Assembly (NCBI GenBank): GCA_013239625.1
Contig: MU053065.1
Location: forward strand, 62,001-126,000
Direction of reading: 5' to 3'
DNA length: 64,000 nt
DNA from: Lama guanicoe
Taxonomy: Eukaryota
The position numbers were made by a program, and so were the translations under genes. Below, piece by piece: positions 1 to 64,000 of the stretch (positions are counted from its first letter, which is position 1; each line of letters opens with the position of its first letter). The notes beneath the pieces are model-generated. The model was given only the letters and a program-made list of their open reading frames with translations. It had not been told where the DNA came from and searched no databases.

Positions 1-996
1 TGTCTATCTCACACAGATTCAGTTAAGCTCTTTGTGAAATCGAGCAACTCCAAACTCAAAAAAAGGCCTCCTGATGGGGGTTCACCCCTAAGCCACCTGC
101 CTCGCACACACCAGAAGGGGCAGGGAAGAACACCCAGAGAGAGAGCAGGCTCCCTGAGGAGGCTCTCCAAAACGCACTCACCTTGGACAAAGCATCTCCT
201 TGGAAGAAATGATCCTGTGAAGTCTTTTTTAGCTTTATAAAGTCGTAGACCTTATTGGTAAGCTTATTAATTCATATTTCCAGAACTAAAATAATAGCTA
301 ACACATGCTAAGCAAATATTTATTTCATGCCAGGGCTGAGCTTCACACCTTATTCCATTATTTCCTTTAAAGCCCACATACATGTGTATTCTCTACTTCA
401 CAGTTAGTAAACTTGCCTAGGTTCATACAGGCAGCTGGATTCAAACTCAGCTGTGACTTGAGTATAAGCCACTATATCAACTCTCAAAAGGGTGTAGACC
501 CCCAGATTGCTTATCAGGGGAAAACCAGCAACTCTACAGTGGAGGGACTGGGCCCCAGCTTGACTGGGTGATCGGAATGAACACTTCCAATGAGGGGCAG
601 ACAGATACGCATGCCTCTAGATGTGATGCCACGAGAATGCAACACCTCACGGAATGTGTTAGCCGGGAATGCAACACCTGAATCTAACTGAGAAAACACC
701 AGACAAACCCAAAATGGGATCACCCTACTTAAAAAAAAAAAATTAAAGGGACTCTAATCTTCAAAAATGTCTATACCATAAAAGATCAAACACTCACTGA
801 AATATCTGGGTGTAAAGGGCCATGACACAGGGAACTTAATCTCAAATGGTTTAGAAAAAACCCATGCGTGTGCAGGACAGGAAGGGTGTGTGGAAAAACA
901 AAGCAAACGGGACACAATGTTAACACTGAGTGTACGGAAGGGTGTACTCCTCTTTTTCTTGCAACTTTTCTGTAAGTTTGAAATTATTTCTAAATA

Positions 997-1208
997 CAGC
1001 TGACCCTCGAACAAAGCAGCAGTTAGGAGCACTGAGCCCCATCAGTCCAAAGTCCAGGTGTAAGCTGACAGTGGGCTCTCTTCACCTGTGGTTCTGCACC
1101 TACGGATTCAACTGACCGCAGAGCCGCAGCGCTGTGGTTTTTACAGAAAAAAATCCGAGTGTGAGTGGGCCCACACAGCTCAAACCTGTGTTGTTCAAGG
1201 GTCAACTG
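997..1208. mobile_element. Tigger2-family (TcMar) MITE
   Basis: Terminal inverted repeats CAGCTGACCCTCGAACAA ... TTGTTCAAGGGTCAACTG, with TA on the left. Inserted in an old L1M 3' end (~740-995) and followed by (TA)n. Confidence 0.8.
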
Positions 1209-1895
1209 CAATATATATATATATATATATATTTTAAAGCTAAAGGAAATTGAAGGGAAGAACAAGTAGACTCCGTAAGCAAGAGGAAGAGATGGACGCT
1301 CTTCTTCCAGGATTGCTGCCAAGTTCCCGCCGTCTCCACAAGCCAGGGAAAGTTCTGGTTCTTAATCTCCTCATCTAAAGCAGACAGCCTCAGAATACCT
1401 TCTACTGAGCAGTAGTTCTAGGGGCATAATTAGGTGTTATGTGAGGGGTTCCATGATTACATCATTTTAGGGCATGAAGAGGCAGTAACAGACAACGCTG
1501 GGCAGTTTCCTTACAGAAATATCCTCAGCAATCTCACATTTGCCAAAACGCACAGTGATTTCCCAAATGAACAACACACAAGTCAGCATTTCCCAATTAT
1601 GCACTGACCACTGTTAGTGCGGTTTATATAAATGTTTGGTGGGCCAAGTCTTTAATTTTCAGTATTAAAAAGGTAAGCATTAAAATAAAGCTGTAACGTT
1701 AAACTGTGACAGATAAAAACCATTCTCTTCTACAATAATATCTTATCAGTCTGGGTAAACATAACCTCCTGACTCCACTGTTCAACTCACAGTGAGGTAT
1801 TTTCTTTTCACTAAGTTTATTTTTAAAAAGGAGGGCAGCATTAAGACTATGAAAGCTCGGACAACAGACCCCCGTGCACAGACAATAAAGCGGAT

Positions 1896-2102
1896 CAGGT
1901 GCTGGCAGACCGTAGCCCAAGGGGACAGACCCGGTCCGCCTGCTCTGGAAACAGCTGTATTAAAAGACAGCCACACTGGCTCCTCTCCTACCGTCCGCGG
2001 CCGCTTTTGCTCCGCAACCGCAGAGCAGCCGTCGCAGAGACTGCAAGGCCTGCAAAGCCTCAAATACCCTCGGCCTCTCTGCACAAGGGGAGCAGACTCC
2101 CG
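1896..2102 (+). mobile_element. MER58A-like hAT-Charlie MITE
   Basis: Colinear with the recalled MER58A consensus (…ACAGCCACAC…GCTTTTGCTCCGCAACCGCAGAG…GGCCTGCAAAGCCTCAAATA…). Confidence 0.75.
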
Positions 2103-3892
2103 GCAGGGCCGTTACGCGCTGTTAACTTTCTGAGACCCGGCATCTGGCTGGGGCAGGGCGGGCCCCGGTGCGCACCGCAGCCCGCTTACTACCTACAAGG
2201 TGAAAATGACGGCAGAGGAAGTGCGCCAGGTAAAACCACAACCACCTCACTGGGCACAGTGTCCACTCTGAGGACGTCCCATCATGCCTGCTGCTCAGGA
2301 AGGTCAGTCACTCCCCGAAGCGACGGCATCTGGACCGAGGTCTGACTCAGAACCCCATGGTCTCTCTACTGTACCTTAACCCCCTTCTTGTCGTCTTTGC
2401 CTTCCCCGTGGGGGGCGAGTCCTGGCTGGTGCCCAGGGAAGGCCTCAGAACACGGAGAGAAGCAGAAAGGACTTGAACAGCGGAAGAGACGGGAGACAGC
2501 GTCATGGGTGCAGGATGGCTGGGAGGCTATGACCAGGGGAGGTGAGGAGAGGCGGGCCGATGTCCTCACTGCTCCCACAGGATTCGGATTCTCCTCCGAG
2601 CACTTCACCAGACTGGAGCTCCTACAGCTCACCTGCCAGCAAGGCCCAGGCACCCGGGTCTGCAGGCTGGAGCTGGAAAGACTGTCACGGCCGAGCCCAT
2701 GCGGGCACACACGCTTCCCTGCAGAACTACCCACTCTAGTCACCCCCTTGTACAGTTCACAGTAAAGGTAAAGTGTGTTCTTCTTTCGTAAGTATTGTTT
2801 TATCTCCCTGAATGCGCAACAAAAAAAATCAAAATTTGCTACTTCTCCCCCTGGGCTTCCAACACTTTGCTTACTGTATCTTTGACACCACATTTACCAG
2901 ATGTGGAGACAAAGTAACCTTCTTTGTACAGAAATAATTAGTAATGAGTTTCCCTCAAACAAGGAAATCAGCTTTTAATTAAAAGGAGATTCTGAAGGAA
3001 CCCACTTGGCTTCAGAAGTACTTTATTTAGGTACTATTATATAACCTAGTACAATTTTCAGAGGATGCTAAATGATTTACCACCCAGAGAGCTAAAGACC
3101 CCACGTGAGGAACTGGTGAGAGGGTTGAAACAGTCACAGACTTAGACGGAATGTGGCCGTCCCCTGCACTTCCCTCACAAATAACAGAGCTATCTACTGT
3201 ACTTCCTACCAGTCAACGCAGCAATCAAGACTCAGTCGGTGCTTTTATTAATGCTTTGTTTTACTCATCAAAAACAAAACTTTAGGGCCTGTATGAACGC
3301 AAAGATTCGTGCCTGTTGACGGTAACCATGGGAAACGCTGTAACACGGTTAGTGTGGGAAGAAGTGCTAGTTCATACATTGTACTTAGTATTCACTTTGG
3401 ACCAAAACTAAAACTAATCTTACAAAATTGTCTTCCTATCTTAAATTAAACCAAGTCCCCTGGTCTCACCAAAACCATAAAACTCCCCATGTAACTTCTC
3501 AAGTGGTGTCTTAGTAGCTAAAAAACAGAAGGGGCTCTGATAGTCTGAAAACTTTTTTCATTATGTTTGTTCCCCACACTTAAACTGACTCCTTTATTTA
3601 AAGGAACAAACACACTGGTAGATGAAAATAATATTTCATAACTAATTAATGGTATCTGGTATTATATTTTCTTATATAAAACACAATGTACAGAAATAAA
3701 ATTTTTGACTATTAGAATACTCTATCACATAGGGAGACATACAAAAAGGCATACTATTTAAGAGTACACTGTTTTTTGTTTTATATGTCTGTTAGTCTGT
3801 TTTGCATATAAGTTCATTTGTGTCAATTTTTTTACATTCCACGTGTAAGTGATATCACACAGTATTTTCAGAGCACACATTTTTACATGTCA

Positions 3893-4075
3893 GAACCTGG
3901 ATTAGAATCAACCTGAGTTAGAACCCCATTTCTGCCACTTACTAGCTGTGACGTAACACCTCTAACTTTCCTCTCCTTACCAGTGAGATGAGCTAACAGT
4001 CACTATGAGGATAAGATGAAGTGAGAAATGTGGGTGCACCTGTCAGCACAGCACCCAGCACACACTTACTAGCTT
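3893..4075 (+). mobile_element. MIR SINE
   Basis: MIR core ACCTGAGTTAGAACCCCATTTCTGCCACTTACTAGCTGTGAC…GAGGATAAGATGA. Confidence 0.7.
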
Positions 4076-5499
4076 TTCGAACTATAGTGAAACCAGTGTA
4101 GCCTTTTCCTACCAGCAAAGGGCAGAACACACTACCTGACTCATTAGGCTGGACTGAGGATTAAGTGAAGTTACGTCCACAAAGCCTCGGGGTGTTATTA
4201 TTGTAACAGGCAAATTATAATAAGAAATTTAAATTGTTTATGAAGATTATTTTACTGTCGCTATATACATGAGTCAATAAATTAGTAAGAAGACTAATTC
4301 CAAACTTATCTTGTGTTTTCTTAAAAGAAATCCTTTCTCCCGTTAATCCTACAAAAAGGCATTTTAAATCTCCAATTAGTTTTTAATGGCACTGTTAACA
4401 ACCCTCACCTCTGAAGTTAATCAACCTCACTGCAGAACTTAAGGACTTTATATAACAAATTCAGGTATCGTACTCCAGCGACCATCATACTCCAGCCACT
4501 TCTGCAGCTTTTATGAAAGAATGAGATCTTGCTACATACTTCAAAGTACAAAACAAAGAAAAAAGTACATTGCAGTCTATGAGGAAGCCTTGTTCTTAGA
4601 GCTTTCCTCATCAAGTTAAATCAATGGCAGTAATTCATCTCAAAGACTACCTATGCTACACACTTCATCGCACAGTTGGTATGAGCTAACTCAATGGAAC
4701 ATTTTAAAACTTTTAATGTTACGTGAAACAAATCTGGTTTCCTTTTTCCTATGGAAATGTAAGAAAAATGCATAACAACTTTTATTCGAGGAGGAAGGGT
4801 AAATGGTTGCAAACGTTGAATATACTTTAGCAGTTTCAGGTCTAATCCTAATACATTAAATTATTATCTCTTTAGTTAGTATTTATAGCCATAAGAGAAA
4901 GGAAACTATATTTTCTTGCAAAAGGTTTTAGTGCTCATATAAACATCACAAATTCCCTTATTTCATAGCAGAAATAACTAAAGCTTCCAGATAATAATAC
5001 TTAAGACAAATTTCCTCCAAAAATATTAAGTAAACTGTGTTAAAAGTCTGTATCACCTCCAGAGTTATATTAAGCTTGGTCAGAACGAAAGGCTGGTTCT
5101 CCCACACCTACACAAGAACATGCAGCATGCTTTCCCGATCTCATTCCAAAGAAGCAAACTGTGGCAGACACCGCAAGTTAGCTCTTATTTTTTTTTAAAC
5201 ACTATAAAGGCAAAGAACTTGCCAGTGATAAACAGCAGCAGAGGACCCCAAACTTAATTAGGAATTTGTTTATTTCGATCTGATCGTGACAACCAAAATA
5301 CGCCTTCGAGTGAGATACTTGTATTCTAATCTGACCAAACCATGGTCAGAATGCAAAACTGACTTTTTAATAGAGTGAAAGACAGATTAGACCTTAAGCT
5401 CAGAAGAGATAAAGTATGCTCTACTGAACATACACTTCTGATCTGTCTTCACAAATATCTTCTAAACACTGCCCAAAAATGCAAGGAGTTGTAGGATGT

Positions 5500-7590
5500 A
5501 ATCTACAGTGAACATCCTCTTTCCCTCGCCCTCCCCCTCAGTACACAGAGATGAACACTGGAAGTGGAACAGTCTTCAGTTTTGCTCATCAAACCGTTCC
5601 TGGCTGCCTCCCAGGAACACAGTAGGACGGTGCTTCTCGGCCTTCCTGCAGTTGCCAAGGCCAGGTGACTAAGTCTGGCCAATGAGTTGTGATCCAAAGT
5701 GACTTCTGTTACTTCTGGACCAGCGTATTTAACTGCTGGTAGAGGATGTAACCTGTCACCACATCTGAGCCGTCTGCTGCATCAGCCTGGTTTCCCAGCT
5801 GACCCACGATAAAATGTGACATAAACAAGAACTAAACTTCTGAGGTTGTTTGCAATCACATATCGTAACCCAGTTATCCTGGCTGACATAAAGTGGTCCC
5901 AGGAGTGGGGGACTGTTGTCACACAAAGATTTAAGTATCTGCCATTAGCCTGGGGGTCAGGCAGCAGGGAGACTTCCCAGAGTCTGCCAGGCTGACATTC
6001 CATATAGGCAGCACGAAGTATCTGGTGAAAGTCAGTTACAGTGGCTTGGAAAGCAGATCATGAACTTGAAGCCCCAGGAGAAGAGGCTAAGCACCTGGAT
6101 TTTAAAATGCTGTGCTGGTTGCGCTGTGCTTGGTGTTAAAGGAAAGAAACAAATTTTTAAAACTGACCAGTCTGTAAGCAGGAATGAAGGAAAAGAGTTC
6201 AAAGATCTGAAGCCTTGCAGTGTCTGAAGAGTGCTTCTCAACTTAAACCATAAATTAAAAAATCAAGAAGGCCTCTGACTAACAAAAGCAGGGGGTAAGG
6301 TTCAAACCAAGGTATGACCGTGATACCCACAGTTAGAACATCTGAATGGATTAGTCTCAGAGCAGAGACCCACTTAAAACTGAACACCCAGTAAATGCTT
6401 TCAGTTGAACAAAATGCTCAGAGGAAGCAGAGACAGAGACACTAGGGTGCAGCTCTTCCAGCAAAAGTGAATAGGCTACGGTATGGGCGTCCAGGAGACA
6501 GCCAGCCACCCAGGCAAAGAGCAGAGAGCAGGCAATCTCGCACACTGAGCTACACAGAAACACATTAGAGGCCTAGAGTTGTGCTGCCAACAGACAGACA
6601 GAAAGCAAGAGCCCAGACTGAAATCAGGTTGACGTAAAAGTGCACAGGTCTCCCGCCTCCCACAGGCAGGAAGCAGGCTGTGACACGCCTGGCCCTCAAA
6701 GGGCTTACTGTCCAAAACGCACTTCAGATGAGGCGAGGGAGGTGATGGAAAGGAGTCTCTGAGCTGTCAATGCCAGAGACACGGAACACAGCCCCTCCAG
6801 GAGTGTGCACTCGGCACCTAAACAAGAATATTCCCCACATCCAGGGGGACGGGACCTTATAAAGCCGGCCTGGTGGGACTTTTGAGTTGCTGTGGATTAG
6901 CGGCTGCTGGGTTCCATCACCCAATAAGGGAGCGCTGACTGTGGTCACCACGCCTCCAGCGTGTTCCGACGTATGCCGGGATGTGTGTGGGTACGAGGGT
7001 GCAGATACTTTCATCCACGGATCTCCAGATCACAAGAGGAGGCACACCCAAACCTGAGGCAGAGAGCTACGTGTATCACCTGGAAATCCCAATACTTCAG
7101 GCTTGTGCTGTCCAGCTGGGACCACGGGGAGATGAGTACATTCTGTCTGTGGGAAGGAGAGTGAGCCATGTCTTCGGGTGACCAGAAGGGCTGACCTGTC
7201 ATTACTGTTCTTTGCCCAGAATTTTTGTTCTTCGCCTTCTGGTCTTATGGTAGGATTGTATCCCCTGGTCAACCAGATATTTAGGTGGACCCATGCAACT
7301 TGTTCTGGCCAATTAGTTGTGAGTTGAGATGATACAGAACCTCCTGCCTGGCTTCCGGCCAGAGCATCTGAGTAACTGGCACAAGACACGAGCTCTCCCA
7401 GGGCGCTTTCCTCATCCAGCAGTGTTCAGGATGGAGGCTCCTGTTGGTTGGACCCTGGAGTGAGGTCATGTAGAACAGAGCCCCCGAATCCACCCAGGGG
7501 ATAAGGTCGTGTTAGAAGTCCGTTTCTGTTATAAAGCCACAAGATTTCAGGACTGTATGTTGGTTGACATTACGGCCTTGCCTATCCTGA
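5500..7590 (+). mobile_element. Degenerate MaLR (MLT1) element: LTR, internal region, LTR
   Basis: MLT1-like motifs (GTGACTAAGTCTGGCCAATGAGTTGTGA ~5665; TTGTTCTGGCCAATTAGTTGTGAG ~7300; TATAAAGCCACAAGATTTCAGGACTGTATGTT ~7530) flanking MLT-int-like sequence. Boundaries are rough. Confidence 0.55.
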
Positions 7591-10399
7591 TAAATGGAGG
7601 GAAACCAGTAACACCACTGAACAACTGAGTCAGAGGGAAGTGTATAGATCAGATTCCTTCCACAGACGATAAACACGAGGTCTACGGTTAGGTGATGTTT
7701 CTGCTCACACAGTAATCACACAGAGGGAGAATCTGATGGAGGAATCGTTATCCTCATGTAATTCTAAATTACAAAGAGAGTTATGTTCCTAATCTCTAAA
7801 CAGCTCTGGGACAGAATGAACTAAAAACATATGAATAAATTAGCAGTAGGCCAACTCAGTCATTCAACAAGTAATGGAGGCACGAAGCTCCAAAGCCAAA
7901 GCTGCCTGGAGCTCGGCCATGTGAAGACTCATCAAGTGACTACACAAGTGGAATGGAAGTTCACAACAGTAACTGCCAAGACAGATGAGCTATTGCGGGA
8001 GCACACAACAGACCTACCCCAGCGGGCAGGCATCTAACGACGTGGCCTCGGGATCAGTGGGAGACTCCCAGACCAACCCACAGAGGAGTCACGGTTCAGT
8101 ACCAGGAGTAAAGGAGAGAGGACCCTGTGGCTGGAGGGAGCCCGAAGGCTTTGGAGGAACAGAAAGCAGGCAGGGCCAGATTCCATGAGGCCTCCTATAT
8201 AAGCCACTTGAAAAGCAACAGGAACCCTGTACAGGTCGTTAGCAGGAAGCGACACAATGGTTTCAGTTTTCAAAGGACCACTGGCTGTGTTGAGAATACC
8301 AAGAAAGGCAGCAGTTGCAGTCTCGGGAAAATCTGTTAGGAAGGCACTGAAATCCAGTTAAGAGAAGACGGCGCCCTGAATTAGGGAGGTGGCAATGAAG
8401 ACGATCACGTCTGAACTCATCAGGAAATTAAACATCACTGCACTGCAAACTGGAATTTGTATTCAGGGTATTTTCAACTCTCGCCAGCCTATGGGAACTC
8501 TCACCCTGGTTCTCCACTTTCTCCACTGTGATTCACAGCAAACCTGAATACATTACACTCAAAGGACAGCGTAACATTCGTATCACAATGATGCCTCTCC
8601 TTCAGGCCCAGCAACACTCATATTCCATCACTTCCCAAGTGATTAGGCAGGGTGCTTAGTGAAAACTCCTAGGCTGGAATCTTAGAAATCAGATTTTTAA
8701 TTCACACTTAAGATTTATTTCAGAAAGGATTTAAAATGGATGGGCCCAGAAATAAAGAGACATTACAGTTTTAAATTGTTTTCTTGCTAGTGATATAAAG
8801 TATAAGGCATCCTTGAGAAATAAGAATTTCAGATATGAGTAAGAATTAAGGTTCAATTGAAAAGTTTTACATGGAAAAAGCCCAGTTCTAAAAATAGAAA
8901 GACCAGAAAAAATGTTAATCCTATCGCAAGCATTTCTGTATTCTGTCCATAATCAACAAAACTGTTTCATCACTACAAAAAGATAAGAATTTCTGAAGCG
9001 TATTCTACAAAATCACAGTGTAAAAGTGCAGAAAAGATAAACAGAACTCAACAGATGTTTTTGAACAGTGTACAGAAAAACCAAGACAAAGGAATCAAAG
9101 AGTGTATTTTTATGGAATTGATTCTGAGATATTTCCCTGGTATAAAGAACAAAAAGACTGCTTTTATTTTACTAGAAGTGCATTACAGAGGAAGAATTCA
9201 CCATGGGAAAAACATTCATACAGAATTTTCACATACAGTGTCAAGATGCTACTGTGACAGATGAAACAGAAACTTCAAAGAAGGTAATAAAAAGATCACT
9301 GCAACCAAAATCTTGGTTTCCAAGACATTTTCAGATCAGAGAGAATTTTAATGTAAAAACTTTAGAGTGAAATAATTGATTTTGATTTTGCATGATTTTA
9401 CCTTCAAATGGGAGGAAGAAAAGAGATGACTTTTCAGAAACTCAACGTGAGAAGGTGGCTGACATGGTTTTATTCGACTCTGAGTGATAACGTACAAGCT
9501 ACTCAATGTAAAAGTAGGTGTTTCTGATCTTTACAACAGGGACTTGAAAGACTGCCTCAGATTATGGTTTATTTACAATGTGAACTATAAGCTCCTTAAA
9601 GGAAAAGATACATCTGTGGACCCATAATATTTAGCATTATACTTTGTAAGTGTAAGTTTACAAATATTTGATAAAACAACACAATATAAAATAAGCACTT
9701 TTAGTAGTTTAGGGAAAGGTCATGACATTTTCTCTGGCTTAAAATTTTGGATTATTGGAATGTCTCACATCCTTCCCAATCTTAGAGGAAAAACACGCAA
9801 GACCACAGCCTAAATCCTACTGACTAGCCTCACTCCGAAAGTCCGAAGGCAGTGAAAACAGGTCCCTGACCACCACTGTAGAATACAAATAATCATAAAG
9901 TACCTAGATTTTTTCATAATACTTAAACATTAAAGAAACATTTACACCAGAACAATTTTAAGTTTTTAAGAAGCCACTGTTTCTGCTTTCAATGGGCTTG
10001 AAGTACAGTGAAAGAAACAATCATATAAATGAATGTGTTTTCCAAAACTCCAAGTAATATCACTTGGAAAGGGTAATTCAAGGAGGGCTTCACAGACATT
10101 GGTCGAGCTCAGGGAAGGAAAGACACCCAGAGGGGCAGTGTAAGCAAAGGCAGACGAGAGGAACCCAGAGCACATTAGGTCCGGCACAGGGTTCAGCTTA
10201 TGGAGCAGACTCCAGGCGGCCCCCCAGGGGCCCGACCCCTTGGATCCGCCCCCTGGGGCAGGCCCTCCCCCGCTGTTGCCAGTGCTGGCCCGTGTGACCA
10301 ACAGCACACGGCACAAGGGGCGGCCAGCCCTTCCAGGACAAGGTTACGGAAGATGGCAGCTCCCGTCTTAAGCACTCTCACTCACTTCCACACACTTTT

Positions 10400-12223
10400 T
10401 CTTTGATCATTTGCTCTGGGGGAGCCAGGTGTCAGGTTGTGAGGACACACAATTAGTCACAGAGAGGCCATGTGATGACTCCAACACTGCCCTGCTTTCT
10501 GCAGACCCTGAACCAGAACCACCCGTGTTTACTGGGATCAGTTATGCAGCAACAGATAACAGACACTGGTACCAAGAGTCTTCAATGCATAAAAGAAACC
10601 TAAATTGTTGGAATGGCTTCGACACCAGACCACAGTCTTGGAGGACGGTATTAATGAAGAAGCCGTTAATAAAAGTCTCATGGTGTTTCATGAGAGAGGT
10701 GAGGGCAGAAAAGTGAGGGCTATGACCACTGGAAACTAGAGGAAGGGTTAGGAAGCAGAAAGTTTAGTAACACCGTCACCTCTGTTGTGTGCAAAGCAGA
10801 AAATTTACCTAATAACTGGAGAACTACCTAAGGAGATTTTCAACCAGAGAGTTGAAAGTGCCACCTTGTTATTCTGCTATATATGGTAAAAAATGAAAAG
10901 AAATAAACTAAATGAAGAACCATTCGAAAGGAGCCAGGACTCAATGGTTTTGACAATTTGCGTCTCACCAGACTGCAAACGGTGCTAACATTCAGAAATG
11001 GATTCTGAGCCAAGATCGAATCCAGGACACTGAGAGAAAAAACAGGGCCTAAAAACTAAGCCGAGTGACTGCAAAACCTTTTGTTACGACCTCAGAAAGA
11101 TCAAAGATGACGCCTCAGAGTACTCTTCAGCCAGACAAAAGGCCAAACAGAACCACGTGCTTCAAAGATTCTCTCAAACAGTAAGGCTGTCAGGAAGCTG
11201 ACGGGTATGGTCTCTAGGCAGAAGCTCAAGCTAGTAAAAGGCTTACCTCCAAGATGCTCATGGGAGTGGCTCTCAACAAATGGAACAGACTCCAATAGAA
11301 TTCACAGAAGACCCACAAAGTTTTTAAAAGAATTATGTATTTAGAAATACTACCGTGAACTGATGGAGACAAGACAGTACAAAATGAAAAGAGGACTTCA
11401 GAGGCCTAAATTTTGGCAGGGAGCAGGTTAAGAAAACCCAGAAGCAAACATGTTCTACCTTCATGAAAAAGGAAGGGTGACCTAAATGTCCAATGGGCAA
11501 AGCTGACAGCTGGGGTGACCTGTGCCCAGGGACTGATGTTCAACCAAGGAGTCACCATCATTTGCCTGACTGGATTCCAGAATGCTACGGACTGCCTCCC
11601 ACCCCACCCTCTGTCTTCCTTTGAATAGGAACGTTTCATGGTGGTTACTCCAGGCCTGGCCCAATACTGTGTACTGGCCGGGGAGCAGATGCCTCTCTGT
11701 GGCCTCATGGTGGAAAGGGATTCGTACGTGAGAAGCTGCACTTAAGGAACTACACGTGAGAAGCCTCAGCTGTACCTGAACCCCGTGTGGATGGAACCCT
11801 CACGCTGCAACGAGAGGAGCCTTCGGGGGGCTTCGGGCGGCAGTGAGAACATCCTGCCTGCGGTCAGCTGTGGCGACCGGCCTCCAACGACCTGCATTTG
11901 CAGGCGCACAGACTTGTGCAGCCCCTGCCCAGGGCTGGTTTGTGTCACCAGCAGCATATGACAGAAGTGATGGTAATTTCCAAAAATTAGGTCACAGAAG
12001 ACTGTGCACTCTCTCTGTGGGGTCACCCCCTCTGGGGGAAGCCCACTGAAGCCCTAACCAATGGCGTTACTGGGACTCTGTGAAAGACCCTGAGCCAGTA
12101 TCACCCAGATAAACCGCTCCTAAGATCCCTAACCCTCAGAAATGGTGTGCGATACTAAGTGTCTGTTGTTTTAAGCTGTTAAGTTTGGGAGTAATCTGTT
12201 ACGCAGAAAAAACAACTAATGCA
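10400..12223 (+). mobile_element. MaLR MLT1(E/F-like) element with internal region and two LTR remnants
   Basis: LTR 3' ends …TTATGCAGCAACAGATAACAGACA (10565), followed by CTGGTACC at the start of the internal part, and …GTTGTTTTAAGCTGTTAAGTTTGGGAGTAATCTGTTACGCAGAAAAAACAACTAATGCA (12223). Confidence 0.7.
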
Positions 12224-14930
12224 GAGCTTACGGAGGGGAAGGGAAAAGACAGAGGCCAGAGCGCGCAGGGCCCAGTAAACGCTACTGAAAGGTTTCTGCA
12301 CGTTGTTCTATCTGCGAAAGGAGCACTCTCAGTTTTAGACAGCAAAATAGCCACCAGACTCGTATTTTTAAAACATCACCCTGATGACTTTGAGGGGCTG
12401 TAAACTAGAAAGCGAGAGGCGGGAGGCCAGCTAAAAAGCAGCGACAAGCCTGTCACAATTAGAGAGCGCTCCAACCTTGCGTCAGAAACTCTGAGATCCA
12501 AATGCACAGGCGTGTGTGGAGGAGCGGCCTCAAGAACTGCAAGTCACCAAAACGCACAGAACCTGTCAAAAAGCACAGAAAACTTTTTTTTTTCCAGCTG
12601 ACAAGTTCTTCAAGAAGCATTTTATACACCAGAGGCTGGGAAACCAAGCATGTATTTAAGTTGAGAAAATAATCCGTGTGGGTTGACACCCTCCACACGA
12701 CCGACTTCAGGCCATGGTTTCTTGGTACTCTGCCTGTTATGCCACATTCCGTCATAAGTACAACTAGATATTCTGTACAAAAATCAGCATCCACTCACTG
12801 TCAAAACTCCCCGTAACAAAAATCATTTGCTGCGATGGAAATCAGTTGAAATTTTAAAATCCTACCTAAAAAACACATTTCCATCCTTCAAGGACAAAAA
12901 TTAAACCAAAATAACAAGGAGAAAAGATCTGAGCACTTACTATACGGAAGCTGTAGGCTTTTCCCAGGTTGCTCCGTTCTCACACCACACGCAGGGACGC
13001 AGAGCGACTGTAAGAGCACCTTAGCTGTAACCTCACTCCACAGCTTGTGTTTTGAACCCAGCTGTTTTCAACCCCATCAGACCCAATGCACCCTCTTTTC
13101 AAATTACTCCACTATTCTACTTAAGTTTTTCAAAAAATCAACCCAAGGATCTAATTGCAAAACAAAAGAGAAATTAAAGTAACTTATAATAAAATGTTAC
13201 GTATTTCAACATGTAAATAACTGGGGTTGTATACCGAGGAAGACAAAATGAAGCTTATGTGTCTACAAAGAATCGTGAATGTAAGAGCTAAAAAAACAGA
13301 CTTTTTTGCAGATCTGTGCTACTGTTGACTCAAATACCACTAACGGTGTTGATGAAGTTATTTGCAAAATGGTAACAATTCCTGCACAAGTTCTAAACAA
13401 AATAAAGTAGAACATCCCCTTATTTTATATACTAGTTGCAGTCCTGGAAAATTTAATATCAAAATTATACAAAATTTGTGAAACAGAATCAGATTCTAGA
13501 CTCTTAATTTATACATGGAAATTTCACCAGCTGGGACAGCCTGTGAGACAGTTAAAAAGTCAAACGGGCAATTCTTTGTTTTGCAAGACTACCTTCTGCA
13601 CGATGGAACTTATACCGCCCCTGGCCCCAGCAGCTCCTCCCCTGACCTGTCACAATCAAAAAGCACCCTGACAATCTCCCAGAATGTCCTGAGGGCGAGG
13701 GGAGCACTGCACAGGAGGGCAGCTGTCAGATGCCCCACCCAAAGGCTCCACTTCTGGGTCCTGAAACAGGGTGCTGTGCAAAGCCCTTCTCAGGAAGATT
13801 CTCACACGGCCACGCAGCAGGAGTGACAGGCGTGCCTGGGAGTTCACCTAGAGCCACCAGGCTCTACCTCGTGGGGTGGCCCTCCCTCTAGCTTATCCCA
13901 CCATCTGTAGCCGCAGGAAGGGTCCCGAGCATCCAGAATCTCTAGCAGGACACTTGTTGAACTATCTGTGCATCTGCGGCTGGCCGGATGAATCCCGTGA
14001 TTCTTCGGCTCCTTTACCAGCAGAGGTCAAGACCCGAAGGCACCGCCCAGCATTACCCTGGCTAGCGCTTATCACCATTCCGATCTAACACCCCAGATAT
14101 GACCCCATTTTCCACCCCCCCCACTCTTCCACTATCCTCCAGTCTCAACACCACTCCTCTCTACAGTGGCAGCTTCCTTCAGCGCGCCCTCATCTTCCTG
14201 CCCTATTCGGAGCCTGGCAGAGCTCCCAACATCAGTCCTCCCTCAGCCCTCCCAAGAGCAGCTGTTTATTTTCCCACGTCCCACACACTCGGACAGCAAA
14301 GTGTCCTCCCTGCCTCTGGCTGCTGGTCCCGTACCATTTCCTCTCTGCTGTCTGTCAAAGTTGTCACCCCTCAGATAGTCATACTGTCCCTCTCCCTCCC
14401 CAGAGCCGCCACATCCATTCTCTAGGTCAGTCGCGGAGTTCCCGGCCTCCTTCCCAACCGCCCTGCTCCTCCGGCATCACCCTCAGTGATGACACCCACA
14501 CGGCAGACGCATCCACCACTGCCACCTTCTCACCCACGTCGGCCCCCACCCCTGCACCCGGACGTCACCAGTAACTGTGTCACCTCTGAAACCTCAATCC
14601 AAGCATCTCCCTCTTTAACCACCACCCTTGCGACTCAGTCTCCCTTCTCACAAACCTCCTCCAGTGAGCCGCACCCGCGCCCCACTCCTCACCAGCACCC
14701 TGCTGTCTTCTTCCTGGGTGTCTAGACCCCGCGGAATGTCCCGATGCTCTACCTCACAAACACGGTGAGTTGACCGTCATCCCTCTCTTCCTCCTTGGTC
14801 CTTGCCAGGCAAACCTCAATCCTAGAAACATGTCATTCATTATAGACCTACTTTATTCTTGAACTCGAGCTGAATGCTTGCACTCCACTGCCCACGTGAG
14901 CAGGCTGTTCTAACTTTAAACAGTCACCAA

Positions 14931-15114
14931 GATAAACAAGATTATACTGTGTAGCACAGGGAAATAGATACAAGATCTTGTGGTAGCTCACAGAGAAAAA
15001 AGTGGGACAATGAATATATATATGTTCATGTATAACTGAAAAATTGTGCTCTACACTGGAATTTGATACATTGTAAAATGATTATAAATCAATAAAAAAC
15101 GTTAAAAAACAAAA
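14931..15114 (+). mobile_element. 5'-truncated lineage-specific L1 3' end
   Basis: L1 3'UTR with AATAAA and A-tail. TSD AAACAGTCACCAA at 14918-14930 and 15115-15127, preceded by TTT (endonuclease-type site). Confidence 0.9.
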
Positions 15115-15641
15115 AAACAGTCACCAATACCAAGCCCCAGCCAGTCCATGAATCCCACTGCATTCTCCAGTAAGTCAGGTTCCCACACACACCTCTGTCT
15201 GAGGCCCTCCCAGTCTCAGGCAATGACCTCACCTCCTACTTCACAGAGAAAATAGAATCATGACAAATGACCCATCCTCCCACTGCCACCTCTGTCAACC
15301 CATCAGACCATAGCCGCCCTTTCTTTTAAAAAGGAAAATGTGTTTCTGCTCTTATCAGTGACCAAGCCCTTGATGAAACTGATCTAGGAAAAGACAGAAA
15401 ATAGTTTTAGGAACAAAGTCCTTGAGCAGAATAGGAAATAGGATTACTTTATTCTGTTTAATGACATCATTCAAATTATTACACTAGTTCTAGTAACTCT
15501 TATTTATTTATAACTGCTATTTTAACATTTTTGTCTACTAATTCTACATTACCTGGGTTACTTCTGTGTGTCTTTCTGTTTTAACTTTTCCTCAGTTACT
15601 GGTTAGATTTTAAAGCTTCGTTGCACACCTGGTAATTTTTT

Positions 15642-17069
15642 TAAAACACCTTTATGGTGGTCTGGTTCCTGTACAGTAAACTACACATGTTTCAGATGTA
15701 CAGTTTGATGCATTATGATAGATGTACACACCTGTGAAATCACCACAGACACAATCAGGAGAGCTGACATTTCCATCCCTCCCCCAAAAGGTGCAATTTT
15801 TGAATTCCCAATTTATCCCTTCCCACCCCCTTTACCCACCGGTAACCGTAAGTTTGTTCTCTTATGTCTATGAGTCTGTTTCTGTTTTGTAGACAAGTTT
15901 ATTTGTGTCCTTTTCTCCCCCCCAAGATTCCACACATAAGCAGTATCTATGGCATTTTTCTTTCTCTTTCTGGCTTACTTCACTTAGAATGGCGATCTCC
16001 AGGTCCATCCACATTGTTGCAAATGGCATTTTTTCTTTTTTATGGCTAAGAAGTATTCCATCATATAAATATACCACATCTTTACCCAGTCATTTGTCAA
16101 TGGACACTGGGGTTGTTTCCATGTGTTGGCTATTGTAAACAGTGCTGCTGTGAACACCGGGATGCATGTATCTTTTTGAATTATATTTTTCTCCAGGTAT
16201 ATGCACAGGAGTGGGACTGATGGATCATACAGTAAGTCTATTTTTAGTTTTTTAAGGAACCTCCATACTGTTCTCCATAGTGGCTGCACCAATGTGCATT
16301 CCCACCAACAGTGAAGGAGGGTTCCCTTTTCTCCACACTCTCCAGTATTTATCGTTTGCAGACTTTTTAATGACGGCCATTCCAATTGGTGTGAGGTCAT
16401 ATCTCATTGTAGTTTTCATTTGCATTTCTCTAACAATTAGTGACGTTGAGCATCTTTTCACGTCCTTGTTGACCACCTGGATACCTTCTTTGGAGAAATG
16501 TCAATTTAGTTCTTCATTCTTCAGCCCAATTTTTGACTGGGTTACTTGTTATTAAGGTGTATGAGCTGTCTGTATGTTCTGGAAATTAGTCCTTTGTCAA
16601 TTGCATCATTTGCAAATATTTCCTCCCATTCTGTAGGTTGTCTTTTCATTTTGTTGATGGTATCCTTGGCTGTGCAAAGCTACAGTACTCAAAGCAGTAC
16701 GGTACTGGCACAAAAACAAACACATAGATCAATGAAACAGGATAGAAAGTCCAGAAATAAACCCATGCACTTATAGTCAATTAATCTATGACAAAGGAGG
16801 CAAGAATATACGATGGAGAAAAGACAGTCTCTTCAGTAAGTGGTGCTGGGAGAACTGGACAGCTACCTGTCCATTTTCTAACACCATATACAAAAATAAA
16901 CTCAAAATGGATTACAGACCTAAATGTAAGACCAGACACTACAAAACTCCTAGAGGAAAACACTGCCAGAACACTCTTGGACATACATCACAGCAATGTA
17001 TTTTTTGAACCAGCTCCTGGAGTAGTAGAAATAAAAGCAAAAATAAATGGGAGCTAATCAAACCTAAAA
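15642..17069 (-). mobile_element. L1 with 5' inversion (ORF2 3' part plus 3'UTR)
   Basis: ~15793-16680 is minus-strand ORF2 C-terminus/3'UTR ([24 protein letters not shown]). 16681-17069 is the adjacent upstream ORF2 part on plus ([20 protein letters not shown]). 19-bp TSD GCACACCTGGTAATTTTTT at 15623-15641 and 17070-17088. Confidence 0.92.
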
Positions 17070-17779
17070 GCACACCTGGTAATTTTTTCACTGGATGCCA
17101 AACACTAAGTTTCATACTCCACGACCTGTTAGTATTTATTTCAGCGCCTGGGGGCTTTACTCTGGGACTGTTACCTGAATGCGTTGCACCCTCTGAGGCT
17201 AATGCTCAGTCTTTATTAGGGCGAGTCCAGGCTCGTTTAGGCTAGAGCTGATCTGTCCCCACTACTAAGAAGTAACCCTTCGGAGAGCTCTGATCTGATG
17301 CCCTCTGTGTTAGGGGGTCTTTCCACCCCAGTGAGGACACAGCACACTCCCAGCCTCACGCAAGCTCCCAGAAATGCTTCTCCTACTTCTTGCCAGCAGC
17401 TTTCCCCCCAGTCTCAGAAGCCTCCCCATAGACAGGCTCAGATCATCACGTCAGTTTTCAGCCAAAGACTCAAGAGACCTCTCTGCAGATCCCTGTGCAT
17501 CTCTGGTACCTTGCTCTGAACCCACTTCCGCCTCCCCACTCGGAATTCTGTCTTTTCAACTCAAGGAGTCACCTGTGCTTGTAGCCTGGAAACTCTTAGG
17601 TGGTGACCGGGGCAATGGCGGCTCGGCTCTGCTCCCCCAGCCCATCTGCGGCAACTCTGTGACTCATTCTTAGAAGAAATCATGTGCAGATCCCCTCAAC
17701 CCCTCCAGCTGTCGGCCTTTTTCTTCTGCTCCTCTTGGTAGCGGAACTCTTTCAAAGAGTCGTCTATGTTTGCTACGAC

Positions 17780-18860
17780 CCTTTGTTTATCTTTCGGTAT
17801 TTCTTCTTTCCCAACTGCATTTTCCTTCCCACCACAAATAGGACAGCAGCACGCATCTGATCAGAATAAGCGGTCACTTCCCCTCCTCATATTCTCAGTG
17901 GACGTAGTTAACCACTGTCCTTCCTTCTGGAGACACCTTTCTCCTCATTTGCCTCCTACTTCTCCAATAGCTCCTCCTCTACTTGAGCCTCAAGGCACAG
18001 CTTTAAAAACCACCTACATCCCAAAGACTTTCAAATTTATGGTACCAGCCCATGGCTTCTAAATCTCACACTATTCTAGTGCAAACTGCTCTAATGCATT
18101 ACGTTCCTGCACACACAATTAAATACGAATGGCTAAGAGGCCCTTCACACTAAGCCCATCCTTTATACCCCTCCCTCCTCCGGTTCCCCCTCTTAACCAT
18201 CCATCCACCCAGCTGCTCAGGGCAAAAGTCAGGGGTTATCTCTGATTCCTTGTCTCCATCTAGTACATCCAAATCTGTCAGCCACATCCTGTTGGTCCTA
18301 CCTGCAATCCAACCATTCTCTTCTTCGCTGCTGCTGCTGCCACCCTGATTAAAGCACCATCAACTCACTCCTGCCCCATATGACTTTCTCCACATGGTAG
18401 TGAGAAGAATCTTGAAAAAAACAATTCAGATTATGTCAGTCCCTTGCCTGAACGTCTCTACAGGCTTACTTCATCTCACAGCCACCCACTCCTTGTACAG
18501 CCGACATTACCTCCCCAGATACAGACCCCTGACTTCCTCCAGGCCTTCCGCTCATACCACACGGCCCTCTGCCACTCTGCTCCAGCCACCGGGCCTTCTC
18601 TCTGCTCCTGCCTCAGCCTCTCTGCAGCTGGGGGCTCTCTGCCTTGGATGCTCCGCACCCAGGTCTTCACAGGGCTGGCTCCTCCCACCACTCAAGCTTC
18701 ACATCCAATGTTCCTCGACTGACTATGCAAAGAAATTCCCGCCCTTCTCCTTCCACCTGAAATTCTGTCCTGTCCTGTTCCACTGCCATATAAAAGTTGT
18801 TACTTTTTAACTTTTATTTATTTGCTTCTTGTCTGTGTCTTCTCATTAGAATTCAGTCAT
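17780..18860 (+). mobile_element. L2 LINE remnant
   Basis: Pyrimidine-rich L2-like motifs (CATCCACCCAGCTGCTCAGGGCAAAAGTCAGGGGTTATCTCTGATTCC; CAATTCAGATTATGTCAGTCCC). Confidence 0.6.
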
Positions 18861-21800
18861 CCAATGAAACAGACACTGAACACCGACTGCATGCCAGCCT
18901 GTCGGGTGCTGTAAGCACAGCAGTCAGGGAGGCAGACAAGCCCCGCCCCCCGGCACAGCCAGGCCCCCCGGCCACGAGGAGGGGGCTGCTTGTTCACGGC
19001 CGCGCCGGCGGGCCAGCAACAGTCCTTACTCACTGGGAAGGTACGATGGATATTTGCCACAAAAATGAATGGAAACACATTTATCTCTATTTTCTTAGTC
19101 TTTGTACAATATATCTCAAAAGCTTCCTCTCAGCTACTAGGGCAATGATTCAATTCTTGCTGTAGACTTCAAAACAGCCGTGTTTATATGCAGTTTCCCC
19201 TTCAGACTCTACCACCTTATAGGTAAAGCACGAATTTGCAACCATCACTATACACTTCTGGCTCTAATTTCACATTCTCATAACAGTCACAGCATTCTGT
19301 GACCACCACACCCATTTACATTCAAGTCCTTCAGAACGGGAACCCTCCCAGACTAAGCTGGAACCCGCTACCCAGGCGCCAGACCACTTTCACTCCTGTG
19401 TAAATTATGCTTCGGTAACATGCAAATGAAGCCGCCAGCTAAAGACTTCGTGATTATTCTACAAACACACAGAACACGTATGAAAACAGACCTAAATATA
19501 AATACACTGGTGACGTAATACAACCATTACTCCAAGAAAGCAACACAGTCCTACCTCATCTTGCAGTCAAGAAAACACACACAGAAGCTGGAGGAGGCCT
19601 TAGGTCTGAGGACTCCCAGATTGATGTTCTTCCCACCTAATAATCACCTACATTTAAAGACATGAGTTTTCACAACTACATCATACAATTCTTTAAGGAC
19701 AGAGAACACACCTGACACATTTATACCAGATAGTCCTAAACACAAGGGGTTGTATAAATGTAAACAGTTTTGAATGGCAACAAAAAGCGAGGTGATTCTA
19801 ACCCTCAATTAGTACTTGGTAATGAAGAAATTCATGTGCACAGCACTCTTGCCTACATCTCAGAGCCCCCTCATACGGCCGGTGAAAAGACACTGAAGTT
19901 CATTCAAGTAAGGTTCACCGACTTGTCAAAGGCCACAAACACCAAAGTACATTTTTCTCAGAGGAAATACAACGGCTACTTTTGATTCCAGGATAATCAA
20001 AATAATTCATCCCAATATATAAAAAGATTTGAGCCTGTGTTAAATTATGCACAGGACATTTTAAGCCTCAGGTCATCTCTGCCCCTGAATTTACTAAGGC
20101 TACATCATACTTCTTCAGGCAGTACTTGCTATACTGAAGGAAATTCAACCAAAATGATTTGCTTTAATTACCTGTTGCAAAATTCTGCAAATTGTCACCA
20201 CGCATATCCGAAACTCAACCAACTTTTAAAAGATAACCTTGGTAACAACAAATAACTGAGGAAAAGCTCCGCCTTTTAAAGGGCCCATTATACCCCCATT
20301 CATCCAAGCTACAACCCAGGCAATGACCTGCGTGCCCTGTCTACAAGTTTGTTTTTGGTTTTCATCCACCTATATTGGGGCTGGTGGATGACATTCAATT
20401 CATATACTTAAAGGTGTAAAGCTAGGTATCCACTATGTCCAAAATACTGAAAATGCTCAAAACCGCTACCTATAATCAGAGGCCTTTAATCACCTTGATT
20501 AAGAAACACTTGCCACACTTACCAACGTGAAGAAGACAAGTCAGCTTCAAGTAGTTACTGAAAGTAGTTCTAGCAAGTTGTTTAAAACATTTGAATCACT
20601 TGTTTTCTTGTTGATCTCCCCCATGAATTGATTTACTCTCACAGGGAAATTACTGTAATATAATCACACTTACAGTACATACATACTTGCATGTATATAT
20701 GTATACTTAAATTACACATATAAAGGTTCAAAACTTACTTTCAAAGTAAAAAGACACAAAATCTAGTTCTGCCTAAATATTTCATAACCTCAGACTGCTT
20801 TTGCACTTAAGAGACTCACAATTCATCTTATTCCCGAATTACAATATGAAATTCTCATTTCCTTGTGGGTTGTCTTCTTCCAAGAAACAGAATCACAAAC
20901 CATAGCATCACTTCATGGTGTTACTGCTCCTTTTAAAATGCTACCCACTGGTTTAAAAGTACGCTTTAAACAACTGCTGATAACAAGTACCCGTACTTTT
21001 TCAGGAAAACTGAATCACAAATAGAACCCACACCTTCACATCTACAAACAGAGCTCTTGCCGTCACGCACGCACGTGGACACACATCTCCCATCTGTTTC
21101 CTCACCACAGACCGCGGTGTCGCAGAATGCAGAATACAGACACCACCAAAACCTTGTCTGTTTTATAAGACAAGATACTAGGAATGGCTGGTCTAATATT
21201 TAATCCCAGCCACAGACTCATGAAGCTGTAAGCACAGGTCACTGCCCCTGGCTCACAACTTGAAGACACCCTCACTTCGACGGCACTTTTACTGAAGCCC
21301 TGTTAAGAGAAAGGAAAGGCAGTTCTGCACAAATCCCATTACAGACCGTGAGCACCCACAAAACACCACTAGCTACAAGAGCCCACTCATTTCCACGATT
21401 GTTTTATAAGAAAATGAAGTCTAAGTTCAAATGGTACTAACCCAAAATCTTAACTGTCAAAAGGACGCTGAAACGAGAGCTAACATGGAGACTTCAGGTG
21501 CCTGACGCACGTTTTCAAGTCTCCTCAGTCTTCCTGAATTGCCTACAGCCTTTAATTTTTCTTAAGTCGATGTCATAACTTCCATACTAATGAAACCAAA
21601 ATGACTCAGTTTGAAATCTTAACCTTGAGCTTTCTTATCAAAATTATCAAAATCTTGAGAGATTGGTGACAAATACCAATTTTCTCCCCACAGAAATATC
21701 ATCATCACACAATTTTATAGGCGTATCATGGGATTCGCTACTTCCAGCATCATTTCCACGTAACCCTCAGATCCCCAGCTTAGAAACTCAATGATACCTT

Positions 21801-24800
21801 GGGTAGGGTAGAAACTTGAAACTAGACTTTATTATTGCTTCTCAATTATCTTTGATTTTAACTATGCTATTTGGAACTAACTATGCTTAATGGAAAAACT
21901 CCAAATATTCTCAATTCCTCTCTAATTCAAACTATCTGTAAAAATTGAACTTTGCTTCTAGGACAACTGACATTTCACGTATCTCTTTTCACTTCCAATG
22001 CAGTGGACAGAATGCAGGAATCTACATTAAGGACTAAAAAAATCTTGGTTTACAAAATTTTAAATAAAAAATTCTTGGTTTCTTAAAAAAAATAAGAAGT
22101 CAAACTTAAATTCATCATTGAAAGTGACTTAAGCTTTTTTATAAAACAGAAAAACTAGATTTTTATCAAGTTTTAAAAGCATAGTGCTTATTTTTTAACA
22201 GAGATATGTACATATTTCCAACTTCCCAATTAAAAATGAAAAACACCAACCTGTCTACTTTGTGAACTTGCTTTTAATGACACTGGTACTGGGTCAGCAA
22301 CGAAGGATATACTTTTAGAGAAAAGACAGGTGTACAAGACTATTTTGTCTGTTCAGAGAGCCCTATTAAAATCAGGTGTTGGGTCGTGATGGCTAGACCC
22401 TACTTCTAACAGTCCCAAAGGTGACTGTGCAGGGCAGTTATCAATGCAGTGCCATCATAAACATCTTAATTACATCACTCGTCCAATCCTAAACGGTCTC
22501 AGTGACAGGAAAGAGGGTAAGCCCCACCCCTTACAACAAACTGAGTCACACACCCTGGCATCCCAATGAAAAAGTTAACTGCGACAGGAACCTAGCAGCT
22601 CCATTGGGCTACGTATCACTTTAAAACCCACTTTCCTGAAGTGAGAACCATCCCTAAAGGAGAATTATACCTTAACATAAAGCTCCAATTTTAACCAAAA
22701 TAAATCAATTTCAATGAAAACATCTGATAGTACTGCTATCTTGGAAAAACTATCCTTTCAATTAAAGGTGAAGCCGAGGCACTAAGTATTTTAACATTTC
22801 TAATTTTAAAGTTAAGATTACCATCTTAAAATTAAAATGTTAAAAAATTATAATGGTGCAACCACTGTGCCTCCATTTGCTTAAATTTTTGGCCATTTTT
22901 ACACCCCTAAGGGACTCATTTATTTCATATTTACAGCTGATAGTCTATTGATTTCCTGATTTGAAAATTACCTCTGTAAATCATTAAATCAAAGTCTTTA
23001 CTTTTAAATCAAAAACTGTTACTTTTTGATTTATCAAGTTACAATGCATTACAGTCAAGCCCTTTCATTTATTAAAACCTGGAGTTATTTCTCAATCCTA
23101 CTAAATCATGAAAAAACGATTAACTGTTCTAAAGTTGAGTAAAATTCATGTTGAGGGGCGGGGTGAGGGAATTTCTATTAAGTTGTTTCTTAAAAATTAA
23201 GAGGCATTCCTAATTAATTAGGGCATTGTGTTCAGCTTATAATGCTAAAATAAGTTAAATGAGAATATATTAGTGTTATTTTCCCAGTGTTTAGATTCAG
23301 CATTTCTGTCCTTTACCACAGAAACAAAATATGGTAACAATTATCAGGTAGTTCACATGACAATTCTGCAGATACATGTGATCATGAAACGCCTTCTTAA
23401 TAAGGTGAAGTCCTCAACTGTCCTATCCAAAACTGCCCCCTCCTTCACGAGCATCAGTTAGACTTCGTCTAAACCAGTCACTCAGTTCAGGTTCTAGGTC
23501 ACTCCTGAGCCTACCCAATGCGTCAATCAGAGGCATAACCTTTCGTCTTTCTAAGCAGTGTTATCACTGGCCAGCCAATTATCATCAAGTTTGTTTCCCT
23601 AAGGTTAACTCAGGATTCAATTTCCTCTACTTGTGCTCAGCACACATTTTCAACGTTAATGTGCTCCCTGCAGGACCGTGATCTGCACGGCCTCCCCCTC
23701 CCACCAGGATCAACCACAGGTGGGGGTGCTAACGTCCTTCTATTAAGTTCAGTACCCACCCCTGAGGTCCACGCTTCACTGGTCTTAGCTTTGGTTGGGT
23801 GTGAAGTGAAACAAACTCTAAACAAATGATGGGAAAACGTAGTCTGAAGGGGGAAAAAATGCCACAAATTAGGGACTCGACATGTTACAAACAAACGACA
23901 TCCACTGCACTATAAAACATCAAAATTATTTCAGGGAACAAAAATTATCTGCCAAATTTAATAGGCACTGATACTTGAGCTCAGCTCCGCTTTCCAAGGT
24001 GTCCACAGAAGCGAGACTTCAGAATTTCTAGTGCCGGTAGTGTGTCTGTTTTATCAAGGCTCCCCCCTTCCGTGGCTGCAAAACCAGAGCCACAAGTTAA
24101 TTTCCAGGGCAGTGTTAACATCAACACCCCAACTTTAAAGTATTATCGGTAAAACTTATAAGCAGAAACAAAAATAAAACCAAAAGACAAGATTCTGCAG
24201 TCACAAGTGCTTTAATTGTTAAAACAAATCACTTACTTGAAAATAAACAAGTGGCACCATTCTGCTCTAAAGCCGATACAGGTGAACGGAATCAGGAGGG
24301 TCGGTGTCACAGCGGGCACCAGGCCGCACACCCCCGGCCGCGCGCTGATCGCTGAGCTTACTATCTGCGAAGTCACAGTCAGGACACCACTCTCCGAAGT
24401 GACATCCATCTGTCACACTCTGACTTTAAAAGGTTAAACAGCCCGAACAGTTTAAAGAACTTTATTTTCAAAAATCAACATTACAGAGCATAATTACTAC
24501 ATTTAAATTTCTTAACAGTCCAAGTTTCCACAAAACCGTAGCCCAAATCCAGCGACTCCTCGACCTCCTCGAACTGTCATCACTGCGCCCTGTTTCAGGC
24601 CGCACCTGAAAACCAAGGTGCGCGGCTCACGAGAGTCGGGGGGCTCCGTCACCCGGCGTCCGACCCGACCTCCGCGTCAGGCGCGGCCACGGCGGCGGCG
24701 AAGCGCCGGCGCGCGGTCAACACTGAACCCCCCACAATTCAGTAAGGCGGTGAGACTTCTGCGGAGGCGGTCACTTCACCGAGCTCGGGGATGCAGGAGC

Positions 24801-25125
24801 GAGAGCCCTCCTTCTGAACGTACACCTGTAACATCTACTCAAACTGGGTCTCTCGTCCCCTAGGTTGAGAAACCAGCGATCAGGCCACACAGGTTTTACG
24901 GGGGGCGGGGGGGACTGCAATTAAGAAAGTTACAGGCTTCAGAAGAGCCACGTGCGCCCCCCAAACCTGCAGCGTCTCCTCAAGGACCAAAGAAACAGTC
25001 CGGACAGCGCGCTCCGCCGCCCTCCGCGTCCGCAGAGCCGGGGAAGGGACGCGCGAGCCCCGGGACCCGGCGGCGGGGCCAGCCTGCCGCGGGCGAGCAC
25101 GCGCCCCCCCGGCCCCCGCCCCCCG

Positions 25126-25262
25126 NNNNNNNNNNNNNNNNNNNNNNNNNNNNNNNNNNNNNNNNNNNNNNNNNNNNNNNNNNNNNNNNNNNNNNNNNNN
25201 NNNNNNNNNNNNNNNNNNNNNNNNNNNNNNNNNNNNNNNNNNNNNNNNNNNNNNNNNNNNNN
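25126..25262. other. Assembly gap (137 N) in the GC-rich island
   Basis: Run of N flanked by very GC-rich sequence. Confidence 0.99.
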
Positions 25263-25267
25263 ACGAC

Positions 25268-25301
25268 CACAAAATGGCTGCCGGCAGCCTCGTCACGTGA
25301 C
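25268..25301. promoter_or_regulatory. YY1 site plus palindromic E-box (USF/MiT-TFE CLEAR type)
   Basis: CACAAAATGGCTGCC at 25268-25282 and GTCACGTGAC at 25292-25301. Confidence 0.65.
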
Positions 25302-25464
25302 CCCTTTGTGCTTTTCGGGCGCCCGAACTCGGCGGGGCCCGGGTCCAAGTGGCCAGGGTCGGCGGGTGGCCCGAGAGGAGGCCCCGCCGGGCCGGGGCGG
25401 CCGGGGGCCGCGGCCGGGGCGGCGGGGGCAGGCCCGGCCGGCGCCGGGAGTCGGCGGCGGAGAG

Positions 25465-25481
25465 AAGATGGCGGCCATTTT
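25465..25481. promoter_or_regulatory. Overlapping double YY1 site
   Basis: AAGATGGCGGCCATTTT contains the YY1 consensus AANATGGC on both strands. Confidence 0.75.
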
Positions 25482-25558
25482 GTGAGGGTCTGTGCTCCGC
25501 CGCGGGCAGCGGAGGGAGCGGGCCTGGCGGCGGGTCGGACAGGGGAGTTAACACGTAC

Positions 25559-25711
25559 CGACTCCTCTTCCTTCTCCATTCCGGTGGGCATCTGCGGCAC
25601 GGCCCGGTTTATCGAGGCGTATTCGTGCAGGTCGGGCAGATCCTCACAGCGGAAAACCGGCAGCGGCTTCGAGGCGTCTAGCGCCCGCGCCCGAAACGAC
25701 AGTTTACTCAT
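25559..25711 (-). CDS. EPC1: EPC1 coding exon 1 (N-terminus of the EPcA domain), 153 nt, phase-0 donor
   Basis: Translates to MSKLSFRARALDASKPLPVFRCEDLPDLHEYASINRAVPQMPTGMEKEEES, the recognisable N-terminus of vertebrate EPC1. It is followed by the donor TCG|GTACGT (GT at 25558-25557) and lies in a CpG island. Confidence 0.97.
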
Positions 25712-25712
25712 C

Positions 25713-25769
25713 TCAGGCGCAGCAGATACCTCTCCGCTCTGGGGAAACGGCCCCGGCCAGCGGGATCAT
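25713..25769 (-). other. uORF MIPLAGAVSPERRGICCA* ending 1 nt before the EPC1 ATG
   Basis: ATG at 25769-25767 (weak context TCC-ATG-A), stop TGA at 25715-25713; the junction reads TGA-G-ATG. Confidence 0.6.
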
Positions 25770-25909
25770 GGAGAACCGGGGGTTCGGTCCCCACTCGCCC
25801 GCCGCTGCCGGGGACTGGAGGGGCGGAGCGCGGAGCCCGCCGTCCGGGCGCTCGGAGCAGCCGGGAGGTGGGAGGCCGCGCCGCTCCGCTCCTCGCTCGC
25901 TCGCTCTCC

Positions 25910-25939
25910 TCAATACGCCATGGCCAACATGGCGGACAT
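25910..25939 (-). other. uORF MSAMLAMAY* in the EPC1 5' leader (three in-frame AUGs)
   Basis: Minus strand reads ATG TCC GCC ATG TTG GCC ATG GCG TAT TGA, starting 228 nt upstream of the main ATG. Being transcribed depends on the TSS lying upstream of 25939. Confidence 0.7.
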
Positions 25940-28900
25940 TAAAACTCCACTGTGCGCTCTTCAGCCAACCCCAGCCATTCCCCACACTGCAACGCTGCTC
26001 GGGCTGAACTTTCCCGGCCATTACTTTCAGTCGAACTCCGGGCTGCGTCTGACGCGCTCCGCACCCACCAGGCTCAGTGTAAACCCGCGCATCCTCCGCG
26101 GCTCCAGAGGAGGCCTTGGCGTTTACCTACCCATACTCGCTCTTTCATTGTAATTGAAGCAAAGGGACTCATCGGACAGTGCAACCTTAAAGGAAAAAAA
26201 TTTAAAGCAAGACCTACTTCACAATGTTGCAGCCAGGTCTTTATATGTAGCTCATGGTTTTTCTGCACTGGAAGGAAATGCTACTTCAACGCAGCCAAGG
26301 GTTGACATTTATCATTTGTTCTATGGAAGACTATGAAACTGAATTTTATGAAGACCCATAGTGCTCCTGCCAAACCAAAAGAATTTTTTTAAAGCGAAAA
26401 TCTGTATCGTTAGAAGAGATGTTGATGGATGTGATTGTTGACATTTGGTTTATATTACACACAAAAATGAGTATCCAGAGAGCTCTTTCCAGTAAAATAT
26501 TTTAAAAATCAGACTTGTTGGGGTGGGTTTAACAGATTTGGCAGCAAAATTTCAAACATTCGCCAAGATACAAACGTTTTGTACGTCTGCTTTTCTCCGT
26601 GGGGAATACATAGTAAAAATAATCACTATTCTTAAATACTGGGTTGGACAGGAACTGTTATTAGCTGAAGGCATAGAGGCCAACTGCTATCTTTCAGGCT
26701 GGTTTGGCTACCACTCTACCGGGTGGAGAGGAGACAAGGAGAACACGGACTGCAGTTCTCCAGAACGATCCTGAAACTTCACAGTGACAACGCCCCTCTG
26801 TGGGGCAGATGGACTGTCATCTATGTCTCCCGTATCAGGGCGATGATGCATTTGTTCATTCAATGAGCAAACATTCATTGAGACCTCAGAGCCCTCTGAG
26901 AATGTTGTTAATTACTTAGCACCCAGGGGCACTCCTGGAGGAGCTGACACAGTGGGAGCAGGACCCGTGGGTGGTAACTGAGGGCTCAGGGCTATTTGGG
27001 ACCACGCAGGAGTGGCACCTGATCCGTGGGGAGTGGCTCTAATGAAAGCACTCAGGGAAGGCTTTTTGGAGGAGATGATATCGGAGTAAAAGCCACACAG
27101 GGTAAATACGGGTTAACCTTGCCAACGATAAAGGGAAGAAACGTATCTTGGGCCAGAGAAGCAGCGTGTGCAAAGGCTCAGACCCCTGACAGTGTCTCAT
27201 ATTCCGAGATCCTCAAGAATGACCACCACACTGTGGACCGTGACATCTGCTTAGCCAAGTGTAACAGTTCTGAAAATACGGGATGAACTTTAGTACAACA
27301 GTCCTCCCCAGCCTACTGCATTAGATTTCTGAAAATCCTAGTAGTAGAATTTGGTTGATTGAAGAGCCTACGAACTAAAATTCAGTCTTAGGTCATGAGG
27401 GAACCACCAAGAAAATGAATATATATATATATATTTTCTTAAGCCTTCATTAAAATAACAGCCTACAGATAATGTTTTCCATATCCCATACTAGTAAGAA
27501 TGGGCACTATACAACCAGGTTCCTTGTTTTCCAGAAATTCTAGACTCACCCTCCATGGCGGGTTCAGAGAGATGCTTACACATTAAGCTTGCCTTTTGCA
27601 GGTGAGGTACCTGCCAGGAGATACTTCCTTTCTGCACTGGTTCCCCATCCATCTCAGTGCCCTGGATTTCTGACCTGCAGGTCCTATTTGCTTCCCAAAG
27701 ATGCGAAGGCTGGAGTCCCAAGCCTCTTACATTCAGTTCATGTCCCTCCCTCCTGTGGGGCAGAAGTGTAGCAATGAAGGCTCCAGTTGAGCTTCCCTCA
27801 GGCCCCTTGCAAAAATGGTTAATCCTGCACCGTCTTTCACCTTTTCTTTTCCCAACTTAAAGTTCCCTCTTTTTCCTAAGTATCCCCAACCAGGGTGACG
27901 TGAAATTCTCAGTGTGTAAAGCTGCACACCTTTCCTCAAAGGGAAACTTTTGGTTGGGATGGGACCAGCAGTATTTCAAATAGTTTTGATTCATGTCACA
28001 GTTACTGAATAACTAGGCAACACGCAGGAGCATCATTGTAGGGGATACAAATAAAATACCGATAAAGGAATCCCCAGTTAATAAAGTGACCAGGACAAGG
28101 CAGGATGGTGACATGCCTGCTCGGAGTTGAGAAAGAAAGCAGTCAGCTCCAGGTGGGTGGATCAGACTTGATGGGGAGACGGCATGTGATATGGCTCTGA
28201 GGATGACTGATGTTCCAACTGGTAACGGGGATGAGATGGTAGAAGAATTGGGTCTTCATGGGAGAGGGCAACCTGAGGGACATAAAATGGGGAAGAGTCA
28301 CCTGCTATGTGTCTGAAGATGAGGTTTACTTGTCCAGAGTTCAGTAGGAGAGGACAACAATCGAGGTATGACAAAACTGAGAAGAACTTGGGTGGAGGGA
28401 GTCAGACTAGAAAGCACAGAGACGTAAGTTTTAATGGTAATAATAATCACTTACAATATCACTATCCTGAAATGTGATGCATTGGTTTCAAATACAGAAC
28501 GTCCGCTTAAACAACAACAAAGAATGCGCCAAATGCACTGGTTCTGACAGTGCAGTCTCCTGTGCGTAATGTACCTGAAATACAGCTCCGCGTGCCCAGT
28601 ATGAGCCCAAGTCCTATTGTTACTTTGCAGTTGTTTCTAGGATTTGCCTCCTAATTTCCATCCTCCCTGTCTCAACCATCGTCCCAGCTCTCGTCACTTC
28701 CCACATAGAAACACCCGCTAGCCCAGGTCGTCCTCGGTTCACTCGTCCCCTCAACAAGCCTTTAGGAAGCTCCCACTTCACAGGACACTGTGCTGGGTCT
28801 TCCCCGATAGTGGCTGGTGGGAGCCAGCAGTGGCTGGTCAGGGATGTGGGTCCCGGGGGTGTCAGGGCTTCCCCAGGTCAATGTGCCTGAACCCCACTTT

Positions 28901-29157
28901 CATGTGTATCCTCTCTCCCCCAAGTCATTATTTACAGCTGCTCTTCATTCTGTTCATGACATAGAGTCAATTTTTTTTTTGGCATGATTGTCAGGGCCTC
29001 ATAATTTTGCCTTCACCTTATCCAACATCATTTCTCCTTTATTGCTTATGGCAAACAACCCAAGCCCTGCACTACAGACAGGTGAGTTTCACCACCATCT
29101 TTAGAAATTAGCAAGCCTTTCCTGCTTCCTCTTTCCTTTCTTTTTAAAAGAAAAGTT

Positions 29158-29272
29158 GGGGGGGTGTCATTAGGCTTATGTATTCATTTATTTATTATCG
29201 TCATTTTTAGTGGCGGTACCAGGACCTCATGCATGCTAAGCACTGCACTCTTCCCTGAGCTATTCCTCTCCC
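29158..29272 (-). mobile_element. Vic-1-type tRNA-Ala-derived SINE (internally deleted)
   Basis: Reverse complement of GGGAGAGGAATAGCTCAG…GCTTAGCATGCATGAGGTCCTGG with an AT-rich tail. Confidence 0.8.
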
Positions 29273-29654
29273 TATTCTTTCTTTCCGTCTCTCTCCTCTC
29301 CCTGTCCAGCTTCAGATCTCTCCTTCTAGCTACTGAAGTGCTACTTCACAGGAACGTTTTGAAGATTAAATAAAGCCAACCATGTCAAGCATCCCCATGG
29401 TCTGCGGCCCACAGCAAACTTTCAATAGTTGTAAGCTCTTGTTCTTACTCTTCAAAACCCAACTCAGATATCACCTCCTTCGTGACACTTCGATGACTTA
29501 ATTTCTCTGGGGCCTCATTTTCTAATCTGAAGAATGCGTTGGGTGAATTCAAAATAATCCTTAAGCCTACCCCTACCGCACTCTTCCTCATCTCTGAACT
29601 CCTGTTACACTTTCCATCAGTAAGAACAATAACTTTACTTTCAAAAACAAAAAT

Positions 29655-29832
29655 AAGTTTATTCCTACTGTAGAGCACAGGGAACTATAGTCAATACCTT
29701 GTAATGGCCTAGAATGAAAAAGCACAGGAAAAGTAGTCTATCTATCTATCTGGATCACTAGGCTGTACACCAGAAACTAACACAACATTGTAAATCAACT
29801 CTACTTCAATTAAAAATAAATAAATAAAAATA
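29655..29832 (+). mobile_element. L1 3' end fragment
   Basis: CTACTGTAGAGCACAGGGAACTATAGTCAATACCTTGTAAT…CAACATTGTAAATCAACTCTACTTCAATTAAAA. Confidence 0.85.
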
Positions 29833-29833
29833 A

Positions 29834-29980
29834 GGGGGAGGGTATAGCTCGAGTGGTAGAGCACATACTTAGCATGCTTGAGGTCCTGGGTTCAATCTCC
29901 AATACCGCCTCTAAAAATAAACAAATAAACCTAATTACCTGCTCCCCTAAGATTTTTTTAAATAATAAATAAAAATAAAT
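29834..29980 (+). mobile_element. Vic-1-type SINE in the tail of the preceding L1
   Basis: GGGGGAGGGTATAGCTCGAGTGGTAGAGCACATACTTAGCATGCTTGAGGTCCTGGGTTCAATC… with Pol III A/B boxes and an A-rich tail. Confidence 0.9.
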
Positions 29981-31119
29981 TTATCGAACATTTACTATAT
30001 GCCAGGCAGTGCAAAAGTACATTTTAAATGCATTAGCTCATTTAATTTTCATGACCGCCCTGTCTATGAGGTGTGTCCTATTAGAGCAGTTGCAAGTCCT
30101 GCCTCTGGTCACAGAGCAGGGGAGAGACAATGCTGAGGCTGGAATCCCCAGGTCCAGAGTGGAGCCGCGACCCCAGATGACGGAGTGAAATGAGGGGTGA
30201 ACTGGCAGTGAGCTGAGAGAGGGAGGCTGCCCCTCCCCTTCCGAGAGGCTTGGCAATGAGCGGAGGGTGAAGGGAGAGGCAGAGGGGGAGGAAGCCATTC
30301 AGGTCACCAGTTTTGTTGTTTTTGAAGGTGGGAGAGATGTGGGCAAGTTTGTTCGCTAAAAGCAGAGAATCCTGTAAATGGATTAAGTTTAGGACCGGCT
30401 TCCTCTGCAGGAGGGAAGGCAAGAATGGTACAAGTGATTCAAAGAAGTTAAATCCTCAGTGATGGGAACAATAAGATTAAAAACCAAACAAACAAACAAA
30501 ACACATAGTACTAATTTAGGCAGCAGGAGTCCAGATTCTGCCTTTCTCCAAGCATTCAACAAATATCTCCTGGATGTTTACAGACCTGGGCAAGGCCATT
30601 TGTGCAGAACTATGATAAGCAAGTCCCCGTGGCCTTCCAGAGCTAAGAATAAAGTCAGAGGCTGTGTTTGTATTTAATTGGGAAAATGTGAAATTAATGT
30701 CTTTACAAAATGTGAGTACACAATGATCTCAACATTAAGAAATGATACAGTGCTCTAATTGAGAGCATTGTGCAAAAGTACTAAATACTGAATATTTTCA
30801 CCAGCAGTAATCATTTGCCGTCACTTTCTTTTTCTTTTCATAATAAGCTAGATAAAGAAATGACATCAAGTACACAACATTTAGGAAAATAAAAACTGGA
30901 AGCCCTTTATGATGTGTTGTATGTTGGAAAGTAAACGTTGCAATTGTGTCACAGCTTATTTAATAGCATACCACAAGAAACAATACCTGAACTGATTTCT
31001 CTAGAGTTGATTTATGCATGGAATTCTGTGCATAGTATTTAAGAACTATGTTTTATACAAAATAAGATAGTTCGGCATATATCCAGAAATAGTCTATCTC
31101 TACTTTAAAAGAATAAAGC

Positions 31120-31264
31120 CAGTATCTTATAATAACTTATAGTGAAAAAGAATATGAAAACGAATATATGTATGTACATGTATGACTGAAATATGATGCT
31201 GGACACCAGAAACTGACACAGCATTGTACGCTGACTATATTTCAGTTAAAAATAAATAAATAAA
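31120..31264 (+). mobile_element. L1 3' end fragment
   Basis: GAAAAAGAATATGAAAACGAATATATGTATG…ACACCAGAAACTGACACAGCATTG, A-tail. Confidence 0.85.
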
Positions 31265-32206
31265 GGGAAAATTATGAATCCTAGAAAACTGTAGCAGGAC
31301 AGACTCAAAATTATTTCAGTTCAACTGTGTCTCCAATATACATGACTAAAACCAATCAGGTCTGTCTAAGAATGAGTTAAAAATAGTTCCAGCAGTGTTG
31401 GGATTTAAAAAAACACACAAAAATATAATGAAACATGATACATCTTATTGTGTAAGGTAAAATCCTAAATTTATAGAATATCTACTCTGAGCACAGCAAG
31501 GATTTGGCCAAAATTTAGATCACCATCCCTCTTGGGGGGAAAAAAGGTGATTGGTTAAGTCTGACCACTTGAAGGACTTGCTTTTCTTAATTCCGAGGTC
31601 CCGTAAATCATGCGATCTTTTCCTCACCATCCTGGTGGGCAGGTGATGGGACCCCCACGACACTTCTAGAAGCAGCTGGGGGAGAGGTGCAAGGCATAAA
31701 TAGGAAACTGTTTGGAACTTGAACAATAACAATTCCATACATACATCATATATATACACACATCATATATTCCAACAATGAGTTTTCCAGAATAGAAGTC
31801 CATCTTAGAAAATGAGAAAAATTTAAAAATTAAAACATATGTATTAAAGGAATACATTTGGTAGTATATATCTAAACTGGATTTTCAGGTAAATTTACTT
31901 CCATTTACCTAAACAGGTAAACTACTGTTACCTTATTTAATCTAGTGACTGGCACCTACTGGCAGGCACGATTTGTAGCCTAGGTGTTGGTCCAAGGTTG
32001 CAAAGGACAGAAGGATAAAAATGAGGGAGAGGGAGGAGAGAGGGGGAGGTGGGAACCTTTAGGTGCCTTACAGTCTTGAACACATAAAACATACTACTTG
32101 TGTTACACTAATCAGTGTGGTACAAATGGTACAAGAGGGGTTAGAGATGAAACAGGAACAAGAGAAAAAAACTGTTCATGAAGTAGAAATTTGAGTGGAA
32201 AGTTGT

Positions 32207-32418
32207 TTTTTTTTTTTTTAGTTTTGTTTCTTTGGGGGGATGGTGGAGGTAATTGGGGTTTTATTTATTGTTTATTTATTTAAAATAATTAAATTGTTTA
32301 TTTATTAATAATAATTAATAGCTTAAATTATTTATTTTAATGGAGATGCTGGGGATTGAAGCCAGGACCTTGTGCACACCAGTAAGCACATGCTCCACCA
32401 CTGAGCTATTTCCCCCCC
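32207..32418 (-). mobile_element. Vic-1-type SINE with expanded AT-rich linker
   Basis: TGGAGATGCTGGGGATTGAAGCCAGGACC…CTCCACCACTGAGCTAT, poly-T at the left. Confidence 0.85.
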
Positions 32419-33796
32419 AACTCTGTTAGAAGGTTTAAGTCAAAGGTACAAGCAGGCGATGGATACACGCTGCTAGGAAAGAGGGCATCCCAGAGAGGGG
32501 CTGCTAGGAACCGCCGCTGCTCCTGTGACCCAAAGAAGGGAGTTATCTCTATCTTCTTCAGAGACTTGGGGCACAGAAGTCTCTTTTTTTATTATCTAGT
32601 AAGTTACGATTAGTGAAATAAGAGTTTTACTTTCACTCTACGTATTATTCTTCATTACGATACTTTGAGTAACACAGATCGTCCTGACGGCTCAGATGGC
32701 ACTCTGGGTCCCGAAACTCGGGCTTCCAGAGCAGGGAAGGGGAAGTGACTGAGTTTTTTCAAACCTGAGGAGTGAGGTTATAGGTGTGGAGAATGACTGG
32801 TGGAGGGAGCGGAGAAGGGGCTGGGGAACGGAGCCCAGGGGAACCCGCACACCTGGGGGACAGCAGAGGGAGAAGGGCCGGGAAACGAACAGAGGAGGCT
32901 GGGAGCCGCCAGGTGACTACTTTCAGGAGGTGATCAATGAGAAGAAACAAAAAGAATGAGGAGGTCCCTGGAGACACAGCAACCCTGATTTCTACAGGAC
33001 GGTGAGAGCAAAAAATACAATCTGGTGAGCTGAGGCGTGGGCTGGAGGAGCAGGCTGCATGGAGCCTGGAACATGCTAATTCATCATGTACCAGGCAAGA
33101 TGAGCCAGGTGAAATTTTGAAGGGCCCTCCTTGGATGCTTTCCTAGGCCCTTCCTCATAGGAAAGCACCCCGAGGACAAAAAAAAATAGGCTTAGCTTCA
33201 GGACACAACCAGGGGCACATCATGAGTACCTCCCACGTCAGACATCAGAAGTGAATGTATTGCGTTAATTCTCCAGGCTTCACAAAATCCTGGTCTGGAG
33301 GAAGTAAAACGTATCTTTCATCTTTAAAACTGCAGAAACTAGTAAACAAAACACCAGCCTGACTTGTTTGAGTTCCTGACAAGGGCAGAGGCCACATCCA
33401 GATCTAAAATTTCTTCTGAATTAGGTTTCCCAAACTCTAGACTCATAAACCACAAGACAAAACAAGGACACCGTGGTGGCACATACATTTGGATATATAT
33501 TTTGGTTTTAATAGACTTATTCATAATCAGGTTAACTATTTGGTGTTTTTATTCCTTTCCAGTCTTTTCTGGCTTTGTTTCTGTTTTTCATTTGCTTGTT
33601 TTACGACACTGGAATAGTACTGTGTATTATTTTGTTGTGGTCCTCACTTCTCAGTGTAATTCTCACCTCATTAAGCATTCTTCCCAGATGTTAGCTTAGC
33701 ACTTTTCAAAATTATGTTCCATAAAACGCTAATCTCAGAAGTTACGTTCTGAGATGAGAGTTCTATAAAGAGTTACATATAAAATCAGTAAGTTAA

Positions 33797-33916
33797 GGTG
33801 TGGGGGTATAGCTCAGTGGTAGAGTGTGTGTCTAGCATGCATGAGGTCCTGGGTTCAATCCCTAGTACCTCCACTATAGAAATAAACAAACAAATAAAAA
33901 CCTAATTTTTAAAAAG
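33797..33916 (+). mobile_element. Vic-1-type SINE
   Basis: GGGGGTATAGCTCAGTGGTAGAG…GAGGTCCTGGGTTCAATCCCTAGTACCTCCA; flanking direct repeat CAGTAAGTTA (33786-33795, 33919-33928). Confidence 0.92.
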
Positions 33917-35811
33917 CCCAGTAAGTTAGGGAAAAACTGCCTATTATTTCTTCCTGTTTAAAATCCGTATAGGCTCAGACAAGTCCTGCAGGAAAGAAAT
34001 CTATTTACTGATACTTAGAAAAGTATTTTCCTAATTTATCTCACCATGCAACCCCTTACCATGTGCTATCCATTACTACATTTGTTTTATAAAATCACAC
34101 TCTGAGAAATTGTTACCCAGGCAATTTAAGGAAACAGAAGTTTTCCTGAGCAAATTATCTATTTAATTACTTAAGAAGTCTGACCTGTGAACTTTGAAAA
34201 AGCAAAAAGTTTTTATAAATGTAAAGTACTATCTTTATTACCACTTCTTCAGATTTTTATCCGCTAAAAACAGTGCAAATAAGACACTTAGCAACAAAAC
34301 TGGATAGAATTCTAACAAGCACTAGAATTAAGAAGATAGCTATGCTTTGGCAATAAATCTGATGTTTAATAACAAATTAATTAAGATGTTTCGCTACATT
34401 TCTTTGTCCAAGTTTCTCCACTAAAATAAAAGGTGCATGCTGAACTTTGCCTCAGATTTTTCGTACTGACTTAAGCTCTTCTAGCTGCAGTTTCTCCATC
34501 CATAAAATAGAAACCATAGCACAATCTGTCACATAGGTTGTTACATTGACTCAATGAAACCATTAACACAGAAAATTTAGCTTGGACCGGACACAAAAGT
34601 CATGCTCAATCAACATGAGCTATTTTTTAAGGATTTTTAAAATTACATTCTTTTGAATAGATCATTTTATTTTTCTGAGCTTTATTTTTGTACATACAGT
34701 ATAAAACATAACCCTGGTTGTAAAGGCTTCAAAATTCTTAGCTAAGGAAACAAAACAAAACTAAGGAATCCTCAAATGAAACCAGAGACCAAGATACACA
34801 TATAAACTAATTTATATATAAATATTATACTCATCTTCTAGAATCTTTTTGTTTCCAGTGAGTAGCTTTGTATCATTCCTATGTTTAAATCTACATGGTG
34901 CTCTGCTGTCCTCCTCGCCTCCCTCCACCCCCACCCCCACTGCCAAAAGATTGACCTGGCATTGCCCAGTGCCTGTGTAATCTCCAAATCTGGTCAAGCC
35001 AGCTCCCCATGGGGTCAGGGCCTCTCTGTACAGGTTGCTCCTGTTTCCCTCAAGGTGAACACTTTGTGTAAAGAGTCAAATGATAAGTAACATTTTGCAT
35101 TCGTGCAGTGAGACACAGGTTATGTACTGGGAGGAACACTGTCTTCCATGTTTGAAGACGCAGATGCTAATCTAATGTTTACTGTTTACCAGCAGCATGA
35201 GCCTAGAGAAACGATTTAATCTCTGATACTTAAGCATCTTGTATGCTGGGTCTAAAGAATACTTTTTCTTCCCCCTCTTAGACCATTACAAAGAACAAAT
35301 AAGATAATATGGTGAAAACTCTTTGCCAACTCCAAAGTGCCCTACAAATACAAGGAAGAATGAATCCTTTTACTTCAATTTCTCCATAGTGGTTAGGAAA
35401 GGCATATGTATATTGCCCCAAATTGACACACTGAAACAGGAAGTTGATCGCAGACTTGATTGCTAGTCTAGGGCCCTTCAGCCGTTTCCTTAAATAAGAA
35501 ATCTTTAAGATAATACCAAAATTCATCCTTTTTATTTATTTTTTCAATAGTCTTTTTTTTTACCCCTTTATATTTATCTTGCCATATTTTTTCAATTAAT
35601 CTAGACTGTCCAACACAATATAAAAATCTAGGAAATCTGTAAGTCTGAATTATTTTGAGATAAGCTATGTACCTATATTACCATTTTTACAGTTATAATT
35701 TTTTATAGTTTTCTCAAAATTTTCCTTATCTAAACCTCCATTTAGAACAGGAAATCAGTAAAAATGTTTTCTTGAATTTTGCTCACTAATTTACCCTTAA
35801 AGCATCATTTA

Positions 35812-35915
35812 GGGGGTGGGTGTAGCTCAATGGTAGAGTGTGTGCTTAGTATGCACAAGGTCCTGGGTTCAAGCCATTCAAAAAATAATAAAATATAAAA
35901 ATAAATAGATAAATA
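35812..35915 (+). mobile_element. Vic-1-type SINE
   Basis: GGGGGTGGGTGTAGCTCAATGGTAGAG…GGTCCTGGGTTCAAG plus A-rich tail. Confidence 0.88.
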
Positions 35916-35999
35916 AGAGCAGCATTCAAGGTTTCTAGCAGATGATACACAGGAGCTTTAAGAAAAATCGCTGTAAGATAGAATGTAATATGCTGATGA

Positions 36000-36150
36000 A
36001 AGGCCCTGGTTTCAGAGTCAGACATGATCTGGGTTTGAATCTCAAACTCTGCTCTTTCCTAGCTCTGTAAACCTGAATAAAAGTCATAACATCTATGAGT
36101 TTCCTCTTCCGCCTCTAACATGGGGATGATGCCTACCTCCAAGTATTGTT
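36000..36150 (+). mobile_element. MIR SINE
   Basis: GAGTCAGACATGATCTGGGTTTGAATCTC…CTAGCTCTGTAAACCTG. Confidence 0.65.
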
Positions 36151-37042
36151 TGGAATAGGTGAATTAGCCACATAACCAAACTGACTGGGTTGGTACTTTG
36201 CTGGATATTTTTCTTGCATTATCTCATTTAATCTCTACAAAATAGCTTCAGTGCCTGTCATTAAAGATTTCGATGTATTAAATATTATTACACACACACA
36301 CACACACAAAACCTGAGCATTTTTCTTAAGGATTATGGAATAGTTTCCAGTGTAGGGTGGAAAATGGTTGCCCAAGAGGAGTGACCCAGGTCCTAACTCC
36401 CTTCATTTTAACATAAACGCTACACTGGGTTTACACTGGTGGTTCAGTCCTCCTTCCTCTTGAAGAAAAACACTCAAAACCTAAACCTGAAGAAGAAATA
36501 CTACCTGAATAAAAAAGGGTTCCCTCTTGAATAGTTTTCCTGTTTCTTTCCATTCACAAAAACCACCATGTCCACACACTCCTCACAGAAGGCTCGTGCG
36601 GGACTTGGTTGTGTGTCCCTCCAGCATCTAGTTACCCGTCTTCCATCTTAACAGAATTCTCTTCGCCTTTATTTTGTTGGGTTGTTCCATCATCTGTGCT
36701 CTTTCCAAATAATTAAGCTTTCATGCTCTGCTTGAAAAGCATTCATTTTTCAGCATTCATTTTTAACAATGTTCTGTATAATGGTCTTTCTTAATTCTTC
36801 ATGGGAATAAAAAAACAAAACAATTTTAAGTACTGAGAAAACAGGCTAATTTTCTAACAATATCGCCTCCAATATGTGAGTTTCTAAGACTATTTTTTAA
36901 AAGCAAAGGGCTTTTCAGGCCCTGTTACATTTTTTTTTAATAATTGAGTCATCAGTGAATTAAAAAAATAACTCATGCTAGGCTAGCTCATGTGTATTAA
37001 ATTGTTATTTATGAGCATTTTATTTTAAAAGATGTGGGTTCT

Positions 37043-37348
37043 TTTTTAAAAAAATTTTTTTTTATTGAGTTAGTCATTTTACAATGTTGTGTCAAATTCC
37101 AGTGTAGAGCACAATTTTTCAGTTATACACGAACGTACATACATTCATTGTCACATTTTTTTCGCTGTGAGCTGCCACAAGATCTTGTATATATTTCCCT
37201 GTGCTATACAGTATAATCTTGTTTATCTATTCTACATATGTCTGTCAGTATCTACAAATTTTGAACTCCCAGTCTGTCCCTTCCCACCTCCCCCAACTTT
37301 GGCAACCACAAGTTTGTATTCTATGTCTATGAGTCTGTTTCTGTTTTG
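37043..37348 (-). mobile_element. Young L1 3' end
   Basis: Reverse complement of the same 3'UTR as 14931-15114; flanking direct repeat TATTTTAAAAGATGTGGGTTCT (37021-37042, 37349-37370). Confidence 0.92.
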
Positions 37349-37829
37349 TATTTTAAAAGATGTGGGTTCTGATCCTGGCTTTGCACCAACTAGCTGTGTG
37401 ATCTTAACCTTCATCAGCCTGGACCTCAGTCTCTTGACCTTGAAAAGAGGGACTAAGACTTGATGGTCCCTCCCAATGCTTCCAGCTCATAAATTTTATG
37501 ATTATCCCCCCATTTTCTATAGTTGGGAGAAAAAAATAGGGATATGTGAAATTTTCTAAGTGTAAGAAGCTATGAAAAGAAAATTAAATTTGAGATACGT
37601 GGTTTTTATAGAAACGACACTTTTAACGTTTCCCAACTATATATTAACCCCAAAGAAGTGTATGAAAAGCAAATAAAGTCCTGGAAGACATGCCTTAGGG
37701 AGAGCAATTTCAACAAGTGGCTCAAAGATGTTATACTGTGTTAATTAGTATCACTTGATGCTTAAACAAAAGGATCTTATAGGATGCTTAGCAGAAGTAG
37801 CCTTGCCGTAAGTGTGGTCAAATGTGATC

Positions 37830-38055
37830 CAAGGATTAAGAGGTGCAAACTGTCAGGTATAAAATAAGCTACAAGGCTGTATTGTACCACACGGGGAATA
37901 CAGCCAATATTTTATAGTAACTATAAATGGAGCATAACCTGTAAAAATTGTGAATTACCATATTGTATCCCTGTAACATATAATATTGTACATCAACTAT
38001 ACTTCAATTTAAAAATACAATATTGTAAAATAAATACAGAAATAAAATTTAAAAA
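37830..38055 (+). mobile_element. L1 3' end (older subfamily)
   Basis: GGATTAAGAGGTGCAAACTG…TATAAAATAAGCTACAAGG…CATCAACTATACTTCAAT. Confidence 0.85.
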
Positions 38056-38415
38056 ATGTAATCTGAGAAATCTATGGAAGCTTACAAATATATCATTAAA
38101 ATTGGAAAATAAAGATTCAGAACTCATATGAAAAAGATACAAACTTTGAAACAAAAGCTGAAGCAGAAATGGTCAAAATAATTGTCTGGTAGTAAAAGAC
38201 CTGCAATCAGTCTTATATTCTCACTGGAAAAGTGCAGAGACTGTCTATGTAATAAGTTAAGAAATTAACAAAATACTATTGTCCAATATTATTGTGCACT
38301 GAGGAAAAAACAACACACAGCAACAATAACAATAGTAACAACCAATTTAGCAATTTGAAAAGTATGATGAAAGCAGTAAAAGTGTATCTAAGCCAGACAT
38401 CAAAAAACTAGGTTC

Positions 38416-38702
38416 TTCAAACTTACGCTTACTGGGGGCAGGGAAGGGGGTGGGGAAGGGGGTGGGAAGGGATAAACTGGGAGTTCGAGATTTGCAGATA
38501 CTGGCTACTATATAGAAAATAGATAAACAAGTCCATATTGTACAGCACAGGGAACTCTATTCACTATCTTGTAGTAACCTATGGTGAAAAAGAATATGAA
38601 AACAAATCTAAGTATGTTCATGTATGACTGAAGCATCGTGCTGTACACCAGAAACTGACACAAATTATAAACTGACTATACTTCAATAAAAATATATATT
38701 TA
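38416..38702 (+). mobile_element. L1 3' end
   Basis: G-rich tract, GGGATAAACTGGGAGTTCGAGATTTGCAG…ACTTCAATAAAA; TSD AAAAAACTAGGTT on both sides. Confidence 0.9.
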
Positions 38703-39051
38703 AAAAAAACTAGGTTATGTTTTATATACTTTAGTAAGTTCTCCTAACATTGTTTCATTTATTGGGCCTCATCTCTGTGCAAGCATTGTGTCACGAACCA
38801 TGGGAGACACAAAATAAAAAGGTGTTATAGCCCTTAGTGAACTTAATTCCTGTAAAAACAAATAGGGTGTGTCCTGTGCGTATATTCTGGACCATCCTGG
38901 CCTGAAAGGAACATTTAAAATAATTTGATATTTTTATATTTTCAGATTTACAAATGACTGAAGTAAAATGTATAGGAAATATTTCATAAATTTACTTTAC
39001 AAAGTAGTTTATTTTCATCTATCTTCATGATATTTAAGAACTAACTTTCAA

Positions 39052-39380
39052 GAAAAAAGAGGACACTAATGAACTCATCTACAAAAGAAACAGATTTGCA
39101 GATATCGCAAACGATCTTTCGGTTATCCGGGAAAGGGCGGGGGAAGGGATACATTTGGGAGTTTGAGATTTGCAAATGTTAACCACTATACATAAAAACA
39201 GATAAAAACCAAATTTCTTCTGTATAGCACAGGGAACTATATTCAATAACTTATAATAACCTTTAATGAAAAAGAATATGAAAATGAATATATGTATATA
39301 TATGCATGACTGGGATATTGTGCTGTACACCAGAAATTGACACACTTTAACATACTGTTATTTCAATCGGGGGGGAAAAA
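39052..39380 (+). mobile_element. L1 3' end
   Basis: GGACACTAATGAACTCATCTACAAAAGAAACAGA…GCTGTACACCAGAAATTGACAC. Confidence 0.88.
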
Positions 39381-39667
39381 TGAACTTTCAGGTTAACTAT
39401 CTTAAACCAAAAGTTTATTCACCATTTCAGACTTTGCTTAATGAAGCTGGAAATCAATATTCAACAATCACGGATGAGTCAGCCATCAAGTCAAGTGGCT
39501 ATTGAAAGTGACAAGCGTAGGGCGTTATGGCCAGACATGGAAAGACGCATACACAACAAGGTGAAATGAGGGAGCCAAAGGGAGTTCGTGAAGGACCCGC
39601 CCTGGGATCACGTGTACCATGTGTATCATCATGTATCAACACAGAGAGAAAAGGAAAGTTCCTCCCT

Positions 39668-39811
39668 AAAGCATATTCAATATCTGGTGGTAACCTATGA
39701 TGAGAAAGAATACAAAAATGAATCACATATGTACATGTATGATTGAAACACTGTGCTGTACACTAGAAATCGATACAACATTGTAAACTGACTATACTTC
39801 AATTTAAAAAA
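39668..39811 (+). mobile_element. L1 3' end fragment
   Basis: TATTCAATATCTGGTGGTAACCTATG…AACATTGTAAACTGACTATACTTCAAT. Confidence 0.85.
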
Positions 39812-41251
39812 GAGAGATTTTGAAATGTATTGAAAGAAAAAAATTTTTCTCCCTATGTGAGCAGTGTGTGACGCAGTCTGATACCATCTTCCTCAAACAT
39901 TTGAGAGAGAGAGGTTTTCTGGTGGGTGTGATGTAGCATTTGCAATGGTAAATTCCAGAGCTACAATGAATCTACCTGGAAATTTCCAATTTTCCACTCA
40001 ACATCCCTGACCATCCAAACTTTTAAGAACCTTAGTGAGAGGTGAACTGAACCAGAAAAAATCTGATGAAATGTAGGGCAGATAGTCTTGAATTTTAGAT
40101 ATAAAGAAAAAAAGGTCTTAAATAAAATTTTATAATCATAAAACCCCCCAAATTTGAAATCCCATACATCTGGCATGTAAAATAGAATGTATATTAAAAC
40201 TTCTATTTCTTATTTAACTAAAATTTCATTTTCAAGTTTTTCTCCACTCTTTCATTAGTTCCTTCAACAGTGTTGAACAAGTGTACTTGCAAAAAAAAAA
40301 TTGCAAAATCTTAAGTCATATAAAGAGGTGTTTCTAATTGAAATGCACTTTTCAAATGTATATGAAATCTGAGTTCCTATGCATTTGAAAGGAAATCACA
40401 CATAGAAAACTGTCTATGTTTATGCTCTCAAGTGAACAGCACTGTCATTCTGCCATGAACCAATCTGTTATTTTTCTTCTTTTCTCTTTAAATTTCTATT
40501 CATTTGGTGTTGGGGGGAGAATACTAAGTTATTTTCAGTATAAGTAGCCTTATAGACAAACTCGTACTACCAAGAAATAGTAAACATAAGCAAAAAAATC
40601 TCTTATGCATCATTCAACGTTTCAGTACCCCCATGCTGCCCCCTGCTGCCCAGTGGCCACACTTCACCGAAAATTGTCCCAAACTTTCAACCTTTCACAT
40701 TTATTTCTCTTTACTCTCCCCATCAAAACTTATCTGGCCAGAGACCCAGACCACTGGAGTTTTCCTCTACCAGGCTATTGGGTAAGCAAGTTACTCTAAG
40801 AAAGAGGTAGCTCGCCTGTATTTATCCCATCACCATTTTCTGACCAGTTGTAAGCATTTGGACTGACGTTCTGTGGGCAATGACCGACATCCAGGTTCCC
40901 AAGCTTGGCGTTCCAAATCCTTTCGGTGCTGTTTCCAAGCTACCAGTACGAGTCTGTCTCTCCCAGTCCCTAGCCCCCAGGCTTCACAGTTGGATCTCTA
41001 CCCGCCCCGGGGTCCTAGCGGGTATTCCCAGGTACTGTGCGTTTTCTCTCCTCCCTGCTTAGTCTCACACTGCTTTCTCTGCCTGACTTGGTTTCTCTAT
41101 GTTGGAAGCCTACCAGTCTTCCAAGGTTCTGGTCAAAAGCTCCTTCCCCTCCCTTTAATCCTTTAAGCTCTGCACAACTTAGTAGAAGCTCAATAAGGAT
41201 TTATTTAATGAGTAAAGAGCAGTTAGCGAAGAAATCTTGATGCTTACGATT

Positions 41252-41368
41252 GGGGGGGCTGGGTTTATTTATTTATTTTTAATGGAGGTACTGGGGATTG
41301 AACCCAGGACCTCTTGCATGCTAAACACGCACTCTACCACTTTACCACTGAGCTACACTCTTCCCTCC
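41252..41368 (-). mobile_element. Vic-1-type SINE
   Basis: AATGGAGGTACTGGGGATTGAACCCAGGACCTCTTGCATGCTAAAC…CTGAGCTACAC. Confidence 0.9.
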
Positions 41369-42282
41369 ACAAAACCCTGATTCTTAGAAAGGCTAAGTGA
41401 CTTATCGACTGTTAGCAGAGGACCCAGAGAGGATAATGGGAGGCTCTGTAACATGGCAACAACCTAACACCTGAATGGGATGATGTTTTTAATCCCCATC
41501 ACACTGTGTAAGCCCTATTTGGATCCCTGAAATCAGAAGCATCTATGAAGAAATGAACTCAAAGCACATACTGAGTGCTTCTGTCATGTGGGGCACTATT
41601 CTAGGTGCTTTAAATGCGTGAACCCACTGAGCTCTCCCAGCAGCCAGGTGAGCAGATAGTATCACTTTGTTCCACAGAAGAGGAGACTGGGGGTCTAGAC
41701 AGTTAAATTGGCCAAAGGTTATCCATGTAGTAAAGGACAGACTGAGGAACTCAGATCGGTCAAAGCTGTGTATTTAAAGTGTTCTCGTAATGTCTTCAAG
41801 AGAAATGTATATGAAGAGGCTTCTACTCAGCTTTCTGGAAGTTAAAAAAAACTTCGTCAATAGAATAGCCTTGGAAATTGTGACCAGAGACTCAGACAGA
41901 GCCTGTGAGAGACACTCAGTGTCAATTCAGTACCTGTAAATGTCCGCAAGAGCTGATTGTCCTACAAGACAGAACTTGAAGGAATGTAGGATTCCGCCAA
42001 GTTCAAAGGTCTCTAAAGGACAGTTATATATTTTAAAAGATTAAGAAATGAAAAATCCAAATACTTGTCAGTTGATGCAGCCACTTGTGTGGGGACCAAC
42101 GATTCTAACTTGACTTGAAAAATATAAAGATATGACCCAGTATCTCAGGAAAGTAGACCTTAAGAATATGTCCCTTTTTTGGATACAATGAACATAAATA
42201 AGGCTCATGACATCACATCTGTGTCCCAGACAAGGCTCTAGTTGTGTTCTAACCAAAACCTCTGCTCATCAAGAAACTTCAA

Positions 42283-42420
42283 GGTACAGGGAGGGCATAG
42301 CTCAGTGGTAAAGCGCGTGCTTAGCATGCAGGAGGTCCTGGGTTCAATCCTCAGTGCCTCCATTAAAATAACTAAATACCTACCCCCCCCCGCCCAAAGG
42401 AAAAACAAAACAAAGCAAAA
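42283..42420 (+). mobile_element. Vic-1-type SINE
   Basis: GGGAGGGCATAGCTCAGTGGTAAAGCGCGTGCTTAGCATGCAGGAGGTCCTGGGTTCAATCC; TSD CAAGAAACTTCAA (42270-42282, 42421-42433). Confidence 0.93.
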
Positions 42421-43257
42421 CAAGAAACTTCAATAAGTGGAGAGGGCAGAAAAAAATAAACTTGAGAAGGCAATATACCAATCCCAAATTGTTTGGTAGG
42501 ACGTAACTCTTCTGGGAGTAAGAGTCTTTTTTCAGAAAGATTTAAACGTACAGAAATGCTTCTTAGTGTAAGTAATCATTCTGTTTAAGAACATTTGACC
42601 TAATGGAGTAACAGCCTATTGCACTTTTACGTAGAACTTCTACTAACTTAGACATAGTGTTGAAACATTAAGAGAACTTAAGAATCACCAAATTTAGACG
42701 TTAAATTTATTAGATTGCTAAGACTTTAACTTCTTGAAAATGTTTGCTTAAGCACCAAAGGAGGCAATCGAATGTAGCAACTTTATACATGTCTATAAAA
42801 AAATCACGAGGTGTTTAATTGAATAATGCTTTAAATGAGACCAAATTTTAAGGGACCATGATTTCTAAAATTTGCTAAATTTATAAATATGAAAAGATTT
42901 GTAAGCTAAGTTTAAAAACATACCTTTGGGTATGTAAATTTAATACGTTTCATATTATTTTTTGAAAACTCAAATTAACTTCAGAATGGCCTTTCAATAT
43001 CCAAGACTCGCTCTTGAGGGCATCAGGCAACTTGGAACTGAACACAGTGACTGAGTTCTTCCAGCTAAGTTGGTGCTCACTGGGCAGGCAGCATTCATTG
43101 GCAGAACTGGTCTGACTGCGCAGTTAGTCTTTCAGTTTGAACCTTCCTCAGTTCCTAGCAGGTGGACGGCAGCTTTTGAAACATTGAGATGAGAGAAGCA
43201 ACATTGTCCACCGACCTCCCCAATTTCGGGTTTAGTGGCTTTCTTCCACAGTGTCAC

Positions 43258-43432
43258 TTAGCAATTCTCAACCCCAGCTGCGTATCCAAGTCCCTTGGAC
43301 AGCTTTTGGAAACTACTTATGCCCAGAACCCATCCGGACCAACTAGACTCTCTGAGGATGCGGTATTTTGTTTTTAAGTTTCTGGGCAGAGCTGAGAGCT
43401 ACTCAGTGCAGGAAGAGTTGAGGGCCGCTGGT
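43258..43432 (+). mobile_element. MER5-type hAT-Charlie MITE
   Basis: GCAATTCTCAACCCCAGCTGC…TATGCCCAGAACCCATCC…GAGTTGAGGGCCGCTG. Confidence 0.6.
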
Positions 43433-43463
43433 CCACAGTGTGAGCCCACTGTGGTCGAAGGGA

Positions 43464-44210
43464 CTGGTACTGTCCAACAGAACTTTCTGCAATTACGGAC
43501 ATTACTGTAGACAGAATGTCCATGTACCTCCCACCCCAAAGTCACATATTGAAATCCTAGCCCCCAGTGTTTGGAGGTGGGGCTTTTGGGAGGTGATTAG
43601 GTCATGAGGGTGAAGCCCCAGGAATGAGATTAGTGCCCTTGTAAGAGAGACCCCAGAGAGCCCCTCATCCCTTCCACAATGCAAGGACACATCTACGAAC
43701 CAGGAAGAGGACTCTCACAGACACAGGATTTGCCAGCACCTTGATCTTGGACTTCCAGACTCCAGAACTGTGAGAAATAAATTTCTGTTGTATGTAAGCC
43801 CCTCCAGTTCGTGGTATTCTGTTACAGTAGCCCGAACAACGGAGACAGGAATGTCCCATAAATCTGCTGTCCAATATGGTAATCATTAGCCAGGTGTAAC
43901 TACCGAACGTTTAATTTTTTTTTTTACTTCTTACATTTTATCTTTTACTCCTATTTTTATTTTATTTATTTTCTTATTGAAGTACAGTCAGTTTACAATG
44001 TTCTGTCAATTTCTAGTGTACAGCACAATGAATATACATGTATTCATTTTCATATTCTTTTTCACCATGAGCTACTACAAGATATTGAATATAGTTCCCT
44101 GTGCTGTGCAGTATAAACTTGTTTTTCTCCTAATGTTTAATTTTTATTAATTCAAATTTAAATGTACATGGTCACATGTGGCTAGTGACTACTGTACTGG
44201 GCAGCACAGT
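43464..44210 (+). mobile_element. MER3-like MITE interrupted by an MLT1A-like LTR and an L1 3' end
   Basis: MER3 pieces CTGTCCAACAGAACTTTCTGCAAT (~43470), GCTGTCCAATATGGTAATCATTAGCCA (~43866) and CACATGTGGCTAGTGACTACTGTACTGGGCAGCACAG (~44175-44210); minus-strand L1 3' end at ~43950-44125. Confidence 0.75.
43506..43848 (+). mobile_element. MLT1A-like MaLR solo LTR
   Basis: TG…CATATTGAAATCCTAGCCCCCAGTG…GGGAGGTGATTAGGTCATGAGGGTG…GAACTGTGAGAAATAAATTTCTGTTG…GAGACA. Confidence 0.88.
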
Positions 44211-45124
44211 TCTGGCAACTTCAGGCCATTTAAAATGATCAGAGTCTGTAATTACAGAGGTGCTCAGTGACGCTTTCCGTTGCTGTGACCAGTTCAAACT
44301 TGCCTCTTCGGGGTATTTCATCCCAGCTTCCTGACGAGGCCTCTAGTGGATGGAAGGCCAGCCCAAAGCTTATCCAGGCTTCTGGAAATGTTCAGGACAT
44401 GGACTTTGCTGATTGTTTTTTATCTGCTTATGTTGGATGTTTGTTTCTTGGACTTTATACTTCAGTGAAAAATGAGCTAAAGCCTTCAGAACTAAATATT
44501 CCTTAAGTCTCAAAGCAGTGAAGGAATTAAACTCTTGGAAAGGTCCTCTTCACTCCTTGGCATGTGCTAGTGTTTTTCAACTGGAGGTCGTGATCTCTGT
44601 CTTGGGAGGATGGAGAGTTTCCAGCGGACTCAGGCAGTGGCCTGAGTTTCAGAGCTAAATATAGGTCATTGGCATGACAGCCTCCTTTCTCAGTCTCATC
44701 GAAACCACGTCCTTTTAATGAATGTGGGGCATTAGTGGTTGGTGGGATAAAATCTCGACAAGAACCAGCAAAATGCCACAGAAACAGAACTCTATTTCAG
44801 ATGTAACTTGCTATTGAACACAACTAAGTTCTATTTTTACTTTTAAAAAATAATTTGTAAATTATGGATTACTATTTTAAAAAAAAAAGTTTAAAATGCA
44901 CACCTATAGGAACTTCTGGAAAAAGAAATCTCAAATGTGATGCCCACTCTGAGGCATAAAAAGGATCCTCCTTCAAGTCATTGCTGAGTTTGTCAGTGAG
45001 CTCATTCTGACCACCTTTTCAATTCTGCATATGTATTTATTTATTCATATATTTGCCAATTATGAAATGCCATCCTTTAAAGTCCGGCATATTTACCATG
45101 GCAGGTACCATTCAATTCTCTAGT

Positions 45125-45289
45125 GCAGTGTCTCAAAGGGTGGTCCCTGGACCAGCAGCAACAGCACATCTGGGAACCTGCAACTTCTCAGACCCCACCC
45201 CGGACCAACTGAACCAGGACCTCTCAGTGTGGGCCCGGTGTCGGTGTTTTAGGTGATTCTGGTGCACAATGAAGTTTGAGATCCACTGA
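45125..45289 (+). mobile_element. MER5A MITE
   Basis: CAGTGTCTCAAAGGGTGGTCCCTGGACCAGCAGCAACAGCA…AAGTTTGAGATCCACTG. Confidence 0.8.
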
Positions 45290-45759
45290 CTTCCCCAAAA
45301 ACGTCCCAGGGGGGAACTTCCCTACATCCCGCCAATGGTAGAGATGGGAACATTCTGTACATAAAATTGACCTTGTAAGTTGTGAAACACAAGTCAATAT
45401 TCTATTTCAACCTCATGTAATGAATCATGAATTTATCTACTTCCACAAAGCCTCACTGAGTCTCTAGTCTGTGATCTTTTTTCTTCCCTATGAAAAATTC
45501 AGCCTATAAAGGAATTTCATGAGATGTTCCTGAAGAGATGAGATGCAGTATGTGTGCCTTCAGCAAATTCAAAGCACAAAAATTCAGCTCTATACAACAG
45601 ATAAATTAGCGGCATCACTCGTTTTAAGAAGAGATGATTCAATTTATGAAACTATTCAGTAGAGGATTCATTTAAACAGGGATATCATACAATGCATATG
45701 CCAAGTTACAGAACGTAAGTGTACAAATACCCAATGTCACGGTCCAGAAGAGGAGTAGG

Positions 45760-45980
45760 TACACAGGCTCTGATTCCAGACTTCCCAGGTTCAAACTCCA
45801 GCTTTCTCATTTACTGTGTAACCTGACCAAACCTCTCCAAGCCTCAGTTTCCTCATTTGTACAGTGGGTATAATAATTGTCCTATCTCCAAAGTTTGTGT
45901 GAGGATTTAAGGAGATATTTAATAAAGGTAGCATTTAGCTTAGAGGCTGGAACATTGTAAGCTCTAATCAAATGTTTATT
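45760..45980 (+). mobile_element. MIR SINE
   Basis: CCAGGTTCAAACTCCAGC…AAGCCTCAGTTTCCTCATTTGTACAGTGGGTATAATAAT…GTGAGGATTTAA. Confidence 0.8.
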
Positions 45981-46139
45981 TTTAGTTTTTCTGAAGTAGC
46001 TGCATCAGTAAACAGTTCACCTCTATGAAAACAGATATTCATGTTGTATCATTCAAGAATGTTTTTACAAAGCAGTTAAAGTTTATACAAAGCAAATAGG
46101 AGCTGGCCACACTGAGCACTGGATACTCAGCAGGTGTTC

Positions 46140-46590
46140 ACACTTTCAAGAGTCCTTCCCTAGCCAAACCAATTAAGGTAATTTCAATCTCCCTGTTAGT
46201 GACAGGGTTTAGAAATGAGCATGTCCTACAAACCTGGCCAAAGAGCTGTAAGAAGCAGTATGCTGTGGGCCTCTGGGACGGAATCTCTTCCCTTCTGAAA
46301 AGATGCGTAAGAGAAACTCTCTTCCCTTTGGAAGCTGCAGTATCAGGATATGATACTTGGAGCTGCAGCAGCCATCTTGTGACTATGAGGAAAGACATTG
46401 CTGACATGACTGCAATGTAAAAGAATAGAACCTACTAGGAAACCTGATAACATTGCTGAGCTATTGAACCAAACCTAGAACTGGCTTGCCTATTAATTAT
46501 TAATTTAGTTGAAATAATAAATGTCCTTATTTTTTATGCCATTATCAGAAGGAGTCTACGTTAGTACAAAAGCAAACTAAATGACGTAAC
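46140..46590 (+). mobile_element. Old MLT1 LTR
   Basis: GGTTTAGAAATGAGCATGT…TGGAGCTGCAGCAGCCATCTTGTGACTATGAGG…AATAATAAATGTCC. Confidence 0.65.
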
Positions 46591-47390
46591 ACATTTAGTT
46601 AGTATCTTAATTGGCTCTATGACAAAGTAACTTGGTCACTTTGTTCTGGAGGTCATCTTAAACCACACATAGAGGATTCTTAACGAATAGGTCCTTCTCT
46701 TCCAATTCATTTGCATGTAACAGCAGTCTCACTTCCCTGCTCCATATCTGATGTGCTTAACGAAGTAACCATTAGCTAAATGTCTAATTATATTCTCTTC
46801 ATAAGTTAAAATGTTTATTATAACAATTTCTGTTATATAAAAAATCATTGAAAATTCTTTCAGAAGATTTTAAAATAAAAATAAATATTTTAATTCTGAT
46901 ATAATCCTTTAACACTGTAATTGTATTTCCCTGCTTCATTTTACAATTTTTATTTACATTGACATTTCTCTCATGACAATGTGAACAAAATGTACAAAAT
47001 GAGGCTCTACCACCTTAAAAAAAAGTTTTTATTAAATGGACATCACAAGAACACACACAAAATTCCTTCCACCAGAGTGACCCCCTCCTCATCTCTTCTT
47101 AACTTATTTGGTTAATGTTTTATTTCTCACTTTGCAATAGGAATTTGCGTTAGGTAACCATCTATGCAGCATCTGTTTGGGCTAGATCTAAAATCTGAGG
47201 GCTATTTCTCCCTCAATGCGTCACAGATAATGGTCCTTCAATAGAATGACCCTTTAAATCCTATAAAAACAGATTTAATTTTTTAAAAAGGTTTTACCCC
47301 AGAAATCTTATTACGCCTTCATTCCCAAAGAGAACCTCCCGTATCTAAGACCTTAGATTTAAAGTGTCTTTTCCTTTGTGTGTGTGTGGT

Positions 47391-47507
47391 GGGGGGGGGT
47401 ATTTAGGTGATTTATTTGCTTATTTATTTAAATAGAGGTACTGGGGATTGAACCCAGGACCTTATACATGCTAAGCATGTGCTCTACCACTGAGCTGTAC
47501 CCTCCCC
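47391..47507 (-). mobile_element. Vic-1-type SINE
   Basis: GAGGTACTGGGGATTGAACCCAGGACCTTATACATGCTAAGCATGTGCTCTACCACTGAGCTGTACCCTCCCC. Confidence 0.93.
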
Positions 47508-50500
47508 ACTGAAATATCTTTAAAATACTGAACCATATTGGACTGTAACCTCCATGAGAGCAGGGATCCTTGCCTCTTCTTCTGAATATTGCACCCCAGC
47601 ATTTGGCATAATAGCACATAATAAGAGGAAAATCTGGAATAAACAAACCCATAGATAAAAATAAATGGTGAATAAATCAAGTATACAGGCCATTCCTTTC
47701 ATCTTTTCCTTAAGGAAATCATCATCTTTGCCTTACTTCCCCTTCAGAGTCTCCATTAGGGGATTTTTTTGGAAAGATAAAAAAACAAAGTCATAACACA
47801 AACACCCATTTGGTCTCTCATTTTCTTTCCCATCTGTTCCTTTGCAAACATGTAATGATCTGTCCAAGAAATAGCATGGATATGTATGCACGAAAAGAGG
47901 ATGGAATTAGAAACATATACTCAATTCCAAATCTGTACTGAATTTGGTTTTCAGAGGGCAACATTTTTAGCTCTTTTTACTTCTCCTAAAAAAGTTTATT
48001 CTAAGGTATGTAAGATAGATCATGGCTAATATTTTCAGCATTTTATGAGAGGTCATCTTAATATCAATGTAAATGTTTCTTCCTTTTTTTCCTTCATCTT
48101 TCCTAATAAGGTTGTCTAACCTGAAAATTTCCCCAATCTTTAGCAATACTAATGAATACAAACTAACAAATCAGGAAATTATGTAGGTTCACTACATTAA
48201 GTCTTAATAAAATTTTCAGTTTATTTCTGTTATTGACCAAGCTCATAATTTCAAGTTCATTTGTCTGAGGTTCATTGTTTGGAATCTGATTTACAGATCC
48301 TCCATGTTTTTGGCATCATTTATTTCCTCTTTCTGCAAACTGTTTTTTTGGCCATGTCACTACTTGTTGACCCCTCCCCTCCAAGAGGGATGGGCAGGAT
48401 GAAAAAAATAATAATGATATTCTAACATAGTCAACGTTGCTACTTGCTACTATCTCCGATAAAAAAAGTGTGCGAGGAAAAAATAAGTGTGTAATTGTTG
48501 ATTAAAATGACATTTCAAGAGTTAAAAAAAATTCTTTATTGTTCATGAGCTAGCAACTGTTACTATGAAAAACTGAGTTCTCTCTATACTCCATTCAATA
48601 AAGACTTTTTCATGATAAAACATAGCTTATTTTAATAATTCTAATCCTAATCTCACCAAACTCACGAACTAAATGCCTATGAAATGTTGTCAATTAAGGA
48701 AAAAAGGAACCTCCAAAGAATCAAGAGCTAAAAGGAAGCACAAGGTGGATTTAAAAATGGAGAATAATGTAAAACAATGAATTGTTTTTGCCTCGTAGAT
48801 TTAAACCTCCTTACTTAGTGATGTAAGAGCCACAGATAGAATATCTTTAACATAAATATCCATGATGATTTTTAAGAGTCGAGATGTAACTATAATGGTT
48901 ACTCATAATCAATGATGTAATAGTCGATGATGTAGGAGAACAAAGAACGTTGCATAGCTACATATGGACTTCACAGCATCAGTTTGTTTTTAAAAGGGGG
49001 GCTACACTGTATAAGCATTTTTAGTTTCCACAAATTAAAACAAAAAAAATTACCAGCTGAGTAACAGAACGTTTTAGCAACAAACCCATAGGAAAGTATA
49101 TTTTATTCAGCTGATTAACTTCAGAGAACTAAACTCTACAGCACAGAGGATTAGATAATATATTTACACCTGCAGTATTTCATTCCATAAATAATCTATA
49201 ATGTCAAATCTAGTCTTGATGGGGGCATTTAAATTTTATGAAGAGATAAAATGTTACAGTGAACATTTTCACATTTTTATAGCAGAATATAAACAAATTA
49301 TAGGCATAATACATAATTATTTTTGAAGTTGAAGGAAAGGGTCTTACACAGACAAATTACAGAGACACAAAAATCAGAAATACTATACCTAGGTATTTTC
49401 ACACTTTTTTCTACTTCAGAATTTTAAATAATTAGTAAAATGGGCATTTACACATTTCAAAGTGAATAAAAACACTCAATAATAACTCCAAAATTTTTTA
49501 CTCTCTCAAGAAATAGTCTATTCAATTATATGAAAAGGGGGTCTAGGATACTATTTCAGTTGTTTTTATTTGGCAAAATAACATGTTTTTAGGTGCAATC
49601 ACTGATTTCTCCCACTTTCTTTTTCAATTAAGGACACACTTACTATCTTCACAAACAACTAAAATGTTCACAGACTAGTAAAAACTATGTCACAGCATAA
49701 TACGGAGGCTTTGGGCCTAAATTCAGTATTCTCCAGTCAGCTAACTTCCAGTGAGAACAAAGATGGAAGAGGTTTATCCTGCATTTAGGTATACGAATAC
49801 CAATATTTTTTAAGTTAAAAGCAGCTGTATATATATTCTTAAAAATTATCTTATTCCAAGATACTTGCTCTTTTTTGAACAAGGATACACATAAATTCAA
49901 CCGAAATATCACTTCAAAATAAAACAAACAATAATGTAGACACTGCTATATGTCCAACTACTAGAAAATTCCCCAGAGAAACTTAGAATAGTTATTTAAG
50001 GAATCCCTAGGTTCAAAACGAAATTTAACTTTTACAATGTTCAGTGAACTAAAACTCCAACGTTTTGTTCAATCGAAGACACTGGCACGTATGATACTCC
50101 GATATAAGGAAAATGCAAAATGTTACTGAGGAAAGAGAGGGTAAGCCGACAGCCTATTATCGAAGAAATTCGGATCTAGAGATAATCAGATCAGATCAAA
50201 CACAACTGCAAACGCATGCTCCTCCCTGATGCCCCCTGGGCTGGGGTGACGACACATCTGCTCTCAGCCACAGTTCACAGTTCACAGCAAACATCAAAAT
50301 AATACAACTGAATAATCTCCTCTGACCAAAATCAACTTTCTTTAAGGAAAGAAAAAGATAAGATAATAGATCAAGTCTTGCCCCACCTCTTTTTTTCTCC
50401 TTTTTCTTTTAGTGAAACTGACATAAATTGTTGAAGAGAACCACAGCGCCACCAACACAGATCAATGCAAAACAAAAAAGATCTCCCACCGTGTGCAAAA

Positions 50501-51202
50501 AGAAAAAAAAAATTAGAAAAATGCCAAAAATTACAAAATGTCTCCCCAATGTACCTCCGAGAAAAACAAGATAGCTCTGCAAAGACTATCCGATGAGGAG
50601 CTTGAGGGAATTACTACCATGGAACACAAGTTTAGATCTGATCAGCAAATAAAAGACCCACTATTTAGTAACAGCCATAACTTAATATAAACCCGGTTAT
50701 GTCAATCTCCGCCTTCATTATACCAAGGGCAGCTTTTCTGTAGTTTGTATCCAAGTAATCCATCAGGAAAACCACAATAGGACTATTTAAAACCAAACCA
50801 AACCAAACTACATCCATAGTTTGCCAGCTGATCATTTAATCCTGGACATATTAGGTAATACACAATTTTTATAAAGAAGATATGCACATATTTGGCATTA
50901 CCAACATTGCTGGCACAAAACAAGTCCATCTTGAAATAGCTGAGTTCCTCTTAGTTCACAGTAATCAAAGTATAATTTATATTATAAATACTTAGCTTTG
51001 ATCCTGGAGGCGGGGGGAACCTAATTTTTTTTCTTTTGGTAAAAATTAACCAGACAAGATTAGGTGGAAATGTGCAGAGATCAAAGCTAAGGAAAAAAAT
51101 ACAAAGATTGGTTTTCCGAGAAGAAACACAATGCAAATCCTTTTTAGCCGGGAGCTCGTTCAAAGATTTTAGGGCATAAAATGTTTAAAATGACAAACTT
51201 AC

Positions 51203-51205
51203 CAT
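51203..51205 (-). CDS. EPC1: Alternative EPC1 first exon contributing only the initiator ATG (UTR part runs up into the CpG island)
   Basis: Minus strand CCACTC-ATG|GTAAGT is a consensus donor directly after ATG, phase 0 like exon 1. It agrees with my recollection of an N-terminally shortened human EPC1 isoform from an upstream promoter (not verifiable here). Confidence 0.72.
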
Positions 51206-51439
51206 GAGTGGAAGGCAAAGAAGCCAGTTCTGGAGAAATAATTGTAACAATATAGACTGGATACTTGAGTCCCCACCAGCAGCAGCCTGCAGGCAGCATA
51301 TGGATCCCCGAACATCTTCGGAATATGTGGCAAATGAGAAGTCCGACTTTCTTCCATGATCGCGATCTGGAGGGGGAGCTCCCCGGGATCCGTGGGCGTT
51401 TGGGGGAAATCGGAGCGATCCGGCCGGAGATGACCGGGA

Positions 51440-51463
51440 GGCGGCGGCGGCGGCGGCGGCGGC
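51440..51463. repeat. (GGC)8 trinucleotide repeat
   Basis: Eight uninterrupted GGC units. Confidence 0.95.
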
Positions 51464-51664
51464 CGGGGGTAACAACTTTGCGCTGGCGGCGGCGGCCGCG
51501 GATTGGCTGCCAGGCCAGGCCCGTCTCCGCGGTCCCTCCCGCCCCCGCAGCCCGGAAAAGGCGGCGTGAGGGCCATTTTACACGGGCTCCCGAGCGCGGC
51601 CGCCGGATGCCGGGCTCCGGGCTCGGCCCGCGGTGACGCTGCAGAACAATAGCGCCCCGGCCGC

Positions 51665-51684
51665 CGCGCGCGCGCGCGCGCGCG
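51665..51684. repeat. (CG)10 dinucleotide repeat
   Basis: Twenty nt of pure alternating CG. Confidence 0.95.
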
Positions 51685-52842
51685 GGGAAGGGTCCGGGGC
51701 TCGGGGCAGGCGCCGGGGGAGCCTCCTGCCCGCACCCCGCCCCTGGCGCCCACTCGGGGGCCTCCTGCCCGCCGCCCAGCCCGGCGCCCCGGTCCCCGCC
51801 CGGCATGCGGCCGCGGCCGCTGCAGAGCGGCTCCCAGCAGAGCACGTTTGCCTGCGCGTCGCGAAGGCCCCTGAAAGAGCTGTGCACGGAATGCACGTCG
51901 TTTTCAGCCTAGGGAGCTGTAACTCCTTGGGAGGAGAGGGGGGAAAAATTTAGACTTGGTTAGCCTAAGTACTACTGTTTGTGCAGAAAATAAAAATCAA
52001 ATAATGATGTTAGCGCGCCAATGAAAAACAATAGGCATCCTTTTCTACTCCCCACCCACCCCACCTCCTTAAAAACTGTTCCAGAAGCCTTTACCAGCTG
52101 ACAGAACCCTACCATTCTGCCTTACAAACAAAATGGCTGTGGTTCTGAGTTTTTTTGGGATCCTCCCACTGTGGCTCCTCCTGGCCTCCAGGAAGTGGTA
52201 AAAATCCAAAATAAATACAGCACTAAAAGTACATTGTCCAGGCTGGACTCTGGGGAAGCCTTCGGTAAGGGGGCCTCAGAAATATGCTGCTTTTTATTAG
52301 GTTTTTTTTTTTTAATTTTTGCTTTGAAAAGAACATCAATCACGAGAGATTTACTTGACTGTAATTTGAACTTCCTGCTTTACATATTTATAAGGGCTTT
52401 CGCCTATCTTGTCATGCTTTCAAATTAAGTGGGCTGGGAAATTTGATGCTCCGGGTCTAGTTGGGAGCTGAGTCAGGCATTTTGGTGGTTGCAACTGGGC
52501 TTTTGAATAAAAACCAAGTCGAAAACTTAAAAAAATAAACAAATAAAAATTAATAATAATAATAACAACGTTAAATGAATGCTACAGGACGATGGATTGC
52601 AAATGCAAAGCCACAAAAGTCAGCAAATATCGAAATGTGTCAAATACTGCATATATGTGTTAATTGAACAGGTTCAGTATAAAATTCCTTGCCAGCTAAA
52701 TTTCTAGGGCGCCAAGGATAGAAGAGAGTTTAAGGGAATTGGCTGAAAAAATGGGAGTGAGCAGGTACCTATATTCTACAAACCCCTTCCCCCACACCCC
52801 TGTCATACACACACGGTCTGGTAGCTCTATACCCACTTAGAA

Positions 52843-53137
52843 TTTTTTTTAATTTTTATTATTTTTATTTATTTATTTATTTATTTATTTTTGTAGTTTT
52901 TTCTTATGTATATTTTTATTGAAGTACAGTCAGTGTACAATGTTCTGTCAATTTCTGGTGTACAGCACAACGCTCCAATCACATAGGAACATACATATAT
53001 TTGTTTTCATATTATTTTCCATCATAGGTTATAGTTCCCTGTTATACAGTATAAATTTATTGTTTATCTGTTTTACATATATTAGTTAGTATCTGCAAAT
53101 CTAGAGCTACACATTTATCCCTTCCCACCTCCCCCCT
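52843..53137 (-). mobile_element. L1 3' end with (TTTA)n tail
   Basis: TTTTATTGAAGTACAGTCAGTGTACAATGTTCTGTCAATTTCTGGTGTACAGC…TTTATCCCTTCCCACC. Confidence 0.88.
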
Positions 53138-53799
53138 AGCATTTAATAGATGACTTTCTTAAAGAGCTCTAACTACAGTGACTGTATAATTTATTGTCTA
53201 AACTAGGATATTTCTGAGAGTAAACGTTTTACTTTGTAGTCTCAACAGTAGTTATCTGATGAGAGTAAATTTCAACGACATTTATGTGATTATAATCAGG
53301 ACAACACGCTTAGGAAGTCATGTAATGAAGAGAGTAGACTAAAATTCTTGAGAAATTTTTAAGCAGTTTTCCTTTTAATAGAAAAAAATTGCTAGGGGCC
53401 ATCCATATTCACTATGTACCATTTTGTCTTTCCCCCACCCCAGCCGTGTCCTCTCCTCTTTTCTCCCTTTGCCCACCCTGATATATACATGAACATTCAT
53501 ATATGTCTACATACATACAGTTAGACATATATAATTATATGTGTACATCCATAAAGACAGCTAGGGATGTACATGTGTATATATATTTTTATTATCCACA
53601 TGGTAGAATATTCTGTGCATTTTCCACAGTATGCATATTTCTAGTTTATACACTTCTCTATGGCAGAATTTTCGTCAGAGTTTTTTAGACAATATTCATG
53701 ATATACATAATTTGAACATCTTTGGTTTTGGTAAAAGTAAAATGTTGTGTGAGATGTTTTGGAAAAATTATCACTGAAAGATGTAAGATAAATAATTCT

Positions 53800-54240
53800 C
53801 ATGTTGTTTATTCAAATAGTTCTTGAGGGTTTAGAAAGTGCTGGGTGGGATGCTCGGTGCTACATACACATTAATGAACAAGCCGGCAGTTTTTCTCCTC
53901 CTTCGTGAAGCTCATCGTCTAGGAAGAAGACAGAAATAAGCAAGTAAACAAATACATAATTGCAAGTTATAATTGCTTCTAAAGGAATAAACAGAGTGTG
54001 GTCTTCCAGAAAAACAGGAAGGAAACACACAGAGAAGGTGGTAAGGAAAATTGTTTCTAAGCACATGGCATTGAAGCTAGGAGGAGGAGAAAGAGCCAAA
54101 CTTTAAAAATACAGGAGAAATAGCCTACCAGGAAGTGGTTACAATGTGTGCAAAGGTCCTGATGCAGAATGGAGCTTGGCGTGTTCCAAGAAGGAAAATG
54201 AGGCCCATGGCCGTGCAGCACCAGGAGAGAAAGGGACAAT
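53800..54240 (-). mobile_element. L2 LINE remnant
   Basis: TTTATTCAAATAGTT…GAAGCTCATCGTCTAG…TGTGCAAAGGTCCTGATGCAGAATGGAGCTTGGCGTGTTCCAAGAA. Confidence 0.65.
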
Positions 54241-54270
54241 GATAACAGGGGAGATCAGAAATGTGGTGAT

Positions 54271-54707
54271 TGGTGGGCCAACTGACGTCCTTAAAGCCCA
54301 ACAACCCCATTTCTGGACTCTCAGAGGTCTCCCTGCGGTCCCTCAACAGGTAAAGTACATTCTTACTGGGCATGTTTCCCCTAACAAACTACTAGCCCCA
54401 GATAATGCATACCTTCTAAGAGTCATAAACCCCACTGCCCTTCACGGACCCTAAACCTCCTCACCTACAGCCAATTAGATACTTGGGCACAAGCCAATCA
54501 GGCACCTTCTGGCCCGACCTTATGAAAGACCCCAACAACCGGCCCTCAGCGCTCACGCGGGCACCCCTCGTCTGTGTGGCCCGTCAATGTCTATGACAGC
54601 GCACCTCAGTAAACTCTTTCCTGGTCTCATACTTTGTCTCTGGTAAATTATTTTACCACCCACATGTCACTGGCTCACCGACCGGCTCCGCATTATGACC
54701 CACAACA
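54271..54707 (+). mobile_element. ERV solo LTR
   Basis: TG…CA termini, internal CCAAT boxes, AGTAAA poly(A)-like signal, and a near-identical 5-bp flank GTGAT/GTGAC. Confidence 0.7.
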
Positions 54708-56120
54708 GTGACATCCTGCCGAAATCTGTAAGCTACAGAAAGGAGTTCCATAGCTAAACAAGTGAGTAAAACGTTGGGATTTGAGAGCTTGGCGGTTTCA
54801 GTATCCAGAGAAGCTGTGGGCAAGTAGAGAAAAAGTCCATGCTAATTTTGAATTTACATAGCTGCAGCACAGTGTTTTGGTATTATATTTTTAAAAATCC
54901 ACATTTCATCTGCACTGTTACAACCATTGATTATGACTCAGTTCATAAATAAATATGAGCAAGAAACAAATGTCTAAGATCACACATATTACAGTAAAAT
55001 CAGAAGGAAGAAATCAGGCAACTGCCTCAGTTTTGTACTTCTTTTCAGTAGTGTTGATTTTGGTATATTTTTATTCAGAAAAACTCACATTTCATACCCG
55101 TTGAACAATGCTCAATTACCAGTTTTTTTTAAACAAATGAGGCAAAGCATGATTAAAGCTAGAATTTAACTAATATAACTGGAATAAAAACAGTTATTCT
55201 TTTTGAATTTGCTAACCGGTTGTTAGCAAACAAAATCCTATGTCTCCATGGGCAGAAACAATCTGTTCAATGTCTTAGACTCTAAGAAAAATTTAAAGAG
55301 CAGGCCAAATCAGTGAGGTCTAATCCCTTGAATGAGCTTTGATAGTAATAGGAATCTTTACACTATTAAAATTATGAGCCAATTAGATAATGCAGCTTCT
55401 TAAGATCTTCCCCGCTCAGAACTGTATGGGCAGGGAAGATATAATTTAAAAATACTAATGTGATGTATTATCACAATCATCCCATAATCAATACAATCAT
55501 ATTTTGCAATGAAATATATAATCAGTCACACTTATGACCTAGTTCAGGTCAGCTTTTGTCACCAAACAGATACAGTAACTTTTGAGGAAGATTTCGCTTT
55601 TCAGAGATTGGGAGAATTCGTCATTGTGGATATAGGACTGTGCAACTGTGGACTTCAACCCCCTTCAGGTTGTTACTTTTAAAAAAGTATTCTTAAACTT
55701 AAATCAAAACTTAGAATCCTAATAATTATGCACAGAGTGACAATTTGGAAACTGCCAGATTTCCATCTGTGGGTCTGCTGGATTAACAAGTTTCTTTAGT
55801 TATTTGTGAGGTCTTGGGCAAATACAATTTCCCCCATATTTTCCTTCTTAAGAGAAGTGGAAGTTCAGCTTTTTTGGCAAAGTGTTTTAAAGCAGTACCT
55901 TATTCAAATGTTTTAATACTATGTCTTTAGCAGGGATGATGAGCGTTTGCTTCAGAACTCTTTATCCATCATGGGATGATTTTAGATCACCTTCATCCGT
56001 TGTGGGTGCATGAAGTGGCATTTTCAAGAAGGGTCATTCCCAGGAGCAGCTTGTAACCATTAGTGTGGGCAAGACTGCTCACTGACCAACCAGTATCCAC
56101 CTTCCCTCCCTCCCTTCTTC

Positions 56121-56296
56121 TTTTTTTTTTTTTTTAATTAGAATGTAGTTGACTTGCAGCGTTAGTTTCCGGTGTACAGCAAAGTGATTCAGTTACACAT
56201 ATACATACTCATATATATTTTCTTTTCCCTTATATGTTATTATAAGAAAGTGAATATAGTTCCCTGTGCTCTACAGGAGGTCCTTGTTGTTTATCC
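56121..56296 (-). mobile_element. L1 3' end fragment
   Basis: Poly-T followed by TAGTTGACTTGCAGCGTTAGTTTCCGGTGTACAGCAAAGTGATTCAGTTA…TAGTTCCCTGTGC. Confidence 0.85.
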
Positions 56297-56834
56297 TTCC
56301 TTTCTTACTAATAAAATTGGATTTTATATTGAGTTTGCCACCCACACCTGGGCTCCCCACACAGTTTTAAGCAGAGAGATTCGAGCAGAGATCATTGGGC
56401 ACAGCTTCCAAGAAAGCCTGCAAAAGGGGCTGACTCAACCGGAGGTGCCCTTTGCTCCTCAGCCACGCCCTCTTCCCGCTGGGGGTGTGGCCGCCACACC
56501 TGGGCAGAGTCAGGAGCTATAATTTGCCAACAAGGGACAGCTCATGGCCCAGGGTAACTGAACAGAAGGGAGAAAGCTAGGTTCTCTGCGAAGCCTCCCT
56601 ACTACGTGGATTTTTTTTTTTAACGAGAGAAGAGAGAAAGCATAATTGGTTGAAAGCACTGTTTCATGGGCTCTCTTCCTCACAGCTAAATGCAGTTCCT
56701 CGTACAATTAGTGTGAGTAATCTTCAAAGTATTGTCTCTGTGAAATTCAGCTTCTTTTTAATTGCTGTGTAATACTAGGCTGAGAAAGAGAACTGGGGGA
56801 GGGGGGCCTTTATGGAATACAAGAAATCTGTCTT

Positions 56835-56926
56835 GTTCATGTATAACTGAAAAATTGTGCTCTACACTGGAATTTGACACAACATTGAAAAATGACTATA
56901 ACTCAATAAAAAAATGTTAAAAAAAA
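56835..56926 (+). mobile_element. Very short (~90 bp) young L1 3' end
   Basis: Perfect 14-bp TSD AAGAAATCTGTCTT (56821-56834, 56927-56940), AATAAA and A-tail. Confidence 0.93.
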
Positions 56927-57197
56927 AAGAAATCTGTCTTAATCTGAATTGTAATTACACAGATATGAGATATGCATTTAGGTATGTAAATGCATTGCCA
57001 TATATGTACACATACATCATGTATGTAAAAATTATTGAGCCGTATCTTGATTAGCACACTGAATATGTTTTATTGTATGTTATCTCAATTCAGGAAAGCT
57101 ATTTTAGTATATGACAGTGATGGAGTTTGAGAATTTGAATATACACATTGTCAAAGAGCTGGGCAGATGGAATTCTTTTTAAAAATATTCAATAATC

Positions 57198-57302
57198 TTT
57201 TTTTTTTTTAATTTTTTTTCCCTAATGGAGGTACTGGGGATCGAAGCCAGGAGCTCCCACGTGCTAAGCACACACTCTGAAACTGAGCTACACCCCACCC
57301 CC
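57198..57302 (-). mobile_element. Vic-1-type SINE
   Basis: Poly-T, AATGGAGGTACTGGGGATCGAAGCCAGG…CTGAGCTACACCCCACCCC; flanks AATAATCT. Confidence 0.88.
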
Positions 57303-57882
57303 GTAATAATCTCTTTGTTCTAAGCGCCTAAGACAACTACCCATTTCTCTCATTAAAAAATGGTTCTATTCATTTATGTTTCCTCTACTTATGCTCTTCT
57401 ATTCATATGTTTCCCTGTAATCATGCTGCTGGTGCAGTGTTCTAGAACCACATATTACATCACCACTCACTCTCTGAATATTCTTTTTCTTATTTGACAG
57501 CTGTATGCATGCCTCCATCAGCAACAAGCATCTTCATTTTATGAACCCTAAATCTTGGGTCACTCACGTTTCTTATTCCTAAATGACTTATCAGAATCCT
57601 AGGCTCTGTGGTAACTGACCTATTGTGGACCTAGTGGATGTGAAATGGCTTAACAGCAGAACTCCAGGTTGGAGTGTTTTTGTAGTATGTTACTGGAAGT
57701 ATCATAGTAAAAACACAACCAAGAGCAATTTTTCTTCTAGTATCCAATGTGAAAGCTACTCTTTTTGCTATTAAAAAAAGGCTGGACTGTGTAGAACTCC
57801 TTCGCACCCTACCTGGGATGGGAAGGTAGTGATGAAAAAAAAAATCATACATCAACAGAGATCATACTTCTTAAAATGTCAG

Positions 57883-58720
57883 TGTTGGTTGTCATCAAAG
57901 AAATGCAAATCAAAACAAGATATCACCTCACACCTGTCAGAATGGCTATCATCAAAAACTCTACAAATAACAAATACTGGTGAGGATGTGGGAAAAAGGG
58001 AACCCTAGTACTCCATTGGTGGGAATGTAAATTGGTACAGCCACTATGGAAAACAGTATGGAAGTTTTTCAAAAATCTAAAAACAGAACAATCACGTGAT
58101 CCAGCAATTCCACTCCTGGGTATATATTTGAAGAAAATGAAAACACTAGTTCGAAAAGATACTTGTACCCCAATGTTCATAGCAGCATTATTTACAGCAG
58201 CCAGATACGGAAGCAATCCAAGTGCCCACCAACAGATGAATGAAGAAGTTGTGGTGTGTACATACATGGAATACCACTCAGCCATAAAGATGAATGAAAC
58301 TCTGCCATTTGCAACAATGTAGTGGACTTACAGGGCTTCGGGCTTAGTGAAATAGTCAGACAGAGAAAGACATAGTGTGTGAGGTCACGTATATATGGAA
58401 TGTAAAAAAAAGTTTTAAATAAATGAATATAACAGAAGAGAAAAAGACACAGATATCGAGAACAATCCAGTGGTTAGCAGTGCAGAGAGGGAGCGGGAGG
58501 GGCAGGGCAGGGACAGGGGACTAAGACACACAAGCTACCACATATAAAATAAATAAGCAACAAGGATACACTGTACAGCACTGGGAAATACAGCTGTTAT
58601 CTTATAATAACTTTAAATCAAATATAATCTATAAAAATGTTGAATCACTATATTGTACAACTGAAATGAATATAATATTGTAAATCAACTATACTTTAAA
58701 GAAAAGTCTTATTTACTTTA
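57883..58720 (+). mobile_element. 5'-truncated L1 (ORF2 C-terminus plus 3'UTR)
   Basis: [11 protein letters not shown]…[10 protein letters not shown]…[15 protein letters not shown]2 motifs; direct repeat AAAATGTCAG at 57873-57882 and 58721-58730. Confidence 0.92.
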
Positions 58721-58794
58721 AAAATGTCAGAACTGCATGGCTTCATGAGGCCAAAGAAGAACTGGAATAGAAATAGCAATAGAAACACAGGTAT

Positions 58795-58930
58795 AGAGCG
58801 GGTGTATCTCAGGGGTACAGCACGTGCTCCTCACACACAAGGCCCTGTGCTCAATCCCCAGTACCGCCATTAAAAAATAAATAAACAAACCGTATAAATA
58901 CCCCACCCCCAAAAAAATTTTAAAAAAGAA
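58795..58930 (+). mobile_element. Vic-1-type SINE (diverged)
   Basis: GGGTGTATCTCAGGGGTACAGCACGTGC…GCTCAATCCCCAGTACCGCCATTAAAAAATAAATAAAC. Confidence 0.8.
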
Positions 58931-60105
58931 ACACACACAATTGGTAAAGACTCTCGATTAAAGTATGAGCCTGAACAATCATAGAAAAGAGAAACAAGAA
59001 TTTTTAGTAAGAGATCATTAAAGCTTCCGCACAAGAGAGACCACTTACTGTTATGGAATATGAATCATGATTGGAACAGAAAAAGAGCAAACCATTCAGG
59101 CCCAGGATGACAAAGGAGGAGGCATTTAATAGGCTCAGACTGTGAATTATTTCTCTAGCTGTATCTAGCTAAGAATTCTTCTGTCCTTCACACGGAAGGA
59201 GAGAGGGTTGGTGTTAATGACAGAAACTCCACAGGTGGTTTATTGTATTTTAGTATTTAGTCAGTTATTCTTAATGAATCCTACTGCCTATATTGTATTG
59301 CATTTAAAAAATACTGTAGGCACTGAGATAAGTTACGTTTGGGGACTGAATAGCTCTCAACTGACAATTGCCATCGAACTTCTGGTGCTCAGAGTAGGTG
59401 GCGAGCAGAAGCAGCTCCTCTTACAGAAAATGTGCTTTTTCGAAGCTTATTCCTGTCTGGCTGGGTTAACACCTCACGGGGCCTCCCAGTGGGAAGCAGG
59501 GGGCCTTTATTTTGCTCATAAGTGCGCCTCGTAAAAGACAAGCAGTTCTTGCAAAGCTGGATTGCTGGTGTGATGATTCATTGCAACCTTTTGACCATTG
59601 AAAGAAGCATTACTTGGCACAGATGTGAGATTAAAATATATATCTTTGTAATCAACAGACTACTATCCAGTGTCAAATCTGGCTTTCACATTTTCTTGTT
59701 GATAAAAATCAGTACTAGTCTAAGTGACCTGTACTCTTTTCTTGCATAGCATTCTCTTCTATTGCTTTTATTTTCTTTCCCAGGTGGTAAACGTAGTGTA
59801 AACTTGTTCCCAGCCACTTGGAAGGGACGGAGACACGTACTGAAGCCCACACTACCCGCCTGCAGTCCTGCTTCTTTCCATCTCTTTCTTTCCACAGCCT
59901 TTCCTTGTACTTCTTTTTGGGTTGGCGAACTTTCAGAATAAAGGGTGCCAAGTCAGAGACCCCTATTATATAACTGAACAAGTGTGTGGAGTAGCAGCCA
60001 CAAAAGTGACTCAGACAGAAAAGATTACATAATTAACACGTTTGCACCCTCCTTTGATAAAGGGCCGAGATTTTGCAAGAGGCATTGGAAAACTGTCCCT
60101 TAAAC

Positions 60106-60619
60106 TGTTACTGAACTAAAGTTCCTACGCCCGATGCACAGTGAGGCCAAACAAGGTGAAACGTCAGGGTTTGGAGTAGAGAAAGGTTGACTGCAGGGCC
60201 GAGCAAGGAGGATGGGTGGCTCGTGCTCAGAGAAACCTGAACTCCTCGATGGTTTTCAGGGAGAAATTTTTATAGGCACCATTTGGCATGTGTGATTTTC
60301 TTCTGATTGGCTGGTGGTGAGATACCAGGGCAGCGTCCGAGGAATTTCTTGTGATCAGCCTGAAGTTGCCGTCCTTCAGAGTGGGGACCTCAGTTCCAGC
60401 AGAAGAACTCAGAGGTACTGTTATGTATATTCCTGCGGAAGAACTGGGCCTCTGCCGCCTTTGTTTCTCCCTTCCCTGAAGAGCAACTGACTAAAACTGT
60501 CCTATGAAATCAGGGGAGCTCAAGGAGGCTGAATGAAGCCTATCTCCTACAGACAAGAGATGGGGGCCTTGGGAAGGATATGTACTGGGGAGAACCCCAC
60601 AGGGTCCTGCTTTGTTTCA
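60106..60619 (-). mobile_element. ERV1-type solo LTR
   Basis: TGTTACTGAAC…TTTGTTTCA termini, internal TTCTGATTGGCTGGTGGTGAG and TTTTTATAGG (CCAAT and TATA on minus). Confidence 0.75.
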
Positions 60620-60989
60620 TTGTAGTTCTAAATCATTTGTAAAATCACAAGTATAAATTACTTAATCAAATAATCAGATTGCTTTCTTGCTTCTTAATCA
60701 CTTACTAAGACCAGCTGAGCTGGATCCACTTTTTTTTTTAATGGTCTATCTTCTTTTTTTATTTGTTCTAGAATAACTTATAGCACTTTTTTTCATTTTT
60801 CATTTTTATTAGGTAGAATTGTTACAATTTGACTGTACATACACAGTATATTGCATGTAAATACATACACGCAATATACTGTGCATTTTTTAAAATTTAC
60901 ATATATATACTGTTCATTGTTTCTAAGAATGTTTAAAGCTTTAGCTTTTTAAACTTACATAGTTATCAAAGCAATAAAGCCAACCACAA

Positions 60990-61435
60990 GATAAGAATTC
61001 AAAAAGACACATACACCCCACTATTAACAGCAACATTATTTATAACTGCCAAGATATGGAAGCACCCTAAGTGCACATCAATAGGTGAATGGATAAAGAC
61101 AATGCAGCACATACACACAATGGAATACAACTCACTCATAAGAAAGAAGGATATTTTGACATTTGCGGCCCTCCATTCACTTTTTTTTTCCACTTCAAAA
61201 ACCAGAATTTTGTAACTGGCACAAACATTTCCACTGCATCAAAAACAACAAAATACCTAGAAATAAACTTAACCAAGAAGGCTACCTATACTCGGAAAAC
61301 TGTAAAACACTGATGAAGGAAATTGAAGATGATACAAAGAAATGGAAAGATATCCTGTGCTCTTGGATTGGAAGAATCAACATTATCAAAATGGCCGCAG
61401 TACCCAAATCTGTAGACTTACAGATCCAATGCCTA
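60990..61435 (+). mobile_element. Two L1 ORF2 fragments in permuted order
   Basis: 60990-61165 matches the extreme ORF2 3' end; 61215-61435 matches an upstream RT-distal part ([35 protein letters not shown]). Confidence 0.8.
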
Positions 61436-61440
61436 TAGCA

Positions 61441-61577
61441 TTTTATTTCTTTTATTTTTTGGAGGGGGAAGGTAATAGATTTATTTATTTATTTAATGGA
61501 AGCACTAGGGTTGAACCCAGGACCTTGGTTGTGCTAAGCATGTGCTCTACCGCTGAGCTATGTACCCTTCCCCCCCA
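61441..61577 (-). mobile_element. Vic-1-type SINE
   Basis: TTGAACCCAGGACCTTGGTTGTGCTAAGCATGTGCTCTACCGCTGAGCTATGTACCC. Confidence 0.88.
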
Positions 61578-64000
61578 AGACCGTGTGAGCTGAATTAATG
61601 GAGTTACATGGGAATGAATATTGCCTAGAGAGGTATCTTTGGGGCATAAACACTTGGATAACCAGGAACGAAAGCCAATGGGCAAAAATGAAGATACAGG
61701 ATTCCTAAGGGATGAGGGAGAAGAGGGTCAGAAGAGGGAGGTGGAGCGTGAAGTACCATGGGATGGTTAATAACTGTACTGGGACAAAGGCTGGATCATA
61801 CAGGGCAAATTAGGAAATATGATCATTTTATATAAAGTTAAAAAAAAAACCCCTACGGCCTGGTGGCAACCGTTTGCTGACACTTATCACCACATATATG
61901 ACAAGTTCAATATTACCAGCCTTAATTTTTGACCTCCACATCATTCACCTATTACTGACTTTCATGAGCAAAAGGAAATGCCAGGTAAGTCTGTGCATCC
62001 TCACCGCGCATTCTTTACAGAGATTGCTTGTCCAGGAGTCGGTGTAAAAGGCTGATGTGGCCAAGATCAGGTTTTGGTCATCAGGAGAGTGAGTTAGAGT
62101 CCCTCTCTTTTAGGGTCCAGACTTCATTCTCAGAACTGCTGGTGAAGATCTGTGCTCCTGGCTCTTTGTCTTGCGGTAATTTTAAGCCAGAAGCTGGCAT
62201 GATGGACTGCTGGGCGTCTCTGCAGTGACTGTTGCAATATATTGTCATCACGGAAGTGTTGAAAGGTAACATCCACTAACAGGTATCTTAAGCTGTTAGT
62301 ATTTTCAAATCCATTCGCTAGGTCCATTATACATATTTGGTAAACAATGCGTGGAACCTCAGCTTGTAAACCGTAATTTGAGGGGTAGTTACAATAGGAA
62401 GCAAGACTAAATTCTTTTCTATTTTGAACCAATCCTGAAGCAGGGCTTCTGGACCAGCTTTCACCCTGGGAAGTTGAGGGACTGAGGCTGAACTACCTGG
62501 GACGGGGCTGAAATAATTACAGAGAGGTCACGGGCCATCTGCTTTCTTAGGAATACTCAGTGGTGCTCCTCAATACCAGAGAGCTGTGACCTTGCAGGCT
62601 TGGGAGCCTGAGTGGGACAGGATGCTGGGAATTTGCTGTGGCCAAAAGAGCCCCAGAGAGCCCTCGGTCACTTGAGTCCCTGGGGCCAGCCTGTGGCGAC
62701 AGCTACCATCAGGAGAGATTTATTGTAGCCGAACCTCTTCCTGCTGCTCATCTCTCCCTAGTGGTCTGTACCCCAGTAGGACTCACACCAGCTGGACGCC
62801 CGCCGTGAGACACCCCAAAGAGATGAGGGCACGTGTAGGAAGGAGTGGACCCTTGACGGGACGTGGACAGTACTTGCAGACCTCTCGCCCCCCCAGGGCT
62901 TCCTGTCTGGCAGCAGACCGGACAGGGTTGCCCATCGATGTGCAGAGAAGCCATCTCCTCCTGCTTTTTAAAAAGAACATTCTGTGGTGAGATTTCTCAA
63001 ACTAGAGATTCTGGTGCCAGTGAGCTCTCTGTGAGAAAAAATTTGTATTTTTATTTAAATAGCAATAGAAGTGTATTCTGGATCATCTAAATGGTTCTCC
63101 TGCATGTTTAGTCTTGTGTTTGTGTTTAGAACTGAGTGAACACCGAGCAATTCTGTTTTAACCAGGGAGCTCGTGAGAAAGGACAAAAGCAGACTTCATA
63201 TATGAATGACACATTTATGCCGAGCGAGGGCCACGTAACATCACAGGAGGCTGGGGAACCAAACGGTTTGCAGAACCTTCAGGGAGAAAAGCGCCGGGGA
63301 GTTGCCTTCGCCCAGCGCCTGGCAGCCGCCCGACAGCAAGTCCCGCTGCAGCTGGTGACGAGGGAGGCAGGGCCATCGGTCACAGGAGACTAGACTCAGA
63401 ATCTAAAAGCTTCTGGCTTTATTGCTTGGTTCACACTCACTTTATAGGTTGGTATTTTTCCTTTTTCTTTTCAGGCTGGTATTTTTTATAGTCACATAAG
63501 CTCATTAAGCAGGAGTCTGTACTTAGTTGCACGTGCAGGCAGGGATGGTGAACGAGCCTGGATGCGGGGCCGACTTTCTGGGTCTCAGTCTGAGCTGGGT
63601 AACACCAGGAAGGCTCTTTGTGCCCTAATTTCTTCATCTGAGGGAGAATAATGGTAGTGTCTACTATTTGGAGGAGTAACGACATACCTGTAAATTATGA
63701 GACTAGTGTCCCGGCCGGCTAGGGGTCCCTATGGTAAATACAATTTAGTTCAGAAATAAGTGAAGATCCAGCAGTGTGAGAAGTCTTCTCTGTTGGATAA
63801 ATTAAAGTGTATAAAATAATAAGTAACACTTACATAGCATATCATGTTTCTAAAGAACTTTTTCAGATCTATCATTCTACTTAGTCTTCAAAGTCTGCCC
63901 TGAAAGTTAGATAATATATATTTGTATTTGTTGTTGTTGTTAGTTATGAAGATGAGGAGGCTAAAGCTTGGACCACTGAAGTGATGTGACTTGAAAAATA

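What the first reader, a model, noticed from the sequence alone, without database searches (positions are those of the whole stretch)
25910..25939. Triple-AUG uORF with graded Kozak contexts, folded into a hairpin, in the EPC1 leader
Seen: the minus strand reads TTTA-ATG-TCC-GCC-ATG-TTG-GCC-ATG-GCG-TAT-TGA. Three in-frame AUGs are spaced exactly 9 nt apart and their contexts rise from weak (TTA-ATG-T) to medium (GCC-ATG-T) to optimal (GCC-ATG-G). AUG2 and AUG3 lie in a perfect 7-bp stem (CGCCAUG-uuggc-CAUGGCG, 25916-25934), extendable by AAUG/UAUU, so all three AUGs can be sequestered. Known: short uORFs allow reinitiation (ATF4/GCN4 type) and context-dependent uAUGs sense eIF1/eIF5 start-codon stringency. 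Inference: this element would capture almost all scanning ribosomes and make synthesis of the NuA4/TIP60 scaffold depend on reinitiation, with uORF length (9, 6 or 3 codons) set by stringency. Alternatively it is a palindromic YY1-type DNA site (CGCCATGTT), or both.
Basis: partly seen in the sequence, partly recalled or inferred. Interest (0 to 1): 0.8.

Follow-up and report, generated by a model that had tools for sequence, protein, structure and literature searches.

The report
YY1-type promoter site doubling as uORF
The three-AUG mini reading frame at the start of the EPC1 gene is real and strongly conserved, but its core is an ancient YY1-type DNA binding motif found at the same spot in the gene's relatives in many animals, so it is best read as a promoter element that also supplies an upstream start codon.

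Summary
The minus strand at 25939-25910 reads ATG-N6-ATG-N6-ATG...TGA (MSAMLAMAY), with a 7-bp stem at 25934-25916, 228 nt upstream of the EPC1 start codon (25711). The pattern and the hairpin alone are close to chance. The conservation is not. A vertebrate-like EPC1 contig (L001) has 26 of 153 exon-1 bases changed, all synonymous, and an otherwise unalignable leader. It shares an exact 32-nt block, 25941-25910. That argues for constraint on the nucleotides, not the peptide.

In 79 invertebrate E(Pc) loci, the first half of the element recurs as GTCCGCCAT(G)(A/T)TGG, about 200-290 nt (mostly 200-225) before the start codon. It sits at the extreme 5' end of spliced transcript contigs. The same motif recurs in intron 1 in 22 of 29 lineages. 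It fits the YY1/Pho consensus.

In the leader copy the variable base is G in 17 of 22 sequences, which gives a sense-strand AUG and a short uORF with a non-conserved peptide. In the intron copy it is G in 2 of 20.

Best reading: a YY1-type promoter-proximal site pair that also encodes a conserved cap-proximal uAUG. The graded-Kozak stringency sensor is not supported. TSS position, YY1 occupancy and uORF translation remain untested.

The parts
25910..25941 (-). 32-nt block identical between the window and the vertebrate-like EPC1 contig L001 (TA + the whole uORF including its stop)
   Evidence: the only long shared word in otherwise unalignable leaders; exon 1 differs at 26 of 153 nt, all synonymous
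25910..25939 (-). uORF1, 9 codons (MSAMLAMAY). In-frame AUGs at 25939, 25930 and 25921; stop 25912-25910. In frame with EPC1 (228 nt upstream) but closed by the stop
25924..25937 (-). YY1/Pho-type site 1, GTCCGCCATGTTGG on the gene's sense strand (antisense AACATGGCGGAC fits AANATGGN(C/G)); it contains AUG2
   Evidence: motif definition from PMC3491394; homologous motif in invertebrate leaders
25916..25924 (+). Inverted partial YY1-type half-site (CGCCATGGC on the + strand; ATGGCG on the sense strand). It contains AUG3 and forms the 3' arm of the palindrome/stem
   Evidence: keeps the CGCCAT core and lacks the AA/TT flank; conserved in L001; a similar inverted pair occurs in the L032 leader
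25916..25934 (-). 7-bp inverted repeat, readable as an RNA hairpin or a DNA palindrome
   Evidence: the stem is kept in the MFE and centroid folds of both leaders; no covariation is available
25953..25953 (-). Candidate initiator A (CGCACA). This is inferred, not mapped. It would place AUG1/2/3 at about +15/+24/+33 and the GCCAT core at about +21..+25
   Evidence: sequence; the Inr consensus is recalled; spliced invertebrate transcript contigs start 0-33 nt upstream of the homologous motif
25972..25980 (-). GAATGGCTG, the second longest word shared with L001 upstream of the element; possibly part of an upstream promoter motif
   Evidence: related YGGGW/TGCAYTnYGGGW words lie 20-37 nt upstream of the motif in 13 of 22 lineages
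25713..25769 (-). uORF2, 18 codons (MIPLAGAVSPERRGICCA), weak context TCC-ATG-A, stop 1 nt before the EPC1 AUG
   Evidence: L001 has the same TCCATGA start and a stop 2 nt before its AUG. This architecture is not enriched over shuffles across 16 leaders
25559..25711 (-). EPC1 coding part of exon 1 (start codon 25711-25709; GT donor at 25558)
25465..25473 (-). Second CGCCATNTT match, in intron 1. It is the only other match in the 64-kb window, on the same strand
   Evidence: the homologous intron-1 motif is present in 22 of 29 lineages

Best explanation
The element is first of all a DNA element. It is a consensus YY1/Pho-type recognition site (GTCCGCCATGTTGG, gene-sense strand) joined tail-to-tail to a weaker inverted CGCCAT half-site. 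It sits at or just downstream of the EPC1 transcription start, at the upstream edge of the CpG island. It is the vertebrate form of a very old motif that marks the 5' end of E(Pc)/EPC genes in many animals. A twin motif lies in intron 1, so exon 1 is bracketed by two such sites. Two of the three ATGs are the CCATG cores of the two half-sites, so the palindrome (the 'hairpin') and the 9-nt spacing follow from the paired sites. Because the site is transcribed into the first few tens of nucleotides of the mRNA, it also opens a short uORF. The leader copy of the motif keeps a sense-strand ATG far more often than the intron copy does. I therefore think the uAUG is itself under selection and damps or buffers EPC1 translation, which then proceeds by leaky scanning or by reinitiation over the remaining ~200 nt. 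Shown: sequence, conservation, motif match, position in invertebrate transcript contigs. Inferred: YY1 as the binding factor, TSS position in this species, translation of the uORF.
For: (1) The window and L001 share a 32-nt exact block, 25941-25910, in leaders that otherwise do not align. Their exon 1 differs at 24 of 51 codons, all synonymously. P(no change in 9 codons at that rate) = 0.003, so the constraint is on nucleotides. (2) The antisense strand of site 1 reads AACATGGCGGAC, a full match to the YY1 motif AANATGGN(C/G) quoted in PMC3491394. (3) CGCCATNTT occurs only twice in 64 kb. Both copies are on the gene's sense strand and they flank exon 1. (4) In 22 leader sequences from 14 of 24 peptide clusters, a CCGCCAT-type motif lies 200-288 nt before the start codon (17 of 22 at -200..-225). 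Flanks are conserved: C at -2 in 21/22, C at -1 in 19/22, T at +7 in 20/22, G at +8 in 19/22. (5) The same extended motif (GTCCGCCATnTTGGAT) lies at +160..+260 in intron 1 in 22 of 29 lineages. The background is 11 hits in 42,372 nt. (6) Spliced transcript contigs start 0-33 nt upstream of the motif (L021, L047, L048, L049). This fits the published preference of YY1 motifs for positions just downstream of the TSS (PMC10979970; PMC2518114). (7) The variable base is G (sense ATG) in 17 of 22 leader copies and in 2 of 20 intron copies. A hand tally by cluster gives 10 vs 4 against 2 vs 9, Fisher p = 0.015. The uORFs opened there run 4-39 codons, have unrelated peptides, and stop at least 89 nt before the main AUG. 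(8) PMC2518114 shows that a YY1-site/ATG element can act in both transcription and translation. It also reports that 36% of genes carrying it start translation further downstream (median 5'UTR 192 nt).
Against: No TSS, YY1 occupancy or ribosome data could be obtained for this locus, because read laying was not available. The main site is in the opposite orientation to the strictly oriented TISU/YY1 downstream elements described in PMC2518114. Vertebrate conservation covers 32 nt. That is more than one 12-bp site plus a half-site needs, and the exactly shared block begins 2 nt before AUG1, with looser similarity further 5', and ends exactly at the uORF stop. This fits a translated uORF or an RNA structure as well as it fits a DNA element. 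Only two vertebrate sequences were available and no EPC2. The lineage clusters are not phylogenetically independent, and their taxa are unknown to me. The invertebrate variant GCCATGATGGAT also contains TGATGGAT, which resembles a PBX/Exd-Hox site (recalled), so a DNA-level reason for the conserved G-A is possible. 5 of the 22 leader copies (3 whole peptide clusters plus L044) have the motif without an ATG. 6 of 20 clusters with enough upstream sequence show no sense-oriented motif. uATG numbers in 18 transcript leaders are near expectation.
Confidence: 0.6

Rival explanations
1. The element is primarily a translational device: a triple-AUG uORF with graded contexts, folded into a hairpin. It captures scanning ribosomes, makes EPC1 synthesis depend on reinitiation, and reads out eIF1/eIF5 stringency through the choice of AUG.
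For: All three AUGs, the frame and the stop are identical in L001. The exactly shared 32-nt block starts 2 nt before AUG1, with looser similarity further 5', and ends at the last base of the stop codon. A sense AUG is preferentially kept in leader copies of the motif across animals. The stem is predicted in both leaders. The stop lies about 200 nt before the main AUG, which leaves room for reinitiation.
Against: There are no synonymous changes, where about 4 would be expected, so the peptide or the ORF alone does not explain the constraint. The AUG1 context differs between the two vertebrates. Invertebrates have AUGAUG or no AUG, never the 9-nt triple. The same extended motif recurs in intron 1, where it cannot be a uORF. 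The AUGs probably lie within about 15-35 nt of the cap, where ordinary scanning recognises AUGs poorly (established knowledge, recalled). No covariation supports the stem.
Confidence: 0.12
2. A purely DNA-level element. It is a YY1-type (or other factor) palindromic promoter site, and the AUGs have no translational role, either because most transcripts start downstream of them or because cap-proximal AUGs are skipped.
For: The motif is conserved in intron 1 as well as in the leader. 5 of the 22 leader copies (3 whole peptide clusters plus L044) keep the motif without an ATG. Constraint is at nucleotide level. uATG counts in transcript leaders are at expectation.
Against: The leader copy has G at the variable base in 17 of 22 sequences, against 2 of 20 for the intron copy. 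G is not the base I recall as preferred by YY1 on that strand. Spliced transcript contigs of three peptide groups include, or start at, the motif.
Confidence: 0.22
3. A conserved RNA hairpin at the 5' end of the mRNA is the functional unit. It would act as a protein-binding or cap-proximal structural element, with the AUGs and the YY1 likeness incidental.
For: The stem is the predicted fold alone and within both full leaders. The block is symmetric around the loop.
Against: There are no compensatory changes to test. The energy is modest (z -2.37). The lower stem is not kept in L001. Most invertebrate homologues have only the 5' arm motif, with no inverted partner.
Confidence: 0.05
4. A chance arrangement of ATGs in a GC-rich leader.
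For: The pattern itself occurs about as often as expected (2 vs 0.67 per window). A chance copy exists at 50907.
Against: A 32-nt exact match to a distant vertebrate, and a homologous motif in many animal lineages.
Confidence: 0.01

Closest known systems
Promoter-proximal YY1 sites just downstream of the TSS (Xi et al. 2007, known to me only as cited in PMC3491394; PMC10979970)
   Same: Motif AANATGGN(C/G). CpG-island, TATA-less promoter. Position apparently within the first tens of nucleotides of the transcript. Strong conservation.
   Different: The main site is on the opposite strand to the usual downstream orientation. It is paired with an inverted half-site. It has a conserved twin in intron 1. 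Binding was not tested.
[quoted passage not shown]
   Same: A YY1 site containing an ATG within about 30 nt of the TSS, acting in both transcription and translation. 36% of TISU genes start translation further downstream.
   Different: Here the ATGs open a 3-9 codon uORF, not the main ORF. AUG3 matches only 8 of 12 positions of the TISU consensus as I recall it. AUG2 lies in the reverse-oriented site.
Reinitiation-type uORF control (ATF4/GCN4; recalled)
   Same: A short uORF far enough upstream (about 200 nt) to allow reinitiation, and a second uORF close to the main AUG.
   Different: uORF2 ends before the main ORF and does not overlap it. There is no evidence of eIF2-alpha dependence. Start-proximal uORFs are not enriched in the family.
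Start-context autoregulation of eIF1 and eIF5 uAUGs (recalled; PMC5570006 seen in a search listing only)
   Same: uAUGs in different Kozak contexts could respond to initiation stringency.
   Different: The graded contexts are not conserved (AUG1: TTA vs GTA). No data.
Clustered YY1 sites in the first intron of YY1 itself (Kim et al. 2009, recalled, not retrieved)
   Same: Conserved YY1 motifs in intron 1 of a chromatin-regulator gene, often as multiple or palindromic copies.
   Different: A different gene. Here one site is in the leader and one in intron 1, and conservation extends to invertebrates.

Membership tests
YY1/Pho-type binding site | Sequence match to AANATGGN(C/G) / GCCATnTT | tested here: met
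   Site 1 reads AACATGGCGGAC on the antisense strand and is a full match (motif from PMC3491394). Site 2 keeps ATGGCG but lacks the AA flank.
YY1/Pho-type binding site | Occupancy by YY1 in cells or in vitro | not testable with these tools
   No ChIP or EMSA data were reachable. Searches found no paper on YY1 at EPC1.
YY1/Pho-type binding site | Position at or just downstream of the TSS | tested here: inconclusive
   The TSS of this locus is not mapped (one search gave no data). Spliced invertebrate transcript contigs start 0-33 nt upstream of the homologous motif.
YY1/Pho-type binding site | Evolutionary conservation of the site | tested here: met
   The 32-nt block is identical in L001. The motif is present in 14 of 20 peptide clusters with at least 230 nt upstream.
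TISU element | Sense-strand consensus around the ATG (12 nt, recalled) | tested here: not met
   AUG3 region GGCCATGGCGTA matches 8 of 12 positions. AUG2 is in the reverse-oriented site.
TISU element | [quoted passage not shown] | tested here: not met
   A stop follows after 3-9 codons. EPC1 starts 198 nt after that stop.
Regulatory uORF | uAUG lies in the mature 5' leader | tested here: inconclusive
Regulatory uORF | Conservation of the uAUG beyond neutral expectation | tested here: met
   Identical in L001. Sense ATG in 17 of 22 leader motif copies against 2 of 20 intron copies. A DNA-level cause is not excluded.
Regulatory uORF | Ribosome initiation at the uAUG and an effect on the main ORF | not testable with these tools
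   No EPC1 row was found in the readable uORF catalogue supplements. Other supplements were unreadable.
Conserved-peptide uORF | Peptide conserved while synonymous sites vary | tested here: not met
   The vertebrate copies are identical at every base. Invertebrate uORF peptides share only MM(D) and differ in length, 4-39 codons.
Start-stringency sensor (graded uAUG contexts) | Conserved weak/medium/strong contexts | tested here: not met
   AUG1 has T at -3 in the window and G in L001. There is no triple AUG in invertebrates.
Structured RNA element | Base pairs supported by covariation | tested here: inconclusive
   Only two sequences carry the full palindrome and they are identical across it, so nothing can covary.

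The most novel reading that the evidence does not exclude
The 5' end of E(Pc)/EPC1 carries a pan-animal, dual-coded element. A YY1/Pho site sits in the first nucleotides of the transcript and has been kept for hundreds of millions of years with a sense-strand AUG. One sequence would therefore set both transcription (through the Polycomb recruiter YY1/Pho, together with a twin site in intron 1 at a near-constant ~410-490 bp distance) and translation (through a cap-proximal uORF) of the NuA4/TIP60 scaffold. That would hard-wire a feedback between the Pho/YY1 system and Enhancer of Polycomb. In vertebrates the site was doubled into a palindrome that adds two more AUGs and an RNA hairpin.
Probability: 0.22. 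Interest if true: 0.7.

Novelty: new member of a known kind. Interest (0 to 1): 0.5.

Why it matters
EPC1 is the scaffold of the NuA4/TIP60 acetyltransferase, and its dosage matters in development and leukaemia. I found no paper on how its expression is set. The searches were made, covering EPC1 or 'enhancer of polycomb' combined with uORF, YY1, YY1 binding sites, first intron, and upstream open reading.

The comparative data here point to a deeply conserved YY1/Pho-type motif pair bracketing exon 1 of E(Pc)/EPC genes, and to a conserved upstream AUG embedded in the leader copy. This gives a concrete, testable link between the Polycomb recruiter YY1/Pho and Enhancer of Polycomb.

It is also a clean natural case for separating the DNA role from the RNA role of a YY1/ATG element. 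The variable base of site 1 can be changed to remove the AUG while keeping the YY1 consensus.

More generally it is a caution: conserved 'uORFs' at the very 5' end of CpG-island genes may be transcription-factor sites first.

Tried and rejected
The shares therefore cannot be turned into a 5' end. My rough extrapolation, that contigs end near the element, is not evidence.

2. No whole genome is held for this window, so EPC2 and other paralogues could not be examined.

3. Scans of genome contigs (4 loci at 40-52% identity in bacterial records) and viral contigs (1 short match; 0 exact matches of the 32-nt block) gave no further animal orthologues. Only one vertebrate-like orthologue (L001) was found. 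111 relatives were found in metagenome contigs and only the best 80 were kept.

4. uORF catalogues. There were no EPC1 rows in the held supplements of PMC4739776, PMC4890304, PMC6283423 and PMC4940163. Some of these hold little text or may list transcript ids, so this is not evidence of absence. The supplements of PMC7530721, PMC3483550 and PMC5570006 were unreadable. Four papers were not held, including Xi et al. 2007.

5. The literature hits for EPC1 + uORF were listed by title and abstract start only; the one I opened (PMC8638676) matched only the name of a patch-clamp amplifier (EPC10), and the other two titles do not concern EPC1 translation.

6. Earlier findings of this scan: nothing on this genome or sequence.

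7. I tested whether a uORF ending next to the main AUG (uORF2 type) is a family feature. It is present in 9 of 16 leaders against 7.7 expected from shuffles, p = 0.34. Rejected as a general feature.

8. General uATG enrichment in 18 transcript leaders: counts are near expectation.

9. The long ORFs across the region (102 aa minus; 79 and 77 aa plus) have no Pfam family. I treat them as non-coding.

10. The strict GCCATNTT motif finds the leader site in only 7 of 37 lineages. The relaxed core search was needed to find the rest. The 22 anchor sites were picked by eye from that list.

Full report
**What is there.** On the minus strand the window reads TTTTA-ATG-TCC-GCC-ATG-TTG-GCC-ATG-GCG-TAT-TGA. 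The ATGs are at 25939, 25930 and 25921 and the stop is at 25912-25910. CGCCAUG (25934-25928) pairs with CAUGGCG (25922-25916). With the AAUG/UAUU extension, this is the minimum-energy fold of the 41-nt stretch (-13.1 kcal/mol, z -2.37, 2 of 200 shuffles as good). The ORF starting at 25711 is EPC1: its 51 exon-1 residues are identical to residues 1-51 of Enhancer of polycomb homolog 1 in PDB 8qr1_C and 8xvg_M. Exon 1 ends at 25559 with a GT donor. The element lies at the upstream edge of a CpG island that spans about 24250-26150. It is 228 nt upstream of the start codon and in frame with it, but closed by its own stop. It has 18 codons, a weak context, and a stop 1 nt before the EPC1 AUG.

**Is it more than chance?** Not by pattern. 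Exact ATG-N6-ATG-N6-ATG occurs twice in the window on both strands, against 0.67 +/- 0.74 in shuffles. The second copy (50907) sits in AT-rich non-promoter DNA. The hairpin is only mildly better than shuffles.

**Vertebrate conservation.** I searched metagenome contigs with the exon-1 peptide. This gave 570 pattern matches and 111 relatives, of which the best 80 were kept as L001-L080. L001 encodes the identical 51 residues but differs at 26 of 153 exon-1 bases (22 at third positions). So it is a distant vertebrate-like EPC1. Its leader does not align with the window's except for one block. That block is an exact 32-nt match, TAATGTCCGCCATGTTGGCCATGGCGTATTGA, which is window 25941-25910. The next longest shared word in the 320 nt compared upstream of each start codon is 9 nt. 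The exactly shared block begins 2 nt before AUG1, with looser similarity further 5', and ends at the last base of the stop. At the synonymous rate of exon 1 (24 of 51 codons changed), nine unchanged codons have probability 0.003. The constraint is therefore on the nucleotides themselves and not merely on a peptide or an open frame. The base at -3 of AUG1 differs (T in the window, G in L001), so the 'graded contexts' are not fully conserved.

**Invertebrate homologues.** The other 79 loci are invertebrate E(Pc) homologues. One of them, L021, hits Pfam EPL1 at E 1.3e-15. Some are genomic, with an intron after ...EKEEE. Eighteen are spliced transcript contigs. They fall into 42 distinct exon-1 peptides and 24 clusters. 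I have no taxon labels for them, so 'many animal lineages' rests on peptide divergence (67-84% identity) only.

**Pattern 1: the intron-1 motif.** The YY1/Pho-type word GCCATNTT lies at +160..+260 from the start codon, that is 10-110 nt into intron 1, in 22 of 29 deduplicated lineages that have intron sequence. The background is 11 hits in 42,372 nt. The extended consensus is GTCCGCCATnTTGGAT, and it is often a palindromic double site. The window has its only other CGCCATNTT match in intron 1, at 25465-25473 on the same strand. L001 has one at +247.

**Pattern 2: the leader motif.** A motif of the same family lies in the leader 200-288 nt before the start codon, and in 17 of the 22 picked sequences at -200..-225. 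It is mostly GTCCGCCATGATGGAT, and sometimes CCGCCAT(T/A/C)TTGG. A sense-oriented [CG]GCCAT core in that interval is present in 14 of the 20 clusters that have at least 230 nt of upstream sequence. The vertebrate GTCCGCCATGTTGGCC is plainly the same site. Its antisense strand, AACATGGCGGAC, is a full match to the YY1 motif AANATGGN(C/G) quoted in PMC3491394 (passages). Spliced transcript contigs of three peptide groups begin 0-33 nt upstream of the motif (L021, L047, L049, L048). The genomic L010 and the transcript L021 have the motif at the same distance, so the leader has no intron there. The motif therefore sits at the extreme 5' end of the mRNA. This fits what is published for YY1 motifs. 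Most lie just downstream of the TSS (PMC10979970, passages). The YY1-site/ATG element TISU lies within +30 (PMC2518114: abstract start in the listing, passages). By analogy, and from an initiator-like CGCACA at 25956-25951 (Inr consensus recalled), I infer a TSS near 25953. That would put the three AUGs at about +15, +24 and +33. This is inference and was not mapped.

**DNA site, uORF, or both?**

*For a DNA site:*
- The same extended motif recurs in an intron.
- Constraint is at nucleotide level.
- 5 of the 22 leader copies (3 whole peptide clusters plus L044) carry the motif without an ATG (L044, L048, L055, L064, L071).
- The palindrome, and hence the 'hairpin' and two of the three ATGs, follows simply from two inverted CGCCAT cores. 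Inverted pairs also occur in the L032 leader and in several intron-1 copies.

*For a selected uAUG as well:*
- The variable base N is G (sense ATG) in 17 of 22 leader copies, but only in 2 of 20 intron copies, where C, A and T dominate.
- A hand tally by cluster gives 10 vs 4 against 2 vs 9, Fisher p = 0.015. The clusters are not independent, so this is indicative only.
- The uORFs opened there start MM(D/K/S), run 4-39 codons with unrelated peptides, and stop at least 89 nt before the main AUG. That is the pattern of a uORF whose translation matters more than its product.
- Redundant in-frame AUGs are a shared theme: AUGAUG in invertebrates and three spaced AUGs in vertebrates.

*Caveats:*
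- GCCATGATGGAT also contains TGATGGAT, which resembles a PBX/Exd-Hox site (recalled), so a DNA-level cause is possible.
- uATG counts in the leaders are otherwise at expectation.
- uORF2-like start-proximal uORFs are not enriched: 9 of 16 leaders against 7.7 expected, p = 0.34. The window and L001 do share the TCCATGA start and a stop 1-2 nt before the AUG.

**The hairpin.** The 7-bp stem is kept in the MFE and centroid folds of both full leaders. The lower stem is not kept in L001. Both whole leaders fold no better than shuffles (z -1.51 and +0.40). With two identical sequences there is no covariation, so RNA structure and DNA palindrome cannot be separated.

**Conclusion.** The element is an ancient YY1/Pho-type promoter-proximal site, doubled into an inverted pair in vertebrates. 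It is transcribed into the first nucleotides of the EPC1 mRNA and there provides conserved upstream AUGs. My estimates are about 0.8 that the DNA-site reading is right, about 0.45 that the uORF has a selected translational role, and about 0.1 for the graded-stringency sensor. The closest described system is the dual-role YY1/TISU element. PMC2518114 notes that 36% of genes carrying that element start translation downstream of it, with a median 5'UTR of 192 nt. EPC1 resembles those genes, but here the main site is reversed and the ATGs are closed by a stop.

**Prior work.** I found no paper describing YY1 sites or uORFs at EPC1 or E(Pc). Supplementary uORF tables that I could not read, or that may list transcript ids, could still contain the uORFs.

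**Left open.** The TSS in this species, YY1 occupancy, ribosome initiation, EPC2, and a taxon-aware test of the AUG preference remain open.

Noticed in passing
window 25465-25473 (-); L001-L080 at +160..+260 from the start codon: A YY1/Pho-type motif (consensus GTCCGCCATnTTGGAT, often a palindromic double site) lies just inside intron 1 of E(Pc)/EPC genes in 22 of 29 deduplicated lineages. The window carries its only other CGCCATNTT match there. I found no paper on this.
   Followed up: partly
window 25713-25769 (-); L001 827-898: A second uORF of 18 codons ends 1 nt before the EPC1 AUG. L001 shares the TCCATGA start and a stop 2 nt before its AUG, with an unrelated peptide. Across 16 leaders such start-proximal uORFs are not enriched (9 vs 7.7 expected).
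   Followed up: yes
leaders of WIN, L001 and 20 invertebrate loci: The distance from the leader motif to the start codon is nearly constant (17 of 22 at -200..-225), although the intervening sequence does not align between the two vertebrates. Together with the intron-1 site, this brackets exon 1 at about 410-490 bp. Unexplained.
   Followed up: no
window 25972-25990 (-); 20-37 nt upstream of the motif in 13 of 22 lineages: YGGGW words lie upstream of the leader motif, several as TGCAYTnYGGGW (L032, L010, L050, L058, L056). They look like a reversed ZNF143/Staf site (consensus recalled, not tested). The window and L001 share GAATGGCTG there.
   Followed up: partly
window 50881-50907 (-): The only other exact ATG-N6-ATG-N6-ATG in the window lies in AT-rich DNA. 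It is a chance example of the pattern.
   Followed up: yes
window 25920-26153 (+): A 77-codon ORF (MANMAD...) starts on the opposite strand at the antisense AACATGGCGGAC, which has the TISU-like orientation. It has no Pfam family, and its similarity to L001 is limited to the conserved DNA words. Probably not coding.
   Followed up: partly
L008 about -283..-268; L032 about -222..-205: Additional palindromic CGCCAT...ATGGCG pairs occur in invertebrate E(Pc) leaders. They resemble the vertebrate inverted pair.
   Followed up: no
window 25126-25262: A run of 137 N lies in intron 1.
   Followed up: no
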